From: Nannocystales bacterium | GTDB lineage: Bacteria; Myxococcota_A; Polyangia; Nannocystales; Nannocystaceae | DNA: 64,000 bases | NCBI GenBank assembly: GCA_050633305.1 | Contig: JBOEGF010000023.1 | Coordinates: 192,001-256,000 of the forward strand | Direction of reading: 5' to 3' | Part shown: piece after piece, positions 1 to 64,000 of the stretch | Position numbering within the stretch: the first letter of the stretch is position 1 | Layout: the number at the start of each line of letters is the position of its first letter | Position numbers and translations under genes: made by a program | Notes under the pieces: model-generated | Databases searched by the model: none | Seen by the model: only the letters and a program-made list of their open reading frames with translations | Told to the model about the DNA's origin: nothing

Positions 1-951
1 ATTGCCGTGGCGAATACCGCCTCCGACCCGTTGCTTGAACGGGAACAGGGCCAGAACAACCCCCTGGGTTGCGGTCCGGACGCGGTTGTAGAGATGCCCC
101 TGGGGCAAGCTCGGAATGGGGCCGTAGTTGTCTTCATACTGCCAGTTGCACCCGGCGAACCAACCCCCCGAAGACCACTGACCATGTTGCAACGTGGTGC
201 CGATCTTGGTCCAGCTCAAGCTGAAGTACCACGAGCCGTTGATGAACTGGACGGTCCATTGGCCACCGTAGGCGGACAGCGCCTTGCTCGACAGCTCGCA
301 GTATGTCTCATCGAGGGCGATCCCGTGCCACTCCGAGTAGAACGAGAGCGCATTGCCAGACGTGCCGCTGACGTGGGTGATGAACTGGTTCGGACAACCG
401 GCAGGGTTGTAGCTGGTGTTGGGCGAGGTCGCGCCATCGGCAGCATAGCCGCAGTTGGGCGGCGTGCTCATCGCGACCGTCGCACCGTTGTTGGCGCTAC
501 TGATACTCGTCGTCGCACAGGCCTGCTCACCGATGAACTGCGGCTCGAGCTCCGCCGAGAAGTCATCGATGGACTCGTTGGGGAGCGCCTCCATGGGCGG
601 CTCCGTCATGTCGAGAATCACGGGACGCTCGAGGTCCTCAAGCGTCAGATCGGTCGGAAGGAGATCGACATCGACAAGGCTGATCACATCGCGCAGGGTC
701 GGTTCGCTCTCCGCGAACAGCGTCTCGACGTCTTCGTCGGCCAACGTGGGTGCGCCAGCGATGGCCCCCAATACGGCCTCGTCGATGACGAGGGCGTCCT
801 CCGCCTCCGCCTCATGCTCGAGGCCGAGTTCCGCGTCTTCGTCGAAGGCCCCGGGGCCTTCATCTTCCACGTCACAGCCGACCAAGCAGCTTGTGCCAAA
901 GAGCAACGCAGCGAGAGCCGCGGTGGTGGGATGCAGAGCGTTCTTTTCCAT
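1..951 (-). CDS. Secreted lipoprotein of unknown function, 3' end outside window
   Basis: Not in the ORF track because it runs off the edge. Manual minus-strand translation from ATG 951 gives MEKNALHPTTAALAALLFGTSCLVGC (lipobox), an acidic stretch, then a Cys/Trp/Gly-rich domain, with no stop seen to base 1. The + ORF 7..984 is its in-register antisense shadow. Confidence 0.75.
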   Translation of the reverse strand, partial: MEKNALHPTTAALAALLFGTSCLVGCDVEDEGPGAFDEDAELGLEHEAEAEDALVIDEAVLGAIAGAPTLADEDVETLFAESEPTLRDVISLVDVDLLPTDLTLEDLERPVILDMTEPPMEALPNESIDDFSAELEPQFIGEQACATTSISSANNGATVAMSTPPNCGYAADGATSPNTSYNPAGCPNQFITHVSGTSGNALSFYSEWHGIALDETYCELSSKALSAYGGQWTVQFINGSWYFSLSWTKIGTTLQHGQWSSGGWFAGCNWQYEDNYGPIPSLPQGHLYNRVRTATQGVVLALFPFKQRVGGGIRHGN

Positions 952-1121
952 ACGCTCGGTAGATGCGGCCCCCGGCAGTTGTGACGCTTTTTTCCCGGAA
1001 TGCCGAGAACAGCAGAGAAGGCGATCGGGCGCGTTGGGAAGACAACAGTCGCCTGCACCGGAGGGGCTTGGCTCGACGGCTCCCGCGGGTGAGCTGCCGG
1101 CCAGGTCCCACACAGACGCTC

Positions 1122-1919
1122 CTAGGTCTGCGCGAGCCCGCGGCACAGCTGCTCGGTCGCGTCGTCAAGCGGCAGATAACTCTCGATCCTCAGTTCCTCC
1201 AGCGAGACGTTCTGCGGGGCTTGGAACACGGTCAGGGTCGTGAGGAAGCCGAAGCGTTGGCCTTCGAATTCGAAGGTGATGTCGAGGCTGGCGACGCTGG
1301 GCGTGGTGAGGTCGGGGACACGCCAATCCTCGGGCACATCCGGGTAGGCGCACAGCGAACTGATCAGCGCAGAGAGCCCGGCATCGCGTCGACGATGGAG
1401 GAGTTCGCGCTGCATGCGATTGAGGAGCGCCCGGGCGATGCGGTCCCATGCGACGACGAAGGGTCGCAGAAGGTCGGGGTCGAACAAGAGTCGCATCAGG
1501 TTGCGTTCTTCCGCGGCCTGCTCGCCCAGCAAGAGCTTCAAGAAGCGCCCGGTGGCCTCGTTGGAGGTCAGGAGGTCGTAGTGCCGATCGAAGACCAGCA
1601 TGGGAAACGGCTCGTGGTGCCGCATCATGATCTCGAGCGCTCGCTGCACGGCGGGGTCGAACGCACCGTCGGCGCTGCCACGGAACATCTCGGCAAAACC
1701 GGCGGAGACCAACAGGGCGTTCTGGTCCCGCAAGGGCAGGTCCATGGTCGTGGCGAGTCGCAGGACCATTTCCTGACTGGGGTTTGCCCGTCCGGTCTCG
1801 AGGAAGCTGATGTGTTTGGCCGAGACACCCGAGGCACCTGCCAAGTCGAGCTGGCTGAGGCCGCGCGCGCCTCTCCAGTAGCGCAGGAGGGCAGGAAAGA
1901 CGTTGTCGCGGTCAGTCAC
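1122..1919 (-). CDS. XRE-family HTH regulator with MmyB-like ligand-binding domain
   Basis: LRYWRGARGLSQLDLA...HISFLETGRANPS HTH and C-terminal TTLTVFQAPQNVSLEELRIESYLP. The GTG at 1919 overlaps the upstream stop (GTGA). Confidence 0.9.
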   Translation of the reverse strand: MTDRDNVFPALLRYWRGARGLSQLDLAGASGVSAKHISFLETGRANPSQEMVLRLATTMDLPLRDQNALLVSAGFAEMFRGSADGAFDPAVQRALEIMMRHHEPFPMLVFDRHYDLLTSNEATGRFLKLLLGEQAAEERNLMRLLFDPDLLRPFVVAWDRIARALLNRMQRELLHRRRDAGLSALISSLCAYPDVPEDWRVPDLTTPSVASLDITFEFEGQRFGFLTTLTVFQAPQNVSLEELRIESYLPLDDATEQLCRGLAQT

Positions 1920-2809
1920 CCGGCGTTGGCCTCCATGAGAGTCGGGGGCGCGTGCTCCCGCAGGAAGGGGATCATGACACGAAGGACCGACTGGGGGTCC
2001 TCCTCGTGCAACATGAGTTTCTGGCCGGGTACGACTTCGAGGCGGGCCTCGCCGGGCCAGTCCCGGACCATCGAGGTGCCCTCCCGCAGAGGGAAGAATC
2101 CACACTTGTCCCCCCACACGGCGAGGAGAGGTGCATCGATCTTCTCATGAACCGCGGCCAGGTGGTCGCTGATGTCGAGGTCAGCATTGAGCAATGACCG
2201 CAACATGCCGGACGGGTCACGCCGCAGCGGCTCGAGGGTGGCCTCCTTGAAGTCACCGTCGAGTTGCGCCAAGTCGACGAACGCCCCCTTGAAGCCGTAT
2301 TTCGAGCGAAGGAAGGTCTTGGAATGCAGGAGCCAACGAAACACGGTTGTGGCTCCGGGCAACCCCGCCAGTATCTTGAACTGCTCGAGCAAGGGCAAGC
2401 GGTGGCCAGGGACTTCGGTGTTGGTCATCACCAGGGCAAAGACACGGCCGGGTCGCTGGGACGCGGCGATCCTTGCGACCGCACCTCCGGAGTCGAACCC
2501 CATCATCGCAAATTGCTCGAGCCCAAGTCGGTCGGCAAACTCGGCGACGAGGCGCCCTGCATCGAAAAACAAGTCGCGAAGGGAGGGGTCCCAGGGAGAA
2601 TCCCCGGCACCGGGGAGGTCGGGCACGTAGCAGGTGAAGTGGTGCCGCAGCTCGGCCACCAGACAGCGGAACGTGACGCCGCTCATCGGCCACCCGTGAA
2701 CGAGAACGAGCGCGGGACCCGAACCGAAGACACGGTAGGCCAGCGTCGTGGAACCGACGTCGAGATGCTGGACGGGGGCAGCGCGGAACAGCTCAAGTGG
2801 GCTCTGCAT
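1916..2809 (-). CDS. Alpha/beta hydrolase (epoxide hydrolase/dehalogenase-like)
   Basis: LVHGWP oxyanion motif, PDLPGAGDS, GFDSGG nucleophile elbow (Asp), WGDKC. Confidence 0.9.
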   Translation of the reverse strand: MQSPLELFRAAPVQHLDVGSTTLAYRVFGSGPALVLVHGWPMSGVTFRCLVAELRHHFTCYVPDLPGAGDSPWDPSLRDLFFDAGRLVAEFADRLGLEQFAMMGFDSGGAVARIAASQRPGRVFALVMTNTEVPGHRLPLLEQFKILAGLPGATTVFRWLLHSKTFLRSKYGFKGAFVDLAQLDGDFKEATLEPLRRDPSGMLRSLLNADLDISDHLAAVHEKIDAPLLAVWGDKCGFFPLREGTSMVRDWPGEARLEVVPGQKLMLHEEDPQSVLRVMIPFLREHAPPTLMEANAG

Positions 2810-2886
2810 GGCCCAAGCCTGTCCCCAGCCCTGCAGACAGGCCATTACCTGGGAGGTAGGTGGATGCGCTCAGCGCCCTGCAAGCC

Positions 2887-4017
2887 CTACCGGTCGCTGC
2901 GACGCGCGCGCTTCAAGTACGCGGTCGGGTCCACCGGCTTCTCGCCGTGTCGGAGCTCGATGTAGACGCTGCTGCCAAGGCCATCATCGAGCGCCTTGCT
3001 GGCGACCCGGCCGAGCAACGTGCCGCCCTCGACCTCTTGCCCTTCCTCGACGGCGATGTCCCACAACCGGGCCGTCAGCGTGTACTGACCACCACCGTGG
3101 TCCAACACGACGACCTGTTCGTACCCGGGCAACGCGGTCACCATCACCACACGTCCGTCGGCCATGGCCTTGACGGGTTCGTCTCGCCGCGCGTGCAGTT
3201 CGACGCCGTTGCGAATCGAGGGGAGCTCGAGGACCCGGTCCGTGTAGGGACCAAATCGGCCTACGACCCGTCCTTGCACGGGGCGCACGAGACGAGGCGC
3301 GCCATCGAGCCCCCGCAGCGAACGCAGCGAACGCCAGTTGCGTTTGACGTTCCGCAGCAGGACCTTGTGCTCATGCGACATCTCGCCATCGAGACGATCG
3401 GCGAGCCGACGTCGCGACTTCATCGTCGCGCGAAGGTCCGGGTTGATCGCGTGCTCGGCGGACACAAGCGCGTGCTCTTGCACGGCACCAACCATGGTGA
3501 TCGCGCCCAGCGTTTGCATCTCGCGGGATGCCGCGACCAGCTCGGATGCCGCACGTTCCTCGGCGCGTCGGTAGACCTCGAGTTCACCAAGGTCGTGCCG
3601 CACCAAGAACCTCAGCGCCCGCCCCCGAAGGATACGGGTCTGGAGTTCGGCCTCACGATCATCATCACCCGCGCTCTCAAACGCGAGCCGAGCCACGCCG
3701 CCACGGGATAGTTTGTAGAGCGACCGCGCACGGTTTCGGGCGGTCGTTTCCCGGTCGGTGCGACGGCTGCGATAGGCGTCGAGTCGACGCATGCTCTCGC
3801 GCGCAGCATGGTCGAGCACGGTCGCGGTGTACTCCAGGCTGGATCGCTCCCGGTCGAGCGCGGCGAGGGACTCGGCGAGCTCGGTGGAGGTCTTCGTCAA
3901 ACCGAGCTCTCGGCGCAGCGTTTCCTCGAGGCGCTCCGGTGCTTTCGACCGAGCATGGACGGTTGTCGCCAGCGCAAGCGCGAGCAGACCCAGGACGGCG
4001 GCTGAGCGCAGACGCAT
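2887..4017 (-). CDS. envC: Murein hydrolase activator EnvC (coiled coil plus degenerate M23/LytM domain)
   Basis: Signal peptide MRLRSAAVLGLLALAL, long coiled coil, and an M23 domain lacking the Zn ligands (RNGVE, VYIELRHG...PVDP). Coupled to ftsX (TGATG). Confidence 0.85.
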   Translation of the reverse strand: MRLRSAAVLGLLALALATTVHARSKAPERLEETLRRELGLTKTSTELAESLAALDRERSSLEYTATVLDHAARESMRRLDAYRSRRTDRETTARNRARSLYKLSRGGVARLAFESAGDDDREAELQTRILRGRALRFLVRHDLGELEVYRRAEERAASELVAASREMQTLGAITMVGAVQEHALVSAEHAINPDLRATMKSRRRLADRLDGEMSHEHKVLLRNVKRNWRSLRSLRGLDGAPRLVRPVQGRVVGRFGPYTDRVLELPSIRNGVELHARRDEPVKAMADGRVVMVTALPGYEQVVVLDHGGGQYTLTARLWDIAVEEGQEVEGGTLLGRVASKALDDGLGSSVYIELRHGEKPVDPTAYLKRARRSDR

Positions 4018-4928
4018 CAGGTCACCACGTAGCGGCCCGCAGCCGCCCGCGAGCCAAGAAGTCCGACGAGCGCGCCGAAGGCCACCCCCATCGCCACCTC
4101 GGTGGGCGTGAAGAACCGCAGCGTGCCTGCCGCGAACAACAAGGACAGGCCATCTTCGAGGAACGGCCGCACGGTGTCGAAGCCCGCGTAGAGCAGGGAG
4201 AGCGCCAGCGCAGCACCCAACGCACCTTGCATGAGGCCCTCGACGATGAACGGCCCTCGGACGAACTGGGTCGATCCGCCGACAAGCCGCAGGATCTGGA
4301 TTTCGGAACGACGCGCGTAGACGGCAAGCCGAATCGTGCTCCACACGATGGCCATGCACGCGAAGCCCACGAGGCTCGCGGCGCCCAAAGCCATGTTGCC
4401 CACCGTGCGAAGCATTTCTTGGGCCTGGTCGGTCCAGCTTCCTGCCACGGCAACGTCCTCAACGACGCCGAACCCGGTGACCTTGTCGCCCAGCGCGGAC
4501 ACGAAGCTCGAGGAGGTCCCGTCCTGCAAATGAACTTCGAGCGAGGCCGGCAGAACTCCAGGCTCGATGCCTTCGAGCATGCTCGCCTCACCGCCAAGCC
4601 CTTCCGCCAATCGCGTCATGGCATCCTGAGGCGTCACCCGTTCGACGGTCGTCACCTCGGGGATCGCCTCGAGGAGCCCGGCGAGTTCGTCGATCTCGTC
4701 GTCGGGCGCATCATCGTGAAGGTAGACGGTCACGGGCACATCGATGCCCCACGCACTCGCAACCCCTTGTGCATTGGTCCACGCGAGCATCACGGTGCCC
4801 AGCAACAACATGCACACCGCCGTGGTCGCGACGGCGAGCAACTGCACCATCGGAGCCTGCGCCATGCCGCGAAATGCCCGGGAGACAACGTATCCCGCGG
4901 CACGAAATGTATTCGGCCAGTCCCTCAT
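4017..4928 (-). CDS. ftsX: Cell division permease FtsX
   Basis: TM1, periplasmic loop and three more TMs. STIRLAVYARRSEIQILRLVGGS...VRGPFIVEG signature. Confidence 0.95.
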   Translation of the reverse strand: MRDWPNTFRAAGYVVSRAFRGMAQAPMVQLLAVATTAVCMLLLGTVMLAWTNAQGVASAWGIDVPVTVYLHDDAPDDEIDELAGLLEAIPEVTTVERVTPQDAMTRLAEGLGGEASMLEGIEPGVLPASLEVHLQDGTSSSFVSALGDKVTGFGVVEDVAVAGSWTDQAQEMLRTVGNMALGAASLVGFACMAIVWSTIRLAVYARRSEIQILRLVGGSTQFVRGPFIVEGLMQGALGAALALSLLYAGFDTVRPFLEDGLSLLFAAGTLRFFTPTEVAMGVAFGALVGLLGSRAAAGRYVVT

Positions 4929-5692
4929 GCCACGGCTCCCACGGGAACTCCGCTGCTGATGACCGGGTTGGTGTCTTCGTCGAGGTCGATGGCTTGCACA
5001 GGATCGAGTTCCGCCAACGAGTCGCTGACCAACCGTCCCCCTTCGAGACTGAGTTCGTGGGTGATCACCCCGGCCTCGCGTACGATCGGGTCGTGGGTCG
5101 CGAGCATGACGGTTGTGCCATCGCGGTTGATTCGCGCGAGCACGTCGAGGATCTCCCGACTGAGCCTGGGGTCGAGGTTTCCGGTGGGCTCATCGGCAAG
5201 CAGGATCGCGGGTTCGCCGGAGAGCGCCCGTGCAATGGCCACACGTTGCTGCTCCCCCCCTGACATTCGGGAGACAGAGCGCTTGGTTCCCGGGTCGAGC
5301 TCGACCTGTTCCAGCGCCTTGCTGGCCCGTGCTCGCACCTGGCGACGTGGGAGCCCGAGCACCTGTAGCGCAAGCGCCACATTCTCGAGCGCGGTCGCGT
5401 CCGGCAGCAGCTTGAAGTCTTGAAACACGGCGCCGACGTTGCGGCGCAGGTACGGAATCGAGTGCTGGCGGAGCCGGTGGATATCCCGGTCTGCAACCTG
5501 AATCGTGCCCTCCTGAGGGCGCTCCATGGCCAGCACGAGCTTGAGCAATGTGCTCTTCCCGGCGCCCGAGGGCCCGACGAGCACGGAGAACGCCCCCTGG
5601 GGGACGCTGAAGGAGACGTCTCGTAGAGCCTCGGTTTTTGCGCGTCCGCGCCCGTAGGTCATCGTCACCGAAGAGAATTCCAGGATCGGCAT
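4925..5692 (-). CDS. ftsE: Cell division ATP-binding protein FtsE
   Basis: GPSGAGKST, IPYLRRNVGAVFQDFKLL, MSGGEQQRV, LLADEPTGNLD. Directly upstream of ftsX. Confidence 0.95.
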   Translation of the reverse strand: MPILEFSSVTMTYGRGRAKTEALRDVSFSVPQGAFSVLVGPSGAGKSTLLKLVLAMERPQEGTIQVADRDIHRLRQHSIPYLRRNVGAVFQDFKLLPDATALENVALALQVLGLPRRQVRARASKALEQVELDPGTKRSVSRMSGGEQQRVAIARALSGEPAILLADEPTGNLDPRLSREILDVLARINRDGTTVMLATHDPIVREAGVITHELSLEGGRLVSDSLAELDPVQAIDLDEDTNPVISSGVPVGAVA

Positions 5693-5824
5693 GGTCGCGA
5701 GGCCACTGAACACACACGTTCGCGCTACGGCCAAAAAACCGGGGGAACGGACCGCCACGCGGCGCCCGCGGACGACACGAAATCGGGGATCTGGACGGGC
5801 GTCACAACCGAACTTCTTTCGTGA

Positions 5825-5840
5825 TCCCAAGATGTTGGGA
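5825..5840. promoter_or_regulatory. NrdR-box-like 16-bp palindrome
   Basis: TCCCAAGATGTTGGGA shares the 12-nt core CAAGATGTTGGG with the box at 28520 upstream of nrdJ. Confidence 0.35.
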
Positions 5841-5919
5841 CTCTCGTGACCCGCTTGCCAACTACATGTCGCATATCCGCGCACGTTCATGGCGTATCCT
5901 GCGAGGGGAAAGAGCGGGA

Positions 5920-7194
5920 ATGAGACAAGCGCGGTTGATCGGACTCGGTCTCGTCGGCGTCATCCTTGGCGTCGGCTTGGCCTGCGAGTCTTCAGAGGGA
6001 GACGGAGGCGGCTCGGCGGACTTCTGCCCGGCGCTCGAGGGCTACGTCAGCCCCTGCGACGCGCCGACGGTTTGTGAGCGGGCGCTCGTCCGAGACTGCG
6101 ACGCCATGGAGGGGATTCTTCAGCCCGAGGTCGCCTCCACGGTCAGCCAGTGCATGCTCTCGCTCGGGCAGCCGCAGGACTGCTTCGACGAAGCGACCGA
6201 CGTGTCCACCACCTCCTCGATCGTCGAAGATTTCGCGACGGCGATGTGTCTGGAGTGCGGAGACGGTTCCGGCGATTGCGAGTCCGAGGTGCTCTCCGGC
6301 GAGGACGACACCGAGCTTGCGCGTGCGGGCCGGTTGGCTCGGGTGCTGACTCGAGACATGCTCGAGAAGGTCCAAGACGAGTGCACCACAGGGGACGACT
6401 GCGCGGCTGCGTTTGAAGGATGTGCCAAGCAGGTCCTCGCCCGCGAGATTCCAAGCGAGACCTCTGCGTGCATGGTCGATGCGGTGTTCGACGACTACAA
6501 CGACGAGTGCGGCGACACGACCGACAGCACGACGGGCGTGGATACCGACACGACCGACTCCACGAACCCGACGTTCCCGACCGACCCCACGACCAATCCG
6601 ACGGACCCCACCGATCCCACAGACACCGGGGAGACGGACGGGGATACCGATGATGCGTGTGACGACGTCGGATGCCCCTGCATGTTCAACGAGGACTGTG
6701 CAGGCGAACTCGTCTGCCCCGAGGGTACCTGCGAGTCCGTCGCCGAATGCGGCGACGACCCCAACGAGCCCAACAACGGCGAGATTCAGGCTGCGTTGCT
6801 CGGTTCGATCACCGACGACGACGACACCGGGTCCATGCTCAGCGGCGAACTCGAAGCGCCCACCGATATCGACTGGTTCCGCTACGAAGGTTCCGATACG
6901 GCGCTGGCCATCGTCGGCCCGTACGCTCAGGTCAACATCAACGACCTCGAGCTGTGCATTCATGCCGAGTGCCTCAACGGGCTCGAAAACACCGAGGTGA
7001 CGTGCAACGAAGGCACGACGCTGCAGCCCTCCCCGAACGGACGACCCGGCTGCTGCGGAACCAACACCGGGGGCTTCGAGATTTCGCTGAGCTGCGGAGG
7101 AGCATTCTCCGACGACAGCGCCCTGATCTACATGAGCGTCGCTGGAAGCGAGCCTGGTGTTTGCCAGGAATACACGCTCACCTACAACTTCTAG
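5920..7194 (+). CDS. Cys-rich acidic lipoprotein with T/D/P linker
   Basis: Lipobox GLAC, helical Cys-rich N-domain, TDPT linker, and EPNN...DIDWF pre-peptidase-C-like C-domain. Confidence 0.85.
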   Translation: MRQARLIGLGLVGVILGVGLACESSEGDGGGSADFCPALEGYVSPCDAPTVCERALVRDCDAMEGILQPEVASTVSQCMLSLGQPQDCFDEATDVSTTSSIVEDFATAMCLECGDGSGDCESEVLSGEDDTELARAGRLARVLTRDMLEKVQDECTTGDDCAAAFEGCAKQVLAREIPSETSACMVDAVFDDYNDECGDTTDSTTGVDTDTTDSTNPTFPTDPTTNPTDPTDPTDTGETDGDTDDACDDVGCPCMFNEDCAGELVCPEGTCESVAECGDDPNEPNNGEIQAALLGSITDDDDTGSMLSGELEAPTDIDWFRYEGSDTALAIVGPYAQVNINDLELCIHAECLNGLENTEVTCNEGTTLQPSPNGRPGCCGTNTGGFEISLSCGGAFSDDSALIYMSVAGSEPGVCQEYTLTYNF

Positions 7195-7210
7195 ACTTGG
7201 ACCTGGACCG

Positions 7211-9421
7211 ATGAAACGACTCTCAGCGACCCCGTACTGCACCGCACTGGGCCTTGTGCTCGGTCTGGGCATCACCGGATGCAACCAGTCCAAGTTCGAG
7301 GACATTCGCGGCGAGATGGTCGACGACGACGGCGATCCCGACGACGACGACTCCGGGGACGAAGGACCCGGCGGGAGTGGACGCGAAGAAGAGGACGTCG
7401 CTTGTCAGGGTGAGGACGAGTGCGGGCCCGGAGAGACCTGCGTCGACTCGGTCTGCCAGATGCAACGGTGTCAGGGCGGACCGTACGTCTCCGGCCTTCC
7501 GCTGTCGCCCAACCTTCGATTCTTCATCGACCGCGAGTTCGTCGTGGCCGACAGCACGGCCAACGATGGAGATTTCTTCGTCGACGGCTACGCGCCACAG
7601 ACCGGGTCGATCGAGTATCCGGGCTCCTGGAACATGGGGTCCACCGCTGTCGTGGATGTCGTCGGCGGCGACTTCTTCGGCACCAACCCCGAGCTCTTTG
7701 TCATCGCCTCCGCCGGCAGCAGCCGGATTCGGGTCGGCGGCATCGAAGAAGACATCGAGATCGACGTGGGCTTCCAGCCACACGCGCTTGCAGCCGGAGA
7801 CACGGACGGCGACGAGAAGGACGAAGTGTTCGTCCTTGGCCAGTTCGGAAACTACGCCATCTGCGGCCTCGACGACGGCGAGTGCGTCACCGGGTTCTTC
7901 CAAAACGGAAGTGGACGAGATGCTGCTGTGGGTGACGTCGACGGAGACGGACAGCAGGAGGTCGTCCTGCTGCTCGAGAATGCCGGCGACGCGGTGCTCT
8001 TCGTCCTGGAACTCTCCGGCGACGCAGACGACTACCAAGCTCCGGCGATGCACGACTTGATCGCCATCGACGCGGGTGACCCCGATGGAGACGGTGTCGA
8101 CGACATCTTCGGTCTCGAAGCTGGCGGCGCGTTCTCCGATGCCCAGCTCCACGCCTACTCCGCGATGGGTAGCACCGTCGCGCCGCTCGGGTCCCAGGTC
8201 GTGGACGACGCTTCGATTGACCTCTCGTTCGGCGACCTCGACACCGATGAAGCCGACGAGCTGATCGTGCTGCGCGAAGGCAGCCAGATCGAGCTCTTCC
8301 GCGGAGTCGAGGGGTCTTCCCAGCTCAGCGCGGAGTTCACCGACTTCCTCACCGACTCCAACGCGCCCACTCGGATCGCCTCGGTCGACTTCGACGGCGA
8401 TTCACCGCGCTCGCACCTCATGAACGAAGAGCCGGTACTGATCCCCGGCGACATCGTCCCGGTCGCGCTCGGGATTTTTCCGCCCTACGAAGCCGAGTTC
8501 AGCGACGGCGAAGCGTCGGTCTCCATCGGCCGCGCCGAGTCCACTTCGGAGAGCTTCTCCGACTCGGTCTCCCTCGACATGGGAATCGACATGGGTGTGA
8601 GCGTCGGACTGTTCGACATCGCCAAGGCGGGCCTCGGAACCCGGATCAGCTCGAGCGTGAAGTTCAGCGAGACGCAGACGTTCCGGCAGAGCATCGGCAC
8701 CCGCTACTCCGCGCGCCCCGAGTCCTACTTCGAAGGCGAGCCCTACGGTGTCGTCACCCTCACCTGCGGTTGCTTTCACGCGTACAAGTACCGGATCGAA
8801 GACCCCGCAGGGATGCTCGGCGATGGTGGCGACCAGGAGGAGTTCGTCCTGATGGTGCCTGTCGGCGGCAGTGAGCTGTTGTGGTCCACTCGGCGCTACA
8901 ACGCGATGGCCGAGGCAGTTGGCACCCTGCCCATCATCGAGGTCCCCTACCAGGTCGGAAACCCCGACTCCTACCCATCGGGGCCCGAACGGCTCGACGG
9001 CTCGCCCATCCCCGAGGACGACTTCGTATTCACCAACCCGCCCAGCATCCTCGTGAGCGATGCGGGCAGCTCCGGCTTCCGCCTTTCGGTTGGGGAGAAC
9101 ATGACCAACAGCGTCTCGATGTCCACGAGCATCGGCTTCCGCGTGGACGTCTCGTCGGAGATCCCGATCATTGGCGGCGGGGTGAGCTTCGGTGCCGACA
9201 TCGGTGTCGGCTGGGGACAGGGCTACAGCATCCGCGTGGGTGAGAGCGCGTTCTTCGGGGGCAACCTGCCACCGCTCCCGGACAACCCGGACACGCCTGA
9301 GGACGAGTATCTCGACCACGCGTACACCACGATGCCGTTCGTCTACCGCGAGCACTACACCGACGCCAACGGCGAAGACGCGGCGTACTACGTGGTCAGC
9401 TACGCGGTCGCCCAAGAGTAG
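7211..9421 (+). CDS. FG-GAP/VCBS-repeat lipoprotein with beta-rich C-terminal domain
   Basis: Lipobox ITGC and repeats GDTDGDEKDE, GDVDGDGQQE, GDPDGDGVDD, GDLDTDEADE, DFDGD. Confidence 0.9.
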   Translation: MKRLSATPYCTALGLVLGLGITGCNQSKFEDIRGEMVDDDGDPDDDDSGDEGPGGSGREEEDVACQGEDECGPGETCVDSVCQMQRCQGGPYVSGLPLSPNLRFFIDREFVVADSTANDGDFFVDGYAPQTGSIEYPGSWNMGSTAVVDVVGGDFFGTNPELFVIASAGSSRIRVGGIEEDIEIDVGFQPHALAAGDTDGDEKDEVFVLGQFGNYAICGLDDGECVTGFFQNGSGRDAAVGDVDGDGQQEVVLLLENAGDAVLFVLELSGDADDYQAPAMHDLIAIDAGDPDGDGVDDIFGLEAGGAFSDAQLHAYSAMGSTVAPLGSQVVDDASIDLSFGDLDTDEADELIVLREGSQIELFRGVEGSSQLSAEFTDFLTDSNAPTRIASVDFDGDSPRSHLMNEEPVLIPGDIVPVALGIFPPYEAEFSDGEASVSIGRAESTSESFSDSVSLDMGIDMGVSVGLFDIAKAGLGTRISSSVKFSETQTFRQSIGTRYSARPESYFEGEPYGVVTLTCGCFHAYKYRIEDPAGMLGDGGDQEEFVLMVPVGGSELLWSTRRYNAMAEAVGTLPIIEVPYQVGNPDSYPSGPERLDGSPIPEDDFVFTNPPSILVSDAGSSGFRLSVGENMTNSVSMSTSIGFRVDVSSEIPIIGGGVSFGADIGVGWGQGYSIRVGESAFFGGNLPPLPDNPDTPEDEYLDHAYTTMPFVYREHYTDANGEDAAYYVVSYAVAQE

Positions 9422-9429
9422 CCCCCTTC

Positions 9430-10686
9430 ATGGCTTTCAGTCGTCTCGCTCGGCCTCTCCTCGGCCTGGCTGCCCTCGCGTGCGGCGGATGTCTCGAGTA
9501 TCTCGAGCCCGGCGAGCTGGGACAGTTTCGGTACCTCGGTGACTACGTCGCTGAGGAGGAGTTTCTGTTTCCACGACCCGTCGCAGACCGCAACGGATCC
9601 ATCTATGCACTGATGGGCTCCCCCGACCTCGCCCAGACCGAGGCCACCGTGGGGTACCCGGCAGGCGGCGGATGGCGCGGTCGGTGCAGCGTGCACCAGA
9701 ACGTCGACCGCGGGCTGCACGGGTGGCTCGACACCACGGTGGACCGCGCCTGGTATTGGTCCGGCGACGCGATCGCCGAGGTCAACGGAAGAACCTCCGA
9801 CTGCCGCCAGATTCTCAGCCGCGATCCCAACTCGCAGTCGCAGCTGGCGTTCAAGGCAGTCCTTCCGCAAGTGAAGTGGACGCCGTCGCGACGGACGATG
9901 GTGGGGCTCGTCCAGGCGCCGAGCGACCCGGTCCCGTTTCAGGTGGTCATCGACCTCGACATCCGTCGGTACTCTCGGTTCGAGGAGTTCGTCCCGAGAA
10001 ACGCGGACAACGTCGTCTCCCTCGGTGTGGGTGGTGATGAAGCCACCGAAGCCGGCTTCATGGTCATCCGATACGAGATCGGTGGAGATGACACCGAAGA
10101 GCCCGACGTCCGCGTCGAAGCCCGCTTCCTCAACGCCAACGCAGAAGTCACCGACATCGTCGCCATCAGCGGGCTGGACGCGTTCGAAGAGGACGCAATG
10201 ACCGGCTACATGCAGATCGGTACGGCCGGTTGGGCCGCGGGCGTCCTCAACGATGGCTCGGTCCTGCTGTTCGACCGCGGCAACGCCGAGCACATCACCG
10301 ACACCGGACCGTTGGAGCCCGTCGGCGTGCACCTTTGGGATGGCACCGTGTGGGTGGTCGGGATGGCCAACGGTCGTCCGAGCATCGCGGCGGTCAACGA
10401 CCGAGGCAGGCTGGACAACCCGGTGGTCTGGGCCGCCAGCGAGCGCCTGGCGGACTCGCTTCGAACCAACGTCGTCATCCAAGATGACCGCTTCACGCCG
10501 ATTCGGACCCTGACATGGGCGAACCCGGAACCTGCCTTCGGAGAGTTCCCCCTCGTCGTGCCCAACGCCCCCTGGGCCTACGCCACCGACACCTCTTTGA
10601 TGATGGTCGGCGGACCGAGCTACACCTCGGGCGGTCAGACCTTCGTATCGCTTGCCGCTGGGCCCGTCGGCCTCTCGTACCCATGA
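9430..10686 (+). CDS. Lipoprotein of unknown function (probable beta-rich fold)
   Basis: Lipobox-like ALACGGC. Starts 8 bp after the previous gene and has an ATGA overlap with the next. Confidence 0.85.
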   Translation: MAFSRLARPLLGLAALACGGCLEYLEPGELGQFRYLGDYVAEEEFLFPRPVADRNGSIYALMGSPDLAQTEATVGYPAGGGWRGRCSVHQNVDRGLHGWLDTTVDRAWYWSGDAIAEVNGRTSDCRQILSRDPNSQSQLAFKAVLPQVKWTPSRRTMVGLVQAPSDPVPFQVVIDLDIRRYSRFEEFVPRNADNVVSLGVGGDEATEAGFMVIRYEIGGDDTEEPDVRVEARFLNANAEVTDIVAISGLDAFEEDAMTGYMQIGTAGWAAGVLNDGSVLLFDRGNAEHITDTGPLEPVGVHLWDGTVWVVGMANGRPSIAAVNDRGRLDNPVVWAASERLADSLRTNVVIQDDRFTPIRTLTWANPEPAFGEFPLVVPNAPWAYATDTSLMMVGGPSYTSGGQTFVSLAAGPVGLSYP

Positions 10687-12089
10687 GCCCTCGTCTCGCT
10701 ACGATCCTCATCGGCGGATTGATGCTCGCCTCGCGGACCGCCCTCGCGGCCCCGCCTCCACCTCCGGATGTCCCCGCTGCGCCCGACCCCGAGCCTGAGG
10801 CAGACACGTCCGAGCCTGAGTCGGTCGTCACCGTTGCCGACGATGAGCCCGAGCCTGCGGCCGAGCCCGACCCCGCACCGGTCGACGTCGCCGCCGACTC
10901 TCAGGAGGCCGAAACGCCGCCGGACGAGGGGGTCGACGAGGAGGCCGAAGCCAAGCCGTCACCGTTCAAGTCAGAGCACCTGACCATCGAAGGCTACATC
11001 CAGCCGCAGTACACCTACCGAGTCCGACGAGGCGCCCGCCCACGAGACCAACAGGAGTTCGGTGCCCAGCAAACGCGGGCGGGGCTCATCTTCCACGGGA
11101 ACGTCCTCCCGAAGTGGTCATACCGGGCTCACATCGTGGTGGGTTCGCAGATCACCCGCGTCGTCACCGACGTCGACGCCGTCGACTATGAGGGGGACGG
11201 CGCCTCGGACAACCTGGTCACGCGCACGGCGTTGGTGCCGGGCCTCGAGCTCGAGCAACTCTGGGTCAACTACCGCCCCGTCGCCGTCTCGTCCTCCAAG
11301 GGCATGGAGATCCTCGAGCTGAACCTGAAGCTCGGTCAGATGCGGGTACCGTTCTCGAGACAGAACAGGACCCAAAACAACTCGCTGCTGTTCCCGCGGC
11401 GCAACCAGGCCGTCACGAGTTTCTTGGTCAGCAGCGACCTGGGCGGCTTGGTCGAAGCCGGCTTCGCCGACAAACGAGTGTCACTCTCCGGGGGCGTGTT
11501 CAACGGCACGGGACTCGCGGTCAACCGCGACAACCGGCGGGGTCCGCTGTGGTCCGCTCAACTCGAAGTCGCTCCCTTGGGTGCTTTGGGGGGCTACGAG
11601 AGCGCACTGGAGCTCAACAAGAAGCCGAGGTTCGCGGTCGGTGCAGGAATGCTCTACTCGCCGTATCAGCTGTTCAACTCGGCTGGCGACGATACCCTCA
11701 CCCGGGCTCGCGACCTCCTGCTCTCGGGCTCGGCCAAGTTCGTGATGCACGGCTTCTACCTACAGGGGGAGTTCATCCGTCGGCAGGTCACCGACAACCT
11801 CAGCAGCCGCCCGTTCTTGAGCACCGGCGCCTACGGCCAGCTCAGCTACGCCATCCCCGCAGGGAAGAAGCTCTTCATCGCACCGCTGGGCAACTTCGGC
11901 TGGACTGCAAGCGAGCAAGCGGTCGATCCCCTCAACCGCTACTTCACGACCGACGGGCTCGCGTTCTACCTGCCCAACGAACGGCAACTCGACGCCGTAC
12001 GGGTCTCGCTCCTGTACCAGGGCGAGTGGCTGGTCGACGAGGGCGAGAGCGCCCAGGGCGGCACGCTTCAGGTCCAGCTCAAGTTCTGA
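10683..12089 (+). CDS. Outer-membrane porin (OprO/P-like beta-barrel)
   Basis: Signal peptide, acidic Pro linker, GYIQPQY, LKLGQMRVPFSR, GGVFNGTG, and C-terminal QVQLKF. Confidence 0.85.
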   Translation: MSPRLATILIGGLMLASRTALAAPPPPPDVPAAPDPEPEADTSEPESVVTVADDEPEPAAEPDPAPVDVAADSQEAETPPDEGVDEEAEAKPSPFKSEHLTIEGYIQPQYTYRVRRGARPRDQQEFGAQQTRAGLIFHGNVLPKWSYRAHIVVGSQITRVVTDVDAVDYEGDGASDNLVTRTALVPGLELEQLWVNYRPVAVSSSKGMEILELNLKLGQMRVPFSRQNRTQNNSLLFPRRNQAVTSFLVSSDLGGLVEAGFADKRVSLSGGVFNGTGLAVNRDNRRGPLWSAQLEVAPLGALGGYESALELNKKPRFAVGAGMLYSPYQLFNSAGDDTLTRARDLLLSGSAKFVMHGFYLQGEFIRRQVTDNLSSRPFLSTGAYGQLSYAIPAGKKLFIAPLGNFGWTASEQAVDPLNRYFTTDGLAFYLPNERQLDAVRVSLLYQGEWLVDEGESAQGGTLQVQLKF

Positions 12090-12615
12090 GCTGTACCGGC
12101 TCGTGCTCACGGCAGATCTTGACGCGGTCGGCCTTGCGAAGCGTCTCACCCGTGAGGCCACATCGGGCCCGCCCAGCATCGACTTGATGGTGGGTGCAAC
12201 TGTTGCAGACACCGAATGTGCGGGCGTCGGCGGAGTGCTGCAGGGAACGCAACACACTGCGCAGTGCAGACTCGAGCTCGGGGTCAGGTGCGCTGGGGAT
12301 GCGAAGAGCATCGGCAACGATCTCCGCGCCCTCGGAGGTCACCGCGCAGTGCTGGACCCGGCGGTCCTCGGGGTCGGGTGTCTTGGCGATGAGAGCCGAG
12401 GACTCTAGGGTCTTGAGCGTTTGCGAGACCGTGCCCTTGGTCAGCGCGAGGTACTCGGCGAGCGCCAACGGCGTGTCGCTGTAGCGGTTCGCAGAGTTGA
12501 GATAGACGAGAGCCTCCAGCTGCACCAGCTTGAGCCCGTGGTCCGTACTCACGCGTCGGAGCTGAGCCCGGAACAAGGCACTGATTCGCTCGAGCAGGCG
12601 GTGCGCGTCGCTCAC
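12079..12615 (-). CDS. MarR-family regulator with C-terminal 4-Cys motif
   Basis: ANRYSDTPLALAEYLALTKGTVSQTL...DPEDRR wHTH, followed by FGVCNSC...CGLTGE...KICREH. Confidence 0.9.
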   Translation of the reverse strand: MSDAHRLLERISALFRAQLRRVSTDHGLKLVQLEALVYLNSANRYSDTPLALAEYLALTKGTVSQTLKTLESSALIAKTPDPEDRRVQHCAVTSEGAEIVADALRIPSAPDPELESALRSVLRSLQHSADARTFGVCNSCTHHQVDAGRARCGLTGETLRKADRVKICREHEPVQLRT

Positions 12616-12624
12616 ACCGAGATA

Positions 12625-12686
12625 GTATCGAGAACAAACCATTTGACAAGGAAGGTCTTCGCTCGCATTAAGTATCGAGTCGAAAC
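12625..12686. promoter_or_regulatory. Divergent promoter with two putative MarR operators
   Basis: GTATCGAGAACAAAC (12625-12639) and GTATCGAGTCGAAAC (12672-12686, imperfect palindrome) flank TTGACA (12643-12648). Confidence 0.6.
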
Positions 12687-12687
12687 C

Positions 12688-14202
12688 ATGAAGAGTTTTT
12701 GCCCCACCCTGTCTGCCGGCCTCGCCCTGCTGTGCGCCTGTTCCTCCGATCCTGCCGATTCGGCAGACACCAGCACGACCGACGTCCCCACAACCGGCTC
12801 GAGCGAAAGCTCGGGAAGCACGGGAGTGAGCCCGGTGGGCTCGTCTTCGGACGGCGGGAGCACGGGAAGTCGCTCCGACTCGTCGGGCTCAGGCGGTGAC
12901 GCTCCGCTCGACCCCGCCTTTGACCTGGTGGACATGGACGTGCGCTACGACCCCGAGCTGGACGCGGTGGTCTTCGAGGTCGGGACCATCGGAGACGCGG
13001 GATCTGTCGCGCCCGAGCCTGTGGGCTCCGTCGACGGTGCGCCCGTGCTCGGCTACGTCTTCCCCACCACCCTGCCCCCCGAAGCCGTCGGATTCACGGA
13101 CGTGAAGGGTGACGTCGTCCTCGCCGTGACCTCGCACCCCGACTTCGACGACACCCCGTTGTGGGATGAAGACGGCAACCGAGCGTACGACGACGACGGC
13201 GTCGTCTACCATGCGCATTGGGCCGTCCTCGTCTCGGATGAGCGAGCGCCAGCGGGGCTGGCCGTCGCGCAGGCACCGAACCCTGACGTGCTTCCACCCA
13301 CGGCCCCGATGCCGATGTATCTCGACTCTCCGGGCTTTACCGTTGTGGAGGACGGCACAAGTCTGCGTGTGGTTGTACCGCTCGACCGCGTAGGGCGGGA
13401 ACTCGACTTCAGCGTCGGGGCCTTGGTCGCGCAGATGCGTGTCCAAGTGATCGATGACGCACCCCTGCTCGGCGTCGAGTCCGTCCTGTCCGCCCTCGAT
13501 GAGGGAGCGCCGACCCATTCTCCAACCGGCCTCGAGCAGGCCGCACCACGAGCTTGGCCGGATGCTGCGACGGACCCGGAGACTCTCGACCTCACAGCGA
13601 CCGAAGCGACCTACCGAAGCGACGTTGCCACATTTGTCATGACGCTCGACACCGCGTCGAGCGTCGCCACCTCGATCCCGACACCGGGGGGCACGCTCGA
13701 TGGCGCTCCGGTTCTGGGCTACGCCTTCCCCACTAGCATCGATCCGAGCGAGGTGGGCTTCGAGGGGGCCAGTGGGATTCTGGCGTTGGCCGTGACGTCT
13801 CATCCAGACTTCGACGACACCCCGCTGTGGGACGAGTCGCTCGACGGGGAGTACGGGAATGACGGAGCCGTGTATCACGTGCACTGGGCCGTCCTGGTCG
13901 AAGACCCGGACTCGCCTGCCGGCCTCTCCGTCCCCCCCGCGGGCGAGACTCCGCGTCCGCCGACCTCACCGATGCCCATGCTGCTCGACTCGCCGGGCTT
14001 CCACGCGTTTGCGCGGGACGAACGGCTCACCGTGCTGATCCCCGGGTGGCATCTGCCCAACACAGACGCGTTCAGCTTCGACGCCCTCACGGCATCGATG
14101 CGCGTGGACGCCTCGGGTGACGCTCCAACCTTGCGGGTCGAGGAGGTCCATGACGTCTTGTCTGGTGACCTCTCTCTCCCGAACACGGTCTCGCGGGACT
14201 GA
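12688..14202 (+). CDS. Lipoprotein with tandemly duplicated uncharacterised His/Asp-rich domain
   Basis: Lipobox LCAC and two copies of GAPVLGYxFPT...VTSHPDFDDTPLWDE...YHxHWAVLV...MPMxLDSPGF. Confidence 0.9.
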   Translation: MKSFCPTLSAGLALLCACSSDPADSADTSTTDVPTTGSSESSGSTGVSPVGSSSDGGSTGSRSDSSGSGGDAPLDPAFDLVDMDVRYDPELDAVVFEVGTIGDAGSVAPEPVGSVDGAPVLGYVFPTTLPPEAVGFTDVKGDVVLAVTSHPDFDDTPLWDEDGNRAYDDDGVVYHAHWAVLVSDERAPAGLAVAQAPNPDVLPPTAPMPMYLDSPGFTVVEDGTSLRVVVPLDRVGRELDFSVGALVAQMRVQVIDDAPLLGVESVLSALDEGAPTHSPTGLEQAAPRAWPDAATDPETLDLTATEATYRSDVATFVMTLDTASSVATSIPTPGGTLDGAPVLGYAFPTSIDPSEVGFEGASGILALAVTSHPDFDDTPLWDESLDGEYGNDGAVYHVHWAVLVEDPDSPAGLSVPPAGETPRPPTSPMPMLLDSPGFHAFARDERLTVLIPGWHLPNTDAFSFDALTASMRVDASGDAPTLRVEEVHDVLSGDLSLPNTVSRD

Positions 14203-14337
14203 CCTTGCGTGGGAAGGCTGAGTGCTACGGAAAGACTCCGTCCGACTCGGGCATTCAGCCCCCATTCGCGCCGACCACGCGACGCGTTTTTTTGACTCTA
14301 GGATGAATAACCACATGTGCACCGCGTACGTACATGT

Positions 14338-16041
14338 GTGAAAGCGGGACACTGGAGCACACACCTTCGTCAGAAGGCCCTGACCGTCGCCATCGTCCTC
14401 TGCGGCGGTTGCTACGTCTCGGAAGTGCCTGAAGAGGCGGGGGAAACCGACACAGGTACCGGGACCGAGACCGACGCTGGCTCCGGCGCGGACACGGATG
14501 GACCGGGTGAAGGCACCACATCGGGCTCCTCGTCGGCCTCCGGTGAGACGGAAGACGATTCGGCAAGCGCGGACGAAACCGGGGGAACCGAGACCGGAGA
14601 CGAAGGCGAGCAAGGCGAACTCGAAGCGCTGATCGGAGCGCTGTGCGACTGGGAGTTCAACTGCTGCTCGGAAGGCGAACTCGACTACCGGCTCGGGCCC
14701 TTCACAAGCGACGCGGACGACTGCCGCGCGCGCTACGTCGAGCAGCTCTACTCCAACGACGATGTCGCCGAGTCCAACCGAGGCGGGCTTCTCCACACAC
14801 TCGGTTTCGGGATCCGATTGGATCGCTCGTCGGTCAATCGTGACGCCGCCGACGAGTGTCGAGCCGTGCTCGAAAACCAAGCGTGCAACCAACCCTTCGA
14901 TCCGGACGCCACGTGCACGCCCGGAGACGACCCCAGCCGGAACCCGTGTGACCTCCGAAACCTGTTTCAAGGCACGCTCGTCGTTGGCGAGGCGTGCAGC
15001 GCCAACTTGGCGGGACTGGGCTTCGACATCGAGTGTGCACCGGGTGCTTCCTGCGAAGACGTGGATGGCGACTACGTCTGCGTCGACAAGGGCTTGACCG
15101 ACGAGTTCTGCGAAGCGGACTACACCTGCGACGAGGGCCTGTACTGCGACATCGGCACCGGCCTGTGCCGCCCCAAAGCAGAGCTTGGAGAGCACTGCGA
15201 GTACGAAGATGTCGACGACCCTGCGTTGGGAACCGAGTCGACGCAGTGCAGAGCCGGACTGACCTGCGACCCCGCGACCGAAACGTGCACCGAATACTGC
15301 AGCACTGGATACGCCTGCGGCGCGGACGCACAGTGCCCCAGTGGAGAGAGCTGCATCCCGCTCGACTTCGAGGACGGCACCCACAGCTACTGCGCCCCAC
15401 GAGGAGACACCAACGGGGATCGCTGCGACACCGACCGCGATTGCGCCGACGACTTCCACTGCTCCGGCGACACCTGTGCCTCCGACCGCAGCCAGGGAAC
15501 CGCGTGCACCTTCGACGGCCAGTGTGAAGACGGACTCTACTGCGACACTGGGGGTTCCGCAGAGTGCGAGATCGTTCTGATCGCGAACGCGATCTGTACT
15601 GACGACCGCGAGTGCAACCCGACGGCGACGCTCGGCTGCATGACCAGCGACAACGGCCGCCGCTGTCGCACCAGCCTGCTCGACAATGGCGATGAGTGTG
15701 TGCCCGGGGAAAACGAAGGCAGCAACTGGTGCGCGTCGGGAGTCTGTGAAGACCTGACAGACGATGCGGTCGCCAACCCCGAATGCCACGCTGGCGCAGA
15801 TGTCGGCGATGCCTGCGACGACTCCGCGGCGACCTTTGACGAGCTTCGCTGTCGGCCGGGCACGTACTGCCTCGAGGAGGAATGCGTGCTCAAGGAAGAT
15901 GCCGGGGGAGACTGCAGCGACGACGGCAATGACCAGTGCCTCAACGCGACCTGCGACGAGATCTGGGAAGGCGACTACTGCTCCGATGGCGTCCCGCTCG
16001 AGGAGTTCGAGACGGCCGCAACCTGCGACGGAGTGGAGTAA
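14338..16041 (+). CDS. Very Cys-rich (Dickkopf-like repeat) lipoprotein
   Basis: LCGGC lipobox and repeated GxxC...C..GLxC modules. Start uncertain (14317 or 14338). Confidence 0.85.
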   Translation: MKAGHWSTHLRQKALTVAIVLCGGCYVSEVPEEAGETDTGTGTETDAGSGADTDGPGEGTTSGSSSASGETEDDSASADETGGTETGDEGEQGELEALIGALCDWEFNCCSEGELDYRLGPFTSDADDCRARYVEQLYSNDDVAESNRGGLLHTLGFGIRLDRSSVNRDAADECRAVLENQACNQPFDPDATCTPGDDPSRNPCDLRNLFQGTLVVGEACSANLAGLGFDIECAPGASCEDVDGDYVCVDKGLTDEFCEADYTCDEGLYCDIGTGLCRPKAELGEHCEYEDVDDPALGTESTQCRAGLTCDPATETCTEYCSTGYACGADAQCPSGESCIPLDFEDGTHSYCAPRGDTNGDRCDTDRDCADDFHCSGDTCASDRSQGTACTFDGQCEDGLYCDTGGSAECEIVLIANAICTDDRECNPTATLGCMTSDNGRRCRTSLLDNGDECVPGENEGSNWCASGVCEDLTDDAVANPECHAGADVGDACDDSAATFDELRCRPGTYCLEEECVLKEDAGGDCSDDGNDQCLNATCDEIWEGDYCSDGVPLEEFETAATCDGVE

Positions 16042-16046
16042 GTCCG

Positions 16047-16952
16047 ATGGCCTCGCTGCGCTGCAACACCACCATCTTGGCCCTGACCTCGAGCTTGCTG
16101 TGCAGCTTGCCGCTGGACGTGCGGGCCGCCCCCGAGCAGGTCGTGACCGCCGGGGACGCGCCCAAGGGCCAACGAACCGCGTATATCCGTGGAAAACAGG
16201 CGGCACAACGGGACGACGCGGAAGGAGCGGTCGAGGCGTGGGGCGGGGTCCTGAACGCGACTCCAGAGTCGATCAAGACCCGTCGCTTTCGCATGAACCT
16301 GGTGGTCGACACCGTCTATGTCGCCCTGGACGCCCACACCCGGCAGCCCAACCGTCCCCTTCTTGAGCGCGCACTCGACATCTACTACGCCTACTTCTCG
16401 GCCTACGAGGCGCAGTACGGGAACCCCAATATCCCACGGCCCGTCGTCAACGCCCGGTTTGACCTCAAGGCCGCGCTCGAAACCGCGGAGCGAGCGGCTC
16501 CACCTGTGGAGGTCGCAGAGACGACCCAGCAGACGGCCCCGGAACCACCGGCACGACAACCCGAGAGCGATGGCTCGGCGTCGATCAGACTCTCAACGTC
16601 GGACCGCTCAGACGGAGTCGGCCTCCTCATCGCAGGCGGGGTCACCATGGCGGTGGGCGCCGGTCTGACCTCGCTCATCGCGGTCGGTGCGATCAACGGC
16701 AAGCAGACTCGCGAGGACCTCGACAACCCCGCCTACTCGGCGGAGCAACGCAGCCGCATCGATGCCGAGGGAAAGAAGGCGAACACGATGTTCATCGCCG
16801 GCCTCATCTCAGCGCCCATCGCTCTCGCGACCGGGGCGGTGCTGGTCGGGCTTGGTGCCAAGCGCCGGGTCGACAGCCGCCGCGGGTACGCCCACGTGGC
16901 GCCCGCGGTAAGCCGGTCGTTTGCAGGCCTGCAGATTCAAGGGCGCTTCTAG
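16047..16952 (+). CDS. Myxobacterial-type exported protein, helical N-domain plus two Gly-rich TM segments
   Basis: Signal peptide, TPR-like helices, Pro linker, GLLIAGGV..., and C-terminal AGLQIQGRF. Confidence 0.8.
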   Translation: MASLRCNTTILALTSSLLCSLPLDVRAAPEQVVTAGDAPKGQRTAYIRGKQAAQRDDAEGAVEAWGGVLNATPESIKTRRFRMNLVVDTVYVALDAHTRQPNRPLLERALDIYYAYFSAYEAQYGNPNIPRPVVNARFDLKAALETAERAAPPVEVAETTQQTAPEPPARQPESDGSASIRLSTSDRSDGVGLLIAGGVTMAVGAGLTSLIAVGAINGKQTREDLDNPAYSAEQRSRIDAEGKKANTMFIAGLISAPIALATGAVLVGLGAKRRVDSRRGYAHVAPAVSRSFAGLQIQGRF

Positions 16953-16969
16953 GTCAGACGCCAAGCGTC

Positions 16970-17293
16970 CTAGATCAGAAGCTGCTGCAAAAGCTCGAAC
17001 TGCTCTTGCTCGTGCGGGTCGACGACCCCGTCGGCTTCGAAGAGCTGCCGCGCCGCATCGAGGAAAACCTCACGGTGCTCCGGTGGCACGCGGGTGGGGT
17101 CGACTTCTTCCGCCGGCGGGGGCGAGCGAAGCCAACCCACGATGAGCTCGCGGTCTTCTTCGAGTCCCAGTTTCTCGACGAGCTTGTCCACGAAGTGGCG
17201 CTCCTCGGACTGAATCTCGAGGTCAGCCCACGCAAACGCGCAAACGAACTTCATCAGTTGCAGTCGGTCTTCGCGGCCCAGGGACCCAAGCAT
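16970..17293 (-). CDS. TerB-family protein
   Basis: AWADLEIQSEER and EADGVVDPHEQE motifs. Confidence 0.85.
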   Translation of the reverse strand: MLGSLGREDRLQLMKFVCAFAWADLEIQSEERHFVDKLVEKLGLEEDRELIVGWLRSPPPAEEVDPTRVPPEHREVFLDAARQLFEADGVVDPHEQEQFELLQQLLI

Positions 17294-17435
17294 GGCGCCA
17301 GGATATCACGGCCCATGCGCGCCCTCGGGTGTCGAATGTCCAGGCGCCCAATTGTCGCGGCGACAATACGGCGCATCATGAGGACACCGCGGTCCGGAAC
17401 GTGCGGCTCGGTTGTGCTACTAAAATCGCAGGGAC

Positions 17436-19454
17436 GTGAGCCGGGAGCGAGCGACATGGGCTGCCTTTGCGGTGGTGATGCTGCTGGCCGCCGGCTTGCT
17501 GTTCGTCGACCTCGGTGCCGGTGAGTGGCGAACCTGGGACGAAGGGCTGTACGGGCGACTGAGCCGCAACGCGCTCGAGCAGGGTCGCTATTTGTACGCG
17601 ATCGATGAATCAGGCGCCTACTACGAGCGGTTCAGCAAGCCTCCGATGAGCCTGTGGCTCACCGCACTCAGCCTGCGAGCCTTCGGGATGAGCGTGGGCG
17701 CGCTACGGATCCCCTTCGCTCTGGGAATGCTCGCCACCGTCGCATTCGCCTTCGGGTGGGGTCGAAGGATCGGCGGTCTTCCCATGGCGATCTCGTGGAG
17801 CGCGGGCTTGGCCCTGTGTGCCGCCACCACCCGATGGGGTCGGCACGCCTGCATCGAGCCGATGTTCGTCGCCGGCCTGCTGGGAGGGTTGTGGGCCTAC
17901 CACGCAAGCGTCGAGGCAAAAGACGCGAAGATCTCGCGCCGCAATGCCGTGCTCGCAGGGGTCGCGCTCGCGTTTGCCATGCTCACCAAGCAACTGGCGG
18001 TTGGACTCGCTGTCCTCCCGATTCTCGTGTTCGAAGGGTGGCGACGCGATCGTAGCGCCCTCCCCCGCCTCGCCGTGGCGTTGGGGATCCCTCTGCTCGC
18101 CGGGGTTGTCTGGTTTGCGTGGGCCGGCATCGCCACCGATGGCGGCGTGTTCGAGGTGTTGCTCAACCGCGGGGTCCGACAACGCATGGCGGGGTTTGAA
18201 GGCGGGCAAAATGCTCGCACCCTCAACGAACTCGCCGGCGTGGTGTCCGAAGCGACGGACCCCATCCCGTGGCCGCTCGGCGCGGCGGGCCTCGCTGTGT
18301 TCTGCGTGCTTCGACCCCGTGCGGAGCTTCGCACCCCGCGTCCGGAGCTCCTCCTACCGCTGTGGTTCGTCGGCAACGTGCTGGTGTTCGAGAACCTCTC
18401 GCAGTCGATGCTCCCGTGGTACGCGCTGCACATCGTCGTCCCCGCGATCGGGGGAGCCGCTTGGCTGATCTCTGCAACAACACGACCGCCCGGGCGCGGA
18501 ACGCTTCGTGTCGTGTGGGCTGGGCTGGGCTGGACGGGTGCGGGGATCGTGGCGCTCACCGCCGCCTCCGGAGTCCTCTCTCAGCTCAACGTGGCCTTGT
18601 TCGCCATCGTTCTTCTCGTGGTGGCGTTTGCTCGACGCGCTGAAGCCACCCGGATCACCGCGCTCCTCGGCGTCGTACTCGTGATGTTCGCGGCACGGCT
18701 GCGAGACCCCGAGCTCAACCCGCCAGCCCAGCCCTTCTCCCCCTTGATGGAAGCGCTGGCAGACAGCCCTCGAGTGGCCGTCGACCGCCGCGCAGCCCTT
18801 CCTCAGCTCGCGTACCGGGCACTGTATGGACCCGGCGCGACGGAGGTCTCCCGTGCACCCTGGCCCACGGACTCGTTCGATGCCTACGTCGTCCCCACTG
18901 TGCTTCCCACCGAGTACGAACCCCCTCAGGGGGTGATCCTGCACCGGGCCGCTGGCGTGAGTGCGTTTGCCGGAGACCTCTCCACTCGTGCCTGGTCGTT
19001 CTCCACACTCGAAGCGCTCCTGCGCGCAGGTCCGATCACCTACGAGGCCGAACACCTCGCAGCCGCGGGGTGGGACACCGCCCTCGACGACCCCGAGGCC
19101 TCCGGCGGGTCGTTGCGTGGATACACGCGCTATCGCAACGAGCTCCCCCCGAAGCTACCGCTGAGCATCGGACCCAAGCTCAGACTTCCCAAGGGTCACT
19201 ATGTGCTCGAGGTCTGGATGCGTTGGTCCTGCCCGAAGGCGCAAGCCCAACAAACGGCGGCGCTGTTGACCGTCTCGACCAATACGCGGGAGATCAAGCG
19301 AGCGGAGCTGGCCTGCGAGGATGGGCCGGATGTCCTGACCCCGTACCGCGTGGAGTTCACGCTCCCCGCGCCCGAGACGTTCAACACGCGACTTGGGTTT
19401 CGCAACGGCACCGTCGAGCACGACCGAAGCGTGCTCACTTGGCGGGCGGAGTAG
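17436..19454 (+). CDS. ArnT/PMT-like GT-C glycosyltransferase
   Basis: WDEGLY, FSKPPMSLWL, ALRIP, MLTKQ, many TMs, and a C-terminal beta domain. Confidence 0.88.
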   Translation: MSRERATWAAFAVVMLLAAGLLFVDLGAGEWRTWDEGLYGRLSRNALEQGRYLYAIDESGAYYERFSKPPMSLWLTALSLRAFGMSVGALRIPFALGMLATVAFAFGWGRRIGGLPMAISWSAGLALCAATTRWGRHACIEPMFVAGLLGGLWAYHASVEAKDAKISRRNAVLAGVALAFAMLTKQLAVGLAVLPILVFEGWRRDRSALPRLAVALGIPLLAGVVWFAWAGIATDGGVFEVLLNRGVRQRMAGFEGGQNARTLNELAGVVSEATDPIPWPLGAAGLAVFCVLRPRAELRTPRPELLLPLWFVGNVLVFENLSQSMLPWYALHIVVPAIGGAAWLISATTRPPGRGTLRVVWAGLGWTGAGIVALTAASGVLSQLNVALFAIVLLVVAFARRAEATRITALLGVVLVMFAARLRDPELNPPAQPFSPLMEALADSPRVAVDRRAALPQLAYRALYGPGATEVSRAPWPTDSFDAYVVPTVLPTEYEPPQGVILHRAAGVSAFAGDLSTRAWSFSTLEALLRAGPITYEAEHLAAAGWDTALDDPEASGGSLRGYTRYRNELPPKLPLSIGPKLRLPKGHYVLEVWMRWSCPKAQAQQTAALLTVSTNTREIKRAELACEDGPDVLTPYRVEFTLPAPETFNTRLGFRNGTVEHDRSVLTWRAE

Positions 19455-20370
19455 TGCGGCGCTCGTAGATCGACTCCCGCCCCCCGCTGCGACACGCAAA
19501 CCCGGCGTCCATCAGTCGGCAGTCCTCGACGATCACCCCGGTTCGCTCGGGCATCCGGCGTTCGATGCGAAACCCATCCGGCGTGGTCTCCATGCGGGCG
19601 AGCGGAAAGACGCCTCGCTTGATCTCCGCCTGCGAGGGGTGCTCCCACCACGTCACATGGTTGTTGAGCGTCCACAACGAGTCGCCGGCGACGATGTTCA
19701 ACGAGGGGCGGCTCATCAGCTCTCCCGCCAGGGTTCGCGCCTTGCCCGGCTCCACCCCGCTTGAGACCAGGGAGTCCTGAATCGACTCCACATCGGCGAC
19801 CTCCTCGACACCAAGCGCGGGCTCCCAGCCGTAGAGCCCCGGCGCGGGCAACCCAGGACGTTCGCTATTTTCTCGCTCAAAGACCAACGGCAGCGGTGCT
19901 TGCAGTTCACCACCGTCAAACTCGAAGTCGCATTCCAGGCGCACCTCGGAGACCGCACGACATCGCGCGCCTCCCCGGTCGGGGTGGTCCTGCAGCGTCA
20001 GACCAAAACCACTTGTGTCCACAGCGACAGACAACACCTCGACCTCCATGGCCTCGGTCTGCGGGCCATACAGCAAGAGCGTCTCGCCCCCCGGGTCCAG
20101 CACCAGCCACGCGTTGCCCTCCTTGAGTTCGTCGCGGACCTCAGCGGCCTCTTCGGCTCGGTTGTCCTCCGTCAGCGCGGCATGAAGCGTGTCCAACCCT
20201 GCGGAGAGGTCGAGACGGTACACGCCCGCGCCGACGGCCACAGGGTCGTACTCCGGGATCGCGACCTCGACCGGTTCGGAAACCGGCGGCACCGTGGGAG
20301 GGGGTGGCGTCTGCTGCGTCGCACATCCGCACAGAAGGAATGTACCCACAGCGATGACCCGGGCGCTCAC
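19435..20370 (-). CDS. Hypothetical lipoprotein
   Basis: GTG start VSARVIAVGTFLLCGC and a Pro-rich linker. Confidence 0.7.
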   Translation of the reverse strand: MSARVIAVGTFLLCGCATQQTPPPPTVPPVSEPVEVAIPEYDPVAVGAGVYRLDLSAGLDTLHAALTEDNRAEEAAEVRDELKEGNAWLVLDPGGETLLLYGPQTEAMEVEVLSVAVDTSGFGLTLQDHPDRGGARCRAVSEVRLECDFEFDGGELQAPLPLVFERENSERPGLPAPGLYGWEPALGVEEVADVESIQDSLVSSGVEPGKARTLAGELMSRPSLNIVAGDSLWTLNNHVTWWEHPSQAEIKRGVFPLARMETTPDGFRIERRMPERTGVIVEDCRLMDAGFACRSGGRESIYERRTTPPAK

Positions 20371-20419
20371 GCGCGGAGGATCGCACGGATCTCCGACGCG
20401 GCAACAAACTCGCAAACTC

Positions 20420-21673
20420 CTACCGCAGCTCGAAGGTGAGCGACACGTCGACGGCCACCGGAGCTCGGCTCGGTGCGGCAAAGCTGAGCCCCTCGAGCCC
20501 CCGGGTCAGGCATGCCTCCACCGCATCGTCGTCGAGCGAGGTCTTCGGAACCCCAACCTCGATGACCTTTCCCGATTTTCCGACCGTGAGTCGAAGGTCC
20601 ATGGAGCCGGCGAGTTCCGGCGAGTCCGCGAGCGCGGCGAAGTAGCACATCCGCGCGAACCCAGCGCGGCGCTTCAGGACGGCATCCACCTTCGACGCAT
20701 CCATCCCCTTCCCCACTTTCGCCTTCCCGATCTCGACCGTGCCAGGCGTGTCGGTGACCTCTGCCGGCTTGGAGAGCTTCACCTTCGGTTTTGACGGGAT
20801 TACGCTCGGCGTCTTTACGCCGTCCCCAAAGGCGACCTTGGGCAACCAGCAACGCTGCGGCTCGACCGTGCACTTGGGGCCACGAATCTGCGAGATGGCC
20901 CGAGCGAGGGTTTCGACCGTGACCCCATCCTCCGCCCCGACCCGGATCCCCGCGACGTCGGGGTGCTTGCTTCGAAAGCTCTTCGCCTTGTTGCGCAGCT
21001 CGAGGTAGTTGAACGCCTCCCCATCCTTGCCCGGGCCCAGTGCGTGTTCCTTGCCGCCGCTCTGCTCGGCGAGGTGAAACCCGTCGGAGGCGATGCGCAC
21101 TTGAGGCGCCCCCTCCGGTGCCGTACTCACCAACGGAAGCCCCCCCTGTTGTCCCTTCTGCGTCTGGACGACAAGAACTCGGGAACGTTCGGATGGAAGC
21201 AGGCCGACCAACGTGTGCAGCGTCGCCGCAGGGACGCCAGCATCGGCGACCCACGCCACAGGATCGTCCGAGGCGAGGATGGCGTCCGCGACCACCTGCG
21301 GTGCCGAACCGCGCTTGGGCAGAGCGCCGGCTTCGAGTGCGACCGAGACCGCGCCAACCTCGATCTTCTGCAGCGTGATCACCACCGCCAGGCTGGGTTT
21401 CGGGACCTCAGGGAGGACGCCAAGCACGGTCGGAATCGGCTGCCCGGCTTCGACAGTGGGGCTCGCTTCGGCCGCCGGAGCGGCCGGTGCCTCAGCGTCG
21501 GCCACGGGCACTAGCGCCATGGGCTCCGGCTCCTCGGTCGGCGCCGTCTGGGCCTCCATCGCGCCCGAAGAAGACGACCCACGCTTCTGCATGGAGGTCG
21601 ACGTCGGAGGGTTCGCCGAGCTCCCGCAACCCAAGAAACCCAGGCCGAAAAGCCACGCCGAAGCTCGTCTCAC
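20420..21673 (-). CDS. Lipoprotein with ExbD-like domain(s) and AgmX/PglI (TonB-C-like) C-terminal domain
   Basis: FLGC lipobox, IRVGAEDGVTVETLARAISQIRG (ExbD-like), and CYFAALADSPELAG...VEACL...LSFAAP. Confidence 0.8.
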   Translation of the reverse strand: MRRASAWLFGLGFLGCGSSANPPTSTSMQKRGSSSSGAMEAQTAPTEEPEPMALVPVADAEAPAAPAAEASPTVEAGQPIPTVLGVLPEVPKPSLAVVITLQKIEVGAVSVALEAGALPKRGSAPQVVADAILASDDPVAWVADAGVPAATLHTLVGLLPSERSRVLVVQTQKGQQGGLPLVSTAPEGAPQVRIASDGFHLAEQSGGKEHALGPGKDGEAFNYLELRNKAKSFRSKHPDVAGIRVGAEDGVTVETLARAISQIRGPKCTVEPQRCWLPKVAFGDGVKTPSVIPSKPKVKLSKPAEVTDTPGTVEIGKAKVGKGMDASKVDAVLKRRAGFARMCYFAALADSPELAGSMDLRLTVGKSGKVIEVGVPKTSLDDDAVEACLTRGLEGLSFAAPSRAPVAVDVSLTFELR

Positions 21674-21846
21674 CCCGGCAGTATAGGCGCTCGCTCCGTC
21701 CGTCCCTCCAGGCCCGACGGGCTCCACGCCGCCCATTAACACAGCGATGTGCCGTGTATGAAAAACGGCACAATAGACACCTGTAGTGGACGTAATTCGT
21801 CGATCTAAGCGAGCAATTTGCGCTTTACACCGCGCCGGACCAGACT

Positions 21847-22164
21847 TTGCCCGTGGCTCGCTCCTTCGGCTCTCACTTCGTCATCACGGCCAACACCACT
21901 GATGCCGGAGCCCCCGTCTATCTCCGTCCCGACCGCACGTGGTCGTCAGCGCTGAGCGACGCACACGCGGTGGGCAGCGAAGACGAGCGGGATGACCTTC
22001 TGTCCCACGCTCAAACCCAGGAGCACGACGTCTGCGATCCGTACGCGTTCAAGGTGAACGTCGAAGCGGGCTCAGCCGTCGCCACCACCACCCGCGAGCG
22101 CATCCGTGCGCAGGGCCCCACATCGCCGCTTCGGCGGCCCGACACGGCTGCGGGCCACACCTAG
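21847..22164 (+). CDS. DUF2849-family protein
   Basis: VITANTTDAGAPVYL...DPYA...RERIRAQGPT, in the usual position before a sulfite reductase. Confidence 0.85.
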   Translation: MPVARSFGSHFVITANTTDAGAPVYLRPDRTWSSALSDAHAVGSEDERDDLLSHAQTQEHDVCDPYAFKVNVEAGSAVATTTRERIRAQGPTSPLRRPDTAAGHT

Positions 22165-22175
22165 GCATCAACGTC

Positions 22176-23817
<1,642 letters not shown>

Positions 23818-23831
<14 letters not shown>

Positions 23832-24315
23832 GCACGACGCCGTCGCCCCTCCCGAGGTCTGGACCACCCTGGACGCGGACCAGCCGGTCCCGGCCACCGG
23901 AGACATCCTCGTCGACGTTGGCCGATGGGTCGCCGAGGGCGAGGCCCTGCGAGGGCGACCCGACAAGGTCGGCGTCCTGCTGCAACCCAGCGATGACGTC
24001 CTGACCTTGGACGGCACACTCGATGGGCTCGCGCTGGTCGCAGTCGCGTTCCCCAAGTTCACCGACGGTCGCGGCTACTCATCGGCGCGCTTGCTCCGAG
24101 ACAGGCTGGGGTACACCGGAGAACTCCGCGCTGTCGGACACGTCCTTCCCGACCAGGTGTTCTACATGCGCCGCGTCGGCTTCGATGCGCTCGAGCTCGC
24201 GGACGGCAAGTCGGCCGATACCGCGATTGCCCAGCTGGAAGAGTTTTCGGTGACCTATCAGGCGGCAGCCGACGACTCCCGACCGCTGTTCCGCCGCGTG
24301 GCACGCCCGGAGTAA
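23818..24315 (+). CDS. DUF934-family protein
   Basis: FPKFTDGRGYSSARLLR...GELRAVG...DQ...RVGFD...YQ. Confidence 0.92.
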
Positions 24316-24412
24316 GAAACGGCTCGGGCCTCAGGTATACGGCGCTCCCGTCTACACCGACGTGACCTCGAGAGAACCGCGCGGCAAGTCCAATGCAACC
24401 CTGCGCAGCACG

Positions 24413-24446
24413 AAAAAGCCCCGCGCTCCTTTCGGAGAACGGGGCT
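24413..24446 (-). terminator. Intrinsic terminator after nrdJ
   Basis: Minus strand AGCCCCGTTCTCC-GAAA-GGAGCGCGGGGCT followed by TTTT. Confidence 0.75.
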
Positions 24447-24478
24447 CGCTTGGCAAGCTTGGCGTCGGCTCGCTCTAG

Positions 24479-28201
<3,723 letters not shown>

Positions 28202-28488
28202 CGGACGGCCTGCGGGGAGAGAGCGGAGAGGCGGAGTAGAGGGCTGAACAGAAGCTCAGACGAGCGGTACGAGAGAGTCGGGACTCGAAAAAACGTGGCG
28301 GCGACAGCAGCCTGAGCACGCTTTCTGGGGGAGAAGCGTGGTGCACCAAGGAGCGGTGCCGTTGTCTGGGTTCGAGGTCCCGGAGAGCGCTGGATCCGCG
28401 ATGGATCCGGAGAGTAAACGCGCGAGTGACGCGTCCACGTGGTGCCCGCCGGAGGCGGAAGTAGGGAAGGGTGGGAGGACCCTCGGTG

Positions 28489-28566
28489 CCCCCTCATGTT
28501 GGGGCGGTTGGTATTAGAACCACAAGATGTTGGGGTGTGGCAAGAAGCTGACCCCAAGTTTTGTGA
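28489..28566. promoter_or_regulatory. Tandem NrdR boxes upstream of nrdJ
   Basis: 16-mers CCCCCTCATGTTGGGG (28489), CCACAAGATGTTGGGG (28520) and the weaker ACCCCAAGTTTTGTGA (28551), at 31-bp spacing typical of NrdR boxes. Confidence 0.75.
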
Positions 28567-28571
28567 CCGAC

Positions 28572-28637
28572 TTATCCACAGGTTCGGCTGGTGAGTCGCC
28601 CCTCGTACTCCCCAACTTCTCCACAGGGTTATCCACA
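28572..28637 (+). promoter_or_regulatory. DnaA box cluster
   Basis: TTATCCACA at 28572 and 28629, and TTCTCCACA at 28617. Confidence 0.7.
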
Positions 28638-29263
28638 GGCGTTGTGGTTTCGCGCCCCATCCCACACAGCCCGGGAGATCATGCGATCACACCGAGGATC
28701 GTTTGAAACACTGTCCTACAGCCTCCTACGCGTAGACCGGCCCCCAAAGAGGCCGCGCGGCTTCCGCTCACCTGCGGCCTCGCCGCTATCCAGGTGGTCA
28801 CAGGTTCGCAACAGGCTGGTCCCAAGACAGGCCGCGAACCCGAAGAAGAGATCTCCATTCCAGGACTCGGAGGTTGCCGGAGGCCGTGCGCGGAGGTCGG
28901 ATCTGGGCCTACCCAAGTGGGCGTTTTCGCTCGGTTTTCCCGGCAGCTGAAGATCCTCCTATTCCTGCACTCCTCCCTGGGCCAGGAAGCCATCGCAGCA
29001 CCCGGTCTAGACACTCCCCGATGACACCGCTGCACGTCGCGGGGCAACGGATCCCGACCCCGCCGAACCGAACCGAGCCCTCGCTTCGGGAGCGTTCCGC
29101 TCCGCCAGCGTCGACCCGCGCAGTCGGTCCGACCCGGCCCGGTGTAGCCCCTTCCCTCCCTTGCGACCCGCAGCCGCTTCCCTCATGATCGCGACCAGGT
29201 TCGGACGGCTGGTGACGGATGGAGCGGATTGTTCCACGTCTCCCCGAGCCGCGGTTTTTGACC

Positions 29264-29803
29264 ATGCCACCCAGCAGCACAAGCGACATGCTCTCTCCTG
29301 ATGCGTCCGAGGACGAACTCGAGCGGCTCAGCGCCCTCGAGACCCTCAAAGGACTGAAAAACCCGGACAGCGTCACGCTCGGGGACCTGGTCAAGTTCCT
29401 CAACGCACGGGGTCTTTGGACTCAGTTCGCCAAGATCACTCTGGGTGACCTCCGAGACGGCTTCACCGAGAAGACCAAGGCCAAGAAGACGGCGACCAAG
29501 CGACGCAAGAAAGAGCGCATCCTCGAGGATGAGCTTGGCGACGCATACGCCGAGAAGGCCGAGAACGACAGCAAGGCGAAGGCCAAAGCCGAACCCCAAG
29601 ACGGCGGCATCGAGCCCGACGAATTCGCCCGCCAGGTCCTCCCCTTCATCGAGGGAAACGGCGAGGTCACGTTGGACGACATCGAGGAGTACACCCGGCT
29701 GGACCGCAAAGTGCTGCGGCACCACCTCGGCGCACTCGTCAAAGAAGAGCGGCTCGAACGGATTGGGGTCGGCCGCCACGCGATCTACTCGTCGCTGCTT
29801 TAG
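29264..29803 (+). CDS. Small Lys-rich protein with probable C-terminal winged HTH
   Basis: KTKAKKTATKRRKK tract, then VTLDDIEEYTRLDRKVLRHHLGALVKEERLERIGVGRHAIY. Confidence 0.85.
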   Translation: MPPSSTSDMLSPDASEDELERLSALETLKGLKNPDSVTLGDLVKFLNARGLWTQFAKITLGDLRDGFTEKTKAKKTATKRRKKERILEDELGDAYAEKAENDSKAKAKAEPQDGGIEPDEFARQVLPFIEGNGEVTLDDIEEYTRLDRKVLRHHLGALVKEERLERIGVGRHAIYSSLL

Positions 29804-29812
29804 GGGGCGTCC

Positions 29813-30685
29813 CTAGTCCTGCTGCGAACTCGACGCCCGCAGGAGGGCCCGCAACCCCGACGGCGGAAGCTCCATGTGCTTACGCGTCGTCCGGGTGAGA
29901 TGCGCATGGTCCGAGAACCCGGTGCAGAACGCGATCTCGGTGAGGCCAAGCTCGGTCGAGCGGAGGAGCTTCACCGCTGCATCGACCCGAGTTCTCTGAA
30001 GGACCGAGGAGAACGTCACGGCCTCTGCCCGAAGTCGGCGTTGCAGGCTCCGATCGGAAACACGAAGCCGCGCGGCCACCTCACGAAGCACCCAGCTGTG
30101 GAGGAGGTCGGTCTGAACGACCGCCTGAACGGCCGCCATACTCGGGGTGTCCTTCGGAATCCCGGGCGGCTGGGCCCGCTTCGAGCGACCGAGGTGAACG
30201 GACACGGTTCGGGTCGTCCCCTGATCACGCGGGGCCCCAAAACGGCCTCCATCGGGCCACTCCAACACGACATGCGTTGCGCCCCAAAGCTCGAAAAGCC
30301 CGGCGACGACGCCCCAGATCAGGAGGTCCTGGACCGCCGAGATCGGTCCTCCGTCCAAGGACACGTGTTCCAACTCGACCCGTCGCTCATCGGCGAAAAC
30401 GGTCCGTGTGCGGTGCGAGGTGTGGCCGAAGGCCTCGATGCTTTGCCAGCGGGACAGCAACGAGGCGGGGTTCGGTGCCGAAGACACCGCGCGGAGGACC
30501 GGATGCTCGCCCCAGGCCTTCACGCCCGTCCCGATCTCAAACGCATCGTGCGGGACCGGAAGGCGCTGCAACAACTCGCGCTTACTCAACCCGTCGGGCG
30601 TCGCGCCAACTCGAGCCTCCACGCCGTCTCGAACGAGCGCATGCATCGACGCGCTCGTCGATTGACCCGCCGGAGACCTCGTCAC
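29813..30685 (-). CDS. AraC-family transcriptional regulator
   Basis: VAARLRVSDRSLQRRL...LTEIAFCTGFSDHAHLTR. Confidence 0.88.
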   Translation of the reverse strand: MTRSPAGQSTSASMHALVRDGVEARVGATPDGLSKRELLQRLPVPHDAFEIGTGVKAWGEHPVLRAVSSAPNPASLLSRWQSIEAFGHTSHRTRTVFADERRVELEHVSLDGGPISAVQDLLIWGVVAGLFELWGATHVVLEWPDGGRFGAPRDQGTTRTVSVHLGRSKRAQPPGIPKDTPSMAAVQAVVQTDLLHSWVLREVAARLRVSDRSLQRRLRAEAVTFSSVLQRTRVDAAVKLLRSTELGLTEIAFCTGFSDHAHLTRTTRKHMELPPSGLRALLRASSSQQD

Positions 30686-30726
30686 CTCGCCACGATAGCA
30701 GCGCGCGGGCGATGCCTGTCGACGGC

Positions 30727-31590
30727 TCAGCGCCCTGCCCCCTCGGCAAGTGCGGCGACATACAGCTCGACGAACGCCTCACCGGAGAACGGATTCTGAC
30801 TCGTGACCAGGTTGCCATCGCGGACCGCGTGACCTCGACCGGGAAACGCAGCCCGATGTTTCAGACCCGAGCGGCGGAGCTGTCGTCCAATGCGTCGATT
30901 CGTCGCTTTGGCCCCCATCACCACGCGCTCGATGTAGACCTCCTCAAATGCCGACACCGAGGTGACGCGGCGCCCCTCGAACGGCGAACGACCTGCGGGG
31001 AGTTGCGACAGCACCGCGGGGGCATGGCACACCAGACCTACGGGACGACCCGCACCTCCGAGCTCGATGAGCAGGGAGTGGAGGTCCGCGTCGTGCAGCA
31101 GGTCGCCCATCACCCCCTGCCCGCCAGGCACGACCACCCCGGAGAACGCGCTGGGGTCGCGCGCCACATCCGTCAACGCGAGCGGCGTGCGGACCTCGGC
31201 CGCCTCCTCGAACCACGTGACCGCCTCGTCCCGCCACTGTGGATGGTCGGTCCAGTACTTCTCATTGACGCTCTCGGGGTCCAACGCCGGGACTGCGCCG
31301 CCGACGGTCGCCAACACGTACGGCACACCGGCCGCATCGAGGCCCCGCTTGACCTCGTAGAACTCGTTGAGGAAGAAGCCTGTCGGGCGGGTCGATCCAT
31401 CCGCCAACGTCTGGGTCCGACTCGCCGAGAGGACCACGACAACGGGCAGCCCCTTCGCCGCTGTCTGCGGGCCATGGGGATCCGACGGCGGGCGGTCGTG
31501 GCGGGTGCACCCGACGGTCCCGACCATGAGCGCACAAAGAGCGATGGAACTCGCGAGGCTTGTCATGGCCTCAGCGTGGGACGCATTCAT
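30727..31590 (-). CDS. DJ-1/PfpI (class I GATase-like) protein, probably exported
   Basis: TGFFLNEF, VPGGQG, GLVCHAP, LVTSQNP and N-terminal lipobox TVGC. Confidence 0.9.
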   Translation of the reverse strand: MNASHAEAMTSLASSIALCALMVGTVGCTRHDRPPSDPHGPQTAAKGLPVVVVLSASRTQTLADGSTRPTGFFLNEFYEVKRGLDAAGVPYVLATVGGAVPALDPESVNEKYWTDHPQWRDEAVTWFEEAAEVRTPLALTDVARDPSAFSGVVVPGGQGVMGDLLHDADLHSLLIELGGAGRPVGLVCHAPAVLSQLPAGRSPFEGRRVTSVSAFEEVYIERVVMGAKATNRRIGRQLRRSGLKHRAAFPGRGHAVRDGNLVTSQNPFSGEAFVELYVAALAEGAGR

Positions 31591-31623
31591 CCGCCCGGCT
31601 TGAACGATCGCGCCACTTCGTTC

Positions 31624-33006
31624 TCAGCCGCCGCACTTGCAGTTGAGCAACCGGAACTCGATCCGCCGGTTTTTTGCGCGACCCTCCACGCTTGCGTTCG
31701 TGTCGATCGGCTCGTCGGGGCCGGCACCCCGGGTCTCGACACGGTCGCCCTCGACTCCATGGTCGACCAGGTACGCCTTGACCGACTCTGCCCGAGACTT
31801 CGAGAGCTCGATGTTGTGCTCGGGTGACCCCGTCGAGTCGGTGTGGCCGCTGATCTCGACGGTCACCTTCGAATACTTGGCCAGGACCGCGACGACGGCA
31901 TCGAGGTTCTTCCTGGATGTGGTGCGCAGCCGGGCACTGTCGATCTGGAAGTTGACGCCCTCGAGGGTGCCTTCGAAAGCCCCCAGATCATCCGGCATCG
32001 CATCCGGGCATCCATCGGCATCCTCGAACGCGTTGAAGGTCTCGGGCTCCTGCGGACAGGCGTCCTGACCGTCGTCGATCCCGTCTCCGTCGGTGTCCGC
32101 AGCCGGACAACCATCGGGTTCCGGCCCTTTCTCGGTCGGGCATGCGTCGGCGTCGCCCAAAACGTTGTCGCCATCGGGATCGGGGTCGGGGCATCCGTCG
32201 GGAGCGACCCCAACCTCGAGCGGGCACGCATCTTCGTCGTCGAAGAAGCCGTCCCAGTCCTCGTCCGAACGTGGAGTTCGTATTGGCTCGACCGCTGCTG
32301 TTGGAGGCGCGGGTCGGGGTTCCGACCGCGGTGGACGTCGGGTCCAGCCGATCCCGAGAAGAATCTCGGGGCTGTTGGTACCGCCGCCGGTTGCCCCTTG
32401 CTGGGGGCTGATCACGTCGCGCACTTCGAGGCGAAGCGTCAGCGACCGCGTGACATGGGCCGCAACCCCTCCACCGAGGTGGAACGCGAGGTCAGCGTCA
32501 TCGCCGACCGCCCCGACGCCGCTTCGGACCCCAAGTACGCCCGCACCCGCGAGGACGAACGGCGTCACGCTCCAGCGTGGGATTTGCCCGATGACGTGGC
32601 CGCGAAACGCCCAAAGCGTCGCCCTCTCGTCGCCTTCGACCTGACCCAGGCCAAGGGCTCCCTCGGCCTCGAGACCCAAGAAGTCCAGCGGGAAGTAGCC
32701 GATGCGAGCGCCGAACTCCGGAGCGACGGCGCGATACGGCTTGAAACCTTGATCGGCCAGCGTGTCATCGATTTCGAACAACTCGATGTCGCGCGCAGGA
32801 AACAGCACGCCGCCGAACACACCGAGGTGGAACATGTTGCGCCGCGGTGCATACCGGTGGAGCCACGGGCCCACTTCGGCGTTTGGCTCGGCAGTTGGCT
32901 CGGCGTTTGGCTCGGCAGCAGCCGACGCCCCCAACGACACCTCGGCGCCCTCGGCTTCAGGCGCCGCCAGGAGCCACACAAGCGCCACTGAACACGATAC
33001 CAACAC
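31624..33006 (-). CDS. OmpA-family outer-membrane protein with TSP3-like Asp-rich repeats
   Basis: N-terminal barrel, DxDGD...DACP...DGCP repeats, and GHTDSTG...LSKSRAESV...NRRIEF. Start uncertain. Confidence 0.92.
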   Translation of the reverse strand: MLVSCSVALVWLLAAPEAEGAEVSLGASAAAEPNAEPTAEPNAEVGPWLHRYAPRRNMFHLGVFGGVLFPARDIELFEIDDTLADQGFKPYRAVAPEFGARIGYFPLDFLGLEAEGALGLGQVEGDERATLWAFRGHVIGQIPRWSVTPFVLAGAGVLGVRSGVGAVGDDADLAFHLGGGVAAHVTRSLTLRLEVRDVISPQQGATGGGTNSPEILLGIGWTRRPPRSEPRPAPPTAAVEPIRTPRSDEDWDGFFDDEDACPLEVGVAPDGCPDPDPDGDNVLGDADACPTEKGPEPDGCPAADTDGDGIDDGQDACPQEPETFNAFEDADGCPDAMPDDLGAFEGTLEGVNFQIDSARLRTTSRKNLDAVVAVLAKYSKVTVEISGHTDSTGSPEHNIELSKSRAESVKAYLVDHGVEGDRVETRGAGPDEPIDTNASVEGRAKNRRIEFRLLNCKCGG

Positions 33007-33085
33007 GATCGTGTCCAGCGTCCCAAGCCGACGCGTACCAGTCAAATAACCGCGCCCCACAAACGGAGCACGGGTGCTCGGGTGC

Positions 33086-34240
33086 TCAGCTGAGCTTGGC
33101 CGCCGCCAGCTCCGCCAGCGCGCTGCCTACGTCGCAGCACTTCGCCGCGCGATCTGGGCCGACAAGGTCCACGGTCAGCGGAGCGCCCGCCTCGAGCAGT
33201 TCGACAACGGCCTTGTCGATGGCATCCGCTGCCTTCGCAAGCTTGTCGTCGCCTTTGCGCCCCGCAAGCCAATCGAGACCCTCTTTCACCGAGATCACCG
33301 TGGCAATCGGGTTGAGCCGGTCCTTGCCCGCGTCCGAAGGGGAGCTGCCGTGAATCGGCTCGAACATCCCGTGCTCGGTGCCAACGTTGGCGCTGGCGGC
33401 CATCCCCATCCCACCCTGCAACACGGAGGCAAGATCCGTGACGATGTCCCCGAACATGTTGGTCGTGACGCACACGTCGTAGCGTTCGGGCTCACAGACC
33501 AACCACTGCGTGAACGCGTCGACGATCGCGGTCTCCTTCTCGATCTCGGGGAACTCCTCACCGATCTTGAAGAAGATGTCGCGGAACAGGTGGTCACCGT
33601 TGAGGACGTTGTCCTTGAGGATCGCCGTGACGCGGAGCTTCCCGTCCCGCGGCGCGCCCGTGTTCCGGCGTTTGCACAGCTCGAACGCGTGGCGGATCAC
33701 CTGCTCGGACCCTCGTCGCGTGATGACACGGGTGTCCATCGCGACCTCGGTCGTGCCCCCTGGAGACAGCTTTCCGCCCATGCCAGCGTACAGTCCCTCG
33801 GTGTTCTCGCGAACGATCACCATGTCCACCTGCCCCGGTGTCCACACCTGCTTGTGCTGGCCGTGCACGCGGTGCTGCACGCCCTTGTAGAGTTTGACCG
33901 GACGAACGTTGGCGAAGAGGTCCAGGTTGGTACGGTTGCCGATCACGGCGGAGTACCCGGCCATCTTCCCGTTTGCCATCGTCACGGGACCCTTGCTCTT
34001 GGGGTCAGGCCACCCGACCGCACCGAGGAGAATCATGTCCGCGGCCTTGCACTTGGCTTCCGATCCCTCGGGCCAGTCACGGGACCCGTGCTCCAAGTAG
34101 AACTGCCCCCCACACGGGATGTCCTCGACGTTCCACTCGATGCCCAGCGGTTTGCTGACGGCTTCGAGCACGCGGAGACCTTGGGCCATTACTTCGGGAC
34201 CGATGCCATCCCCGCCGAGTGTCACGACGTTGTACGCCAT
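33086..34240 (-). CDS. Isocitrate/isopropylmalate (tartrate) dehydrogenase family
   Basis: [38 protein letters not shown]. Confidence 0.92.
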
Positions 34241-34371
34241 TGCGGTTGGTGTACCGCAGCGCCCGGCCGCGCCGTGTTGCGGTTTCTCACCGGCTTCTCA
34301 GCCGCGCCACCGCGGCGATGGCGGGCACGTGCGGGGGAGTTGGTGCGCGCGCCTTCTTCAAGGCGTCGCGG

Positions 34372-35622
34372 CTACGCCCAGAGCGCAGCAAGCTTGTCGT
34401 GCTGCGCCGCCGCGTCGCGATACCCCAGCTCGATCAGCTCGTGCACGTAGTCGGGGTCGAACAACACGTAGCTCGCCAGGTCGCTCTCGGCCAAGTCGTC
34501 CGCATCCTCCGTCATTCGGCGCAGCCACCGGGCCATCATGCCGCTGTAGGACTTGAGCCGCGTCCGCTGCATCACCTCGTGGGCCACCTCTCCAAGATCC
34601 CGGCTAGGCTGAATCAGCACCAGCTCTATCTCTCGGTACGGGCGCCCTTCCCGACCCCGGATGCCCTCGGCGATCTTCCGAGAGAACTCCGGACCGTAGA
34701 TCTTCGTGCCCGCGCGAATGAGCTCGTTCGTTCGCTCGATGCGAGCGAGGTCGGCCTCGAGCTTGTCGAGCAGCAACGCGTTGAGCATCTTGCCGAGCAT
34801 GAACACCGCGTTCGGGTAGATCGTGCTCGCCTCTTCGCGGGCCCTCTCCTGAGCGGTCTCCGTCTCCTTGTCGTGTCGAAGACCCACCACCAGCAACCGC
34901 TCTGCCCCCAAGTGCATCGCGGGACGAATCGGCGTGTTTTGCCGAAGGCTCCCGTCGACGTAGAGCTGGTCACCGACCCGAACGGCGGGAAAGAGCACCG
35001 GGATCGCGGCTGAGGCGAGCGTGTGCGCCGCCGTGATCGCGGTCGGAACGATCTCCTGGCCGGGCAAACGTGGCCACTCGCCGACCGCTCCGTCTCGAGT
35101 CTGCACGAACACCGTCGTCACACCCGTGGCCAACTCCGTAGCGCTGCATGCGAACGCGTGGAGATGACACCGGTGAAGGTTCTCCGTGATGCCCTCCCAC
35201 GGGATGAGCTCCCGGACCACCTTCTGCATCAGTTGGGCGTCGACAAGTCCGCCCACCGTCGAGCCGTGCGTCAGCTTGGGGAGGTCGCGGCCGAACAACA
35301 CCTGCGGCAACGTCCGCATCTGCTCCCAGCCGAACCGGTACACTTCGTCGAGCTTGATCTCATTCCAGACGCGGGCCAACGCCCGACCCTGCGCCCGAGG
35401 CCGGTCGCAGGTCGCCGCGATGTAGCTTCCGTTGATCGCACCGACGCTGCTGCCCGTGATCACATGAAACGGCGTGGGGCCGGGGAGCTGCTCTCGCACG
35501 TAGCGAAGCACGCCGACCTCATACGCTCCCCGCGCGCCGCCGCCAGAGAGGACAAGTCCGACCCTGGCAGCTTCGCCGTGAGTCCTAGAATCCAACTTCG
35601 AAGCAGTCGCAGGCGCTGCCAT
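34372..35622 (-). CDS. Patatin-like phospholipase
   Basis: LSGGGARGAY, GSSVG, ASAAIPVLFP, VDGS. Confidence 0.93.
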   Translation of the reverse strand: MAAPATASKLDSRTHGEAARVGLVLSGGGARGAYEVGVLRYVREQLPGPTPFHVITGSSVGAINGSYIAATCDRPRAQGRALARVWNEIKLDEVYRFGWEQMRTLPQVLFGRDLPKLTHGSTVGGLVDAQLMQKVVRELIPWEGITENLHRCHLHAFACSATELATGVTTVFVQTRDGAVGEWPRLPGQEIVPTAITAAHTLASAAIPVLFPAVRVGDQLYVDGSLRQNTPIRPAMHLGAERLLVVGLRHDKETETAQERAREEASTIYPNAVFMLGKMLNALLLDKLEADLARIERTNELIRAGTKIYGPEFSRKIAEGIRGREGRPYREIELVLIQPSRDLGEVAHEVMQRTRLKSYSGMMARWLRRMTEDADDLAESDLASYVLFDPDYVHELIELGYRDAAAQHDKLAALWA

Positions 35623-36331
35623 CGTCGCCGCAGTCGGCTGGGGGTGCCGCGTGGGAGTCGAGGATGCTGAGCGGCGCGCCGCTGACGATGCGCCCCGGAT
35701 CCTGGGCGTACTGGGTCATCCGTCCCTCGATCACCGTAGGGGAGCCCCCCGAAGCAGCGATCGCCGCCGCGTCTTCGTTGGAGAGGAACGGGATCTCGAG
35801 CTCCATCGTGCCCTGGACCGGCGAGCCGTCGCCGTAGGTCGGGTCGATCGTCAGCGTGACCGGGTTGGTGTACTGGCACTGTCCAGCCGCGAACTGCCCA
35901 AACGCATCCTCGGGACACGCGCTTGCCGAGTCGACGTTGAGCCACAGAGCCGCGTACGCGGAACAGGTACTGCCCGTGCAGCTCCACGAGTGTTTGAACT
36001 CAAACCGCGTGACATCCAGGCACGGGTGCAGACAGGGGTTCATGTAGATCGGGAACGGCTCTCCGGCGGCCGTCTCCGTGACCGTGCAAACTTGCCCGCG
36101 GAAGAACGGGATGTCCTTCCCGGTGAAGTTGGCCTGCGCCGGCGACTCAGTCGCGTCGGTCGGGAGATCGACGAGTTCGCAGATGGCCTCGTCGGTGTTG
36201 CACATCTCTCCGCGCGGGCACGGCGACCCCTCAGAGCATTCCCCAGCGTCCACCGCCGGACCACAGCTTGCAGCAAGAAAGGCCGTCGACAGCAGGCCGG
36301 TGAGGATCCAGAGGCGTTTTTGGAGTTCCAT
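35585..36331 (-). CDS. Cys-rich lipoprotein
   Basis: MELQKRLWILTGLLSTAFLAASC lipobox and many Cys. Confidence 0.8.
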   Translation of the reverse strand: MELQKRLWILTGLLSTAFLAASCGPAVDAGECSEGSPCPRGEMCNTDEAICELVDLPTDATESPAQANFTGKDIPFFRGQVCTVTETAAGEPFPIYMNPCLHPCLDVTRFEFKHSWSCTGSTCSAYAALWLNVDSASACPEDAFGQFAAGQCQYTNPVTLTIDPTYGDGSPVQGTMELEIPFLSNEDAAAIAASGGSPTVIEGRMTQYAQDPGRIVSGAPLSILDSHAAPPADCGDDGSACDCFEVGF

Positions 36332-36541
36332 GTGCTGTTCTCCCGCTGCCCCGAGTGTACGCGAATCCACAAAAAGCTGCCGGTTTTCGCGCCCCAACGA
36401 TCCTTCATGGAGCATGCCGTCGGATCCTCACGGGTTTTCTTTTGCCCCCAAAACGACCCTGTGGCAGGGTCACTGAATATCCGGGTCGTGATCGAGCCGC
36501 CGTCTTCCTCGCGCGGCCAAACCTGGAGAAGGGTCCTACTA

Positions 36542-37276
36542 ATGCTCCGTAACAAGCTTTCCTTCATCCTTGCTTCCAGCCTCAGCCTTGCCTTCGTCGG
36601 TTGCGACGACGGCGACAGCGACGACACCGGCGCAGGCGCGACCGACTCCGCCGGCACCGACACGGCTGACACCGCCGACACGGCTGACACCGCCGACACG
36701 GCCGACACCGCGGATACCGCGGACACCGCCGACACCGCCGACACCGCCGACACCGCGGACACGGCCGACACCGCGGACACGGCCGACACCGCGGACACGG
36801 CCGACACCGACGACACGTCCGACGATAGCAGCACCACCGACGACACCTCCTCGGATCCCTGCGGAGGAGAATGCACCCCGGATCAAACCTGCCTGGGCGG
36901 CGTCTGCGTCGACGACGGCGGCGAGACCGAAGGCGAGACCGATACCGGAGCGGGCGAGTGCAGCGCAGCTGTCATGTTCCCCGCACCTGCATGTGGCGAG
37001 TGTGCTGAAGACGCTTGCTGCGATGGTCTGACCGGCTGCTTCGGTGACATCAACAAAGTCACCGAGCCCACCGCTTGCGGGCTGTTGAATGACTGCATCG
37101 GAGCCGAACTGGGGAACGCCGCATCGGAATTCAAGCCGTGCATTGCGCCCGCGACCGCGGCTGACGTTCAAGCATGTGCAGACGCAGCTTGCCCAGACAC
37201 CGCCTCGGAAACGGCCGTCTGGCTCGCGATGAACCAGTGCATCGCGATGAACTGCCAAGCGCAGTGCTCCGGCTAG
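36542..37276 (+). CDS. Cys-rich lipoprotein with (DTA)16 linker
   Basis: MLRNKLSFILASSLSLAFVGC, DTA repeats and a Cys-rich C-terminus. Confidence 0.88.
   Translation: MLRNKLSFILASSLSLAFVGCDDGDSDDTGAGATDSAGTDTADTADTADTADTADTADTADTADTADTADTADTADTADTADTADTADTDDTSDDSSTTDDTSSDPCGGECTPDQTCLGGVCVDDGGETEGETDTGAGECSAAVMFPAPACGECAEDACCDGLTGCFGDINKVTEPTACGLLNDCIGAELGNAASEFKPCIAPATAADVQACADAACPDTASETAVWLAMNQCIAMNCQAQCSG
36659..36802 (+). repeat. Coding 9-bp tandem repeat, 16 units
   Basis: GAYACSGCB x16, encoding Asp-Thr-Ala. Confidence 0.95.
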
Positions 37277-37303
37277 AGGCCACCGAGCGGAGAACCTTCG
37301 CGT

Positions 37304-37348
37304 AAGAGCAAGAGGGGTCGCTGAGTCCAGCGACCCCTCTTGCTTTTA
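37304..37348. terminator. Intrinsic terminator between convergent genes
   Basis: 17-bp perfect stem AGCAAGAGGGGTCGCTG-agtc-CAGCGACCCCTCTTGCT followed by TTT. Confidence 0.9.
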
Positions 37349-37423
37349 ACGACTCGTGTCCGAACGCGCCCTGATCCCTAAACCAGGATCAGGGCTCCAT
37401 CGAGACTTCGCCGGACAGTCGTT

Positions 37424-38506
37424 CTACTGCTCGACACAGTAGAACGACGGCCAAGAGCCGACCAAGCCTACGTCGCCCGTCCCCGTATCGCAGGTCGTCG
37501 TTGGCCCCCGAAGAAACTCGGTCGACGACTCGGAGTTCCCGAACGCGAGCGTCTGGCCGGACGCGTTCGACGACCAACCGTTGCAGGTGTTGTTCAACGC
37601 TGGCGTCCAGTCGTTGTTCAGCCCGGTCGGCCTCACGAATGTGAAGCAGAACACCCCGTTGGGAAAGTCTGGGATGCAAGGCTCCGCGACGGGGTTTGTC
37701 AGCGGCTCTGGAGCGCCGTCTCGGACGCCCAGCAAAGGCGTGGCGTCGGTCGTCCAGATCGGCGTCCCATCGACCCGGACGTAGGCCGTATACGGTGCCA
37801 GAGGCCAGTCGATCAGATCGTCCGCTGTATAGGGCGAGTTTGCGGTCGCCTGTCGGACGCCCGGAACCCCAAACAGAGCGCGGTGCCCGGGCTGGCACTG
37901 CCCGTCTGCGAGACCAACCGGGTTGGGCTGATAGTTGCCCCCATTTGTCGCGGAGCTGCCCCGAATCACCTTTTCCTCGATGACCGTCGAGCAGTCGGGA
38001 GCGCAAGCGCCGACCTCCAAGATGTTGTCCCCCTCCCCGTCGTCACAGAACTCATCGGGTCCGATGTTGCCGTCTCCGCAGACGTTGAGGTTGCAGTCCG
38101 GAAGACACCCCTGATCGAGCCCGTTGTTCTCGAGGCCGTCGTCGCACTCCTCGCCGGCGTCCACGTGTCCATCTCCGCAAAACGGGTCATCTCCGCCCGA
38201 CGTCGGATCCATGGTGTCGACCGTCGTCGGCCCACTCATTGTCGGGTTTTCGGTTGTCGGCTCATCCGTCGTTGGACTGGTGGTCGGCTCGCCGGTCGTT
38301 GTCCCACTCGTTGGGGTGACGGTGGTCATTCCTCCGGTCGGTTCGGCCGTAGTCACCGACGCGGTCCCTTCGCCCTCGGCCTCTGCGGTACTCCCCTCGG
38401 CCGCTGCATCCGTATCCGTGTCGATGTCGAGCCCACCATCGGGTGCAAAACACCCGGCGAAGATCAACGATGCGGCGGCGAACGAAAGCGATTGTTCTAG
38501 TCTCAT
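37424..38506 (-). CDS. Lipoprotein with myxobacterial Cys-rich repeats (DUF4215-like) and DUF1554-like domain
   Basis: FAGC lipobox, CGDGHVDAGEECDDG, ADGQC...DWPLAPYTAY...CNGWSS...FYCVEQ. Confidence 0.85.
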   Translation of the reverse strand: MRLEQSLSFAAASLIFAGCFAPDGGLDIDTDTDAAAEGSTAEAEGEGTASVTTAEPTGGMTTVTPTSGTTTGEPTTSPTTDEPTTENPTMSGPTTVDTMDPTSGGDDPFCGDGHVDAGEECDDGLENNGLDQGCLPDCNLNVCGDGNIGPDEFCDDGEGDNILEVGACAPDCSTVIEEKVIRGSSATNGGNYQPNPVGLADGQCQPGHRALFGVPGVRQATANSPYTADDLIDWPLAPYTAYVRVDGTPIWTTDATPLLGVRDGAPEPLTNPVAEPCIPDFPNGVFCFTFVRPTGLNNDWTPALNNTCNGWSSNASGQTLAFGNSESSTEFLRGPTTTCDTGTGDVGLVGSWPSFYCVEQ

Positions 38507-38670
38507 ATGCAACCCTGCCTCCGCAGGGTAGCGGCGGCGGTTGCGAGGGCCAACGGGTGCCCGGGTCGACGGACAGGGGGTGGCGGGTGTCGTGGCCACC
38601 TCAACTCCTGTTGCCAGGTGCCTGGACAGGCCCCGGGCGAAAAATGCCGTGATTCCCACGCCCGACGAGT

Positions 38671-38686
38671 TGGCACGCCGCTGGCA
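38671..38686 (+). promoter_or_regulatory. Sigma54-type promoter, copy 1
   Basis: TGGCACG-ccgc-TGGCA versus consensus TGGCACG-N4-TTGCW. Confidence 0.65.
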
Positions 38687-38696
38687 AACTTCGTTG

Positions 38697-38788
38697 GTCG
38701 TCCAGGCAACTGGGCAACCCGACTCCAATCCTCCAATCCGTTCTAGCTTCGGCCGGCACCTAATCCTGGGTGTCGGTCGAAGCTTTTT
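38697..38788 (+). ncRNA. Putative sRNA, paralog 1
   Basis: About 90% identical by hand alignment to 42754-42844. Has a 5' hairpin with GCAA loop, a C/U-rich linker, and a terminator stem plus T5. Confidence 0.65.
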
Positions 38789-41219
38789 GGTTCGTCGTAC
38801 GCGGCTTGCCGGACTTGGTTGCCGCGGCGAGGAGCTCGCCGGCCCACGACTCCAACACGTCCTGGCTCGCCGCGGCCACCAAACCGGCCTGGGTATACAG
38901 CTCTCGCGCTCGCGAGGCGGCGGCCTCGGCTTTTCTGCGCTCGTCGGTGCCCCTCGGGCAACGGATCGGGGGAGCGCCGCAGAGTGCGAGCGCGAGGCTT
39001 TCGTGCGCGGACCCGAGTTCGAGCGGGCCGGCACCGATCGAGCGATAGATGTCGATCGCATCCTCGGCAAAACCCCGCGCTTCGGAGAACCGGCCCTGAC
39101 CGATCGAGATTCGACTTCGCGCGGCGGCAGTTTCGGCGGTCGTCGAGTTCTTCCGCCCGAGGACCTCGAGTGCGAGCTCGTGCGCTCTGCGGGCAGCATC
39201 GTTGGCAAGCTTCCACTGCCCCAACGCTTCGTGGCTCTGAGCGATGTAGTTCAGCGTGCGAGCGACGGACGGATGCTCCGAACCCAACGCGGACTCCCGG
39301 ATCACCAGCGCCCGGTTTTGCTGACGTAGCGCCCCATCGTAGTCGCCCGCGTAGATCAGAGCGGTGCTGAGGTTCTCGCGGGCATGGGCAACTTCGGGAT
39401 GCTCCGGACCCCACGCGGCCTCGAAGCTCTGCACGCCCAACCGATACGACGCGATCGCTCCCTCGAGGTCACCGCGACGCCACTGGACGATGGCCCGGTT
39501 CTGCACGGCCATGGCGAACCTCGGGTGCTCGGTGCCCAAGGACAACTCGAGCAATCGAACCGCTTCGTCCAACGCCTCGGCCGCAGGCTCGACCGCTCCA
39601 TGGCGAAGGTGGGCAGCGCCGAGGTCCGCGAGCATCCGACCGGTTCGAGGGTCACCCGGGCCCCAGAGCTCGCGAGCCTGATGCAGCGCCAGCGACAGCG
39701 TCGCGACCGCCTGCTGCGAGTCACCGCGGAGAACCTCGATGTTGCCTTTCTGACCGAGAATCGCGACCTGTAGGGCCGCATCCGCATCGTCGATCTCAGC
39801 CTCTGAGATATGGCGCGCAGCCTCGTCCAGCGAGCCCAAGACTCGCGCGGTGCGTGATGCGGCAAGAGCCCATCGCGCCTGCGCCCCTCGACTCTCGACA
39901 CGGGAGCGGAGTGCTCGAGCGTGACGCAGCCAGATCTGCGCCCGTGCACCCCGTCGTAGCGCACAGAAAGCGTCGACGAGCGCCAATGCGGAGTCAAATT
40001 CGAGTTCGGGGCGTCCTTGGCTCCGGGCGATCGCGTACGCGTCCTCGAGATCGGACAACGCCGCCTCGTGGTCATCGAGTCGCGACAACAGACGCCCACG
40101 AAGTGCGAGACCCTCGGCAAGGCCGACCTGGTCCCCGAGTTTCTGCGCGGCCACCACCGCCTGCCGCGCGAGCACCTTGGCGTCCCGGACGGCCCCCGCG
40201 CCCACCTTCTGTCTCGACGCGGCGAGCAGCACAGACACCGACGGAGCAGCCCCGAGATCCGGCTTGGGCTCCGTCGCCGCACGTGCAGAGATGTCCGTCC
40301 CCGAGGGCCAAGCCAAAGCTCCCGCGAAGGCAGCCACCCCCCCGGCGACCCACCACCGGCCACGGGTCGGCGTCCGCTCCAGCGCGCGGAGTACGGCTTC
40401 CATTGTTCGGGGACGCTGCCGAGGCTCCTGCTCCACCCCGGCACGCAAGACCTTCCGCCACCTCCGAGGCACGGAGGCGAGCAACGCATCGAGCTCTTCG
40501 ACCGAGCAAGCGGGGCCATGACTTGGGACGGGCGCTCGCTGGCTGATGCATTCCAACACCGTCACGCAGAAGCCGAACACATCGGCACGCTCGTCGACGG
40601 TTTCCCCCGCGGCCTGCTCGGGCGCGACGTACCCCGGCGTACCGCCAGCCGCGGTGGAACTCGTGCCCGTCTCTTCGGTCCGCGACGTTGGAGCTGCCAA
40701 CGCCTTGCCGAGCCCGAAGTCCAACACCACGGGCCAACCACCGGGGTCGACGATGATGTTCGCGGGTTTGATGTCGCGATGCAGGACGCCCGCTTCGTGT
40801 GCAGCGGCGATCCCCCGTCCGGCCCGCAACAGCACCTCCATGCGCGCGTGGTTCGTCAACGAGCTGCGGGTCCACTGGCCCACCGTCAGCCCCTCGAGCA
40901 ACGGCATCACGACAAACACGCGACCCTCGAACACGCCAACATCGAACACCCGGACGATGTTCGGGTGGTCCAGTTCCGCCAACGTTCGCGCCTCCTCGCG
41001 CAGCCTCCGCTCCTGCTCCGCCCCAACCCGGCGCAAGACTTTGATCGCCACCGCACGATCGAGCCGAGGGTCGTAGCCGCGGTAGACCAACCCCATGCCC
41101 CCACGGCCGATCTGGCCCTGTAGCTCGTAGGGACCGATCCGTGTCGGCGTGCCGCCGAGCAGCCCGTGCCGAACCTGCTCTTTCCAACGACGCGCCTCGA
41201 AGTCGTCGCCCCCGGTCAC
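38760..41219 (-). CDS. Ser/Thr protein kinase with TM and TPR repeats
   Basis: GRGGMGLVY, VAIK, HRDIKPAN, DFG, GTPGYVAPE, and LGxEHP-type TPRs. Confidence 0.95.
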   Translation of the reverse strand: MTGGDDFEARRWKEQVRHGLLGGTPTRIGPYELQGQIGRGGMGLVYRGYDPRLDRAVAIKVLRRVGAEQERRLREEARTLAELDHPNIVRVFDVGVFEGRVFVVMPLLEGLTVGQWTRSSLTNHARMEVLLRAGRGIAAAHEAGVLHRDIKPANIIVDPGGWPVVLDFGLGKALAAPTSRTEETGTSSTAAGGTPGYVAPEQAAGETVDERADVFGFCVTVLECISQRAPVPSHGPACSVEELDALLASVPRRWRKVLRAGVEQEPRQRPRTMEAVLRALERTPTRGRWWVAGGVAAFAGALAWPSGTDISARAATEPKPDLGAAPSVSVLLAASRQKVGAGAVRDAKVLARQAVVAAQKLGDQVGLAEGLALRGRLLSRLDDHEAALSDLEDAYAIARSQGRPELEFDSALALVDAFCALRRGARAQIWLRHARALRSRVESRGAQARWALAASRTARVLGSLDEAARHISEAEIDDADAALQVAILGQKGNIEVLRGDSQQAVATLSLALHQARELWGPGDPRTGRMLADLGAAHLRHGAVEPAAEALDEAVRLLELSLGTEHPRFAMAVQNRAIVQWRRGDLEGAIASYRLGVQSFEAAWGPEHPEVAHARENLSTALIYAGDYDGALRQQNRALVIRESALGSEHPSVARTLNYIAQSHEALGQWKLANDAARRAHELALEVLGRKNSTTAETAAARSRISIGQGRFSEARGFAEDAIDIYRSIGAGPLELGSAHESLALALCGAPPIRCPRGTDERRKAEAAASRARELYTQAGLVAAASQDVLESWAGELLAAATKSGKPRTTNQKASTDTQD

Positions 41220-41303
41220 GGTGCGCAGAGTACGGCCGCGACCCGCAAAAGAAACACGAAAAAAATGTGATCGATCGATGTCCTCGCGCAGTGAACGAGG
41301 GTG

Positions 41304-41582
41304 ATGAACAAGACCACCGTAGTCATCACAGCGTTCGCGTCGCTCCTAGGCCTCGCCGCCGCGTGCGGCGTCCCCTGCGACATGCTGGAGGACAACATCT
41401 GCGAGGAGTTGGGCGAAGAAGACTGCAAAGCGTGGAAGGCCTCAGGCGCTCCCGAAGCATTGCGTTCCGGCCGACGCGCGACGAAGGGATGCCTCAACGC
41501 GCTGTCGGGACCAGCCTTCGACGCCCACGTGCTCGGCGCGCGGGCGCAAGCCGAGGCGCACAGGCTGACCGAGGGCTCGTGA
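41304..41582 (+). CDS. Small Cys-containing lipoprotein
   Basis: MNKTTVVITAFASLLGLAAAC lipobox with GAGGG upstream. Confidence 0.7.
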   Translation: MNKTTVVITAFASLLGLAAACGVPCDMLEDNICEELGEEDCKAWKASGAPEALRSGRRATKGCLNALSGPAFDAHVLGARAQAEAHRLTEGS

Positions 41583-41594
41583 TAGCCTGCGAGG

Positions 41595-42197
41595 GTGAGC
41601 TCTGATGTCGAGATGCTCGCAGCGTGGCGCCAGGGAGACCGCGGCGCTGCGGATGCACTGCTCGAGCGGCACTTTGCGTCGTTGTGCCGCTTCTTCCGCA
41701 ACAAGGTCGACATCGGGGTGGAAGACCTCATCCAGCGAACACTGCTCACGTGCGTGGAGCGTCGCGATCGGATCCCCGACGGCTGGTGTTTTCGGACGTT
41801 CCTGTTCGTGGTCGCCCGCGACCAGCTCTACATGCACTACCGCGCCCAGCGGCGTAGCTTCAATGCCACGCAAACATCAGTGGCTGACCTCAGCCCCTCG
41901 CCGAGCACCATCGTCGCCAAACGCCAGGAACACGCGCTGGTTCTCCAAGCGCTGCGCGAGCTCCCGATGCAGACCCAGGTCCTGCTCGAGCTGCGGTACT
42001 GGGAAGGCATGACGGGGCCGCAGCTCGCCAGGATCCTCAGCATCTCCGAGGGGACGGTTCGAAGCCGTCTTCGCCTCGCCAAGGAGCGCCTCTTTGGCTC
42101 GCTGTCGAAAGCAGCGCGCATCCGCGGACTCGTCGTCGACGCGGACAACGACTTCGAGGCTTGGGCTCGAGATGTCCAGGCCACCATCGCTGGTTGA
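41595..42197 (+). CDS. ECF sigma factor
   Basis: LAAWRQGD...FFRNKV...EDLIQRT, and region 4 LELRYWEG...GTVRSRLRLAK. Confidence 0.92.
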   Translation: MSSDVEMLAAWRQGDRGAADALLERHFASLCRFFRNKVDIGVEDLIQRTLLTCVERRDRIPDGWCFRTFLFVVARDQLYMHYRAQRRSFNATQTSVADLSPSPSTIVAKRQEHALVLQALRELPMQTQVLLELRYWEGMTGPQLARILSISEGTVRSRLRLAKERLFGSLSKAARIRGLVVDADNDFEAWARDVQATIAG

Positions 42198-42218
42198 GCC
42201 GGTGTATTCGTCGGCCCG

Positions 42219-42455
42219 CTACGCCGCAACCCGGAGTCGGTACTCGCTGTTGTCCGTCTCGACGACAAGCTCTTCGTCCGAGTGTTCAAAGCGACGAACT
42301 ACGCCGGTCTGTACCACCCCGTGTTCACCCACGATCACGAGGCTGAGCCCAACTTCGGGCCTTCCCAGAACGTAGACCGGGCCGGCCGGCATCTCGGGTT
42401 GCGTCCTGGGTTTGGGGGTGAGGGGACGACGCTCCAGGGTGTAGACCTCGTTCAT
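42219..42455 (-). CDS. Small hypothetical protein
   Basis: 78 aa with a plausible beta-rich sequence (VETDNSEYRL). Confidence 0.55.
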   Translation of the reverse strand: MNEVYTLERRPLTPKPRTQPEMPAGPVYVLGRPEVGLSLVIVGEHGVVQTGVVRRFEHSDEELVVETDNSEYRLRVAA

Positions 42456-42727
42456 CAGGATGCTCCGCGGCTACGCGGTGCACATGTCGATCCACGGCGA
42501 CGACGCGCGAGAGCGCCCCGACTCCGGGCCACAACGGGTCGGAGATGCCGATCGATCGGCCCAGGGCAGGATGTTCGGACCCGCGCACAGTCATCCTGAT
42601 GGCGAAACACCGCCATCAGGATGACCCCGGCTGCTCGCGTAGCCACTGGCGGCTGGTCTCGCAGCCACTTCAACCGTAAGCAGCCCAGCGGCCCGCTAAA
42701 AACGCAATGATCCCCAGTGTAGGACTC

Positions 42728-42743
42728 TGGCACGCAGTTTGTA
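42728..42743 (+). promoter_or_regulatory. Sigma54-type promoter, copy 2
   Basis: TGGCACG-cagt-TTGTA. Confidence 0.6.
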
Positions 42744-42753
42744 ACTGCGGGGA

Positions 42754-42844
42754 GTGTCCAGGCACTGGGCAACCCGACTCCAAATCCTCCGATCCGTTCA
42801 AGTCTTCGGCCGACACTCAATCCCGGGTGTCGGTCGAAGCATTT
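42754..42844 (+). ncRNA. Putative sRNA, paralog 2
   Basis: Same architecture as 38697-38788. Stem CTTCGGCCGACAC...GTGTCGGTCGAAG with a weaker U tail. Confidence 0.65.
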
Positions 42845-42919
42845 AAGCCGTCAGTGTTTCGGTAGAGCCCAATAGCCTTCGTCGCGTAACGCTTGCCGGC
42901 GAGCCGGTACAGCCACGCC

Positions 42920-43438
42920 GTGTCCGAACGACGATGGTGCGCTGGCGTCCGTGCTCGCTTCGAGCAGTGGCAGATCGCCAGAATTCGAACGGTCTACCGT
43001 CGCGGCACTGCCGTCGAGGCGGCCAGGGGTCCGGCCTTCGAGGCGATGGTCGACGAGATGCGGCGCGCACTCGACACCGCGTCGCCTCGCGCACGGCAGC
43101 GTGCAGATGAAGACGTCCTGCACGCGGTCTTCTTCGCGCCATGGGGTCCAGCCATTCTTCACGCGGCTGCCCGATGGTGGCCGAAGCGCACTGCCAGCGT
43201 TCTCACCTACGCCTCACCGACCGCGCTGAGGTTCTTGGTCGGCGACCTCCACGTCTCGTCGCCCCGCGTCAACCGAGTTCCACGCTGCGCATTCCGGGCC
43301 AAGGGCGGCACGCGCCTGTGTGAACAGGTCTGTCGCAGACCTTCGGAAGCCTACACTGCCAAGCAGGGGTTTCCAGTCCTGCTGGAACCCGACGTCGATG
43401 GGCCCGGATGCACGTGGACATGGGGAACGTCGTCGTGA
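42920..43438 (+). CDS. D27 beta-carotene-isomerase-like (DUF4033-like) protein
   Basis: SPTALRFLVG...VPRCAF...LCEQVCRRPSE...GFPVLLEPDVDGPGCTWTWG recalls D27 (WLVGP...C..L...C..C..PTQ...G.PL.M.P.....SC...FG). Start 42893 or 42920. Confidence 0.6.
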   Translation: MSERRWCAGVRARFEQWQIARIRTVYRRGTAVEAARGPAFEAMVDEMRRALDTASPRARQRADEDVLHAVFFAPWGPAILHAAARWWPKRTASVLTYASPTALRFLVGDLHVSSPRVNRVPRCAFRAKGGTRLCEQVCRRPSEAYTAKQGFPVLLEPDVDGPGCTWTWGTSS

Positions 43439-45726
43439 AGCGCCGGATCATCGTGGTGGGTGCGGGCGTCGCCGGGCTCACCTGTGCGCACGAATTGTCC
43501 CGTACCGCCCAAGCCCGGAACACGTTCTCCGTCCGGGTCTTCGAGATGGGGCACAAGGTTGGAGGGCGACTCGCCAGCGCTCACAACCCGCAGCGTTGGG
43601 GTCGCAACGAAGAACACGGGCTGCACGTTTGGTTCGGCTGGTACGACAACACGTTTCGTCTCGTGGACGAGGTCTGGCGCGACTGGAAGCGCCCCGAGGA
43701 CTGTCCATGGGTGACAATCTGGGACGGACTGCGGCCGATCTGGATCAGCGAACACGCGCTGGAGGCCGACGGAGACCTGACAATTCACCGAGTCCATCAC
43801 CCACGCAACAGCGACACCCCAGGCCACACCTCCAGGCGCTCGACGCTGGGTCGACTCTCAACGTGGCTCGACCTCCCTCGCTCGCTGCTCCGAACCTGGA
43901 CAGCGCTCACCCACAAGACACATCACGACAACCCCACGCCCCGCAGCCAGCTCGCACGGACGCTGTGGCCCCATCCGGACGTGTTCTCGTTTGATCGTCT
44001 ACGTCGACGCTTGTTTCCCTCAAGTTCGCACGCTCGGCCGCACACAGCACGCGCCGCGGCGCCACGACTCCATCGTGTTCTGCGTCGACTCCATCCGCGG
44101 TTGCGAGTGGCCGCCTTGGCCGCGGCGGGGACACACACCGAGCGGATCGAGTTGGCGCGAGTCCTCGATCTCGCGCTCTCCGTGGCGCGCGTCCTGACCA
44201 GCCCGCGCCACGGTATCTACAACGACGGCGACTTCGACCGTGTCTCGAAGTGGGAGCTGCGAGACCTGCTCCGGGAACACGGCGCCGACGAGGACTCCCT
44301 CACCAACAGTCGGCTGCTGGAGTGCCTCTACGACATCCCCTTTGCGTTCGAGGGTGGAGATCGCAGCCGACCTGTTCTCGAAGCCGGGACCGCGCTCCGA
44401 TTCACGTACCGGTTGTTCGCGGACTACAAACACGCCCTGGCCTTCCTGCTCAAGGCAGGCGCTGGGGAGACTCTGATCGCGCCGCTTCTCGACCTGGTTC
44501 GCCAACGCGGTGTTGAACTCGAGCCGTTCCACCGCTTGAAGAGCGTGCAGCTGGACCCGACCCAGCGTTTCGTCGAGCGCCTGGTCTTCGCCCGCGCGGC
44601 TCGAACGCTCGGCTGCTATGAACCATTGGTCACCGAGGGGGGCTTCCGCCGGTTTCGCGCAGCGCCGGATTGGTCGCAGCTCGAAGATGGGGACCGGCTT
44701 CGTGCCCGGGGCGTCGAGTTCTACTCGCGGTTTGGCGACCGCGGAGAGACCCAGGAGGTGGTGTTGCAGCGCGGGGTGGACTTCGACGATGTCGTCCTCG
44801 CGCTGCCCCTGGGGAGCATCGTTCCCGACGGCGACGGCCACAGTCCGGTGAGTGCTTGGCTGGCCGCGAAACCACACGTGCGGGCGTGCTTGGATCGACT
44901 GCATCTCGTCCCGACTATCGCTGCGCAGCTGTGGCTCGACGAGTCGGTCGACACGCTGGGTTGTCGTGACCGCGCAGTCGCGACCTGGGGCGAGACGTAC
45001 TCCGTCGCATGCGACATGAGCGACGTCATCGACCACGAAGCGTGGGGACCCAATGGCCCTCGCAGCAGCATCTACCTGTGCGGAGCGTGGCCCATGCGCT
45101 CACCCGCCGCCGCCTCGACCGATGCAAACGCTCTTCGTGACGACGAGGGGGACGCCCGTGCGCTGCTCGAGGAACAGCTCGCCGACCACGGGCCCTCCCT
45201 GTTTCGGCACCCGCCAGCGCTCCATACGCCGCAGGGCTCTTCAGACCCGTGGGAGGCCCAGTACGTCCGGGTCAACGTCGAGCCGTGGGACCTCGCCGAC
45301 CTCCCCCTCCCCGGTGCCGACGCCGTGCGTCTCGAAGCAAACGGGAGCGGGCTCGACAACCTGGCGCTCGCCGGTTCTTGGGTTCGCACCCCCGTGAACT
45401 CCACCAGCGTCGAGGCGGCCGTCTGCAGTGGCCTCGCTGCCGCCCGCGCACTCGGTGCGAACTGCCGCCCGATCCTCTCGGAAGACCTCTTCCGGATCCC
45501 CAACCCGAACGTCCTCCTCCCCGGACCCTCGCACGACGATGCCCGACCATCCCACGACCCCCGAAGTCCCATGGCCCCCGACGTCCTCAGTGTCCGCGAG
45601 AACCCTGAGGCTCTCCGACGGGCAGTCGCTCGAGCTCGACCCGAGCCATCTGTGGTGGCTCGACGACGGCGACGTCGTCGTCCACGCCGCATCGCGCCCG
45701 GTGGAACTGTGGGCGGCACCGCGTAG
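43435..45726 (+). CDS. FAD/NAD(P)-binding oxidoreductase 1 (PDS/HpnE-like)
   Basis: GAGVAG, EEHGLHVWFGWYDN, AGAGETLIAPL, NLALAGSW...SVEAAVCSG. GTGA coupling to the previous gene. Confidence 0.88.
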   Translation: MKRRIIVVGAGVAGLTCAHELSRTAQARNTFSVRVFEMGHKVGGRLASAHNPQRWGRNEEHGLHVWFGWYDNTFRLVDEVWRDWKRPEDCPWVTIWDGLRPIWISEHALEADGDLTIHRVHHPRNSDTPGHTSRRSTLGRLSTWLDLPRSLLRTWTALTHKTHHDNPTPRSQLARTLWPHPDVFSFDRLRRRLFPSSSHARPHTARAAAPRLHRVLRRLHPRLRVAALAAAGTHTERIELARVLDLALSVARVLTSPRHGIYNDGDFDRVSKWELRDLLREHGADEDSLTNSRLLECLYDIPFAFEGGDRSRPVLEAGTALRFTYRLFADYKHALAFLLKAGAGETLIAPLLDLVRQRGVELEPFHRLKSVQLDPTQRFVERLVFARAARTLGCYEPLVTEGGFRRFRAAPDWSQLEDGDRLRARGVEFYSRFGDRGETQEVVLQRGVDFDDVVLALPLGSIVPDGDGHSPVSAWLAAKPHVRACLDRLHLVPTIAAQLWLDESVDTLGCRDRAVATWGETYSVACDMSDVIDHEAWGPNGPRSSIYLCGAWPMRSPAAASTDANALRDDEGDARALLEEQLADHGPSLFRHPPALHTPQGSSDPWEAQYVRVNVEPWDLADLPLPGADAVRLEANGSGLDNLALAGSWVRTPVNSTSVEAAVCSGLAAARALGANCRPILSEDLFRIPNPNVLLPGPSHDDARPSHDPRSPMAPDVLSVRENPEALRRAVARARPEPSVVARRRRRRRPRRIAPGGTVGGTA

Positions 45727-46705
45727 CCTCGACCTCGCGGGAAGCCTTCGAGGGTCTCCCTCCGCCCGCTTCATCGCCAGCGGCCCCTGCACCATCATCG
45801 GCGTCCCTACCGAGGCCATCTCCGAGCGCGACAAGGTCGCGGCGTTGGCCGAGGAAACGCAACGTCTTTGGTCCCGCGTCGAGGCCGATGCCCGGCGCGA
45901 TGACGACACCTTCATGGATTGGGCACGACCGATTCCAGGGCCATGGTGGTTTGAGCAAGCAAAGGCCGCGGTGGTGGTCATGCAAGGCGACCCGGCCCGA
46001 TTGCGAGCCTCCATGCCACGAGGCGTCCGCCCGCTTCCGGGAACGGGCGGGCGGTATCTGCTCGCGGTGACACGCTTCGATGGCGTGGGGTCGGAGGACC
46101 GGTCCGACCGCCAGCGTTTTTCCTATCACGAGGTCACCCCGTTCCTTCCCGTCTGGTCGGGAATCCGAGGGCCCGCAACCTTCATTCCCGAGCTGTACCC
46201 CGACGCATGGATGGCGGTGCTCTTGGGGCGGGAGATCCTGGGCTTCCCCAAACGGACGGCCCGCGTCGCGTTGCGTGAACGCGGCGGTGAGCTGATCGTC
46301 GGAGGTCGACTCGCGCTCAAGATGCGCTGGAGCGAGGCTTGCCCTACGGTGCCGAATGCTGCCGTCGGAGCCCTCGGCCGCGCGCTCGTCCCCTTCGAGC
46401 TGACCGAGCGGGTGCTTCGAGCGGTCGTCCCAGATCGGCCGAAGTTCTCGGCGCTCGTTCACAAGCGCATCGGAGCCTCGAACACCGCCGGGCAAACGCT
46501 GGCCATCGACGAGGTCGTCCGTGTCCCCGTGCAACTCGACCCGATCCACAAGGCCGAGAGTCTGCAGGGCCTTCAGGTCGAGGTGGGCGACGGCCCCGGG
46601 ATTCTCCACGGCAAGGCCATCGCAGGCTGGCGCCTCCACACCGGCTTCCGCTTCGGGGTGGGGCTCAAAGAGCGCTCCATTCGGACCCCGCGGGTAAACC
46701 CATGA
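45539..46705 (+). CDS. Acetoacetate decarboxylase-family protein with possible degenerate cNMP-binding N-domain
   Basis: YHEVTPF, FIPELYPD...LGREILGFPK, plus an N-terminal LWWLDDGDVVV...SARFIASGPC segment. Confidence 0.8.
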   Translation: MPDHPTTPEVPWPPTSSVSARTLRLSDGQSLELDPSHLWWLDDGDVVVHAASRPVELWAAPRSLDLAGSLRGSPSARFIASGPCTIIGVPTEAISERDKVAALAEETQRLWSRVEADARRDDDTFMDWARPIPGPWWFEQAKAAVVVMQGDPARLRASMPRGVRPLPGTGGRYLLAVTRFDGVGSEDRSDRQRFSYHEVTPFLPVWSGIRGPATFIPELYPDAWMAVLLGREILGFPKRTARVALRERGGELIVGGRLALKMRWSEACPTVPNAAVGALGRALVPFELTERVLRAVVPDRPKFSALVHKRIGASNTAGQTLAIDEVVRVPVQLDPIHKAESLQGLQVEVGDGPGILHGKAIAGWRLHTGFRFGVGLKERSIRTPRVNP

Positions 46706-48465
46706 AACGGAAGCGGGTTCTGGTCCTCGGGGGCGGTTGCGCTGGGGTCGCCGCCGCCTGGGCGCTCTCGTCCACACCGCACTCGCGTCGACGTTTCGAG
46801 GTCACGCTGTTGCAGTCGGGGTGGCGACTGGGAGGCAAGGGTGCCACGGGCCGCGACCCGACACGCGGACACGCGGTGCTCGAGCACGGTCTTCATCTTT
46901 GGCTTGGCTTCTATCGAAACGCGTTCGCCATGGTCCGCGATCTGTACGATCACTGGAACGGGCCCAGCGACGGTCCACAGCGAAGCCTGGAGTCGGCATT
47001 CACTCCGGCCTACGACGTGTCACTCCGGGGAGCAGCTCGCGGAGCGTCGCAGCAGTGGACACTGAACTTTCCCCAGCTCCCCGGACGGCCTTGGGATCCG
47101 AGCCCGGGCACATCGTGGCTGGCGACATCGAAGCGGTGGCTTCAGCAACTCCCGAGCCTGTTGGGAGGGATTCCGAAACAGGACCGCCCGCTGCTGGTCT
47201 CGCTCGGGCGGACCGTCGCGCGTGGTCTTGCACGGGAGTGGGCGCGCTGGGGAGACCACGCGTGGGACCAAATGGACCGCGAGGACCTTCGCACCTGGCT
47301 TGCTCGACACGGGGCGACACGGGAGGTCACCGATAGCCCGCCCGTGGTGGGCCTGTACGACCTTGGGTTCGCATACCCCCACGGACGTCAGAGTGTGCGA
47401 GATGGACGGGCTGCTGCGGGCGTGGCGGTGCGGGTGTTGCTGCGCATGTTCGCGGACTACCGCGGAGCGCCACTGTGGCGAATGTCCGCCGGCATGGGGG
47501 ACACCGTGTTCTCGCCCGCGTGGGACGTGCTTCGAGCCCGTGGAGTCACGCTGTCCTTGTTCCACCACGTCTTGGAGGTCCGTGCAGAGCACGGCAAGGT
47601 CTCCAAGGTCCGAGTCGGCATTCAAGCGTCAGGGTTCGAGGACTACGACCCGTTGATCGACGTCGGACCTATCCGGGCCTGGCCCGAGCGTCCCATCGAG
47701 AGCCGCCTCACCTCCGTGGCACCCGGCGCGTTGGATGGTGATGGGTCCCAGATCCCCGATGATGTGGAGCTCCACCACGGTCGAGACTTCGACGCCGTCG
47801 TGATGGCCATTCCTGCGGCCGCGCAGCGGCACTGCGCCATCGGCCTGGCCAAAGCGAATCCCCGCTACGGAGCGATGCTGGAGGCCTGTCACACGGTCCC
47901 CACGGTCTCCGGTCAGGTTTGGATGTCGCGCAGCGCGGACACCTTGGGTCCTGACGCCGAGCCAACCGTGAGCACTGGGCATCACGGACTGTTCCGGACC
48001 CACGCCAACATGACCGACGTCCTGAAGGCGGAAGCGTGGCGAGAGTCTCCTCGTCACCTCGCCTACCTTTGCGGCGTGGCGCCGCCCGACGTGCTCGCCG
48101 CCAGCGGACGGGACGAAGCCCACGCTCGGCTTCGCGAACTCGCCGAGGCATGGTTTCGCCACGAGGCGCCCGCCTCCTGGCCAGGATCAGCGACCCCCTC
48201 CGGTCATTTCGACGAGGGCTCGCTGCACGTGGACCCCGGTGGTCGGCGCGAAGACGCCATCTACCTGCGAGCCAACACCGAAGCTTGGGAACGCTACGTC
48301 CTCTCCCTTCCCGGCACCACAGCCCACCGCCTGGCCCCCGACGACTCCGGCTTCGAGAACCTGTTCCTCGCGGGCGACTGGACCCGCAACGAGATCAACG
48401 GTGGAAGCGTCGAGGCGGCGGTCTCGTCGGGGATGTCGGCCGCCCGAGCAATCGAGGCCCAGTAA
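46702..48465 (+). CDS. FAD/NAD(P)-binding oxidoreductase 2 (paralog)
   Basis: GGGCAG, GWRLGGKGATGR, EHGLHLWLGFYRNAF, AGMGDTVFSP, NLFLAGDWT...VEAAVSSG. ATGA coupling. Confidence 0.9.
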   Translation: MKRKRVLVLGGGCAGVAAAWALSSTPHSRRRFEVTLLQSGWRLGGKGATGRDPTRGHAVLEHGLHLWLGFYRNAFAMVRDLYDHWNGPSDGPQRSLESAFTPAYDVSLRGAARGASQQWTLNFPQLPGRPWDPSPGTSWLATSKRWLQQLPSLLGGIPKQDRPLLVSLGRTVARGLAREWARWGDHAWDQMDREDLRTWLARHGATREVTDSPPVVGLYDLGFAYPHGRQSVRDGRAAAGVAVRVLLRMFADYRGAPLWRMSAGMGDTVFSPAWDVLRARGVTLSLFHHVLEVRAEHGKVSKVRVGIQASGFEDYDPLIDVGPIRAWPERPIESRLTSVAPGALDGDGSQIPDDVELHHGRDFDAVVMAIPAAAQRHCAIGLAKANPRYGAMLEACHTVPTVSGQVWMSRSADTLGPDAEPTVSTGHHGLFRTHANMTDVLKAEAWRESPRHLAYLCGVAPPDVLAASGRDEAHARLRELAEAWFRHEAPASWPGSATPSGHFDEGSLHVDPGGRREDAIYLRANTEAWERYVLSLPGTTAHRLAPDDSGFENLFLAGDWTRNEINGGSVEAAVSSGMSAARAIEAQ

Positions 48466-49586
48466 TGAGCGAGATGGAAGTTGCCATCGTCGGTGGTGGG
48501 CCGGCGGGTCTCACCACCGCCCTGTCGATCGCGAGGCACGCTCCCTCCCTCCGCGACCGAATCCTCGTGCTCGAGCGTGCAACGTATCCGCGAGAGAAGA
48601 TCTGCGCAGGCGCTGTGTCGGGACGCGCCTGGAGCACCCTGGTCTCACTGGGTGCTCGTCCTCGAGTCCCCGCCGTCCCGGTCGGGGGCTTTGACCTCGA
48701 AGGACACAGGCGCACTGCCCGCGCGCGGATTGGGCGGGCGGGGTTCGTGATCCGCCGAGCCGAGTTCGACGCCGACCTCGCCCAACGCGTGGCGGATGCG
48801 GGCGTTCGGGTCCAGGACGGCACGCGGGTCAAGGAACTCGCCGTGACCGAACGAGGCGCGGTGCTGGAGACCTCTCTCGGAACCCTGCGGTCGCGATTCG
48901 TCGTCGGAGCGGGCGGCGTCGGGTGCATGGTGCGGCGGCACCTCGGTTTGGGGATCGGCCGGCTGCGCGCTCATGTTGTCGAAGCCGACACCGACCCCAG
49001 CAGGTTCGATGCGCAAGACGGGTCCCTGCGGTTCGATGGGGGACGCGACGAGCTCACCGGCTACGTCTGGGACTTCCCGACGATCGTCGCGGGCCGCCTT
49101 CGGGTCTGTCGCGGGGTCTATCAGCTTCGAGACATGAACGCTCCCGAGCACCTGCGCGGACCCGACGTCACACAGATGCTTCGACGGCACCTCGAAGACC
49201 GAGGCGTCGTCGCGGACGGAGGACGGTTCAAGCGATTCGCCGAACGGGGGTATGAGCCCGGACTCGCAATCGCCTCTCGCCGCTGCATGCTCGTCGGCGA
49301 GTCTGCAGGAGTCGATCCGGTGACGGGCGAGGGCATTGGGCCCTCGATCGAAGCAGGGTTGCTCGCAGGTCGTTTCCTGGGCGCGGCGGTCAGCAAGCGG
49401 CTCGACAGCGTCGAGGGCTGGAGTCGCCGACTTCGCCGCTCGGCGGTGGGCCTGGACCTAGCCGCGCGCAGCTTGGTGGCGACGCATTTGCTGTTGAGGC
49501 GACGCCGGATCCTGGATCGGCTGCTGACTTCGCAGAACTATGCCCTGACCGTAGGGGCCCACTACTTCGCGGGGCGAGCGTTCTGA
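48465..49586 (+). CDS. Geranylgeranyl-reductase-like FAD oxidoreductase
   Basis: GGGPAG, YPREKICAG, RRAEFD, GYVWDFP, GESAGVDPVTGEGI. TAATG coupling. Confidence 0.88.
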   Translation: MSEMEVAIVGGGPAGLTTALSIARHAPSLRDRILVLERATYPREKICAGAVSGRAWSTLVSLGARPRVPAVPVGGFDLEGHRRTARARIGRAGFVIRRAEFDADLAQRVADAGVRVQDGTRVKELAVTERGAVLETSLGTLRSRFVVGAGGVGCMVRRHLGLGIGRLRAHVVEADTDPSRFDAQDGSLRFDGGRDELTGYVWDFPTIVAGRLRVCRGVYQLRDMNAPEHLRGPDVTQMLRRHLEDRGVVADGGRFKRFAERGYEPGLAIASRRCMLVGESAGVDPVTGEGIGPSIEAGLLAGRFLGAAVSKRLDSVEGWSRRLRRSAVGLDLAARSLVATHLLLRRRRILDRLLTSQNYALTVGAHYFAGRAF

Positions 49587-49643
49587 GCGGGGCCACCCCC
49601 CAGTTGTCCCTCGCCGCAGCGGGCAGCCCCGGCGCGAGCCGGC

Positions 49644-50888
49644 TCAGGGTTTGGGCTCGAGTACCAGCTCGAAACGCCCGTGGTCGAACGGGGTCCCCGG
49701 TGCAGACTCGACGTGGACGAGTCGCTCGCGCATGCCTTGCTTGTCCAACTCCAGCGCCCGGTGGTGACAGAATGGATTGTTGCCCGGCTTGCCAAAGATG
49801 GGCTCGCTCGTCGCTGTGCAGCCTCCCATGCAAGGTTCGGCGTAGTAACAATCTCCGCAGAAGCCCCAGAGGTCGTTGCGAGTCCGCTGCTCGATGCGCC
49901 GCATCTGGGGCGCACGTTCCCAGATCTTCCTCAGGCCGTGCTCTCGCCATGACCCACCCGTGTTCTCCGCTCCGCCCAGCGACGGGCAGGATTTTATCGA
50001 GCCATCGGGCTCGATCCCCAGACCGCTGAGCCCCGCTTGGCATCCTGGGTAGTACGCTTTGGCGCTCATCGCCCTGCGCAAGGCGGTTTCCAGCGGACCA
50101 AAGTAGCCGAGGTTGTTGCCGGGCCAAACGACGACGCCGTGTGCTCGGCAACGCTCGAGCATGCGCTCGACCTCTTCGAACACGTCCAACATCATGTACG
50201 GCTGCAGGACGAGGTCCGGATGGTCCGCGGCCCCTCCATGGGGGATCGTCAAGAACATCTGCCAGCTCGCGATCCCTGCCTCACCCAGACGATCCGCAAG
50301 CGGAACGATTTGGCTGAGCGTACGGCGATTGATCTGGGTGTTGGCGCAGGCGGTCGCCCCCGCACGCTTGACGTGGGCGATGCCCTCCAGTGCGCGTGCC
50401 CAGCTTCCCTCGCGGCGTCGTAGTGCGTCGTGAGTCTCTTCGAGCCCGTCGATCGAGAACGAGACGAGTTGGAGCCCAGCCTCGACCGCGGCCTCGATGT
50501 GTTGCTGCGTGAAGCCGTAGCCACCCGTGGTCATGCTCGCCTTCATGCCGCGCTCTCGGATCGCTCGAATGACCAGCAAGAAGTCGGGGCGGAGATAGGC
50601 CTCGCCACCGATCAAGATGACTTCGCCGACCCCCATTTCGGCGAGCTCCTCGACCAAGCGCAGCGACTCGTCGGTGCTCAGTTCGTTCCGAAGCGTCTTG
50701 CCCGAGCGGGGACCGCATGAGACGCACGCCTGATCGCACGCTTGCGTGAACGCCCAGACCGCGAGCGTTGGCGTGGGTCGGCGCGGCATCGGACCTTCGA
50801 GGAACGCTCGGTTCTTCGAAGGCGGCAATGCATCGACGATCGGGAGGCTCTGCCGAACCCGCTCGAGCCTTTCGTTGCGCTGTGCCAA
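49644..50888 (-). CDS. Radical SAM/SPASM maturase, splicease (PlpX)-like
   Basis: CDQACVSC, GGEAYLR, PGNNLGYFGP, CQAG...GIEPDGSIKSCPSL, LWGFCGDCYYAEPCMGGC, GKPGNNPFCHHRAL, PFDHGRF. Start uncertain. Confidence 0.88.
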   Translation of the reverse strand: MAQRNERLERVRQSLPIVDALPPSKNRAFLEGPMPRRPTPTLAVWAFTQACDQACVSCGPRSGKTLRNELSTDESLRLVEELAEMGVGEVILIGGEAYLRPDFLLVIRAIRERGMKASMTTGGYGFTQQHIEAAVEAGLQLVSFSIDGLEETHDALRRREGSWARALEGIAHVKRAGATACANTQINRRTLSQIVPLADRLGEAGIASWQMFLTIPHGGAADHPDLVLQPYMMLDVFEEVERMLERCRAHGVVVWPGNNLGYFGPLETALRRAMSAKAYYPGCQAGLSGLGIEPDGSIKSCPSLGGAENTGGSWREHGLRKIWERAPQMRRIEQRTRNDLWGFCGDCYYAEPCMGGCTATSEPIFGKPGNNPFCHHRALELDKQGMRERLVHVESAPGTPFDHGRFELVLEPKP

Positions 50889-50929
50889 CCGCGCTAGGCT
50901 AACTCAGTTTTGTCTGTTATTATAGATTT

Positions 50930-51937
50930 ATGACTCCATGTGCAGGGTGTAGTCGGCTGATTCGCTCAGGAGAAGGCCCTTGCCCGTTCTGCGGGCAACG
51001 CCATGGCACAACGTCGATCGCTGTCGGCCTGCTGAGCTTGGCGCTGGTGGGATGTGGGCCCGTGGCGGGGTCTTCAGACACAGATGCGACGACAGCCGAA
51101 TCCAGCACAGGACCCGGCGATGCGACAGCGCTCCCCGATGAATCGACGACTGGTTCCGGTCCAGCCGGCTCGGCCACGATGACCGGCCAAGTCGACGCGG
51201 GCGACGATGCGAACACGACCGACATCAGCGGTGGGTTCATCTATGGCTCTCCGGACATGGGCCACCCTGATGACGGCATTGAGATCGAGTGCAGCGTCTG
51301 GGAACAAGACTGCGCGAAGAACGAGAAGTGCATGCCGTGGGCCAACGATGGCGGGACGTCGTGGAATGCGACTCGGTGCACGCCGCTTGCGGATGCTCCT
51401 GATGCCGTCGGGGAGCCGTGCACCGCGGAGGGCAGCTTCGTCTCTGGCATCGACACTTGCGAGAGGTGGGCTCTCTGCGCGGGACCGGATCCGCAGGTGC
51501 TCGAAGGGGTTTGCGTCGAAATGTGCAGCGGGTCTCCCGAGGTGCCGGTTTGCAACGACACGGCCAATGGCGTGTGCGTCGGCGCCGACGGGGTAGCGCC
51601 GCTCTGCCTCCCGATCTGCGACCCCTTGATGGGCGGCTGCGACGAGGGATATGCATGCGCACCCGCGGCCGGACCGTGGGAGTGCAGGCCCGAAGGCGAC
51701 GTTCCGCTCGGCGAGCCGTGCGATGACGCGAATGCATGCACCTCCGCAGGTGTGTGCACTCCTCCCGACGCACAGTGCCCCGAGGGGTCGACCGGTTGCT
51801 GCGCGAGTATCTGCGACCTCTCCGATCTCGAGCCCGACCTTGGCTGCGTCAGTGGCCAAACCTGCACCCTCTTCCACGAGGACGGACGTGCGTACCCTGG
51901 CTACGAAGACGTGGGCGTGTGCACGACCGAGAGCTGA
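50930..51937 (+). CDS. Cys-rich lipoprotein with CxxC-x10-CPFC leader and IYG motif
   Basis: MTPCAGCSRLIRSGEGPCPFCG, lipobox LVGC, GGFIYGSPD, then an ECSVWEQDC...KCMPWANDGG domain. Confidence 0.85.
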   Translation: MTPCAGCSRLIRSGEGPCPFCGQRHGTTSIAVGLLSLALVGCGPVAGSSDTDATTAESSTGPGDATALPDESTTGSGPAGSATMTGQVDAGDDANTTDISGGFIYGSPDMGHPDDGIEIECSVWEQDCAKNEKCMPWANDGGTSWNATRCTPLADAPDAVGEPCTAEGSFVSGIDTCERWALCAGPDPQVLEGVCVEMCSGSPEVPVCNDTANGVCVGADGVAPLCLPICDPLMGGCDEGYACAPAAGPWECRPEGDVPLGEPCDDANACTSAGVCTPPDAQCPEGSTGCCASICDLSDLEPDLGCVSGQTCTLFHEDGRAYPGYEDVGVCTTES

Positions 51938-52099
51938 CTCGATCTGGGTGCAAGCCCGTGCCCCCGAGACCTTGACCGTAGCGCCCTGCGCCAGCGTCAC
52001 GTTCCGCCCGGGGGGCGTTCCTCTGGACGTCCTATCTCCGTCCTGCACCAAGCCGCCTTTCCGCTCGACCCCGTCGCCAGAAATGCTACAGCTCCGCGC

Positions 52100-53464
52100 G
52101 TGAGCGGCGACGTAGATACACACGGGGAACTCCGTGCGCTGCTCAAGCTGGGTCTGCCCGCCGCCGGAACCCAGCTCGCCGCCATGCTCTTGGGTGTGGT
52201 CGACACGATGATGGTCGGCCGGGTGAGCACCCACGCCCTCGACGCGGTCGCGCTGGGCCACCTGTGGATCTACGGCACGATGATCTTCGGCATGGGGCTG
52301 ATCTGGGGGATGGACCCGCTGATGTCCCAGGCTCACGGCGCGGGAGACAACGGCAAGGTGGCCCGGACCCTTCACTCCGGCTTCTTGCTGGTTGTGTTGC
52401 TGATCCCCCCGCTGTGGTGGGCGTGGTCGCAGACCGAAGCCGTCATGCTCGCGTTCGGGCAGGCACCGGAGCTCGCGGCCGCGGCGGACGTCTACGTGAC
52501 GACGCAGCTGTACAGCATGATCCCCTTCCTGCTGTTCCTCACCTTGCGGCAGTACCTGCAGTCGCGGGGCATCGTGATGCCAGCGCTGTGGGTGATGGTG
52601 GTGGCGAACGTGTTCAACGTCGCCGCCAACTGGGCGCTCATCTTCGGCCACTTGGGATTTGAAGCTCAAGGCCTGGTCGGGGCTGCCAGAGCGACCGCGG
52701 CGACCCGGGCCTTCACACTCTTTGGCCTTCTCGTGTGGATCCTGGTCGCACGCCTGTATGAGGGCGCGTGGGAGCGCCCGACCGCACAGTCGCTTTCGCT
52801 GCGTGGGGTGTGGACGATCGTGAAGCTGGGCCTCCCGATCGGCTTGCAGTACATGCTCGAAGGCTGGGCGTTCCAGGTGAGCACCTTGCTCTCCGGACGC
52901 CTGGGCGAGGCAGAACTCGCGGCGCATACGATTGCACTCAACTTGGCTTCACTCACGTTCATGTTGCCCATGGGCCTCTCCCTGGGGGTCGCGACGAGGG
53001 TCGGCAACCTGGTCGGTGCTGGGCTCCCCAAACGCGCACAGCACTCGGCCCGACTGTCGCTGATGATGGGTGCTGGGATCATGGTCGCCAGCGCGATGCT
53101 CTTCGTCCTTGCACGCGACGCGTTGCCGTACCTGTACACCGAGGACATCGCGGTAGTCGTCCTCGCAGCGAGCATCCTGCCGATCGCGGGGGCGTTTCAG
53201 GTCTTCGACGGAATCCAAGTCGTCGGCGGCGCGATCCTGCGGGGTGTCGGCTCCACTCGACCCGCCGCCGTGTTCAACCTGGTCGCCTACTATGCGCTCG
53301 GCCTTCCGCTTGGGATCGCGCTGACCTTCGGACTGGGCTGGGGCCTCCGGGGTCTGTGGACCGGGCTTGCGGTCGGGCTCGCAATCGTCGCGGGCATCCT
53401 GCTGTGGTGGATCTTCACCCGCGTTCGCTTCGTGCCGTTGGACGACGTGCCCGATCAACCGTAG
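52100..53464 (+). CDS. MATE efflux transporter (NorM-like)
   Basis: About 12 TMs, VVDTMMVGR, KLGLPIG, LAAHTIALN, RVGNLVG, FQVFDGIQ. Confidence 0.95.
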   Translation: MSGDVDTHGELRALLKLGLPAAGTQLAAMLLGVVDTMMVGRVSTHALDAVALGHLWIYGTMIFGMGLIWGMDPLMSQAHGAGDNGKVARTLHSGFLLVVLLIPPLWWAWSQTEAVMLAFGQAPELAAAADVYVTTQLYSMIPFLLFLTLRQYLQSRGIVMPALWVMVVANVFNVAANWALIFGHLGFEAQGLVGAARATAATRAFTLFGLLVWILVARLYEGAWERPTAQSLSLRGVWTIVKLGLPIGLQYMLEGWAFQVSTLLSGRLGEAELAAHTIALNLASLTFMLPMGLSLGVATRVGNLVGAGLPKRAQHSARLSLMMGAGIMVASAMLFVLARDALPYLYTEDIAVVVLAASILPIAGAFQVFDGIQVVGGAILRGVGSTRPAAVFNLVAYYALGLPLGIALTFGLGWGLRGLWTGLAVGLAIVAGILLWWIFTRVRFVPLDDVPDQP

Positions 53465-53943
53465 CCGGACATCCGCTTGGCGAGCGCGACCATCGGCGAC
53501 CCCGCGCGGATCACCGCACCGTTGAAGCGTTCGAGGGCAGAGGATTGCGCCTCCGAAAGGACGCGTGCGGCACCGATGCGATCGTACGTGTCGTCCTGAG
53601 ACACGATCATCCCTTCGTCGTCGTAGAGCAGGTTGGTCATTCCAGAGAACTGGAATGGCGAGCCATCGCGCCGGAGCTTCGGCAGTCGGTTGAACCATTG
53701 CGTCACGACCCGGCCTTCACCGACCACGACCCACTGAATCGGAAACGTCCACTCGTCGAGGCCGCGCATGCTGACCCGAAGGAACTCGCGGATCGCTTCA
53801 CGTCCCTCGATGCGACCGAAGAATGGCTCTTCGTAGGTCCCGTCTTCGCGGAACAAGTCGGCCAAGTCAGTCCAGCGCCGCCCCTCGTGCAGAGCCTGAT
53901 GCCGCGCATAGGCGGTCGCGGTTTCTTCACGGGACAACGTCAT
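53455..53943 (-). CDS. NTF2/SnoaL-like protein
   Basis: WTDLADLFREDGTYEEPFFGRIEGREAIR...YDDEGMIVSQDDTYD. Confidence 0.85.
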   Translation of the reverse strand: MTLSREETATAYARHQALHEGRRWTDLADLFREDGTYEEPFFGRIEGREAIREFLRVSMRGLDEWTFPIQWVVVGEGRVVTQWFNRLPKLRRDGSPFQFSGMTNLLYDDEGMIVSQDDTYDRIGAARVLSEAQSSALERFNGAVIRAGSPMVALAKRMSGYG

Positions 53944-54088
53944 GGCGGCACCGGACCACGGGGTGGCGTCCGGATCAACCTCCATGCGCGCGAAGTCGCG
54001 CCCACCGGACACCCACGTGCCCAATCTCGCAGTATCCTACCTTGTCAGACACCTCCCACCCCCCTACTCTTGGTCCGTGGGCAACAAG

Positions 54089-55918
54089 ATGGGTCTAGGG
54101 ATGCGCTGGCTGGGTGCGCTGGCGGTCGCAGCGTCTCTCGGAGTTGCTTGTGACAGCGGTAATGGCGCCGATGAAGACCTTGGCGATGAGCTCGGCGTCG
54201 GCGGAGCCCTGGGGAAAGCCGACGGAGCTGGGCTCGCAGCGCTCCCGGTCGACGGCGACTACGCTGACACCCAAGTCTGGGCGGTCAACAACCAGTGGGA
54301 AGACACCGACACCCCCGCGGCTCGCGCAGCAGGCATGGCTTGGGGTGCGGACAGCGGGCTCAACTGGGATGAAAAGTACGCGCTGTGGGTGGAGTCGCTC
54401 AACACCATCGACGGCCACTACAACGAGTCCTTCGAGATCACCACGCCGTGGGGCAAGACGCTCGAGGCGGCCAAGCTGGACTGCGCCGACGTGGCGCTGA
54501 CCATGCGCGCGTCCTTCGCTGCTTGGTACGAGCTTCCGTTCTTCGTCACCGCCTACGACAACGGGGAGGCCGTCCACTTCGGACACTTCGGCATTCGTAC
54601 CTCCAGCGGCATCTGGAACAACATGCCGCGGTTCTCGCAGTACCAGGACTACAGCGACATGGGCAGCGATGCTCTGGATGACTGGCCTCAGGACAGCACC
54701 CTGCGGAGCCGCGGCGTTCAGAACGGAGACGACCAAGACTTCGTCTTCGAGGGCGCACGTACTGGAGCCTGGCTCGACGAGCTGCACCTCAACAAACGCG
54801 CGGGTCGGTTCATTCGGCTGATGTTGATCTTCACCGGATCACCGCACCTCGCCGACAGCCGCAACACCTTCAACCTCGAGCCCGAGGCGTTGCGCGAAGG
54901 TGACGTCAACCTCCACCGCTGGCAGGCCCAGGGCGTGGGGCACACGATGTTCGTCATCGAGGTGGACAAGCTCGAGGGCGGCAAGACCGACGCCCGTCTG
55001 GTGGAAGGCAACCTGCCGCCAAGCCAGCCCCGACTGCTCGACGCCGTCAGCAGCAAGCTCCGCCTCACCACCAACACCGGCGGTGGCCCCGGCTACGCCG
55101 AGAACAACGGCGGTCTCAAGCGCTTCCGGGTCGCCAAGAACATGGGCGGCTACTGGACCAACACCTGGATGGCCGCGGACGAGGCGTCGTGGATCGACGA
55201 CCGAGACCACGACGCGATGGCTGCTCGCATCGGGACCCTGCAGGGCTTGCTCGGCGAAGTCTCGCCCGAGGAAAAGATGGCCGCGCTGCTCGACATCCTC
55301 GAGTCCAAGCGAGAGCACCTTCGCGACAAGCCTGCGTCGTGCTCGGCCCGCACCAAGCGCGAAGAGGCGTTCCAAGAGATCTACGCGCTGGCCGCCCAAG
55401 AGTTCGACATGAGCCAGGCCGATGTCGACGCGATGTACCGTATCGCCGACGACTACATCTTCGCCGAGCTCGAGTACTCGCAGTCCAAGACCTGCTGTTG
55501 GCTCGGAAGCACCGAGGCGATGTACGAGACCATCATGGCCGTCAACGCCCAGCGCCAAGAAGAGGCCGAGGCGTGCCTCGAGCCGCTCGTGTTCAAGGCC
55601 GTGGACGGGGAGTACGCCGAGTTCCAGGCGTTCGCACCCGAGAGCTGGGTCGCGTACAGCAACGACGAGCACTGCCCCCAAGGCGAGCTTCCGAACCACA
55701 ACGACGTCGAAGCGACCCACGACTGGACCAACTACTGCGAGTGGACCGACGCTGGTGGGGACTCCGGCGGTGATGACAGCGGGGGCGGCGACTCGGGTGG
55801 TACGGACGGAGCCTCATGCAGCGATCGCTGCGGCGGCATGGCTGACAGCTGCTGGTGCGACGACAGCTGTAGCGAGTACGGCGACTGCTGCGACGACTAC
55901 GCCAGCGTCTGCGGCTGA
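54089..55918 (+). CDS. Large lipoprotein with C-terminal somatomedin B-like domain
   Basis: GVAC lipobox, GKADG, LDCAD...GHT, and SCSDRCGG...CWCDDSCSEYGDCCDDYASVC. Confidence 0.88.
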   Translation: MGLGMRWLGALAVAASLGVACDSGNGADEDLGDELGVGGALGKADGAGLAALPVDGDYADTQVWAVNNQWEDTDTPAARAAGMAWGADSGLNWDEKYALWVESLNTIDGHYNESFEITTPWGKTLEAAKLDCADVALTMRASFAAWYELPFFVTAYDNGEAVHFGHFGIRTSSGIWNNMPRFSQYQDYSDMGSDALDDWPQDSTLRSRGVQNGDDQDFVFEGARTGAWLDELHLNKRAGRFIRLMLIFTGSPHLADSRNTFNLEPEALREGDVNLHRWQAQGVGHTMFVIEVDKLEGGKTDARLVEGNLPPSQPRLLDAVSSKLRLTTNTGGGPGYAENNGGLKRFRVAKNMGGYWTNTWMAADEASWIDDRDHDAMAARIGTLQGLLGEVSPEEKMAALLDILESKREHLRDKPASCSARTKREEAFQEIYALAAQEFDMSQADVDAMYRIADDYIFAELEYSQSKTCCWLGSTEAMYETIMAVNAQRQEEAEACLEPLVFKAVDGEYAEFQAFAPESWVAYSNDEHCPQGELPNHNDVEATHDWTNYCEWTDAGGDSGGDDSGGGDSGGTDGASCSDRCGGMADSCWCDDSCSEYGDCCDDYASVCG

Positions 55919-55946
55919 GGCCAACGAGAAGAGCTGCGAGCGACGA

Positions 55947-56459
55947 CTACAGCACGCAGGAGAACTTGCCGGAGACCTCGAGCTGCTCGCCGAGCTCGTT
56001 GCACAACACGAGCTGGAGCGTTCCCCACGTGGCGACCTCTTCACCGCTGATGCCCTCAAAGAAGTCTTCCCCTGCGAAGCGGACCACGGATTCGCCGCAC
56101 TCCAAGCTAGACACGTACGTATCGGGCCCCCCCCACGATGCGGTGATCTGCCCCGCGTTCGAGCTGTACTGCTCGATGTCTCGGCCCACGACGGAGACCT
56201 CGAAGAAGCCGACGCTCACCCGAAAGCGAACGCCTGCAGCCTCGGTCGTCGGCCCATGCCTGCAGAGGCCCTCATCGTCGTAGGCGTCGCCGTCGATCAC
56301 AACGTCGATGCGCGCCGAGTCGAGCGGATCGAGTTGCGGGAATTCGTCGGGAATGTCGGGTGTGTCACTCAAGCTGGACACTTCGCCCAAGCCGCAGCCC
56401 GCCACTGCGATGCTGCCCAGGGCGAGCGGCAAAACGAACGCGAGCGTCCAATCGCTCAT
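55947..56459 (-). CDS. Hypothetical lipoprotein
   Basis: MSDWTLAFVLPLALGSIAVAGC and C-terminal GKFSC. Confidence 0.7.
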   Translation of the reverse strand: MSDWTLAFVLPLALGSIAVAGCGLGEVSSLSDTPDIPDEFPQLDPLDSARIDVVIDGDAYDDEGLCRHGPTTEAAGVRFRVSVGFFEVSVVGRDIEQYSSNAGQITASWGGPDTYVSSLECGESVVRFAGEDFFEGISGEEVATWGTLQLVLCNELGEQLEVSGKFSCVL

Positions 56460-56570
56460 GGACCCCTGCGCGGCTCGAACAGACCTCTTCACGCAGCGGT
56501 TGTGTAGCGCCATACGCCGCTGACCGCCAGCCTACTGCGAAGCGCCCCGCAGCCTGGTACCCATGGACCG

Positions 56571-57068
56571 GTGCCTCTGGCCTCTCGCATGTTGCTCGCG
56601 CTGTTTGGGAGTGTGCTCGCGTGCTCGCTTCCCATCGAGGAGAAGTCTGCGTGCGACGATGGCTTCGACTGTCTCGACGGGCGAGCCTGCGTGCAAGGTC
56701 AGTGCATGGACAGCGCCTGTGAACTGGCCTGCGATGCACTGTGCGCTGCAAGGAACAGTTGCACCTCGAGCCCTCCGTGCACGGCGAGCTGCGCCCCTGA
56801 GCTCAGCGATGACCTCGGGCTGAGTCCAGTCCAGTGCAGCCTCCAATACGACCTCCTGGAGGGTGGCTCTTGCGAAGCGGAGAGCTGCTTCGACGGATGC
56901 CTCGAGACTTGCAACCTTGGACTCGCGTGCGCGTTGATCGATGATGCTGCGACCTGCACGGTGCAATGCCAACGGGAACCGACGTGCGCAGGGCTCGCCT
57001 CGGCGTGCAACGAACTCGACGCGGCGGGACTATCCTGCTGGGCCCGCGGTGAGCTTCGCGGTTGTTGA
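56571..57068 (+). CDS. Small Cys-rich lipoprotein
   Basis: VLAC lipobox and very high Cys content. Confidence 0.7.
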   Translation: MPLASRMLLALFGSVLACSLPIEEKSACDDGFDCLDGRACVQGQCMDSACELACDALCAARNSCTSSPPCTASCAPELSDDLGLSPVQCSLQYDLLEGGSCEAESCFDGCLETCNLGLACALIDDAATCTVQCQREPTCAGLASACNELDAAGLSCWARGELRGC

Positions 57069-58646
57069 CGAGGGCTTGCGACGAGCGTTGGCGCGGCGCA
57101 GGAGGAGCCCTCCCAACACCCCCGTCACCCCGCTGAGCACGGCCATCGCGACGGCTGCCGTGGCACGCTGACGGTGAGGTTGTACGTAGCGGGCAGCATC
57201 TCGCTCGGCCGACGCGGCCATAAACCTCGAGCGAAGCACCCCCGCGCTGATTCCGGTGCCGAGGGCCACCGCACCGGAGACCGCGGCGACGGTGACCAGC
57301 CCGATACCGCCGCGGCGCGCTCGCTGCGACCGATCCGAGGCCGGGCCGTCGTCGGTCGGAGAGGCCGGAAGATGTGTCGGCGGTGGAACCGTTGGGGGGA
57401 CGACAGTTGTTTGGAGCCGGGGCGCAGCCACCGGGAGACCACCAACACTGTCGACGTAGCCACGGTAGTAGTCGTAGGTGTAGGGCTCGGCGAACAGCTC
57501 CCGTCGAAAGGACGAGGACGTACTCCCCCGCGCAGCGTCCACCACCGCGCCAGCCTGCAAACGGTCGAACGCGACGCTCTCCCCAGCGCGAAGGATCATC
57601 GGGTACTCCACGTTTCCTGCGCGCAGATACAGCTCGCCCGCAGGGAGCGACAGCGTCACTCGACCTCCCACGTGCGCATCGAGGTGCCGGCGGCCGTTCG
57701 CAAGCTCGATGTGGAAGTGCCCGAGAGAGGAGAGATCACCGTGGAGCATCGCGGCCCCGGTCATCGAACGAAGGTCGACGAGAGATTCGTGGGGGTCGAG
57801 CGCAGGGGGATGGACGACGACACTCGGCTTGGCCCGCGGATCCTCGACGGCGCGGTTGGCCGACGCGACGAACGATTCCAGCTCGCTGTACTCGATGCGC
57901 TGGTCTTCATTGATATCTGCGGCGCCGGACAGACCGGAGAGCACCTCATGGCTGAACACGCCGGACTCGATCACCGACCACTCATGGGACGACTCTCCGG
58001 CACTGCTGGAGGCCAAAACCCCGACATGGGGAAAACGCGCCAGCGTCCGCTCCTTGGCCCAGCGCTCCTCGTCCTCGGTGGTGACCTTGGAGGTTGCACC
58101 ATCGATCTCCTTGCCAAAGCGGTCCCCCCGAATCCCGACCACCCCGGCAGCGTGACAGGCGTCGATGATGAGGTGCACACGATCCGCGGGGAGGTCGGCC
58201 AGCAGCTCATCAAACAAAACGTCTCGGGTGAGCGGTCCGTCCAGCAACGAGAGAAACGGCGCCCCCGATTCATCGACCGCACCGTGGCCCGCGAACACGA
58301 GGTAGACGCTGAGTTCTTCGTCGTCCCCCAGGGCTGCAAGGGCCTTGCGCAACGCCGCTAGCGTGGGCGGACCATCGACGGTCGCATCCTTCACACGTCC
58401 ACGCGTCTGGCGGTCGTACACCGTGAGCAGGACGGTCTCGTCCGCAAATCGGCGCAGGAGGTCTGCGTATCGGTGCGCGTCGTCGTCGGCGTAGCGGAGT
58501 GTCGTGAGTCCATCCCCAGCGGCTCCGGGCGGCGGTTCATTGTTGCCCACGACGACGGCGACCGTTTTCTTCGCGGTCGCGACCCCCGGGAATGCGCAGG
58601 CCAGCGCGATCAGTCCGGCGCTCAGTCTACGACCCGGCGACCTCAT
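57030..58646 (-). CDS. Caspase-family (C14-like) protein with signal peptide and C-terminal TMs
   Basis: VVVGNN, LRYADDDA, FAGHG, IIDACHA, ESHEW...GVFSH...GAADINED. Confidence 0.9.
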   Translation of the reverse strand: MRSPGRRLSAGLIALACAFPGVATAKKTVAVVVGNNEPPPGAAGDGLTTLRYADDDAHRYADLLRRFADETVLLTVYDRQTRGRVKDATVDGPPTLAALRKALAALGDDEELSVYLVFAGHGAVDESGAPFLSLLDGPLTRDVLFDELLADLPADRVHLIIDACHAAGVVGIRGDRFGKEIDGATSKVTTEDEERWAKERTLARFPHVGVLASSSAGESSHEWSVIESGVFSHEVLSGLSGAADINEDQRIEYSELESFVASANRAVEDPRAKPSVVVHPPALDPHESLVDLRSMTGAAMLHGDLSSLGHFHIELANGRRHLDAHVGGRVTLSLPAGELYLRAGNVEYPMILRAGESVAFDRLQAGAVVDAARGSTSSSFRRELFAEPYTYDYYRGYVDSVGGLPVAAPRLQTTVVPPTVPPPTHLPASPTDDGPASDRSQRARRGGIGLVTVAAVSGAVALGTGISAGVLRSRFMAASAERDAARYVQPHRQRATAAVAMAVLSGVTGVLGGLLLRRANARRKPSSTTAKLTAGPAG

Positions 58647-59275
58647 CGAGACTCCTCGACCACCAAGACTCGCTCGACGATCGCCACCGAGTCGGAGCGT
58701 TCTTGATAGGCCGACCGGAGCGCCTCTCGGCTCAGGGGCGTCTTCGAGAACACGGCCACGACGTCGTAGCGCCCTGCTCGGTGCGCCGCGTCCAGCTCGA
58801 TGCGAAACGGGAGGAGGCCGGTGGCGCCGCTGGGCAACGCCGTGCTCCTTCCTGCGGCATCGCCCGGCGCGTACCAGATCGCCGTCCCGTCTTCGCGGAA
58901 CGAAAACACGGCGACATGCGAGTACGCATCGGCATCCGCGACTTCCAAGGTCACATGACCGCCCGCGGTGCAGGTGGGCTCGCACGCGAGTTGGAGCTGA
59001 GGACCCTGCGCTCCTCCTCTCGCGGTGAACGGATCGACCTCCGGCGGCCTGGGTTCGTCAGGCAGGATCACAAGCACCACGGCCGCGACCGCCACCGCCA
59101 CCAAGATCCCACCAGGCCACCACCACTTCTGTTTCGACGGCGCCGCTTCGACCGCGGTGGCTTGGAGCACGTTCGCGACGATGGACTCGTGCTCGGGCCG
59201 GCTCAGTCGGGCCCGACCCGACAGCAAGCGGCCGATCGCCCGGTCCGACTCTCGTCCGTCCTCGGGCTCCATCAC
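58643..59275 (-). CDS. Putative anti-sigma factor (single TM, DUF4384-like periplasmic domain)
   Basis: One TM followed by FTARGG. Coupled between the sigma and caspase genes. Confidence 0.8.
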   Translation of the reverse strand: MMEPEDGRESDRAIGRLLSGRARLSRPEHESIVANVLQATAVEAAPSKQKWWWPGGILVAVAVAAVVLVILPDEPRPPEVDPFTARGGAQGPQLQLACEPTCTAGGHVTLEVADADAYSHVAVFSFREDGTAIWYAPGDAAGRSTALPSGATGLLPFRIELDAAHRAGRYDVVAVFSKTPLSREALRSAYQERSDSVAIVERVLVVEESR

Positions 59276-59919
59276 GACCTCGTCGCCTCCGAATTCGAGC
59301 TCGACTCGGGTGCACCGACGCCCTCGGGGAGGGTCGGCTCCAGACCGCGCCCTGAGAGGAACTCGCGCAGCCCAGCACGCACGCGCTTGTCAAGAGTTCG
59401 GACCCTGCGACGAGTAAGGTTCATGGCGCGCGCGACGTCTTCTTGAGATCGCTCCTGCTCGAATCTCAACTCTACGAACCGGCGCTGCTCGGGGTCTAGC
59501 GTCTCGACGAACTGTGCCGTGGCGGCCTGCAGCTCCGCGTCGAGCAGGGTCTCCTCCACGCCGGCCGCGTCATCCGCCACGAAATCGAGCATCTCGGCCT
59601 CGGCCTGGGGCAGGCCTCGACGGCGCGCGCGATCGATGAGGAGGTTGCGAGCGATGGTTTGAAGCCAGGTTCCGAACGGGCGAATGCCGTCGTAGCTCGA
59701 CCGCGACGAGGCAGAGAACGCTCGGATGAAGACGTCCTGCAACACGTCGCGGACATCCGGATCGGTCAGCGGGCGAATCCGAGTTCCTCCGCGCGACAAG
59801 CCCGCACGCAACCGGAGCTCGAGCGCAGTTGCGTGTTCAAAGTAGACGCGTTCGAGCGCGCTCGGGTCACCCTGGCGAAACGCCGCGAGCAACTCGCGAT
59901 CTTTGGAGAGGTCCGTCAA
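59272..59919 (-). CDS. ECF sigma factor
   Basis: LLAAFRQGD, DVLQDVFIRAF...YDGIRPF..WL..IARNLLID, and a region 4 HTH. Confidence 0.92.
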   Translation of the reverse strand: MTDLSKDRELLAAFRQGDPSALERVYFEHATALELRLRAGLSRGGTRIRPLTDPDVRDVLQDVFIRAFSASSRSSYDGIRPFGTWLQTIARNLLIDRARRRGLPQAEAEMLDFVADDAAGVEETLLDAELQAATAQFVETLDPEQRRFVELRFEQERSQEDVARAMNLTRRRVRTLDKRVRAGLREFLSGRGLEPTLPEGVGAPESSSNSEATRS

Positions 59920-60153
59920 GAGCCCGAGGCCTGCTCGGCAGTCTCAAACGCCCGCGGGGTGCTGTCGACTTTTTTTTGGCGAAAGCGGCCGAAGTTCGAC
60001 ACGGGCACGTACGTCCCCCAGCACCCGTCGTTCACCCGCGGTGCCCACGATCGCTGGGCACTCAGTACGACGTGGATTTTCTGAAGCCAGCACCGGCCGA
60101 GCCGCGACGCCCCTGCGTAGGAGCGTCCGCGTCCCCGTACGAAGCCGTCCACG

Positions 60154-60828
60154 ATGCCATCCCCCCACGCGTCTATCTGTTGTCTCGTCCTCCTGTCCGC
60201 CCTCATCAGCACCGGCTGCACCCCGTCCGAGTCGAGTCGCGGGAAGACCATGCCGCAGACGATGTTCCACCCCTCGTGCGAAGAGCCCCTCGCGAGCACC
60301 GCCGTCACTTGCGAGAATCTCTGCGACAAGCTTTCGCTGTGCACGGCAGGCCTGTGCGCGGAGCAAACGGGTATCGCCGAGACCTGTGACAGCTCCGTTG
60401 CCGCGTCGATCAAGGCTTCATGCCTGCTCACGTGCGACGAGAGCAGCCTTCAGCAACAGACCGACGAGGCGCAGTGCCTGTTCGAAAACACCTGCGCCGA
60501 CGTGTTCTTGGAGCAGGTGTGCGGTCCCGAGAACACGATCAACTGCGCCGGTCTTCCGCCCCCGTCTTCGGGGACTTCCCAGGGGGAAACGGGTCAGTCC
60601 ACCACCTGTCCCTTCGAAGACGACGGAAAGTGCGATGAGCCGCAGGGAACCGGTCTGTGTCCGCAGGACTCGGACCCCTCGGATTGCGATGAACTCGGCA
60701 CGAGCAGCTCGACATCTGGCGGCTCGAGCTCATCCGGAGACTATGGAGGAAGCTCCTCGGGCTCAACAGGATGGTTCGGGTCCAGCGGCTCGAGCGGTTC
60801 CACGGGGGGGTCGAGCACCAGCTTCTGA
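60154..60828 (+). CDS. Cys-rich lipoprotein with Ser/Gly tail
   Basis: ISTGC lipobox and CPFEDDGKCDEPQGTGLCP..SDP.DC module. Confidence 0.8.
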   Translation: MPSPHASICCLVLLSALISTGCTPSESSRGKTMPQTMFHPSCEEPLASTAVTCENLCDKLSLCTAGLCAEQTGIAETCDSSVAASIKASCLLTCDESSLQQQTDEAQCLFENTCADVFLEQVCGPENTINCAGLPPPSSGTSQGETGQSTTCPFEDDGKCDEPQGTGLCPQDSDPSDCDELGTSSSTSGGSSSSGDYGGSSSGSTGWFGSSGSSGSTGGSSTSF

Positions 60829-60867
60829 TCCCCAGCGCTCCGGGCAGCGTGCTACCGTCGTTTTTCG

Positions 60868-62013
60868 ATGACGGTGGTTTCGCTGCAGATTGGTTCTTCG
60901 ATGGCGACGCTCGACGCCAACACCCCCCGACACATCATCGGGCGCGACGAGCAGGGCTCCTCGATCTGTGCTCAGCACGCGACCGTTTCCCGACGGCACT
61001 GCGAGGTCTACCTGGAGAACGGGGTCGCCTTGATCCGTGACATGGGATCGAGCAACGGGACGTGGATCAACGGACATCCCGTTGGACAACAGCCGGTTCA
61101 GCTAGCGCCCGGCCAGCAAGTCTTCGTCGGACACATGCCGCTGGCCGTTGCCTGGACGGGTGGAGCCCAACAAGGCGCGACGGTCATGGGAGAGCTTCCC
61201 GCAGATCTCAAGGCCCTGATCGAAGCACGCAAACAACAGGCGGCCGTGTCGTACAGCACGCCTCCAGTGGTCGCCTCCGCTCAACCCGCGGGGACCGATA
61301 CGGCGATGACGTACCGCCGACAGGGGTCCAACGACAACGGCGTGTTCATGATCGCCCTCCCCGGCGACGATTTCAGCAACGACAGCACGATCAAAGGTTT
61401 CGCCGAGTTCACGGCCACCGACAACGAGACCATCGACGAGATCACCATCGAGCTTGTCGAAGTGCACCGCAAGGGGGCCAAGAAGGGTCATGTCTGGGAC
61501 CGGGTCCTGGTGAAAAAGGGCCCGTGGAAGGCCAAGAAGAACGACCGCGTCCCCATGCCGTTCGAGCTGCGGATTCCCCAGTCCACGTCGATCTCGAGCA
61601 AGGACGTGCACTGGGAGATTCGAGGCTGCGTCGACATCGCATGGGCATACGACGTCGAGGTCGAAGTCCCGATCAACATGCACAACATCGACGTCGAGAA
61701 GATCCGCGACGCGATGGGAGCCCTCGATCTCCGTGTCGACACGCTGGAGAGCAAGCCTCTGGGGCAGGAGTTCAAGGCCAGGTTCGAGCCCCCCGCGCAG
61801 TGGCGGACGCAGTGGAACATCGACTGCGTCAACCTCCACATGCAGTACCTCGGCACCAACTTTCAGATCATGCTCGAGGTCGACAAGAAGGGCGCCTTCT
61901 CCAAGGACCGCCGCACGCAGTACAACGTCGAACTCGCCACCCTGCGGCAGGCATCGCTGCAGCAGGTCGGCGAGCAACTGTTGTCGCTCATTCAGCGAAT
62001 GCTGAGCCTGTAG
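60868..62013 (+). CDS. FHA domain plus Spo0M-like (arrestin-fold) protein
   Basis: IGR...VSRRH...DMGSSNGTWING (FHA), then PFELRIPQSTSIS...WEIRGCVDIAWAYD...GQEF (Spo0M-like). Confidence 0.85.
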   Translation: MTVVSLQIGSSMATLDANTPRHIIGRDEQGSSICAQHATVSRRHCEVYLENGVALIRDMGSSNGTWINGHPVGQQPVQLAPGQQVFVGHMPLAVAWTGGAQQGATVMGELPADLKALIEARKQQAAVSYSTPPVVASAQPAGTDTAMTYRRQGSNDNGVFMIALPGDDFSNDSTIKGFAEFTATDNETIDEITIELVEVHRKGAKKGHVWDRVLVKKGPWKAKKNDRVPMPFELRIPQSTSISSKDVHWEIRGCVDIAWAYDVEVEVPINMHNIDVEKIRDAMGALDLRVDTLESKPLGQEFKARFEPPAQWRTQWNIDCVNLHMQYLGTNFQIMLEVDKKGAFSKDRRTQYNVELATLRQASLQQVGEQLLSLIQRMLSL

Positions 62014-62025
62014 GCGAGCGGAGAG

Positions 62026-62922
62026 CTACTGGCAAAGACAGTCGGGAGCATCGACCAGCTCTCGACTCGTCTCGGTCCCCGAGTAGGACCACGAGTTGGT
62101 CGACATGTTGTCCATCGCGACCACCAGCTCCGCCATCGTGAACGCGCTGAAGTCGTCTTCGAAGACGAAGTCCGTGACCGGTTGATCGGTGGTCCCGCCC
62201 ATGTCGACAGGCTCCCCGTTGGGCAACCCACCGAGCGAACACAGGAGCCCCTCGCACAGGACCTCTCCGGTGGTCGTGTAGTCGGCGATCAACGGGGGTG
62301 CCCACGCCACCGTGTCCGCGTTGAGCAACCCCTGGGTGATGCCACACTCTTCGGGGCCCGCTTGTCCCTGGATGTCGGTGGTCACGGTGACGGTGCCACC
62401 CACCACGAAGTTCAGCACCATCTCGTAGGTGTGCATCGTCGCGAGGCCGCCGGGAGCACCGTCAACGTCCTCGAAGCGCAGGACGAACGTGCCAGGCCCG
62501 ATGTTTCCACCCGCATCGTAGGGCTCCTGAAGGACGTTGACCTGGTCACCGGCACCACCCCCTGCCGTCCCGCTGATCTCGAACTCGCTGCCTGCAAGGT
62601 CGTAGGTGATCTCCCAAACCTGGCACGCACCCGCGCTCGTCCCTCCGGTGGTTTCACTCCCGGTCTCGGACGGGTCGCCACTGCTGCTGCTGCTGCTGCT
62701 GTCGGCCGACACCGGGCCCGGATCCGTCGTCGAGGTCGAAGCCGGCGTGGTCGGGTCGGTCGAGGAGCTCGACGTGTTTTGTGGGTCCGTGGTCCCGCCT
62801 GTACCCATGCTGCTGGCCTCGGTGGCCCCCTCGGTGTCGCTCGCCTCGGAATCGTCCCCGCACCCGATCGTGCAGGCGGCAAGGGAGGCGGCGAGGGTCA
62901 AGCGCAGGGGCAAGTTTTGCAT
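62026..62922 (-). CDS. Hypothetical lipoprotein with S/T linker
   Basis: MQNLPLRLTLAASLAACTIGC lipobox. Confidence 0.82.
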   Translation of the reverse strand: MQNLPLRLTLAASLAACTIGCGDDSEASDTEGATEASSMGTGGTTDPQNTSSSSTDPTTPASTSTTDPGPVSADSSSSSSSGDPSETGSETTGGTSAGACQVWEITYDLAGSEFEISGTAGGGAGDQVNVLQEPYDAGGNIGPGTFVLRFEDVDGAPGGLATMHTYEMVLNFVVGGTVTVTTDIQGQAGPEECGITQGLLNADTVAWAPPLIADYTTTGEVLCEGLLCSLGGLPNGEPVDMGGTTDQPVTDFVFEDDFSAFTMAELVVAMDNMSTNSWSYSGTETSRELVDAPDCLCQ

Positions 62923-63024
62923 CTGCCGACCATAGTCCACCGGCCCAAGCAGCCACAAGCGGGCCCTGACACACCGCCGTTGGACCTTGGTCGCATCCGG
63001 GCCCGAGTGGACGAACTCGATCCG

Positions 63025-63501
63025 CTAGCGCGACACGCTCTGTTTCGGACGTAGAAAGCCAACCTCTCCGCACCCGTTGATCTCCGACGCGTCGGATGCT
63101 GCGAGCAGACAGGACACGACTCGTTCGCGATCTGGCGAGTCCCGCAGCTCGTCGACGCACGCGGGCACCAAGCGGCGAGCCAGCACGCTCATCTCACCGC
63201 GAACCTCGGCGAGGTCGGCATCCCGCTCCTCTCTCCAGCCGCTCACCAGGACGTCGATCGCCCTGTCGGCTTGTGCCGGCTCCAATCGCACGCGCAGCGC
63301 ACTCTCGGCCTCGGCGAGATTGTGCTCGGCATCCCAACGCTCAGCCGCCACTGTCTCCCCAACCTCGGCGAGATGAGCCGCGACCGCGTCACAGTCGGCC
63401 CGGAGGTTGCGACCGGGTGGTCTGCACCCGCTCGCTTGAGCCGCCGCCCCGCTGGCCAGCAGCACGAACCCGGCGGAAAAGAAGAGCTCCGCTCGGGCCA
63501 T
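63025..63501 (-). CDS. Hypothetical exported helical protein
   Basis: Signal-like N-terminus and CDAVAAHL...C...SCLLAASD...NGC. Confidence 0.7.
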   Translation of the reverse strand: MARAELFFSAGFVLLASGAAAQASGCRPPGRNLRADCDAVAAHLAEVGETVAAERWDAEHNLAEAESALRVRLEPAQADRAIDVLVSGWREERDADLAEVRGEMSVLARRLVPACVDELRDSPDRERVVSCLLAASDASEINGCGEVGFLRPKQSVSR

Positions 63502-63511
63502 GGATCCGGTC

Positions 63512-63844
63512 TCAAGCCTCGGCCGGCTTGGCCTTCGCGAAGAGCTCGGTCAGCTCTCCGGAGGCATCCATCTCGCGAACGATGTCGCATCCGCCGACGA
63601 ACTCACCGTTGACGTAGAGCTGCGGAATGGTCGGCCACTCGCTGTACTCCTTGATGCCTTCGCGAACTTTCATGTCCGACATGACGTTGAACGCCTCGAA
63701 CGTGACGCCGTGCTTCTTGAGCACCTCGACGACGGCGGCCGAGAACCCGCACTGAGGGAAAATCTTGTTCCCCTTCATGAACAGCATCACCGGGCTGTTG
63801 GTGACGAGATGCTCGATGAACTTTTGGGTTTGATCCTCTGCCAT
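63512..63844 (-). CDS. grxD: Monothiol glutaredoxin Grx4
   Basis: LFMKG..FPQCGFS, REGIKEYSEWPTIPQLYVNGEFVGGCDI. Confidence 0.96.
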   Translation of the reverse strand: MAEDQTQKFIEHLVTNSPVMLFMKGNKIFPQCGFSAAVVEVLKKHGVTFEAFNVMSDMKVREGIKEYSEWPTIPQLYVNGEFVGGCDIVREMDASGELTELFAKAKPAEA

Positions 63845-63985
63845 GGTCCGCCTCGTGCGTAAGGTGCGCCGTTGCAGACACACACCCCTACACGATAGGC
63901 AGAGCGCTGGCGTTTGGAAACAGCCCGTTTGTCCGGGTCGGGGAAATGCCCGCTCCCGCTCGTACGTCCAAGCTCCAGGAGCCCC

Positions 63986-64000
63986 ATGGCACTCACTCGA
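63986..64000 (+). CDS. Possible start of a gene running off the window
   Basis: AGGAG at 63977-63981 then ATG GCA CTC ACT CGA. Only five codons are visible. Confidence 0.35.

Follow-up and report, generated by a model that had tools for sequence, protein, structure and literature searches.

A Multicopy Family of Predicted Sigma-54-Dependent Small RNAs in Uncultured Nannocystaceae

Introduction

Few myxobacterial small RNAs (sRNAs) have been characterized, and none was found for the Nannocystaceae in the literature searched, in which subscription journals were largely outside coverage. The myxobacterial sRNA Pxr blocks fruiting-body development and is processed to a short form. In the available parts of the reports on it, Pxr is described as an RNA with three stems and a C-rich SL1 loop that lies behind pxrK/pxrR (PMC5684412, PMC10217877), and it is reported there to be confined to the Cystobacterineae (PMC5568312).

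In a 64,000-nucleotide stretch of the genome of an uncultured Nannocystaceae bacterium, hereafter called the window, two similar segments about 4 kb apart were proposed, in a preliminary description made from the letters of the window, to be copies of a new sigma-54-dependent sRNA. This locus raises the question whether the segments are sRNA genes, whether they belong to a known family, and in which way such an RNA might act.

Results

Two Similar Non-coding Copies in the Source Genome

The two segments (38700–38783 and 42756–42840 of the window) had been described as differing at 9 of about 86 columns; a recount showed exactly 9 differences over 86 aligned columns, and a BLASTn comparison of copies 1 and 2 gave an E-value of 6e-24 across 90 columns. 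A search for more copies with BLASTn and nhmmer showed a copy number of two in the source genome (G000; 11.0 Mb, 65.9% GC, 92% complete), the next match having an E-value of 0.64, and 17 whole copies were found in the genus (see below). Based on fold, spacing and covariation, copy 1 was predicted to give an RNA of about 92 nt with deduced ends (38697–38789, plus strand), and copy 2 an RNA of about 93 nt with a weak U tail (42754–42846, plus strand). The copies are non-coding, as their lengths differ by non-multiples of three and neither of the two in the window contains an ATG. A 262-aa ORF on the plus strand that overlaps copy 1, antisense to a kinase gene, was taken as incidental.

Copy 1 is flanked by a divergent DUF1554 lipoprotein-like gene and by this convergent Ser/Thr kinase-TPR gene, the final 10 codons of which overlap the 3′ hairpin of the copy (38760–38789). 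The kinase mRNA would be antisense to the 3′ third of the copy 1 sRNA; this overlap was not kept in relatives. Copy 2 lies 4 kb beyond copy 1 and is divergent from a 78-aa gene. On the 3′ side of copy 2 (43408–50888), genes for two flavin oxidoreductases, an acetoacetate-decarboxylase-like domain and D27-like and radical-SAM-like proteins were found, and the 5′ part of this cluster is also located behind a copy in two other genomes of the genus (G001 and G004). A near-perfect 21-bp hairpin between convergent genes (37303–37348) is probably a bidirectional terminator.

Promoter and Upstream Elements

Both copies are preceded by a −24/−12 element of the sigma-54 type on the plus strand, TGGCAC-N5-TGGCA for copy 1 (38671–38686) and TGGCAC-N5-TTGTA for copy 2 (42728–42743). 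The sequence TGGCAYG-N4-YBGYA was detected upstream of all 17 whole genus copies, with TGGCAYG invariant and with TTGTA (11 copies), TGGCA (3) or TCGCA (3) as the −12 element. In all 15 copies examined, the first hairpin begins 28–29 nt past the TGG of the promoter, so that the RNA structure opens at approximately +3 of a sigma-54 transcript; this fixed spacing agrees with the previous observation that the similarity between the copies begins near the predicted transcript start. The source genome contains rpoN, and no sigma-70-like site was found within 38400–43000.

An AT-rich box, AAAAN3-4RTGATT, is present about 17–31 nt upstream of the promoter in all 17 genus copies (38641–38655 for copy 1 and, by alignment of the copies, 42699–42713 for copy 2; both plus strand). 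From its position and its match, on the opposite strand, to seven of nine positions of the IHF consensus, we take the box to be a putative IHF site. Three IHF/HU-family genes were detected in the source genome. In addition, an enhancer palindrome, GGC-N10-GCCA, is located upstream of the promoter in 16 of the 17 copies. For copy 1 it reads GTGGC-N10-GCCAC at 38580–38599, with a second half-site to 38617 (38580–38617, plus strand), and scored 8.7 and 4.7 with a weight matrix trained outside the genus. For copy 2 there are two sites (42627–42668, plus strand) with matrix scores of 16.1 and 4.2, and its enhancer was the top match among the 103 sigma-54-like sites of the genome. The enhancer sites and the IHF-like box are additional to the features described previously. 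Together with the −24/−12 element they make up the classical arrangement of a sigma-54 promoter that depends on an enhancer.

RNA Structure and Covariation

Folding of the plus strand of both copies bore out the layout proposed earlier, i.e., a short hairpin with a GCAA loop, about 29 unpaired nucleotides and a long 3′ hairpin. In copy 1 these correspond to a 5′ hairpin of 6 bp (38700–38715), a C-rich linker with repeated UCC units (38716–38744) and a 3′ hairpin of 18 pairs followed by a T run, predicted to be an intrinsic terminator (38745–38789), all on the plus strand. The core of the linker, UCCUCCRAUCCGUUC (38729–38743, plus strand), is presumed to be the pairing region. Folding z scores were −6.2 and −5.0 for copies 1 and 2 on the plus strand versus −1.6 and −1.0 on the minus strand.

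When 15 of the 17 copies were aligned to the covariance model R1 (see below), 99.1% of cells were paired and 8 of 22 pairs were changed on both sides, values that come from an alignment fitted to the model and from related copies that are not independent. For the 5′ hairpin, 100% of cells were paired and three of six pairs were changed on both sides; for the 3′ hairpin, the corresponding values were 98.8% and 5 of 16. None of 500 shuffles reached the covariation of the genus, slid structures paired at 26–44%, and RNAalifold on a plain MAFFT alignment recovered identical helices, in which 7 of 22 pairs had changes on both sides. Consensus folding and covariation thus confirmed that substitutions in the stems keep pairing. 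The linker was nearly invariant and the most conserved part of the genus alignment (mean column identity overall 75%), and the core 15-mer was identical in a copy from another genus (G086). Conservation that is highest in the linker while the stems vary is the behavior expected of a seed.

The copies had also been described as ending at a hairpin plus a U tract. The hairpin was present in both, but a full U tract only in copy 1, and a terminator scan called copy 1 and not copy 2. Among the 17 genus copies, 14 end in AUUU.

Distribution within the Family

A strong DNA match was found in all six other genomes of the genus. The model R1, built from 13 copies and run on 72 family genomes, detected copies in each of the seven genus genomes, one to four per genome; 17 were whole, and another was truncated at the end of a contig (G000, 2; G001, 2 plus the truncated one; G002, 2; G003, 3; G004, 3; G005, 1; G006, 4). 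A 21-nt core pattern searched over the genome collection gave seven loci, assigned to uncultured Nannocystaceae, Myxococcota or an unclassified bacterium.

These counts bear on whether the segments are non-functional, i.e., a duplicated promoter-terminator cassette, a repeat or MITE, or simply the terminator of a convergent gene. The 3′ hairpin can serve the convergent gene, and the end of the kinase gene falls within that of copy 1; besides, the copies shift between gene neighborhoods, and downstream genes differ even between orthologous copies. However, there are only two copies in the source genome and at most four in relatives, and all 17 whole genus copies carry the promoter, so that a REP/MITE repeat was rejected and the spread that would have spoken against an sRNA was not seen. 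Furthermore, the folding is strand-asymmetric, and both the linker and the 5′ hairpin are conserved although neither is needed by a terminator. Diverged members in four more genera, described next, also retain enhancer, promoter and layout. A non-functional origin is accordingly considered very unlikely.

A weak R1 match in G086 (E-value 0.06) was found to carry the enhancer and a promoter with TTGTA. It has hairpins at the 5′ and 3′ sides, the 3′ one being long, and its 15-nt core is identical. DNA and pattern searches starting from G086 gave ten diverged loci outside the genus: three in g10 (G086, G087, G080; 3 of 11 genomes), five in g15 (G063, G064, G065, G066, G020; five of six genomes), one in g13 (G018) and one in g7 (G012), the last split over two contig ends and with neighbors as in g10. 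Covariation was also seen in the 3′ stem of this group, where pairing reached 97.9% and both sides had changed in 6 of 16 pairs. Cross-group model scores between the genus copies and the diverged group were low, and a joint automatic alignment gave no consensus structure. The two groups are nevertheless likely to be homologous, judged by the shared enhancer, the unusual −12 element TTGTA/TTGAA, the layout and the G086 core. Altogether, a member was present in 17 of 72 family genomes and in 5 of 17 genera. None was found in the remaining genera with R1 and further searches, the filters of which lose weak matches, and in a 150-genome sample of the class only three weak matches, all without the promoter, were found outside the family.

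Several candidates were discarded. Of 25 loci with a 21-nt enhancer pattern, the three examined outside the genus were coding or lacked the RNA; a loose promoter-plus-core pattern gave chance matches over the genome collection; and matches to the core 15-mer in G060 and G066 (C19) had neither promoter nor hairpins. Weak matches to a further model, R2, in G071, G243, G217 and G284 had no upstream sigma-54 promoter and, like one in G248 (E-value 0.5), were left uncounted. A hairpin in G010 (L415:1501–1604, minus strand; 32.6 bits), with a C-rich loop like that of the diverged group and no clear sigma-54 promoter, is possibly a decayed copy.

The 78-aa Neighbor

The 78-aa gene divergent from copy 2 (42219–42455, minus strand) belongs to no known family and adjoins a copy in five of the seven genus genomes, which shows linkage only. 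Its product has 26 homologs and a weaker family-wide paralog, was modeled as all-beta, and gave weak PH/PTB-like fold matches (best Z 4.8). It was also considered as an Sm/Hfq-like chaperone, a reading that gained no support (Foldseek gave no match at E ≤ 0.001; Atlas matches were below 0.9). Such adjacency, like the overlap of copy 1 with the 3′ end of the kinase gene, could point to a cis-antisense RNA or a type I antitoxin acting on a neighbor, either the convergent gene or the 78-aa gene. Against this, downstream genes are not the same at orthologous copies, the 78-aa protein has no membrane helix, its gene is located apart from the RNA gene in g10 and has no strong match in two of the seven RNA-holding genus genomes, and no 12-nt complement to the linker was found near it. 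An action in cis is therefore highly improbable.

Comparison with Known sRNAs

As the preliminary description had supposed, no known Rfam family was recognized, there being no meaningful match in 36000–45000 at E-values up to 10. A close parallel in design was Qrr1–5 of Vibrio, which, in the available part of the report, are homologous, unlinked sRNA genes about 80% identical to each other, each with a sigma-54 promoter under LuxO; the multicopy sRNA described here, with its own sigma-54 promoters, closely parallels Qrr1–4 (PMC2632942). The features of a Qrr-like RNA were found here: a conserved non-coding fold ending in a terminator (the U tail weak in 14 of 17 copies), a −24/−12 element whose spacing to the 5′ end of the RNA is constant, upstream enhancer sites, and rpoN in the genome. 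However, Qrr requires Hfq, and host and activator site are different. Hfq was not found in the 92% complete source genome by a search that was positive in 5 of 14 controls; this result does not rest on the LSM search, which misses E. coli. Given this and the lack of an Rfam sequence match, membership in the Qrr family proper was rejected.

C-rich motifs complementary to the Shine–Dalgarno (SD) sequence, as in the linker, are also described, in the parts of the sources available, for RsaE/RoxS (unpaired UCCC) and for cuckoo RNAs (CCUCCUCCC loops) (PMC2790875, PMC4615179). The motif found here differs in being UCCUCCRAUCCGUUC, in its location in a linker (in this genus) and in its sigma-54 control, and no Rfam match to either was obtained. 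Cuckoo RNAs are defined in the same source by two to four adjacent hairpins with a CCUCCUCCC loop (PMC4615179), a layout different from that of the present RNA.

Pxr shares with the present RNA a myxobacterial host, a sigma-54 promoter, a C-rich unpaired segment and a long 3′ stem, and its hosts lack Hfq and in some species carry paralogs, as far as the available text of the sources goes (PMC5684412, PMC5568312). However, the RNA described here has two stems and a C-rich linker instead of three stems and a C-rich SL1 loop, another enhancer sequence, no adjacent two-component pair and a host from a different myxobacterial family. Twelve pxr loci were retrieved with a published primer, and the three that were tested against the Rfam model RF01812 all scored 127–129 bits (gathering score 80 bits). 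The same model gave no match at E ≤ 10 on the two copies and none at E ≤ 1 on 13 member loci, and in a genome search nothing above the cut-off in G000, G086 and G066, while both Pxr-holding genomes were positive. Thus, by the Rfam model, the sRNA falls outside the Pxr family, and the previous caution about homology was right.

A deeply diverged homolog of Pxr, rewired to another activator, is a separate question of origin and would be compatible with the reading preferred below. Both RNAs appear sigma-54-driven, are about 90–165 nt long and combine a C-rich unpaired part with a long 3′ stem, and, as in Pxr, the first hairpin of several diverged members has a C-rich loop. The stem of copy 1 and Pxr SL3 share CGGCACC/GGUGUCGG including the same G.U (local score 29; p 0.017 versus shuffles), which is above all 253 terminator-like controls, and R2, built without Pxr, gave SL3 13.9–19.4 bits, close to the 9.7–21.5 of genus copies and for the most part higher than the background, of which the best value was 15.7 in about 155 kb. 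This resemblance is weak and partial: it is seen in copy 1 and G066 and not in most members, only two of nine members were in the top 2% of control hairpins while two ranked 243 of 253, copy 2 gave p 0.33, R1 on SL3 gave E-values of 0.09–0.5, and the two halves of a hairpin are not independent evidence. The first loop is GCAA in the genus, and C-rich only in some diverged members. In addition to the negative result of RF01812 on the 13 member loci, there is no SL2 equivalent, and no pxrK/pxrR-like pair, enhancer-binding protein (EBP) or kinase gene was recognized beside the copies (15 annotated loci and the window). Moreover, the DNA upstream of pxr lacks the GGC-N10-GCCA enhancer, and a search of three Pxr-holding genomes for the enhancer-promoter pattern gave no match in any of them. 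A common origin with Pxr is therefore regarded as doubtful.

Linker Composition and Search for Targets

Across 22 members, unpaired positions contained 46% C and 8.7% G, versus 31 and 21% in 600 intergenic controls, and each RNA had 6–29 UCC/CCC triplets and 0–2 GGA. In other genera the linker sequence is poorly kept, and the C-rich part is found largely in hairpin loops. An unpaired UCCC motif blocks ribosome binding in RsaE, which is independent of Hfq (PMC2790875), and Hfq-free contacts with mRNAs close to the SD are described for the M. xanthus RNAs Pxr and MXnc1 (10.1101/2025.09.11.675593), each according to the available parts of these sources.

No target search gave a significant result, and all relied on gene calls from a simple in-house gene caller. 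Complements to the linker were not enriched in 5847 ATG leaders (379 7-mers seen, 394 expected), a duplex ranking of 9010 leaders showed no clear outlier, and a pattern probe in five genomes, with 30 of 62 sites examined, revealed no shared target. The top individual site, which covers 13 nt across the ribosome-binding site of a lipoprotein gene of the Thiol_cytolysin family, was near chance expectation; among orthologs it was 12–13 nt in two of six, 6–7 nt in three and lost in one. As no target was found, the base-pairing translational regulator of the preliminary description is retained as a proposal.

The lack of a target in leader, duplex and cross-genome searches would also suit a decoy, in which the UCC/AUCC units would titrate a protein that binds C-rich RNA, or would act as a sponge for a GGA-repeat RNA (such as a Csr-type sRNA), with no pairing to mRNA. 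From genus to genus the short repeats differ in number and in whether they lie in the linker or in loops, multiple copies suit titration, and CsrA is present in the genome. With at most two GGA per RNA in 22 members, however, the RNA cannot itself be a decoy of the CsrB/RsmY type, which was rejected; csrA adjoins fliW, which encodes a protein antagonist of CsrA; and the best 40 windows of a scan for GGA-dense intergenic RNAs contained no obvious partner. An exact 15-nt core kept between two genera is also more than a short protein motif needs. A decoy thus seems unlikely, and pairing to mRNAs is preferred. The csrA-fliW locus (L304; G000 C32:88793–91450), beside a fliA-like sigma factor gene and a MinD/FlhG-like gene, is a flagellar-type regulatory remnant in a myxobacterium.

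Genes Sharing the Enhancer

The enhancer-promoter pattern of the sRNA also precedes protein genes in relatives, which encode a hydrophobic protein of about 50 aa and several lipoproteins. When a weight matrix derived from 20 loci of other genera or families was applied to the 180 genes of the source genome with a sigma-54-like site, four lipoprotein genes ranked at the top with 22.3, 20.2, 18.3 and 17.0 bits, the next gene having 12.8. They encode a papain-like protease with a P domain, a somatomedin-B protein, a PLD-like protein and a transglutaminase-elicitor/PPC protein. By the same matrix, copy 2 scored 16.1 and copy 1 a modest 8.7. From these shared sites we infer that one activator may switch on secreted lipoproteins and sRNA copies together. 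The gene for this activator was not found beside any copy examined (15 annotated loci and the window), the nearest gene of the GAFTGA type being about 33 kb away, and a similarity search with the PxrR C-terminus (best 39%) led to no named candidate among the roughly 30 enhancer-binding proteins of the genome.

Enhancer-linked lipoprotein genes were located at C10:264244, C20:22633, C43:70600, C27:235083 and C19:99719 in G000 and at L260, L355 and L374. They often bear GK[AF]D after the signal peptide (three of the five listed in G000 versus 44 of 9038 genes), and the association of enhancer and lipoproteins extends to other families of the class. The conserved protein of about 50 aa, with a hydrophobic N-terminus and no Pfam match, is found under the sRNA enhancer in g4, g13 and g15 (L266:1624–1773, L270, L284, L287, L365, L366, L369, L371); in g4 its gene was present under the enhancer and the sRNA was not found. 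A second enhancer type, a tandem TGGCCC-N6-GGGCCA, was observed ahead of sigma-54 promoters in g4 and g10 (L274, L296, L278, L264, L265, L291, L294, L295, L299), with one site in G000 (C18:945357). The N-termini encoded behind it, compared by eye, presumably correspond to recA, radC, recQ and Uma2/transposase-like genes, and a sigma-54-dependent DNA-damage regulon is possible.

Discussion

Sequence comparison establishes the family, its promoter architecture, its structure and the enhancer that it shares with protein genes. The promoter, the copies and the covariation strongly support the sigma-54-dependent sRNA family first proposed, and we are highly confident that the locus is a real sigma-54 sRNA gene. 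The family is very likely a previously undescribed one of small regulatory RNAs, multicopy in uncultured myxobacteria. If the gene is real, its RNA can reasonably be expected to act by pairing to mRNAs, and probably blocks the translation of other genes. The reading that we favor, and hold to be fairly probable, is that of an Hfq-independent, Qrr-like multicopy sRNA that pairs with G-rich ribosome-binding sites.

Transcription, the role of IHF, pairing and the physiological setting are what we infer from these comparisons, as follows. The locus would encode a trans-acting regulatory RNA of about 92 nt from a duplicated family in which each copy has its own promoter. An enhancer-binding protein would occupy the GGC-N10-GCCA sites, which lie about 70–110 nt ahead of the −24 element; the DNA would be bent by an IHF-like protein, and sigma-54 polymerase would transcribe the RNA, while the same enhancer would activate several secreted lipoprotein genes. 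The two hairpins may shield the ends of the RNA and leave the G-poor UCC-repeat linker exposed, which could pair without Hfq to G-rich ribosome-binding regions of mRNAs and block their translation. The RNA would thereby be the repressing arm of the regulon of the activator, probably linked to secretion or extracellular digestion.

Although the family appears to be new, its kind, a sigma-54-driven, multicopy sRNA with an anti-SD motif, is already known from Vibrio and Myxococcus. It comes with a model, a promoter architecture and a set of secreted enzymes predicted to be co-regulated, from a lineage where the search for Hfq was negative, and the model, promoter and predicted regulon make it directly testable. 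It bears on the action of sRNAs without Hfq and on the origin of Pxr. We consider it improbable that Pxr and the present family go back to a single ancient C-rich sRNA of myxobacteria. If they did, Pxr would not have arisen recently within a single suborder, and in the Nannocystaceae the RNA would have come under a different sigma-54 activator, which also drives genes for secreted hydrolytic lipoproteins, and would have increased to as many as four copies. The Nannocystaceae sRNA would then act post-transcriptionally to switch these bacteria between feeding and a different life stage.

What the first reader, a model, noticed from the sequence alone, without database searches (positions are those of the whole stretch)
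49644..51937. Splicease-type radical SAM head-to-head with a full-size lipoprotein bearing one IYG site
Seen: PlpX-like motifs, divergent starts about 40 bp apart, and a partner with a CxxC-x10-CPFC segment before its lipoprotein signal plus GGFIYGSPD (YG at 51242-51247) at the linker/domain junction. This is its only YG. Established: PlpX-family spliceases excise tyramine from XYG to leave an alpha-keto-beta-amino amide, a protease-inhibitor-type warhead. Inference: backbone splicing of a 335-aa exported protein, with the disposable Zn-ribbon leader as the recognition element, displaying a ketoamide at the cell surface.
Basis: partly seen in the sequence, partly recalled or inferred. Interest (0 to 1): 0.85.

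Follow-up and report, generated by a model that had tools for sequence, protein, structure and literature searches.

The report
Splicease-like enzyme with zinc-ribbon lipoprotein substrate
A radical SAM enzyme related to the backbone-cutting "spliceases" sits head-to-head with its probable substrate, a full-size exported lipoprotein whose signal peptide starts with a zinc ribbon and which keeps one Tyr-Gly target site, so the cell probably makes a lipid-anchored folded protein carrying a reactive keto-amide in its backbone.

Summary
The radical SAM/SPASM gene (49644-50888, -) starts 41 bp from a 335-aa gene (50930-51937, +). That protein has C4-x2-C7-x10-C18PFC21, a lipobox Cys42, a disordered linker, one YG (Y105-G106) and a Cys-rich domain.

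The pairing is not chance.
- This genome has 36 copies of the Cys-rich domain. Only 2 carry the zinc ribbon and junction YG, and both lie next to paralogues of this enzyme.
- In relatives, 8 of 8 zinc-ribbon forms are next to the enzyme, in varying gene order.
- An 88%-identical enzyme has an orthologue that keeps GFIYGSPD although the linker has diverged.
- 32 of 38 Myxococcota loci have zinc-ribbon/lipobox genes with xYG[AGS]PP sites beside the enzyme.
- Cyanobacterial relatives pass TIGR04103 and sit beside Nif11-leader [ML]YG precursors.

The window's enzyme scores below that cut-off but lies in the same well-supported clade. A predicted complex (0.88, best control 0.00) puts Y105-P108 in the barrel and the ribbon on the enzyme.

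Tyramine excision, export and lipidation are inferred, not shown. This scan found the zinc-ribbon lipoprotein type before on other DNA. The folded-domain substrate is the variant seen here. I could not read Scott et al. 2022 (Chem), which may already classify this type.

The parts
49644..50888 (-). Radical SAM/SPASM enzyme, 414 aa, splicease-like (X protein of a two-gene system)
   Evidence: Pfam Radical_SAM 80.8 bits and SPASM 25 bits. TIGR04103 409 bits (cut-off 725) and TIGR03913 363 bits (cut-off 592). C51/C55/C58 and seven SPASM cysteines (C283, C301, C344, C347, C353, C357, C374) are invariant in a 50-row alignment. Four paralogues in the genome at 43-54% identity.
50889..50929 (.). 41-bp A+T-rich divergent intergenic region between the two start codons
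   Evidence: Read directly. Largely conserved in the closest metagenomic relative L125. No promoter test was run.
50930..51937 (+). Probable substrate: 335-aa zinc-ribbon lipoprotein precursor with one Tyr-Gly site and a Cys-rich domain
   Evidence: ORF. No Pfam or NCBIfam family. Orthologue in L127 at 58% identity, also divergent from an 88%-identical rSAM.
50939..50992 (+). Zinc ribbon C4-x2-C7-x10-C18-P-F-C21 in the n-region of the signal peptide; proposed docking element for the enzyme
   Evidence: C4, C7, R9, C18, P19, F20 and C21 are invariant in 11 of 11 homologues. CPFC occurs in 50 of 65 and the 10-residue spacing in 59 of 65 distinct rSAM-linked precursors. Only sub-threshold Pfam zinc-ribbon hits in relatives. 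Residues 1, 3, 7-10 and 19 lie in the predicted interface.
51008..51055 (+). Hydrophobic h-region and lipobox (L-V-G-C42)
   Evidence: C42 is invariant in 11 of 11. A lipobox-like Cys ends the hydrophobic run in 62 of 65 distinct precursors. No signal-peptide predictor was available.
51056..51229 (+). Disordered Ser/Thr/Asp/Gly-rich linker, residues 43-100
   Evidence: AF2 pLDDT is below 50 over residues 27-116. The sequence is not conserved even in the L127 orthologue.
51230..51253 (+). Proposed modification site G101-G-F-I-Y105-G106-S-P108 (X = Ile104)
   Evidence: F103 is invariant and G106 nearly invariant. The site fits the family consensus Y-G-[AGS]-P drawn from 149 sites. Residues 97-112 are in the predicted interface, and 105-108 touch enzyme residues 44, 91, 93, 120, 143, 181-183, 208-210, 255 and 302.
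51281..51934 (+). Cys-rich, beta-rich C-terminal domain (residues 118-335) of a lineage-expanded lipoprotein family
   Evidence: 36-37 paralogues in the genome. Found in 18 of 23 other genomes of the same family. AF2 pLDDT 72-90. No clear fold match.

Best explanation
This is a two-gene splicease-type system. The cytoplasmic radical SAM/SPASM enzyme binds the newly made lipoprotein precursor through the zinc ribbon that forms the start of its signal peptide. It threads the G-F-I-Y105-G106-S-P segment into its barrel. By analogy with characterised spliceases, it then excises a tyramine equivalent (C8H9NO, about 135.06 Da) from Tyr105. Ile104 and Gly106 are left joined through an alpha-keto-beta-amino amide. 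The precursor is then exported, lipidated at Cys42 and cut at the lipobox, which removes the ribbon and hydrophobic segment. The mature product would be a lipid-anchored, disulfide-rich folded protein with one electrophilic keto-amide at the hinge between linker and domain. Shown here by computation: the enzyme-substrate pairing, the conserved site and the conserved ribbon and lipobox. Inferred: the chemistry, the order of events, the cleavage and the role of the product.
For: Pairing in this genome. 4 of the 5 rSAM paralogues have a directly adjacent zinc-ribbon/lipobox gene with Y[GA] sites. Only 2 of the 36 Cys-rich-domain paralogues have a ribbon and junction YG, and both are rSAM neighbours.

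Pairing in relatives. 8 of 8 ribbon-bearing homologues (L204-L211) abut an rSAM of 50-60% identity, in three different gene orders. 2 of 2 homologues without a ribbon have no rSAM within their 6-kb loci. No other neighbour is conserved.

Pairing in wider loci. 32 of 38 Myxococcota-labelled loci with an rSAM of at least 40% identity have a ribbon ORF within 1.5 kb. The figure is 0 of 21 for cyanobacterial loci and 0 of 50 for loci below 40% identity.

The site. In 18 family members of this genome, 31 of the 36 post-anchor Tyr are YG and 2 are YA. The background P(G|Y) is 0.094; kin are not independent. In 65 distinct precursors from other loci, 141 of 175 Tyr are YG and 8 are YA, with consensus [PA]-x-Y-G-[AGS]-P-P. 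The L127 orthologue keeps GFIYGSPD in a diverged linker.

Kinship to spliceases. Four cyanobacterial clade members score 823-854 bits on TIGR04103 (cut-off 725). Two neighbouring precursors that were scanned match the Nif11-leader model, and the neighbours carry [MLI]YG cores. All ingroup enzymes form one clade (100* FastTree, 99 SH-aLRT IQ-TREE), far from the 26-33% identical SPASM enzymes.

Published chemistry. Tyramine excision at XYG and binary systems without a Y protein are described in PMC11414181 (first part of the text and passages) and PMC11626197 (passages).

Predicted complex. Score 0.88, best of 3 controls 0.00. The mark was reached by 116 of 157 solved complexes and 2 of 215 mismatched pairs. 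The runs agree in at least 65% of contacts, and partner pLDDT is at least 49. Own alignments and riding ligands were used, so the counts hold only roughly. The model supports binding and does not show it. No splicease structure is in the PDB; the best match is SkfB, E 1.5e-16.
Against: The enzyme fails the curated cut-offs of both nearest models: TIGR04103 409 < 725 and TIGR03913 363 < 592. It is therefore not a member of the family said to hold PlpX, and no characterised splicease sequence was placed in my trees.

Three rSAM-linked relatives have Y-A instead of Y-G: own C24:121008 (GGSYYAGP, twice), L210 and L211 (SFYAGC). L208 lacks Tyr at the aligned position. The papers seen describe XYG sites only.

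In the closest metagenomic relative (L125, 93% identical rSAM) the divergent gene matches the window for about 24 nt, then diverges and stops after 16 codons.

The partner's fold in the complex is uncertain (pLDDT about 50). The lipobox was judged by eye and regex only. There is no expression or mass-spectrometry evidence.
Confidence: 0.58

Rival explanations
1. Same enzyme-substrate pair and same Tyr site, but different radical chemistry. Candidates are a Tyr cross-link, epimerisation, hydroxylation, or backbone cleavage without religation. This clade would then be a sister activity of the spliceases.
For: The enzyme is below the TIGR04103 cut-off and 45-49% identical to members that pass it. 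Some linked substrates carry YA, or Cys beside the site (CGGFYGGCP, QGCSFYAGCP). rSAM/SPASM enzymes perform many different peptide modifications, as the range of NCBIfam names shows.
Against: The target context ([PA]-x-Y-G-small-P) resembles the cores P[ML]YGV beside TIGR04103-passing enzymes. In the outgroup-rooted IQ-TREE the TIGR04103-like clade nests among zinc-ribbon-linked clades, though the deep nodes have only 66-71 support. That bracketing argues for a shared ancestral reaction.
Confidence: 0.2
2. The zinc ribbon is not a disposable leader. It is the permanent cytoplasmic head of a single-pass type II membrane protein, and the lipobox-like Cys is not processed. Any modification would then serve a membrane-spanning protein with the ribbon retained.
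For: An n-region of about 26 residues holding a folded ribbon is unusual for a lipoprotein signal peptide. No signal-peptide predictor was run. 3 of 65 precursors lack a canonical lipobox.
Against: A Cys at the end of the hydrophobic run is kept in 62 of 65 distinct precursors and 11 of 11 domain-bearing homologues. That is hard to explain for a plain transmembrane helix. The 34 paralogues of the domain without a ribbon are apparently ordinary lipoproteins, which I judged from alignment starts and did not test.
Confidence: 0.15
3. The 335-aa protein is not a substrate. The enzyme serves only the small zinc-ribbon/YG proteins encoded elsewhere, and the neighbour merely inherited a leader-like N-terminus.
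For: 12 of the 18 family members in this genome are not next to an rSAM, so enzymes must act in trans on some. The protein has a single site, whereas the small proteins have 1-5.
Against: The ribbon, F103 and Y-G are kept in the orthologue and in 8 of 8 rSAM-linked domain-bearing homologues despite changes of gene order. The predicted complex places this protein's own site in the barrel.
Confidence: 0.05
4. The enzyme is a cofactor or heme-type SPASM enzyme (AhbD/NirJ-like, as some database names say), unrelated to its neighbour.
For: One source names a homologue 'heme biosynthesis protein' (P0073). AhbD and NirJ models give weak hits.
Against: AhbD scores 141 bits against a cut-off of 500, and NirJ 100 against 515. 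No heme-pathway neighbours are conserved. This reading does not explain the linkage to zinc-ribbon/YG genes.
Confidence: 0.02

Closest known systems
Type I spliceotide systems (PlpX/PlpY/PlpA, PcpXYA of Pleurocapsa)
   Same: An rSAM/SPASM enzyme next to ribosomal substrates that carry X-Tyr-Gly sites. The enzymes fall in one clade with TIGR04103-passing cyanobacterial enzymes at 45-49% identity. The core context is similar: P-[ML]-Y-G-V against [PA]-x-Y-G-[AGS]-P.
   Different: The enzyme is below the TIGR04103 cut-off. I identified no Y protein, and only two genes are conserved. The leader is a zinc ribbon fused to a lipoprotein signal, not a Nif11 or NHLP leader. Here the substrate is a 335-aa protein with a folded domain and a single site. 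That PlpX belongs to IPR026482 comes from PMC11002830 (passage). The equation IPR026482 = TIGR04103 is recalled, not tested.
Type II binary spliceotide systems (RhaX/RhaA, RcsX/RcsA, RasX/RasA of Rheinheimera)
   Same: A two-component enzyme-plus-precursor system without a Y protein. In those systems the leader itself contacts and activates the enzyme (PMC11414181, passages; PMC11626197, passages). Here too the N-terminal element is predicted to contact the enzyme.
   Different: In Rha the activating element is an alpha-helix of the leader. Here it is a four-Cys ribbon. The Rha products are short disulfide peptides, whereas this one is a lipoprotein. No Rheinheimera sequence was in my trees.
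Other rSAM/SPASM RiPP maturases with solved structures (SkfB, PqqE)
   Same: A radical SAM core plus SPASM auxiliary clusters. They are the nearest PDB sequence matches: SkfB 6efn at E 1.5e-16 and PqqE 6c8v at E 1.5e-11.
   Different: Similarity is distant and limited to the core. Their substrates and chemistries differ.
Bacterial lipoprotein signal peptides (Lgt/LspA pathway)
   Same: A hydrophobic run ending in L-V-G-C with a conserved Cys.
   Different: The n-region is a conserved zinc ribbon of about 26 residues that travels with an rSAM enzyme. A 2023 review of RiPP leader removal has no occurrence of 'signal peptidase' or 'lipoprotein' (PMC10885120, term search only).

Membership tests
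Spliceotide systems (splicease + XYG substrate), broad sense | Radical SAM CX3CX2C cluster plus a full SPASM domain | tested here: met
   Pfam Radical_SAM and SPASM. C51, C55, C58 and seven SPASM Cys are invariant in 50 rows.
Spliceotide systems (splicease + XYG substrate), broad sense | An adjacent ribosomal substrate with conserved X-Tyr-Gly site(s) | tested here: met
   I104-Y105-G106. Y[GA] is kept in 10 of 11 homologues. 141 of 175 Tyr are YG in 65 linked precursors.
Spliceotide systems (splicease + XYG substrate), broad sense | Excision of a tyramine equivalent (-C8H9NO) giving an alpha-keto-beta-amino amide | not testable with these tools
   Needs co-expression and MS/MS. The chemistry is taken from PMC11414181 and PMC11626197.
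Spliceotide systems (splicease + XYG substrate), broad sense | The enzyme groups phylogenetically with characterised spliceases | tested here: inconclusive
   It forms one clade with TIGR04103-passing cyanobacterial enzymes (100*, 99). No experimentally characterised sequence (PlpX, PcpX, RhaX) could be included.
NCBIfam TIGR04103 (nif11-class peptide radical SAM maturase 3; type I) | Score at or above the curated cut-off of 725 bits | tested here: not met
   409.1 bits. Four cyanobacterial relatives score 823-854.
NCBIfam TIGR04103 (nif11-class peptide radical SAM maturase 3; type I) | Nif11-type leader on the substrate | tested here: not met
   The partner has no TIGR03798 match and no significant NCBIfam match at all: one hit at E 0.0052, 16 bits against a cut-off of 250. 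Three small relatives have none.
NCBIfam TIGR04103 (nif11-class peptide radical SAM maturase 3; type I) | Separate Y protein (PlpY-like partial RRE) | not tested
   I held no Y-protein sequence or model to search with. Only the two genes are conserved across loci. Binary systems lack Y (PMC11414181).
NCBIfam TIGR03913 (GDL motif peptide-associated rSAM/SPASM maturase) | Score at or above the cut-off of 591.75 bits | tested here: not met
   362.8 bits.
Heme-pathway SPASM enzymes (AhbD, NirJ) | Score at or above the curated cut-offs | tested here: not met
   AhbD 141 against 500 and NirJ 100 against 515.
Bacterial lipoproteins | Signal peptide ending in a lipobox with an invariant Cys | tested here: met
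   L39-V-G-C42. C42 is invariant in 11 of 11, and 62 of 65 linked precursors have a lipobox-like Cys. Sequence criterion only, with no predictor and no lipid analysis.
Zinc ribbon domains (Pfam Zn_Ribbon_1, Zn_ribbon_3, DZR, UPF0547) | Match above the gathering score | tested here: not met
   The window protein has no hit. Relatives give only sub-threshold hits (10-20 bits against 25-29). The four-Cys pattern itself is invariant.

The most novel reading that the evidence does not exclude
A lipoprotein signal peptide doubles as a RiPP leader. Its zinc-ribbon n-region docks and perhaps activates the splicease in the cytoplasm, and signal peptidase II later removes it. The natural end product would be a lipid-anchored, disulfide-rich folded protein with a single backbone keto-amide at its hinge. 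That would be a genetically encoded covalent warhead on the envelope of a myxobacterium, for example a tethered protease trap. It would also be the first predicted mature form of a natural protein-sized spliceotide.
Probability: 0.35. Interest if true: 0.8.

Novelty: new variant of a known kind. Interest (0 to 1): 0.64.

Why it matters
Spliceases are the only known way in which cells put alpha-keto-beta-amino acids into ribosomal chains. [quoted passage not shown] This system offers an explicit, testable maturation route: modify in the cytoplasm, export, lipidate, and cut at the lipobox. It also offers a natural case in which the substrate is a folded 335-aa protein rather than a peptide. A compact zinc-ribbon docking element and a single short site (G-F-I-Y-G-S-P) would also interest those who use spliceases to label or arm proteins.

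Tried and rejected
- **Fold of the Cys-rich domain.** Foldseek against the PDB gave no match at E <= 0.001; the best was 0.15, on TNFR/EGF-like Cys-rich chains. VIA-align wide gave a best Z of 3.5 over 36 residues (small cystine-knot peptides), with none at Z >= 5. No fold is assigned.
- **Protein atlas.** Only unnamed Myxococcota clusters came back, with scores of 0.88-0.93 and no Pfam family.
- **Expression.** No RNA holder is listed. There is one DNA holder, a microbial-mat metagenome.
- **Conserved accessory genes.** The MATE transporter (52100-53464), the geranylgeranyl-reductase-family flavoprotein (48036-49586) and the SnoaL-like gene (53455-54024) have no counterpart in any of the 172 other loci examined (13 plus 159). 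I rejected them as parts of the system.
- **Literature.**
  - Scott et al. 2022 (Chem) is not held. Its typing of splicease systems, and whether it lists this type, could not be checked.
  - Searches for TIGR04103, TIGR03913 and their names found 0 papers.
  - A search for at least four of zinc ribbon, lipoprotein, radical SAM, Tyr-Gly, ketoamide and myxobacteria found one paper, which I took to be unrelated from its listing.
- **Gene filter.** My first GC3 filter missed the partner gene and was loosened.
- **Interface conservation.** By my own count, 22 of 55 interface residues of the enzyme are invariant or nearly invariant, against 123 of 414 overall. The enrichment is too small to use.
Full report
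**Observation.**
The window holds a 414-aa ORF on the minus strand (49644-50888, TTG start). A 335-aa ORF lies on the plus strand (50930-51937, ATG start). Their starts are 41 bp apart. The 335-aa protein reads, in order:
- M-T-P-C4-A-G-C7-x10-C18-P-F-C21;
- a hydrophobic run ending L-V-G-C42;
- a Ser/Thr/Asp/Gly-rich stretch;
- G101-G-F-I-Y105-G106-S-P-D;
- a Cys-rich region running to the end.

Y105-G106 are nt 51242-51247. This is the only YG in the protein.

**What the two genes are by family scan.**
The enzyme has Pfam Radical_SAM and SPASM domains. Its best NCBIfam models are TIGR04103 (409 bits, cut-off 725) and TIGR03913 (363 bits, cut-off 592). The heme-type models score far lower. 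It therefore belongs to no curated equivalog. The partner matches no Pfam family and no significant NCBIfam family. In a 50-row alignment C51/C55/C58 are invariant. So is the SPASM pattern C283-x12-G-x4-C301 ... C344-x2-C-x5-C-x3-C357 ... C374.

**The same genome.**
The genome is 11.0 Mb at 65.9% G+C. The enzyme has four paralogues at 43-54% identity. The Cys-rich domain has 36-37 copies.

A six-frame regex scan returned 26 ORFs. I accepted 18 by eye as one family: CxxC-x10-11-CP[FH]C, a hydrophobic run, a lipobox Cys, an acidic or hydroxyl-rich tail, and 1-3 sites such as ISPDYGVPT or KYGAPP.

Four of the five enzymes have such a gene, or two, directly beside them:
- the window pair, arranged divergently;
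- C24:109838-110665, which has the same Cys-rich domain and the site CGGFYGGCP;
- C24:121008-121451, with FGGSYYAGP twice;
- two genes at C6:198502-199647, each with KYGAPP twice.

Of the 36 Cys-rich-domain paralogues, only the two beside an enzyme have the ribbon and a junction YG.

In the post-anchor regions of the 18 members there are 36 Tyr. 31 are followed by Gly and 2 by Ala. The genome background P(G|Y) is 0.094. The members are kin, so the binomial p-value overstates the case.

**Other genomes.**
A scan of genome contigs with the enzyme kept 80 loci. A metagenome scan kept 79. Counts of loci with a ribbon-plus-hydrophobic ORF within 1.5 kb of the enzyme are as follows.

| Group of loci | With ribbon ORF |
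|---|---|
| Myxococcota-labelled, enzyme at least 40% identical | 32 of 38 |
| Cyanobacterial | 0 of 21 |
| Below 40% identity | 0 of 50 |
| Unlabelled metagenome, at least 40% identity | 16 of 40 |

- Of the 6 Myxococcota loci without a ribbon ORF, 4 have a flank shorter than 900 bp.
- The other 2 (L069, L077) fall in the cyanobacterial-type clade.
- Many of the unlabelled metagenome loci have short flanks or are cyanobacterial-type.

The 65 distinct linked precursors share these features:
- CPFC in 50;
- a 10-residue ribbon spacing in 59;
- a lipobox-like Cys in 62;
- 175 post-anchor Tyr, of which 141 are YG and 8 YA;
- the consensus [PA]-x-Y-G-[AGS]-P-P.

The one precursor without Y[GA] reaches the end of its locus.

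**Orthologue and domain-bearing relatives.**
In L127 the enzyme fragment is 88% identical and again divergent from a 329-aa protein of 58% identity. That protein keeps MTPC..C..CPFC, the lipobox and SSGFIYGSPD, while the linker is unalignable.

In genomes of the same family I fetched ten places that matched the partner. The eight with a zinc ribbon (L204-L211) each abut an enzyme of 50-60% identity. The substrate may lie upstream or downstream on the same strand. The two without a ribbon (L212, L213) have no enzyme in 6 kb.

In the 11-row alignment C4, C7, R9, C18, P19, F20, C21, C42 and F103 are invariant. The junction motif reads as follows:
- F-I-Y-G or F-Y-G-G in 8 rows;
- S-F-Y-A-G in 2 rows;
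- no Tyr in 1 row (L208), which has G-V-Y-G twelve residues later.

No other window neighbour is conserved in any locus.

**Relation to known spliceases.**
Four cyanobacterial enzymes from the same scan score 823-854 bits on TIGR04103. They sit beside precursors with cores such as QPMYGVV and QPLYGVI. The two precursors I scanned match the Nif11-leader model TIGR03798.

A FastTree of 98 rows gave an ingroup of 85 rows (100*). It holds two zinc-ribbon-linked groups of 15 and 45 rows and a TIGR04103-like group of 25 rows.

A quick IQ-TREE of a chosen 51 of those rows was rooted on six distant SPASM enzymes. It gave these supports:
- the ingroup, 99;
- the TIGR04103-like group, 99*;
- the smaller ribbon-linked group, 95*, as its sister (93);
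- the window's enzyme in a 10-row clade, 99*.

Seven rows of that 10-row clade have domain-bearing substrates. The larger ribbon-linked set is paraphyletic around the other two groups, but the deep nodes have only 66-71 support.

The papers I saw state three things:
- Spliceases excise a tyramine equivalent at XYG.
- Binary systems without the Y protein exist in many bacteria.
- In the binary Rha system the leader contacts and activates the enzyme.

The sources are PMC11414181 (first part of the text and passages), PMC11626197 (passages) and PMC10849128 (passages). The last reports 189 genera and 27 confirmed pairs from Scott et al. 2022. I could not read Scott et al. itself. It or its supplements may already list this precursor type.

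**Predicted structures.**
The complex job used three inputs: the enzyme with a 50-row alignment, partner residues 1-125 with an 11-row alignment, and SAM plus three 4Fe-4S clusters.
- It scored 0.88, 0.89 and 0.88; the best of 3 controls was 0.00.
- The mark was reached by 116 of 157 solved complexes and 2 of 215 mismatched pairs.
- The runs agree in at least 65% of contacts, and partner pLDDT is at least 49.
- With my own alignments and riding ligands the calibration holds only roughly.
- The verdict is 'supports binding; does not show it'.

Confident partner contacts are residues 1, 3, 7-10 and 19 (the ribbon) and 97-112. Residues 105-108 touch enzyme residues 44, 91, 93, 120, 143, 181-183, 208-210, 255 and 302. 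By their position in the sequence these are inner-barrel strand ends and the first SPASM Cys region. Residue L10 touches 263, 267 and 349.

No splicease structure is in the PDB. The pass is therefore unlikely to be memory of a like complex, although other rSAM-peptide complexes exist.

AF2 of the whole partner gave a mean pLDDT of 65.6. Residues 27-116 are below 50, and a beta-rich domain at 118-335 scores 72-90. I found no clear fold match for that domain.

**Most likely mechanism.**
Shown by computation:
- a conserved two-gene unit;
- a conserved ribbon, lipobox and Tyr-Gly site;
- kinship of the enzyme with TIGR04103-type enzymes.

Inferred:
- the ribbon docks the enzyme;
- tyramine is excised from Y105 before export, leaving an Ile-derived keto-amide joined to Gly106;
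- the Sec and lipoprotein machinery then exports the precursor, lipidates Cys42 and removes residues 1-41.

Whether the product faces the periplasm or the cell surface is open, and so is what the keto-amide does. The papers report protease inhibition for small spliceotides.

**Against, and caveats.**
- The enzyme fails the cut-offs of both nearest families.
- YA variants, and one homologue without Tyr at the aligned position, exist.
- No characterised splicease is in my trees.
- In L125 (93% identical enzyme) the divergent gene shares only about 24 nt with the window's, then stops after 16 codons. This may be a contig artefact or a loss.
- All precursor detection used my own regexes. The low false-positive rate is judged from 8 unrelated hits in the whole 11-Mb genome and none in 71 control loci.

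**Novelty and earlier notes.**
After I had reached this reading, the scan's notebook showed five earlier notes on other genomes that describe splicease-type enzymes with zinc-ribbon lipoprotein substrates. They agree with what I derived here. What this window adds is the domain-bearing form: a 335-aa protein with a folded Cys-rich domain and a single site at the hinge. I found that form only in this bacterial family (11 examples). I rate it a new variant of a known kind.

Noticed in passing
window 50930-51062: A public protein collection holds this protein only from residue 45 on, with Val45 read as the start Met. The deposited gene call seems to miss the zinc ribbon and signal peptide.
   Followed up: no
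L125:1-190 (metagenome contig, rSAM 93% identical): The intergenic region and the first ~24 nt of the divergent gene (MTPCAAC) match the window. The sequence then diverges completely and stops after 16 codons. This is either a contig-end artefact or loss of the substrate gene.
   Followed up: partly
G000:C6:198502-199068 and loci L039, L048, L050, L054, L064, L072, L076: In 11 of 62 linked precursors the lipobox Cys is followed directly by Y-G (e.g. LMACYGAPP). There the residue X of the X-Y-G site would be the lipidated Cys itself. This form is typical of the smaller enzyme clade, which includes Myxococcaceae.
   Followed up: partly
G000:C14:153522-155950: Five tandem zinc-ribbon/lipobox/YG genes (121-168 aa, most ending in ISPDYGVPT) lie about 10 kb from the fifth rSAM paralogue (C14:165345-166604). 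That paralogue has no directly adjacent substrate gene.
   Followed up: no
G000:C24:121008-121451; L210, L211: Some enzyme-linked substrates have Tyr-Ala instead of Tyr-Gly: GGSYYAGP twice, and QGCSFYAGC. This may mean a relaxed site rule or a different reaction.
   Followed up: no
window 51281-51934 and 35 other places in G000: The Cys-rich lipoprotein domain (ECxxWxQDC..EKCMPWANDGG..WNATRC...) is hugely expanded. It has 36-37 copies here and occurs in 18 of 23 other genomes of the family and 0 of 16 genomes of other families. It has no Pfam family and no clear fold match.
   Followed up: partly
window 49644-50888, residues 1-39 of the enzyme: The myxobacterial enzymes share a conserved N-terminal extension of about 35 residues (consensus RRRLPVV..LP, P16 nearly invariant). 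The cyanobacterial TIGR04103 enzymes lack it. Its role is unknown.
   Followed up: no
window 53942-55918: A 658-aa probable lipoprotein ends in a Somatomedin B-like Cys-rich module (27.1 bits, cut-off 23.1), which is an unusual domain for a bacterium.
   Followed up: no
G000:C24:108625-110665: At this paralogous locus the substrate gene ends with a TGA. The enzyme gene follows in the same frame almost without a gap, so the search reported one long open frame with a single stop.
   Followed up: no
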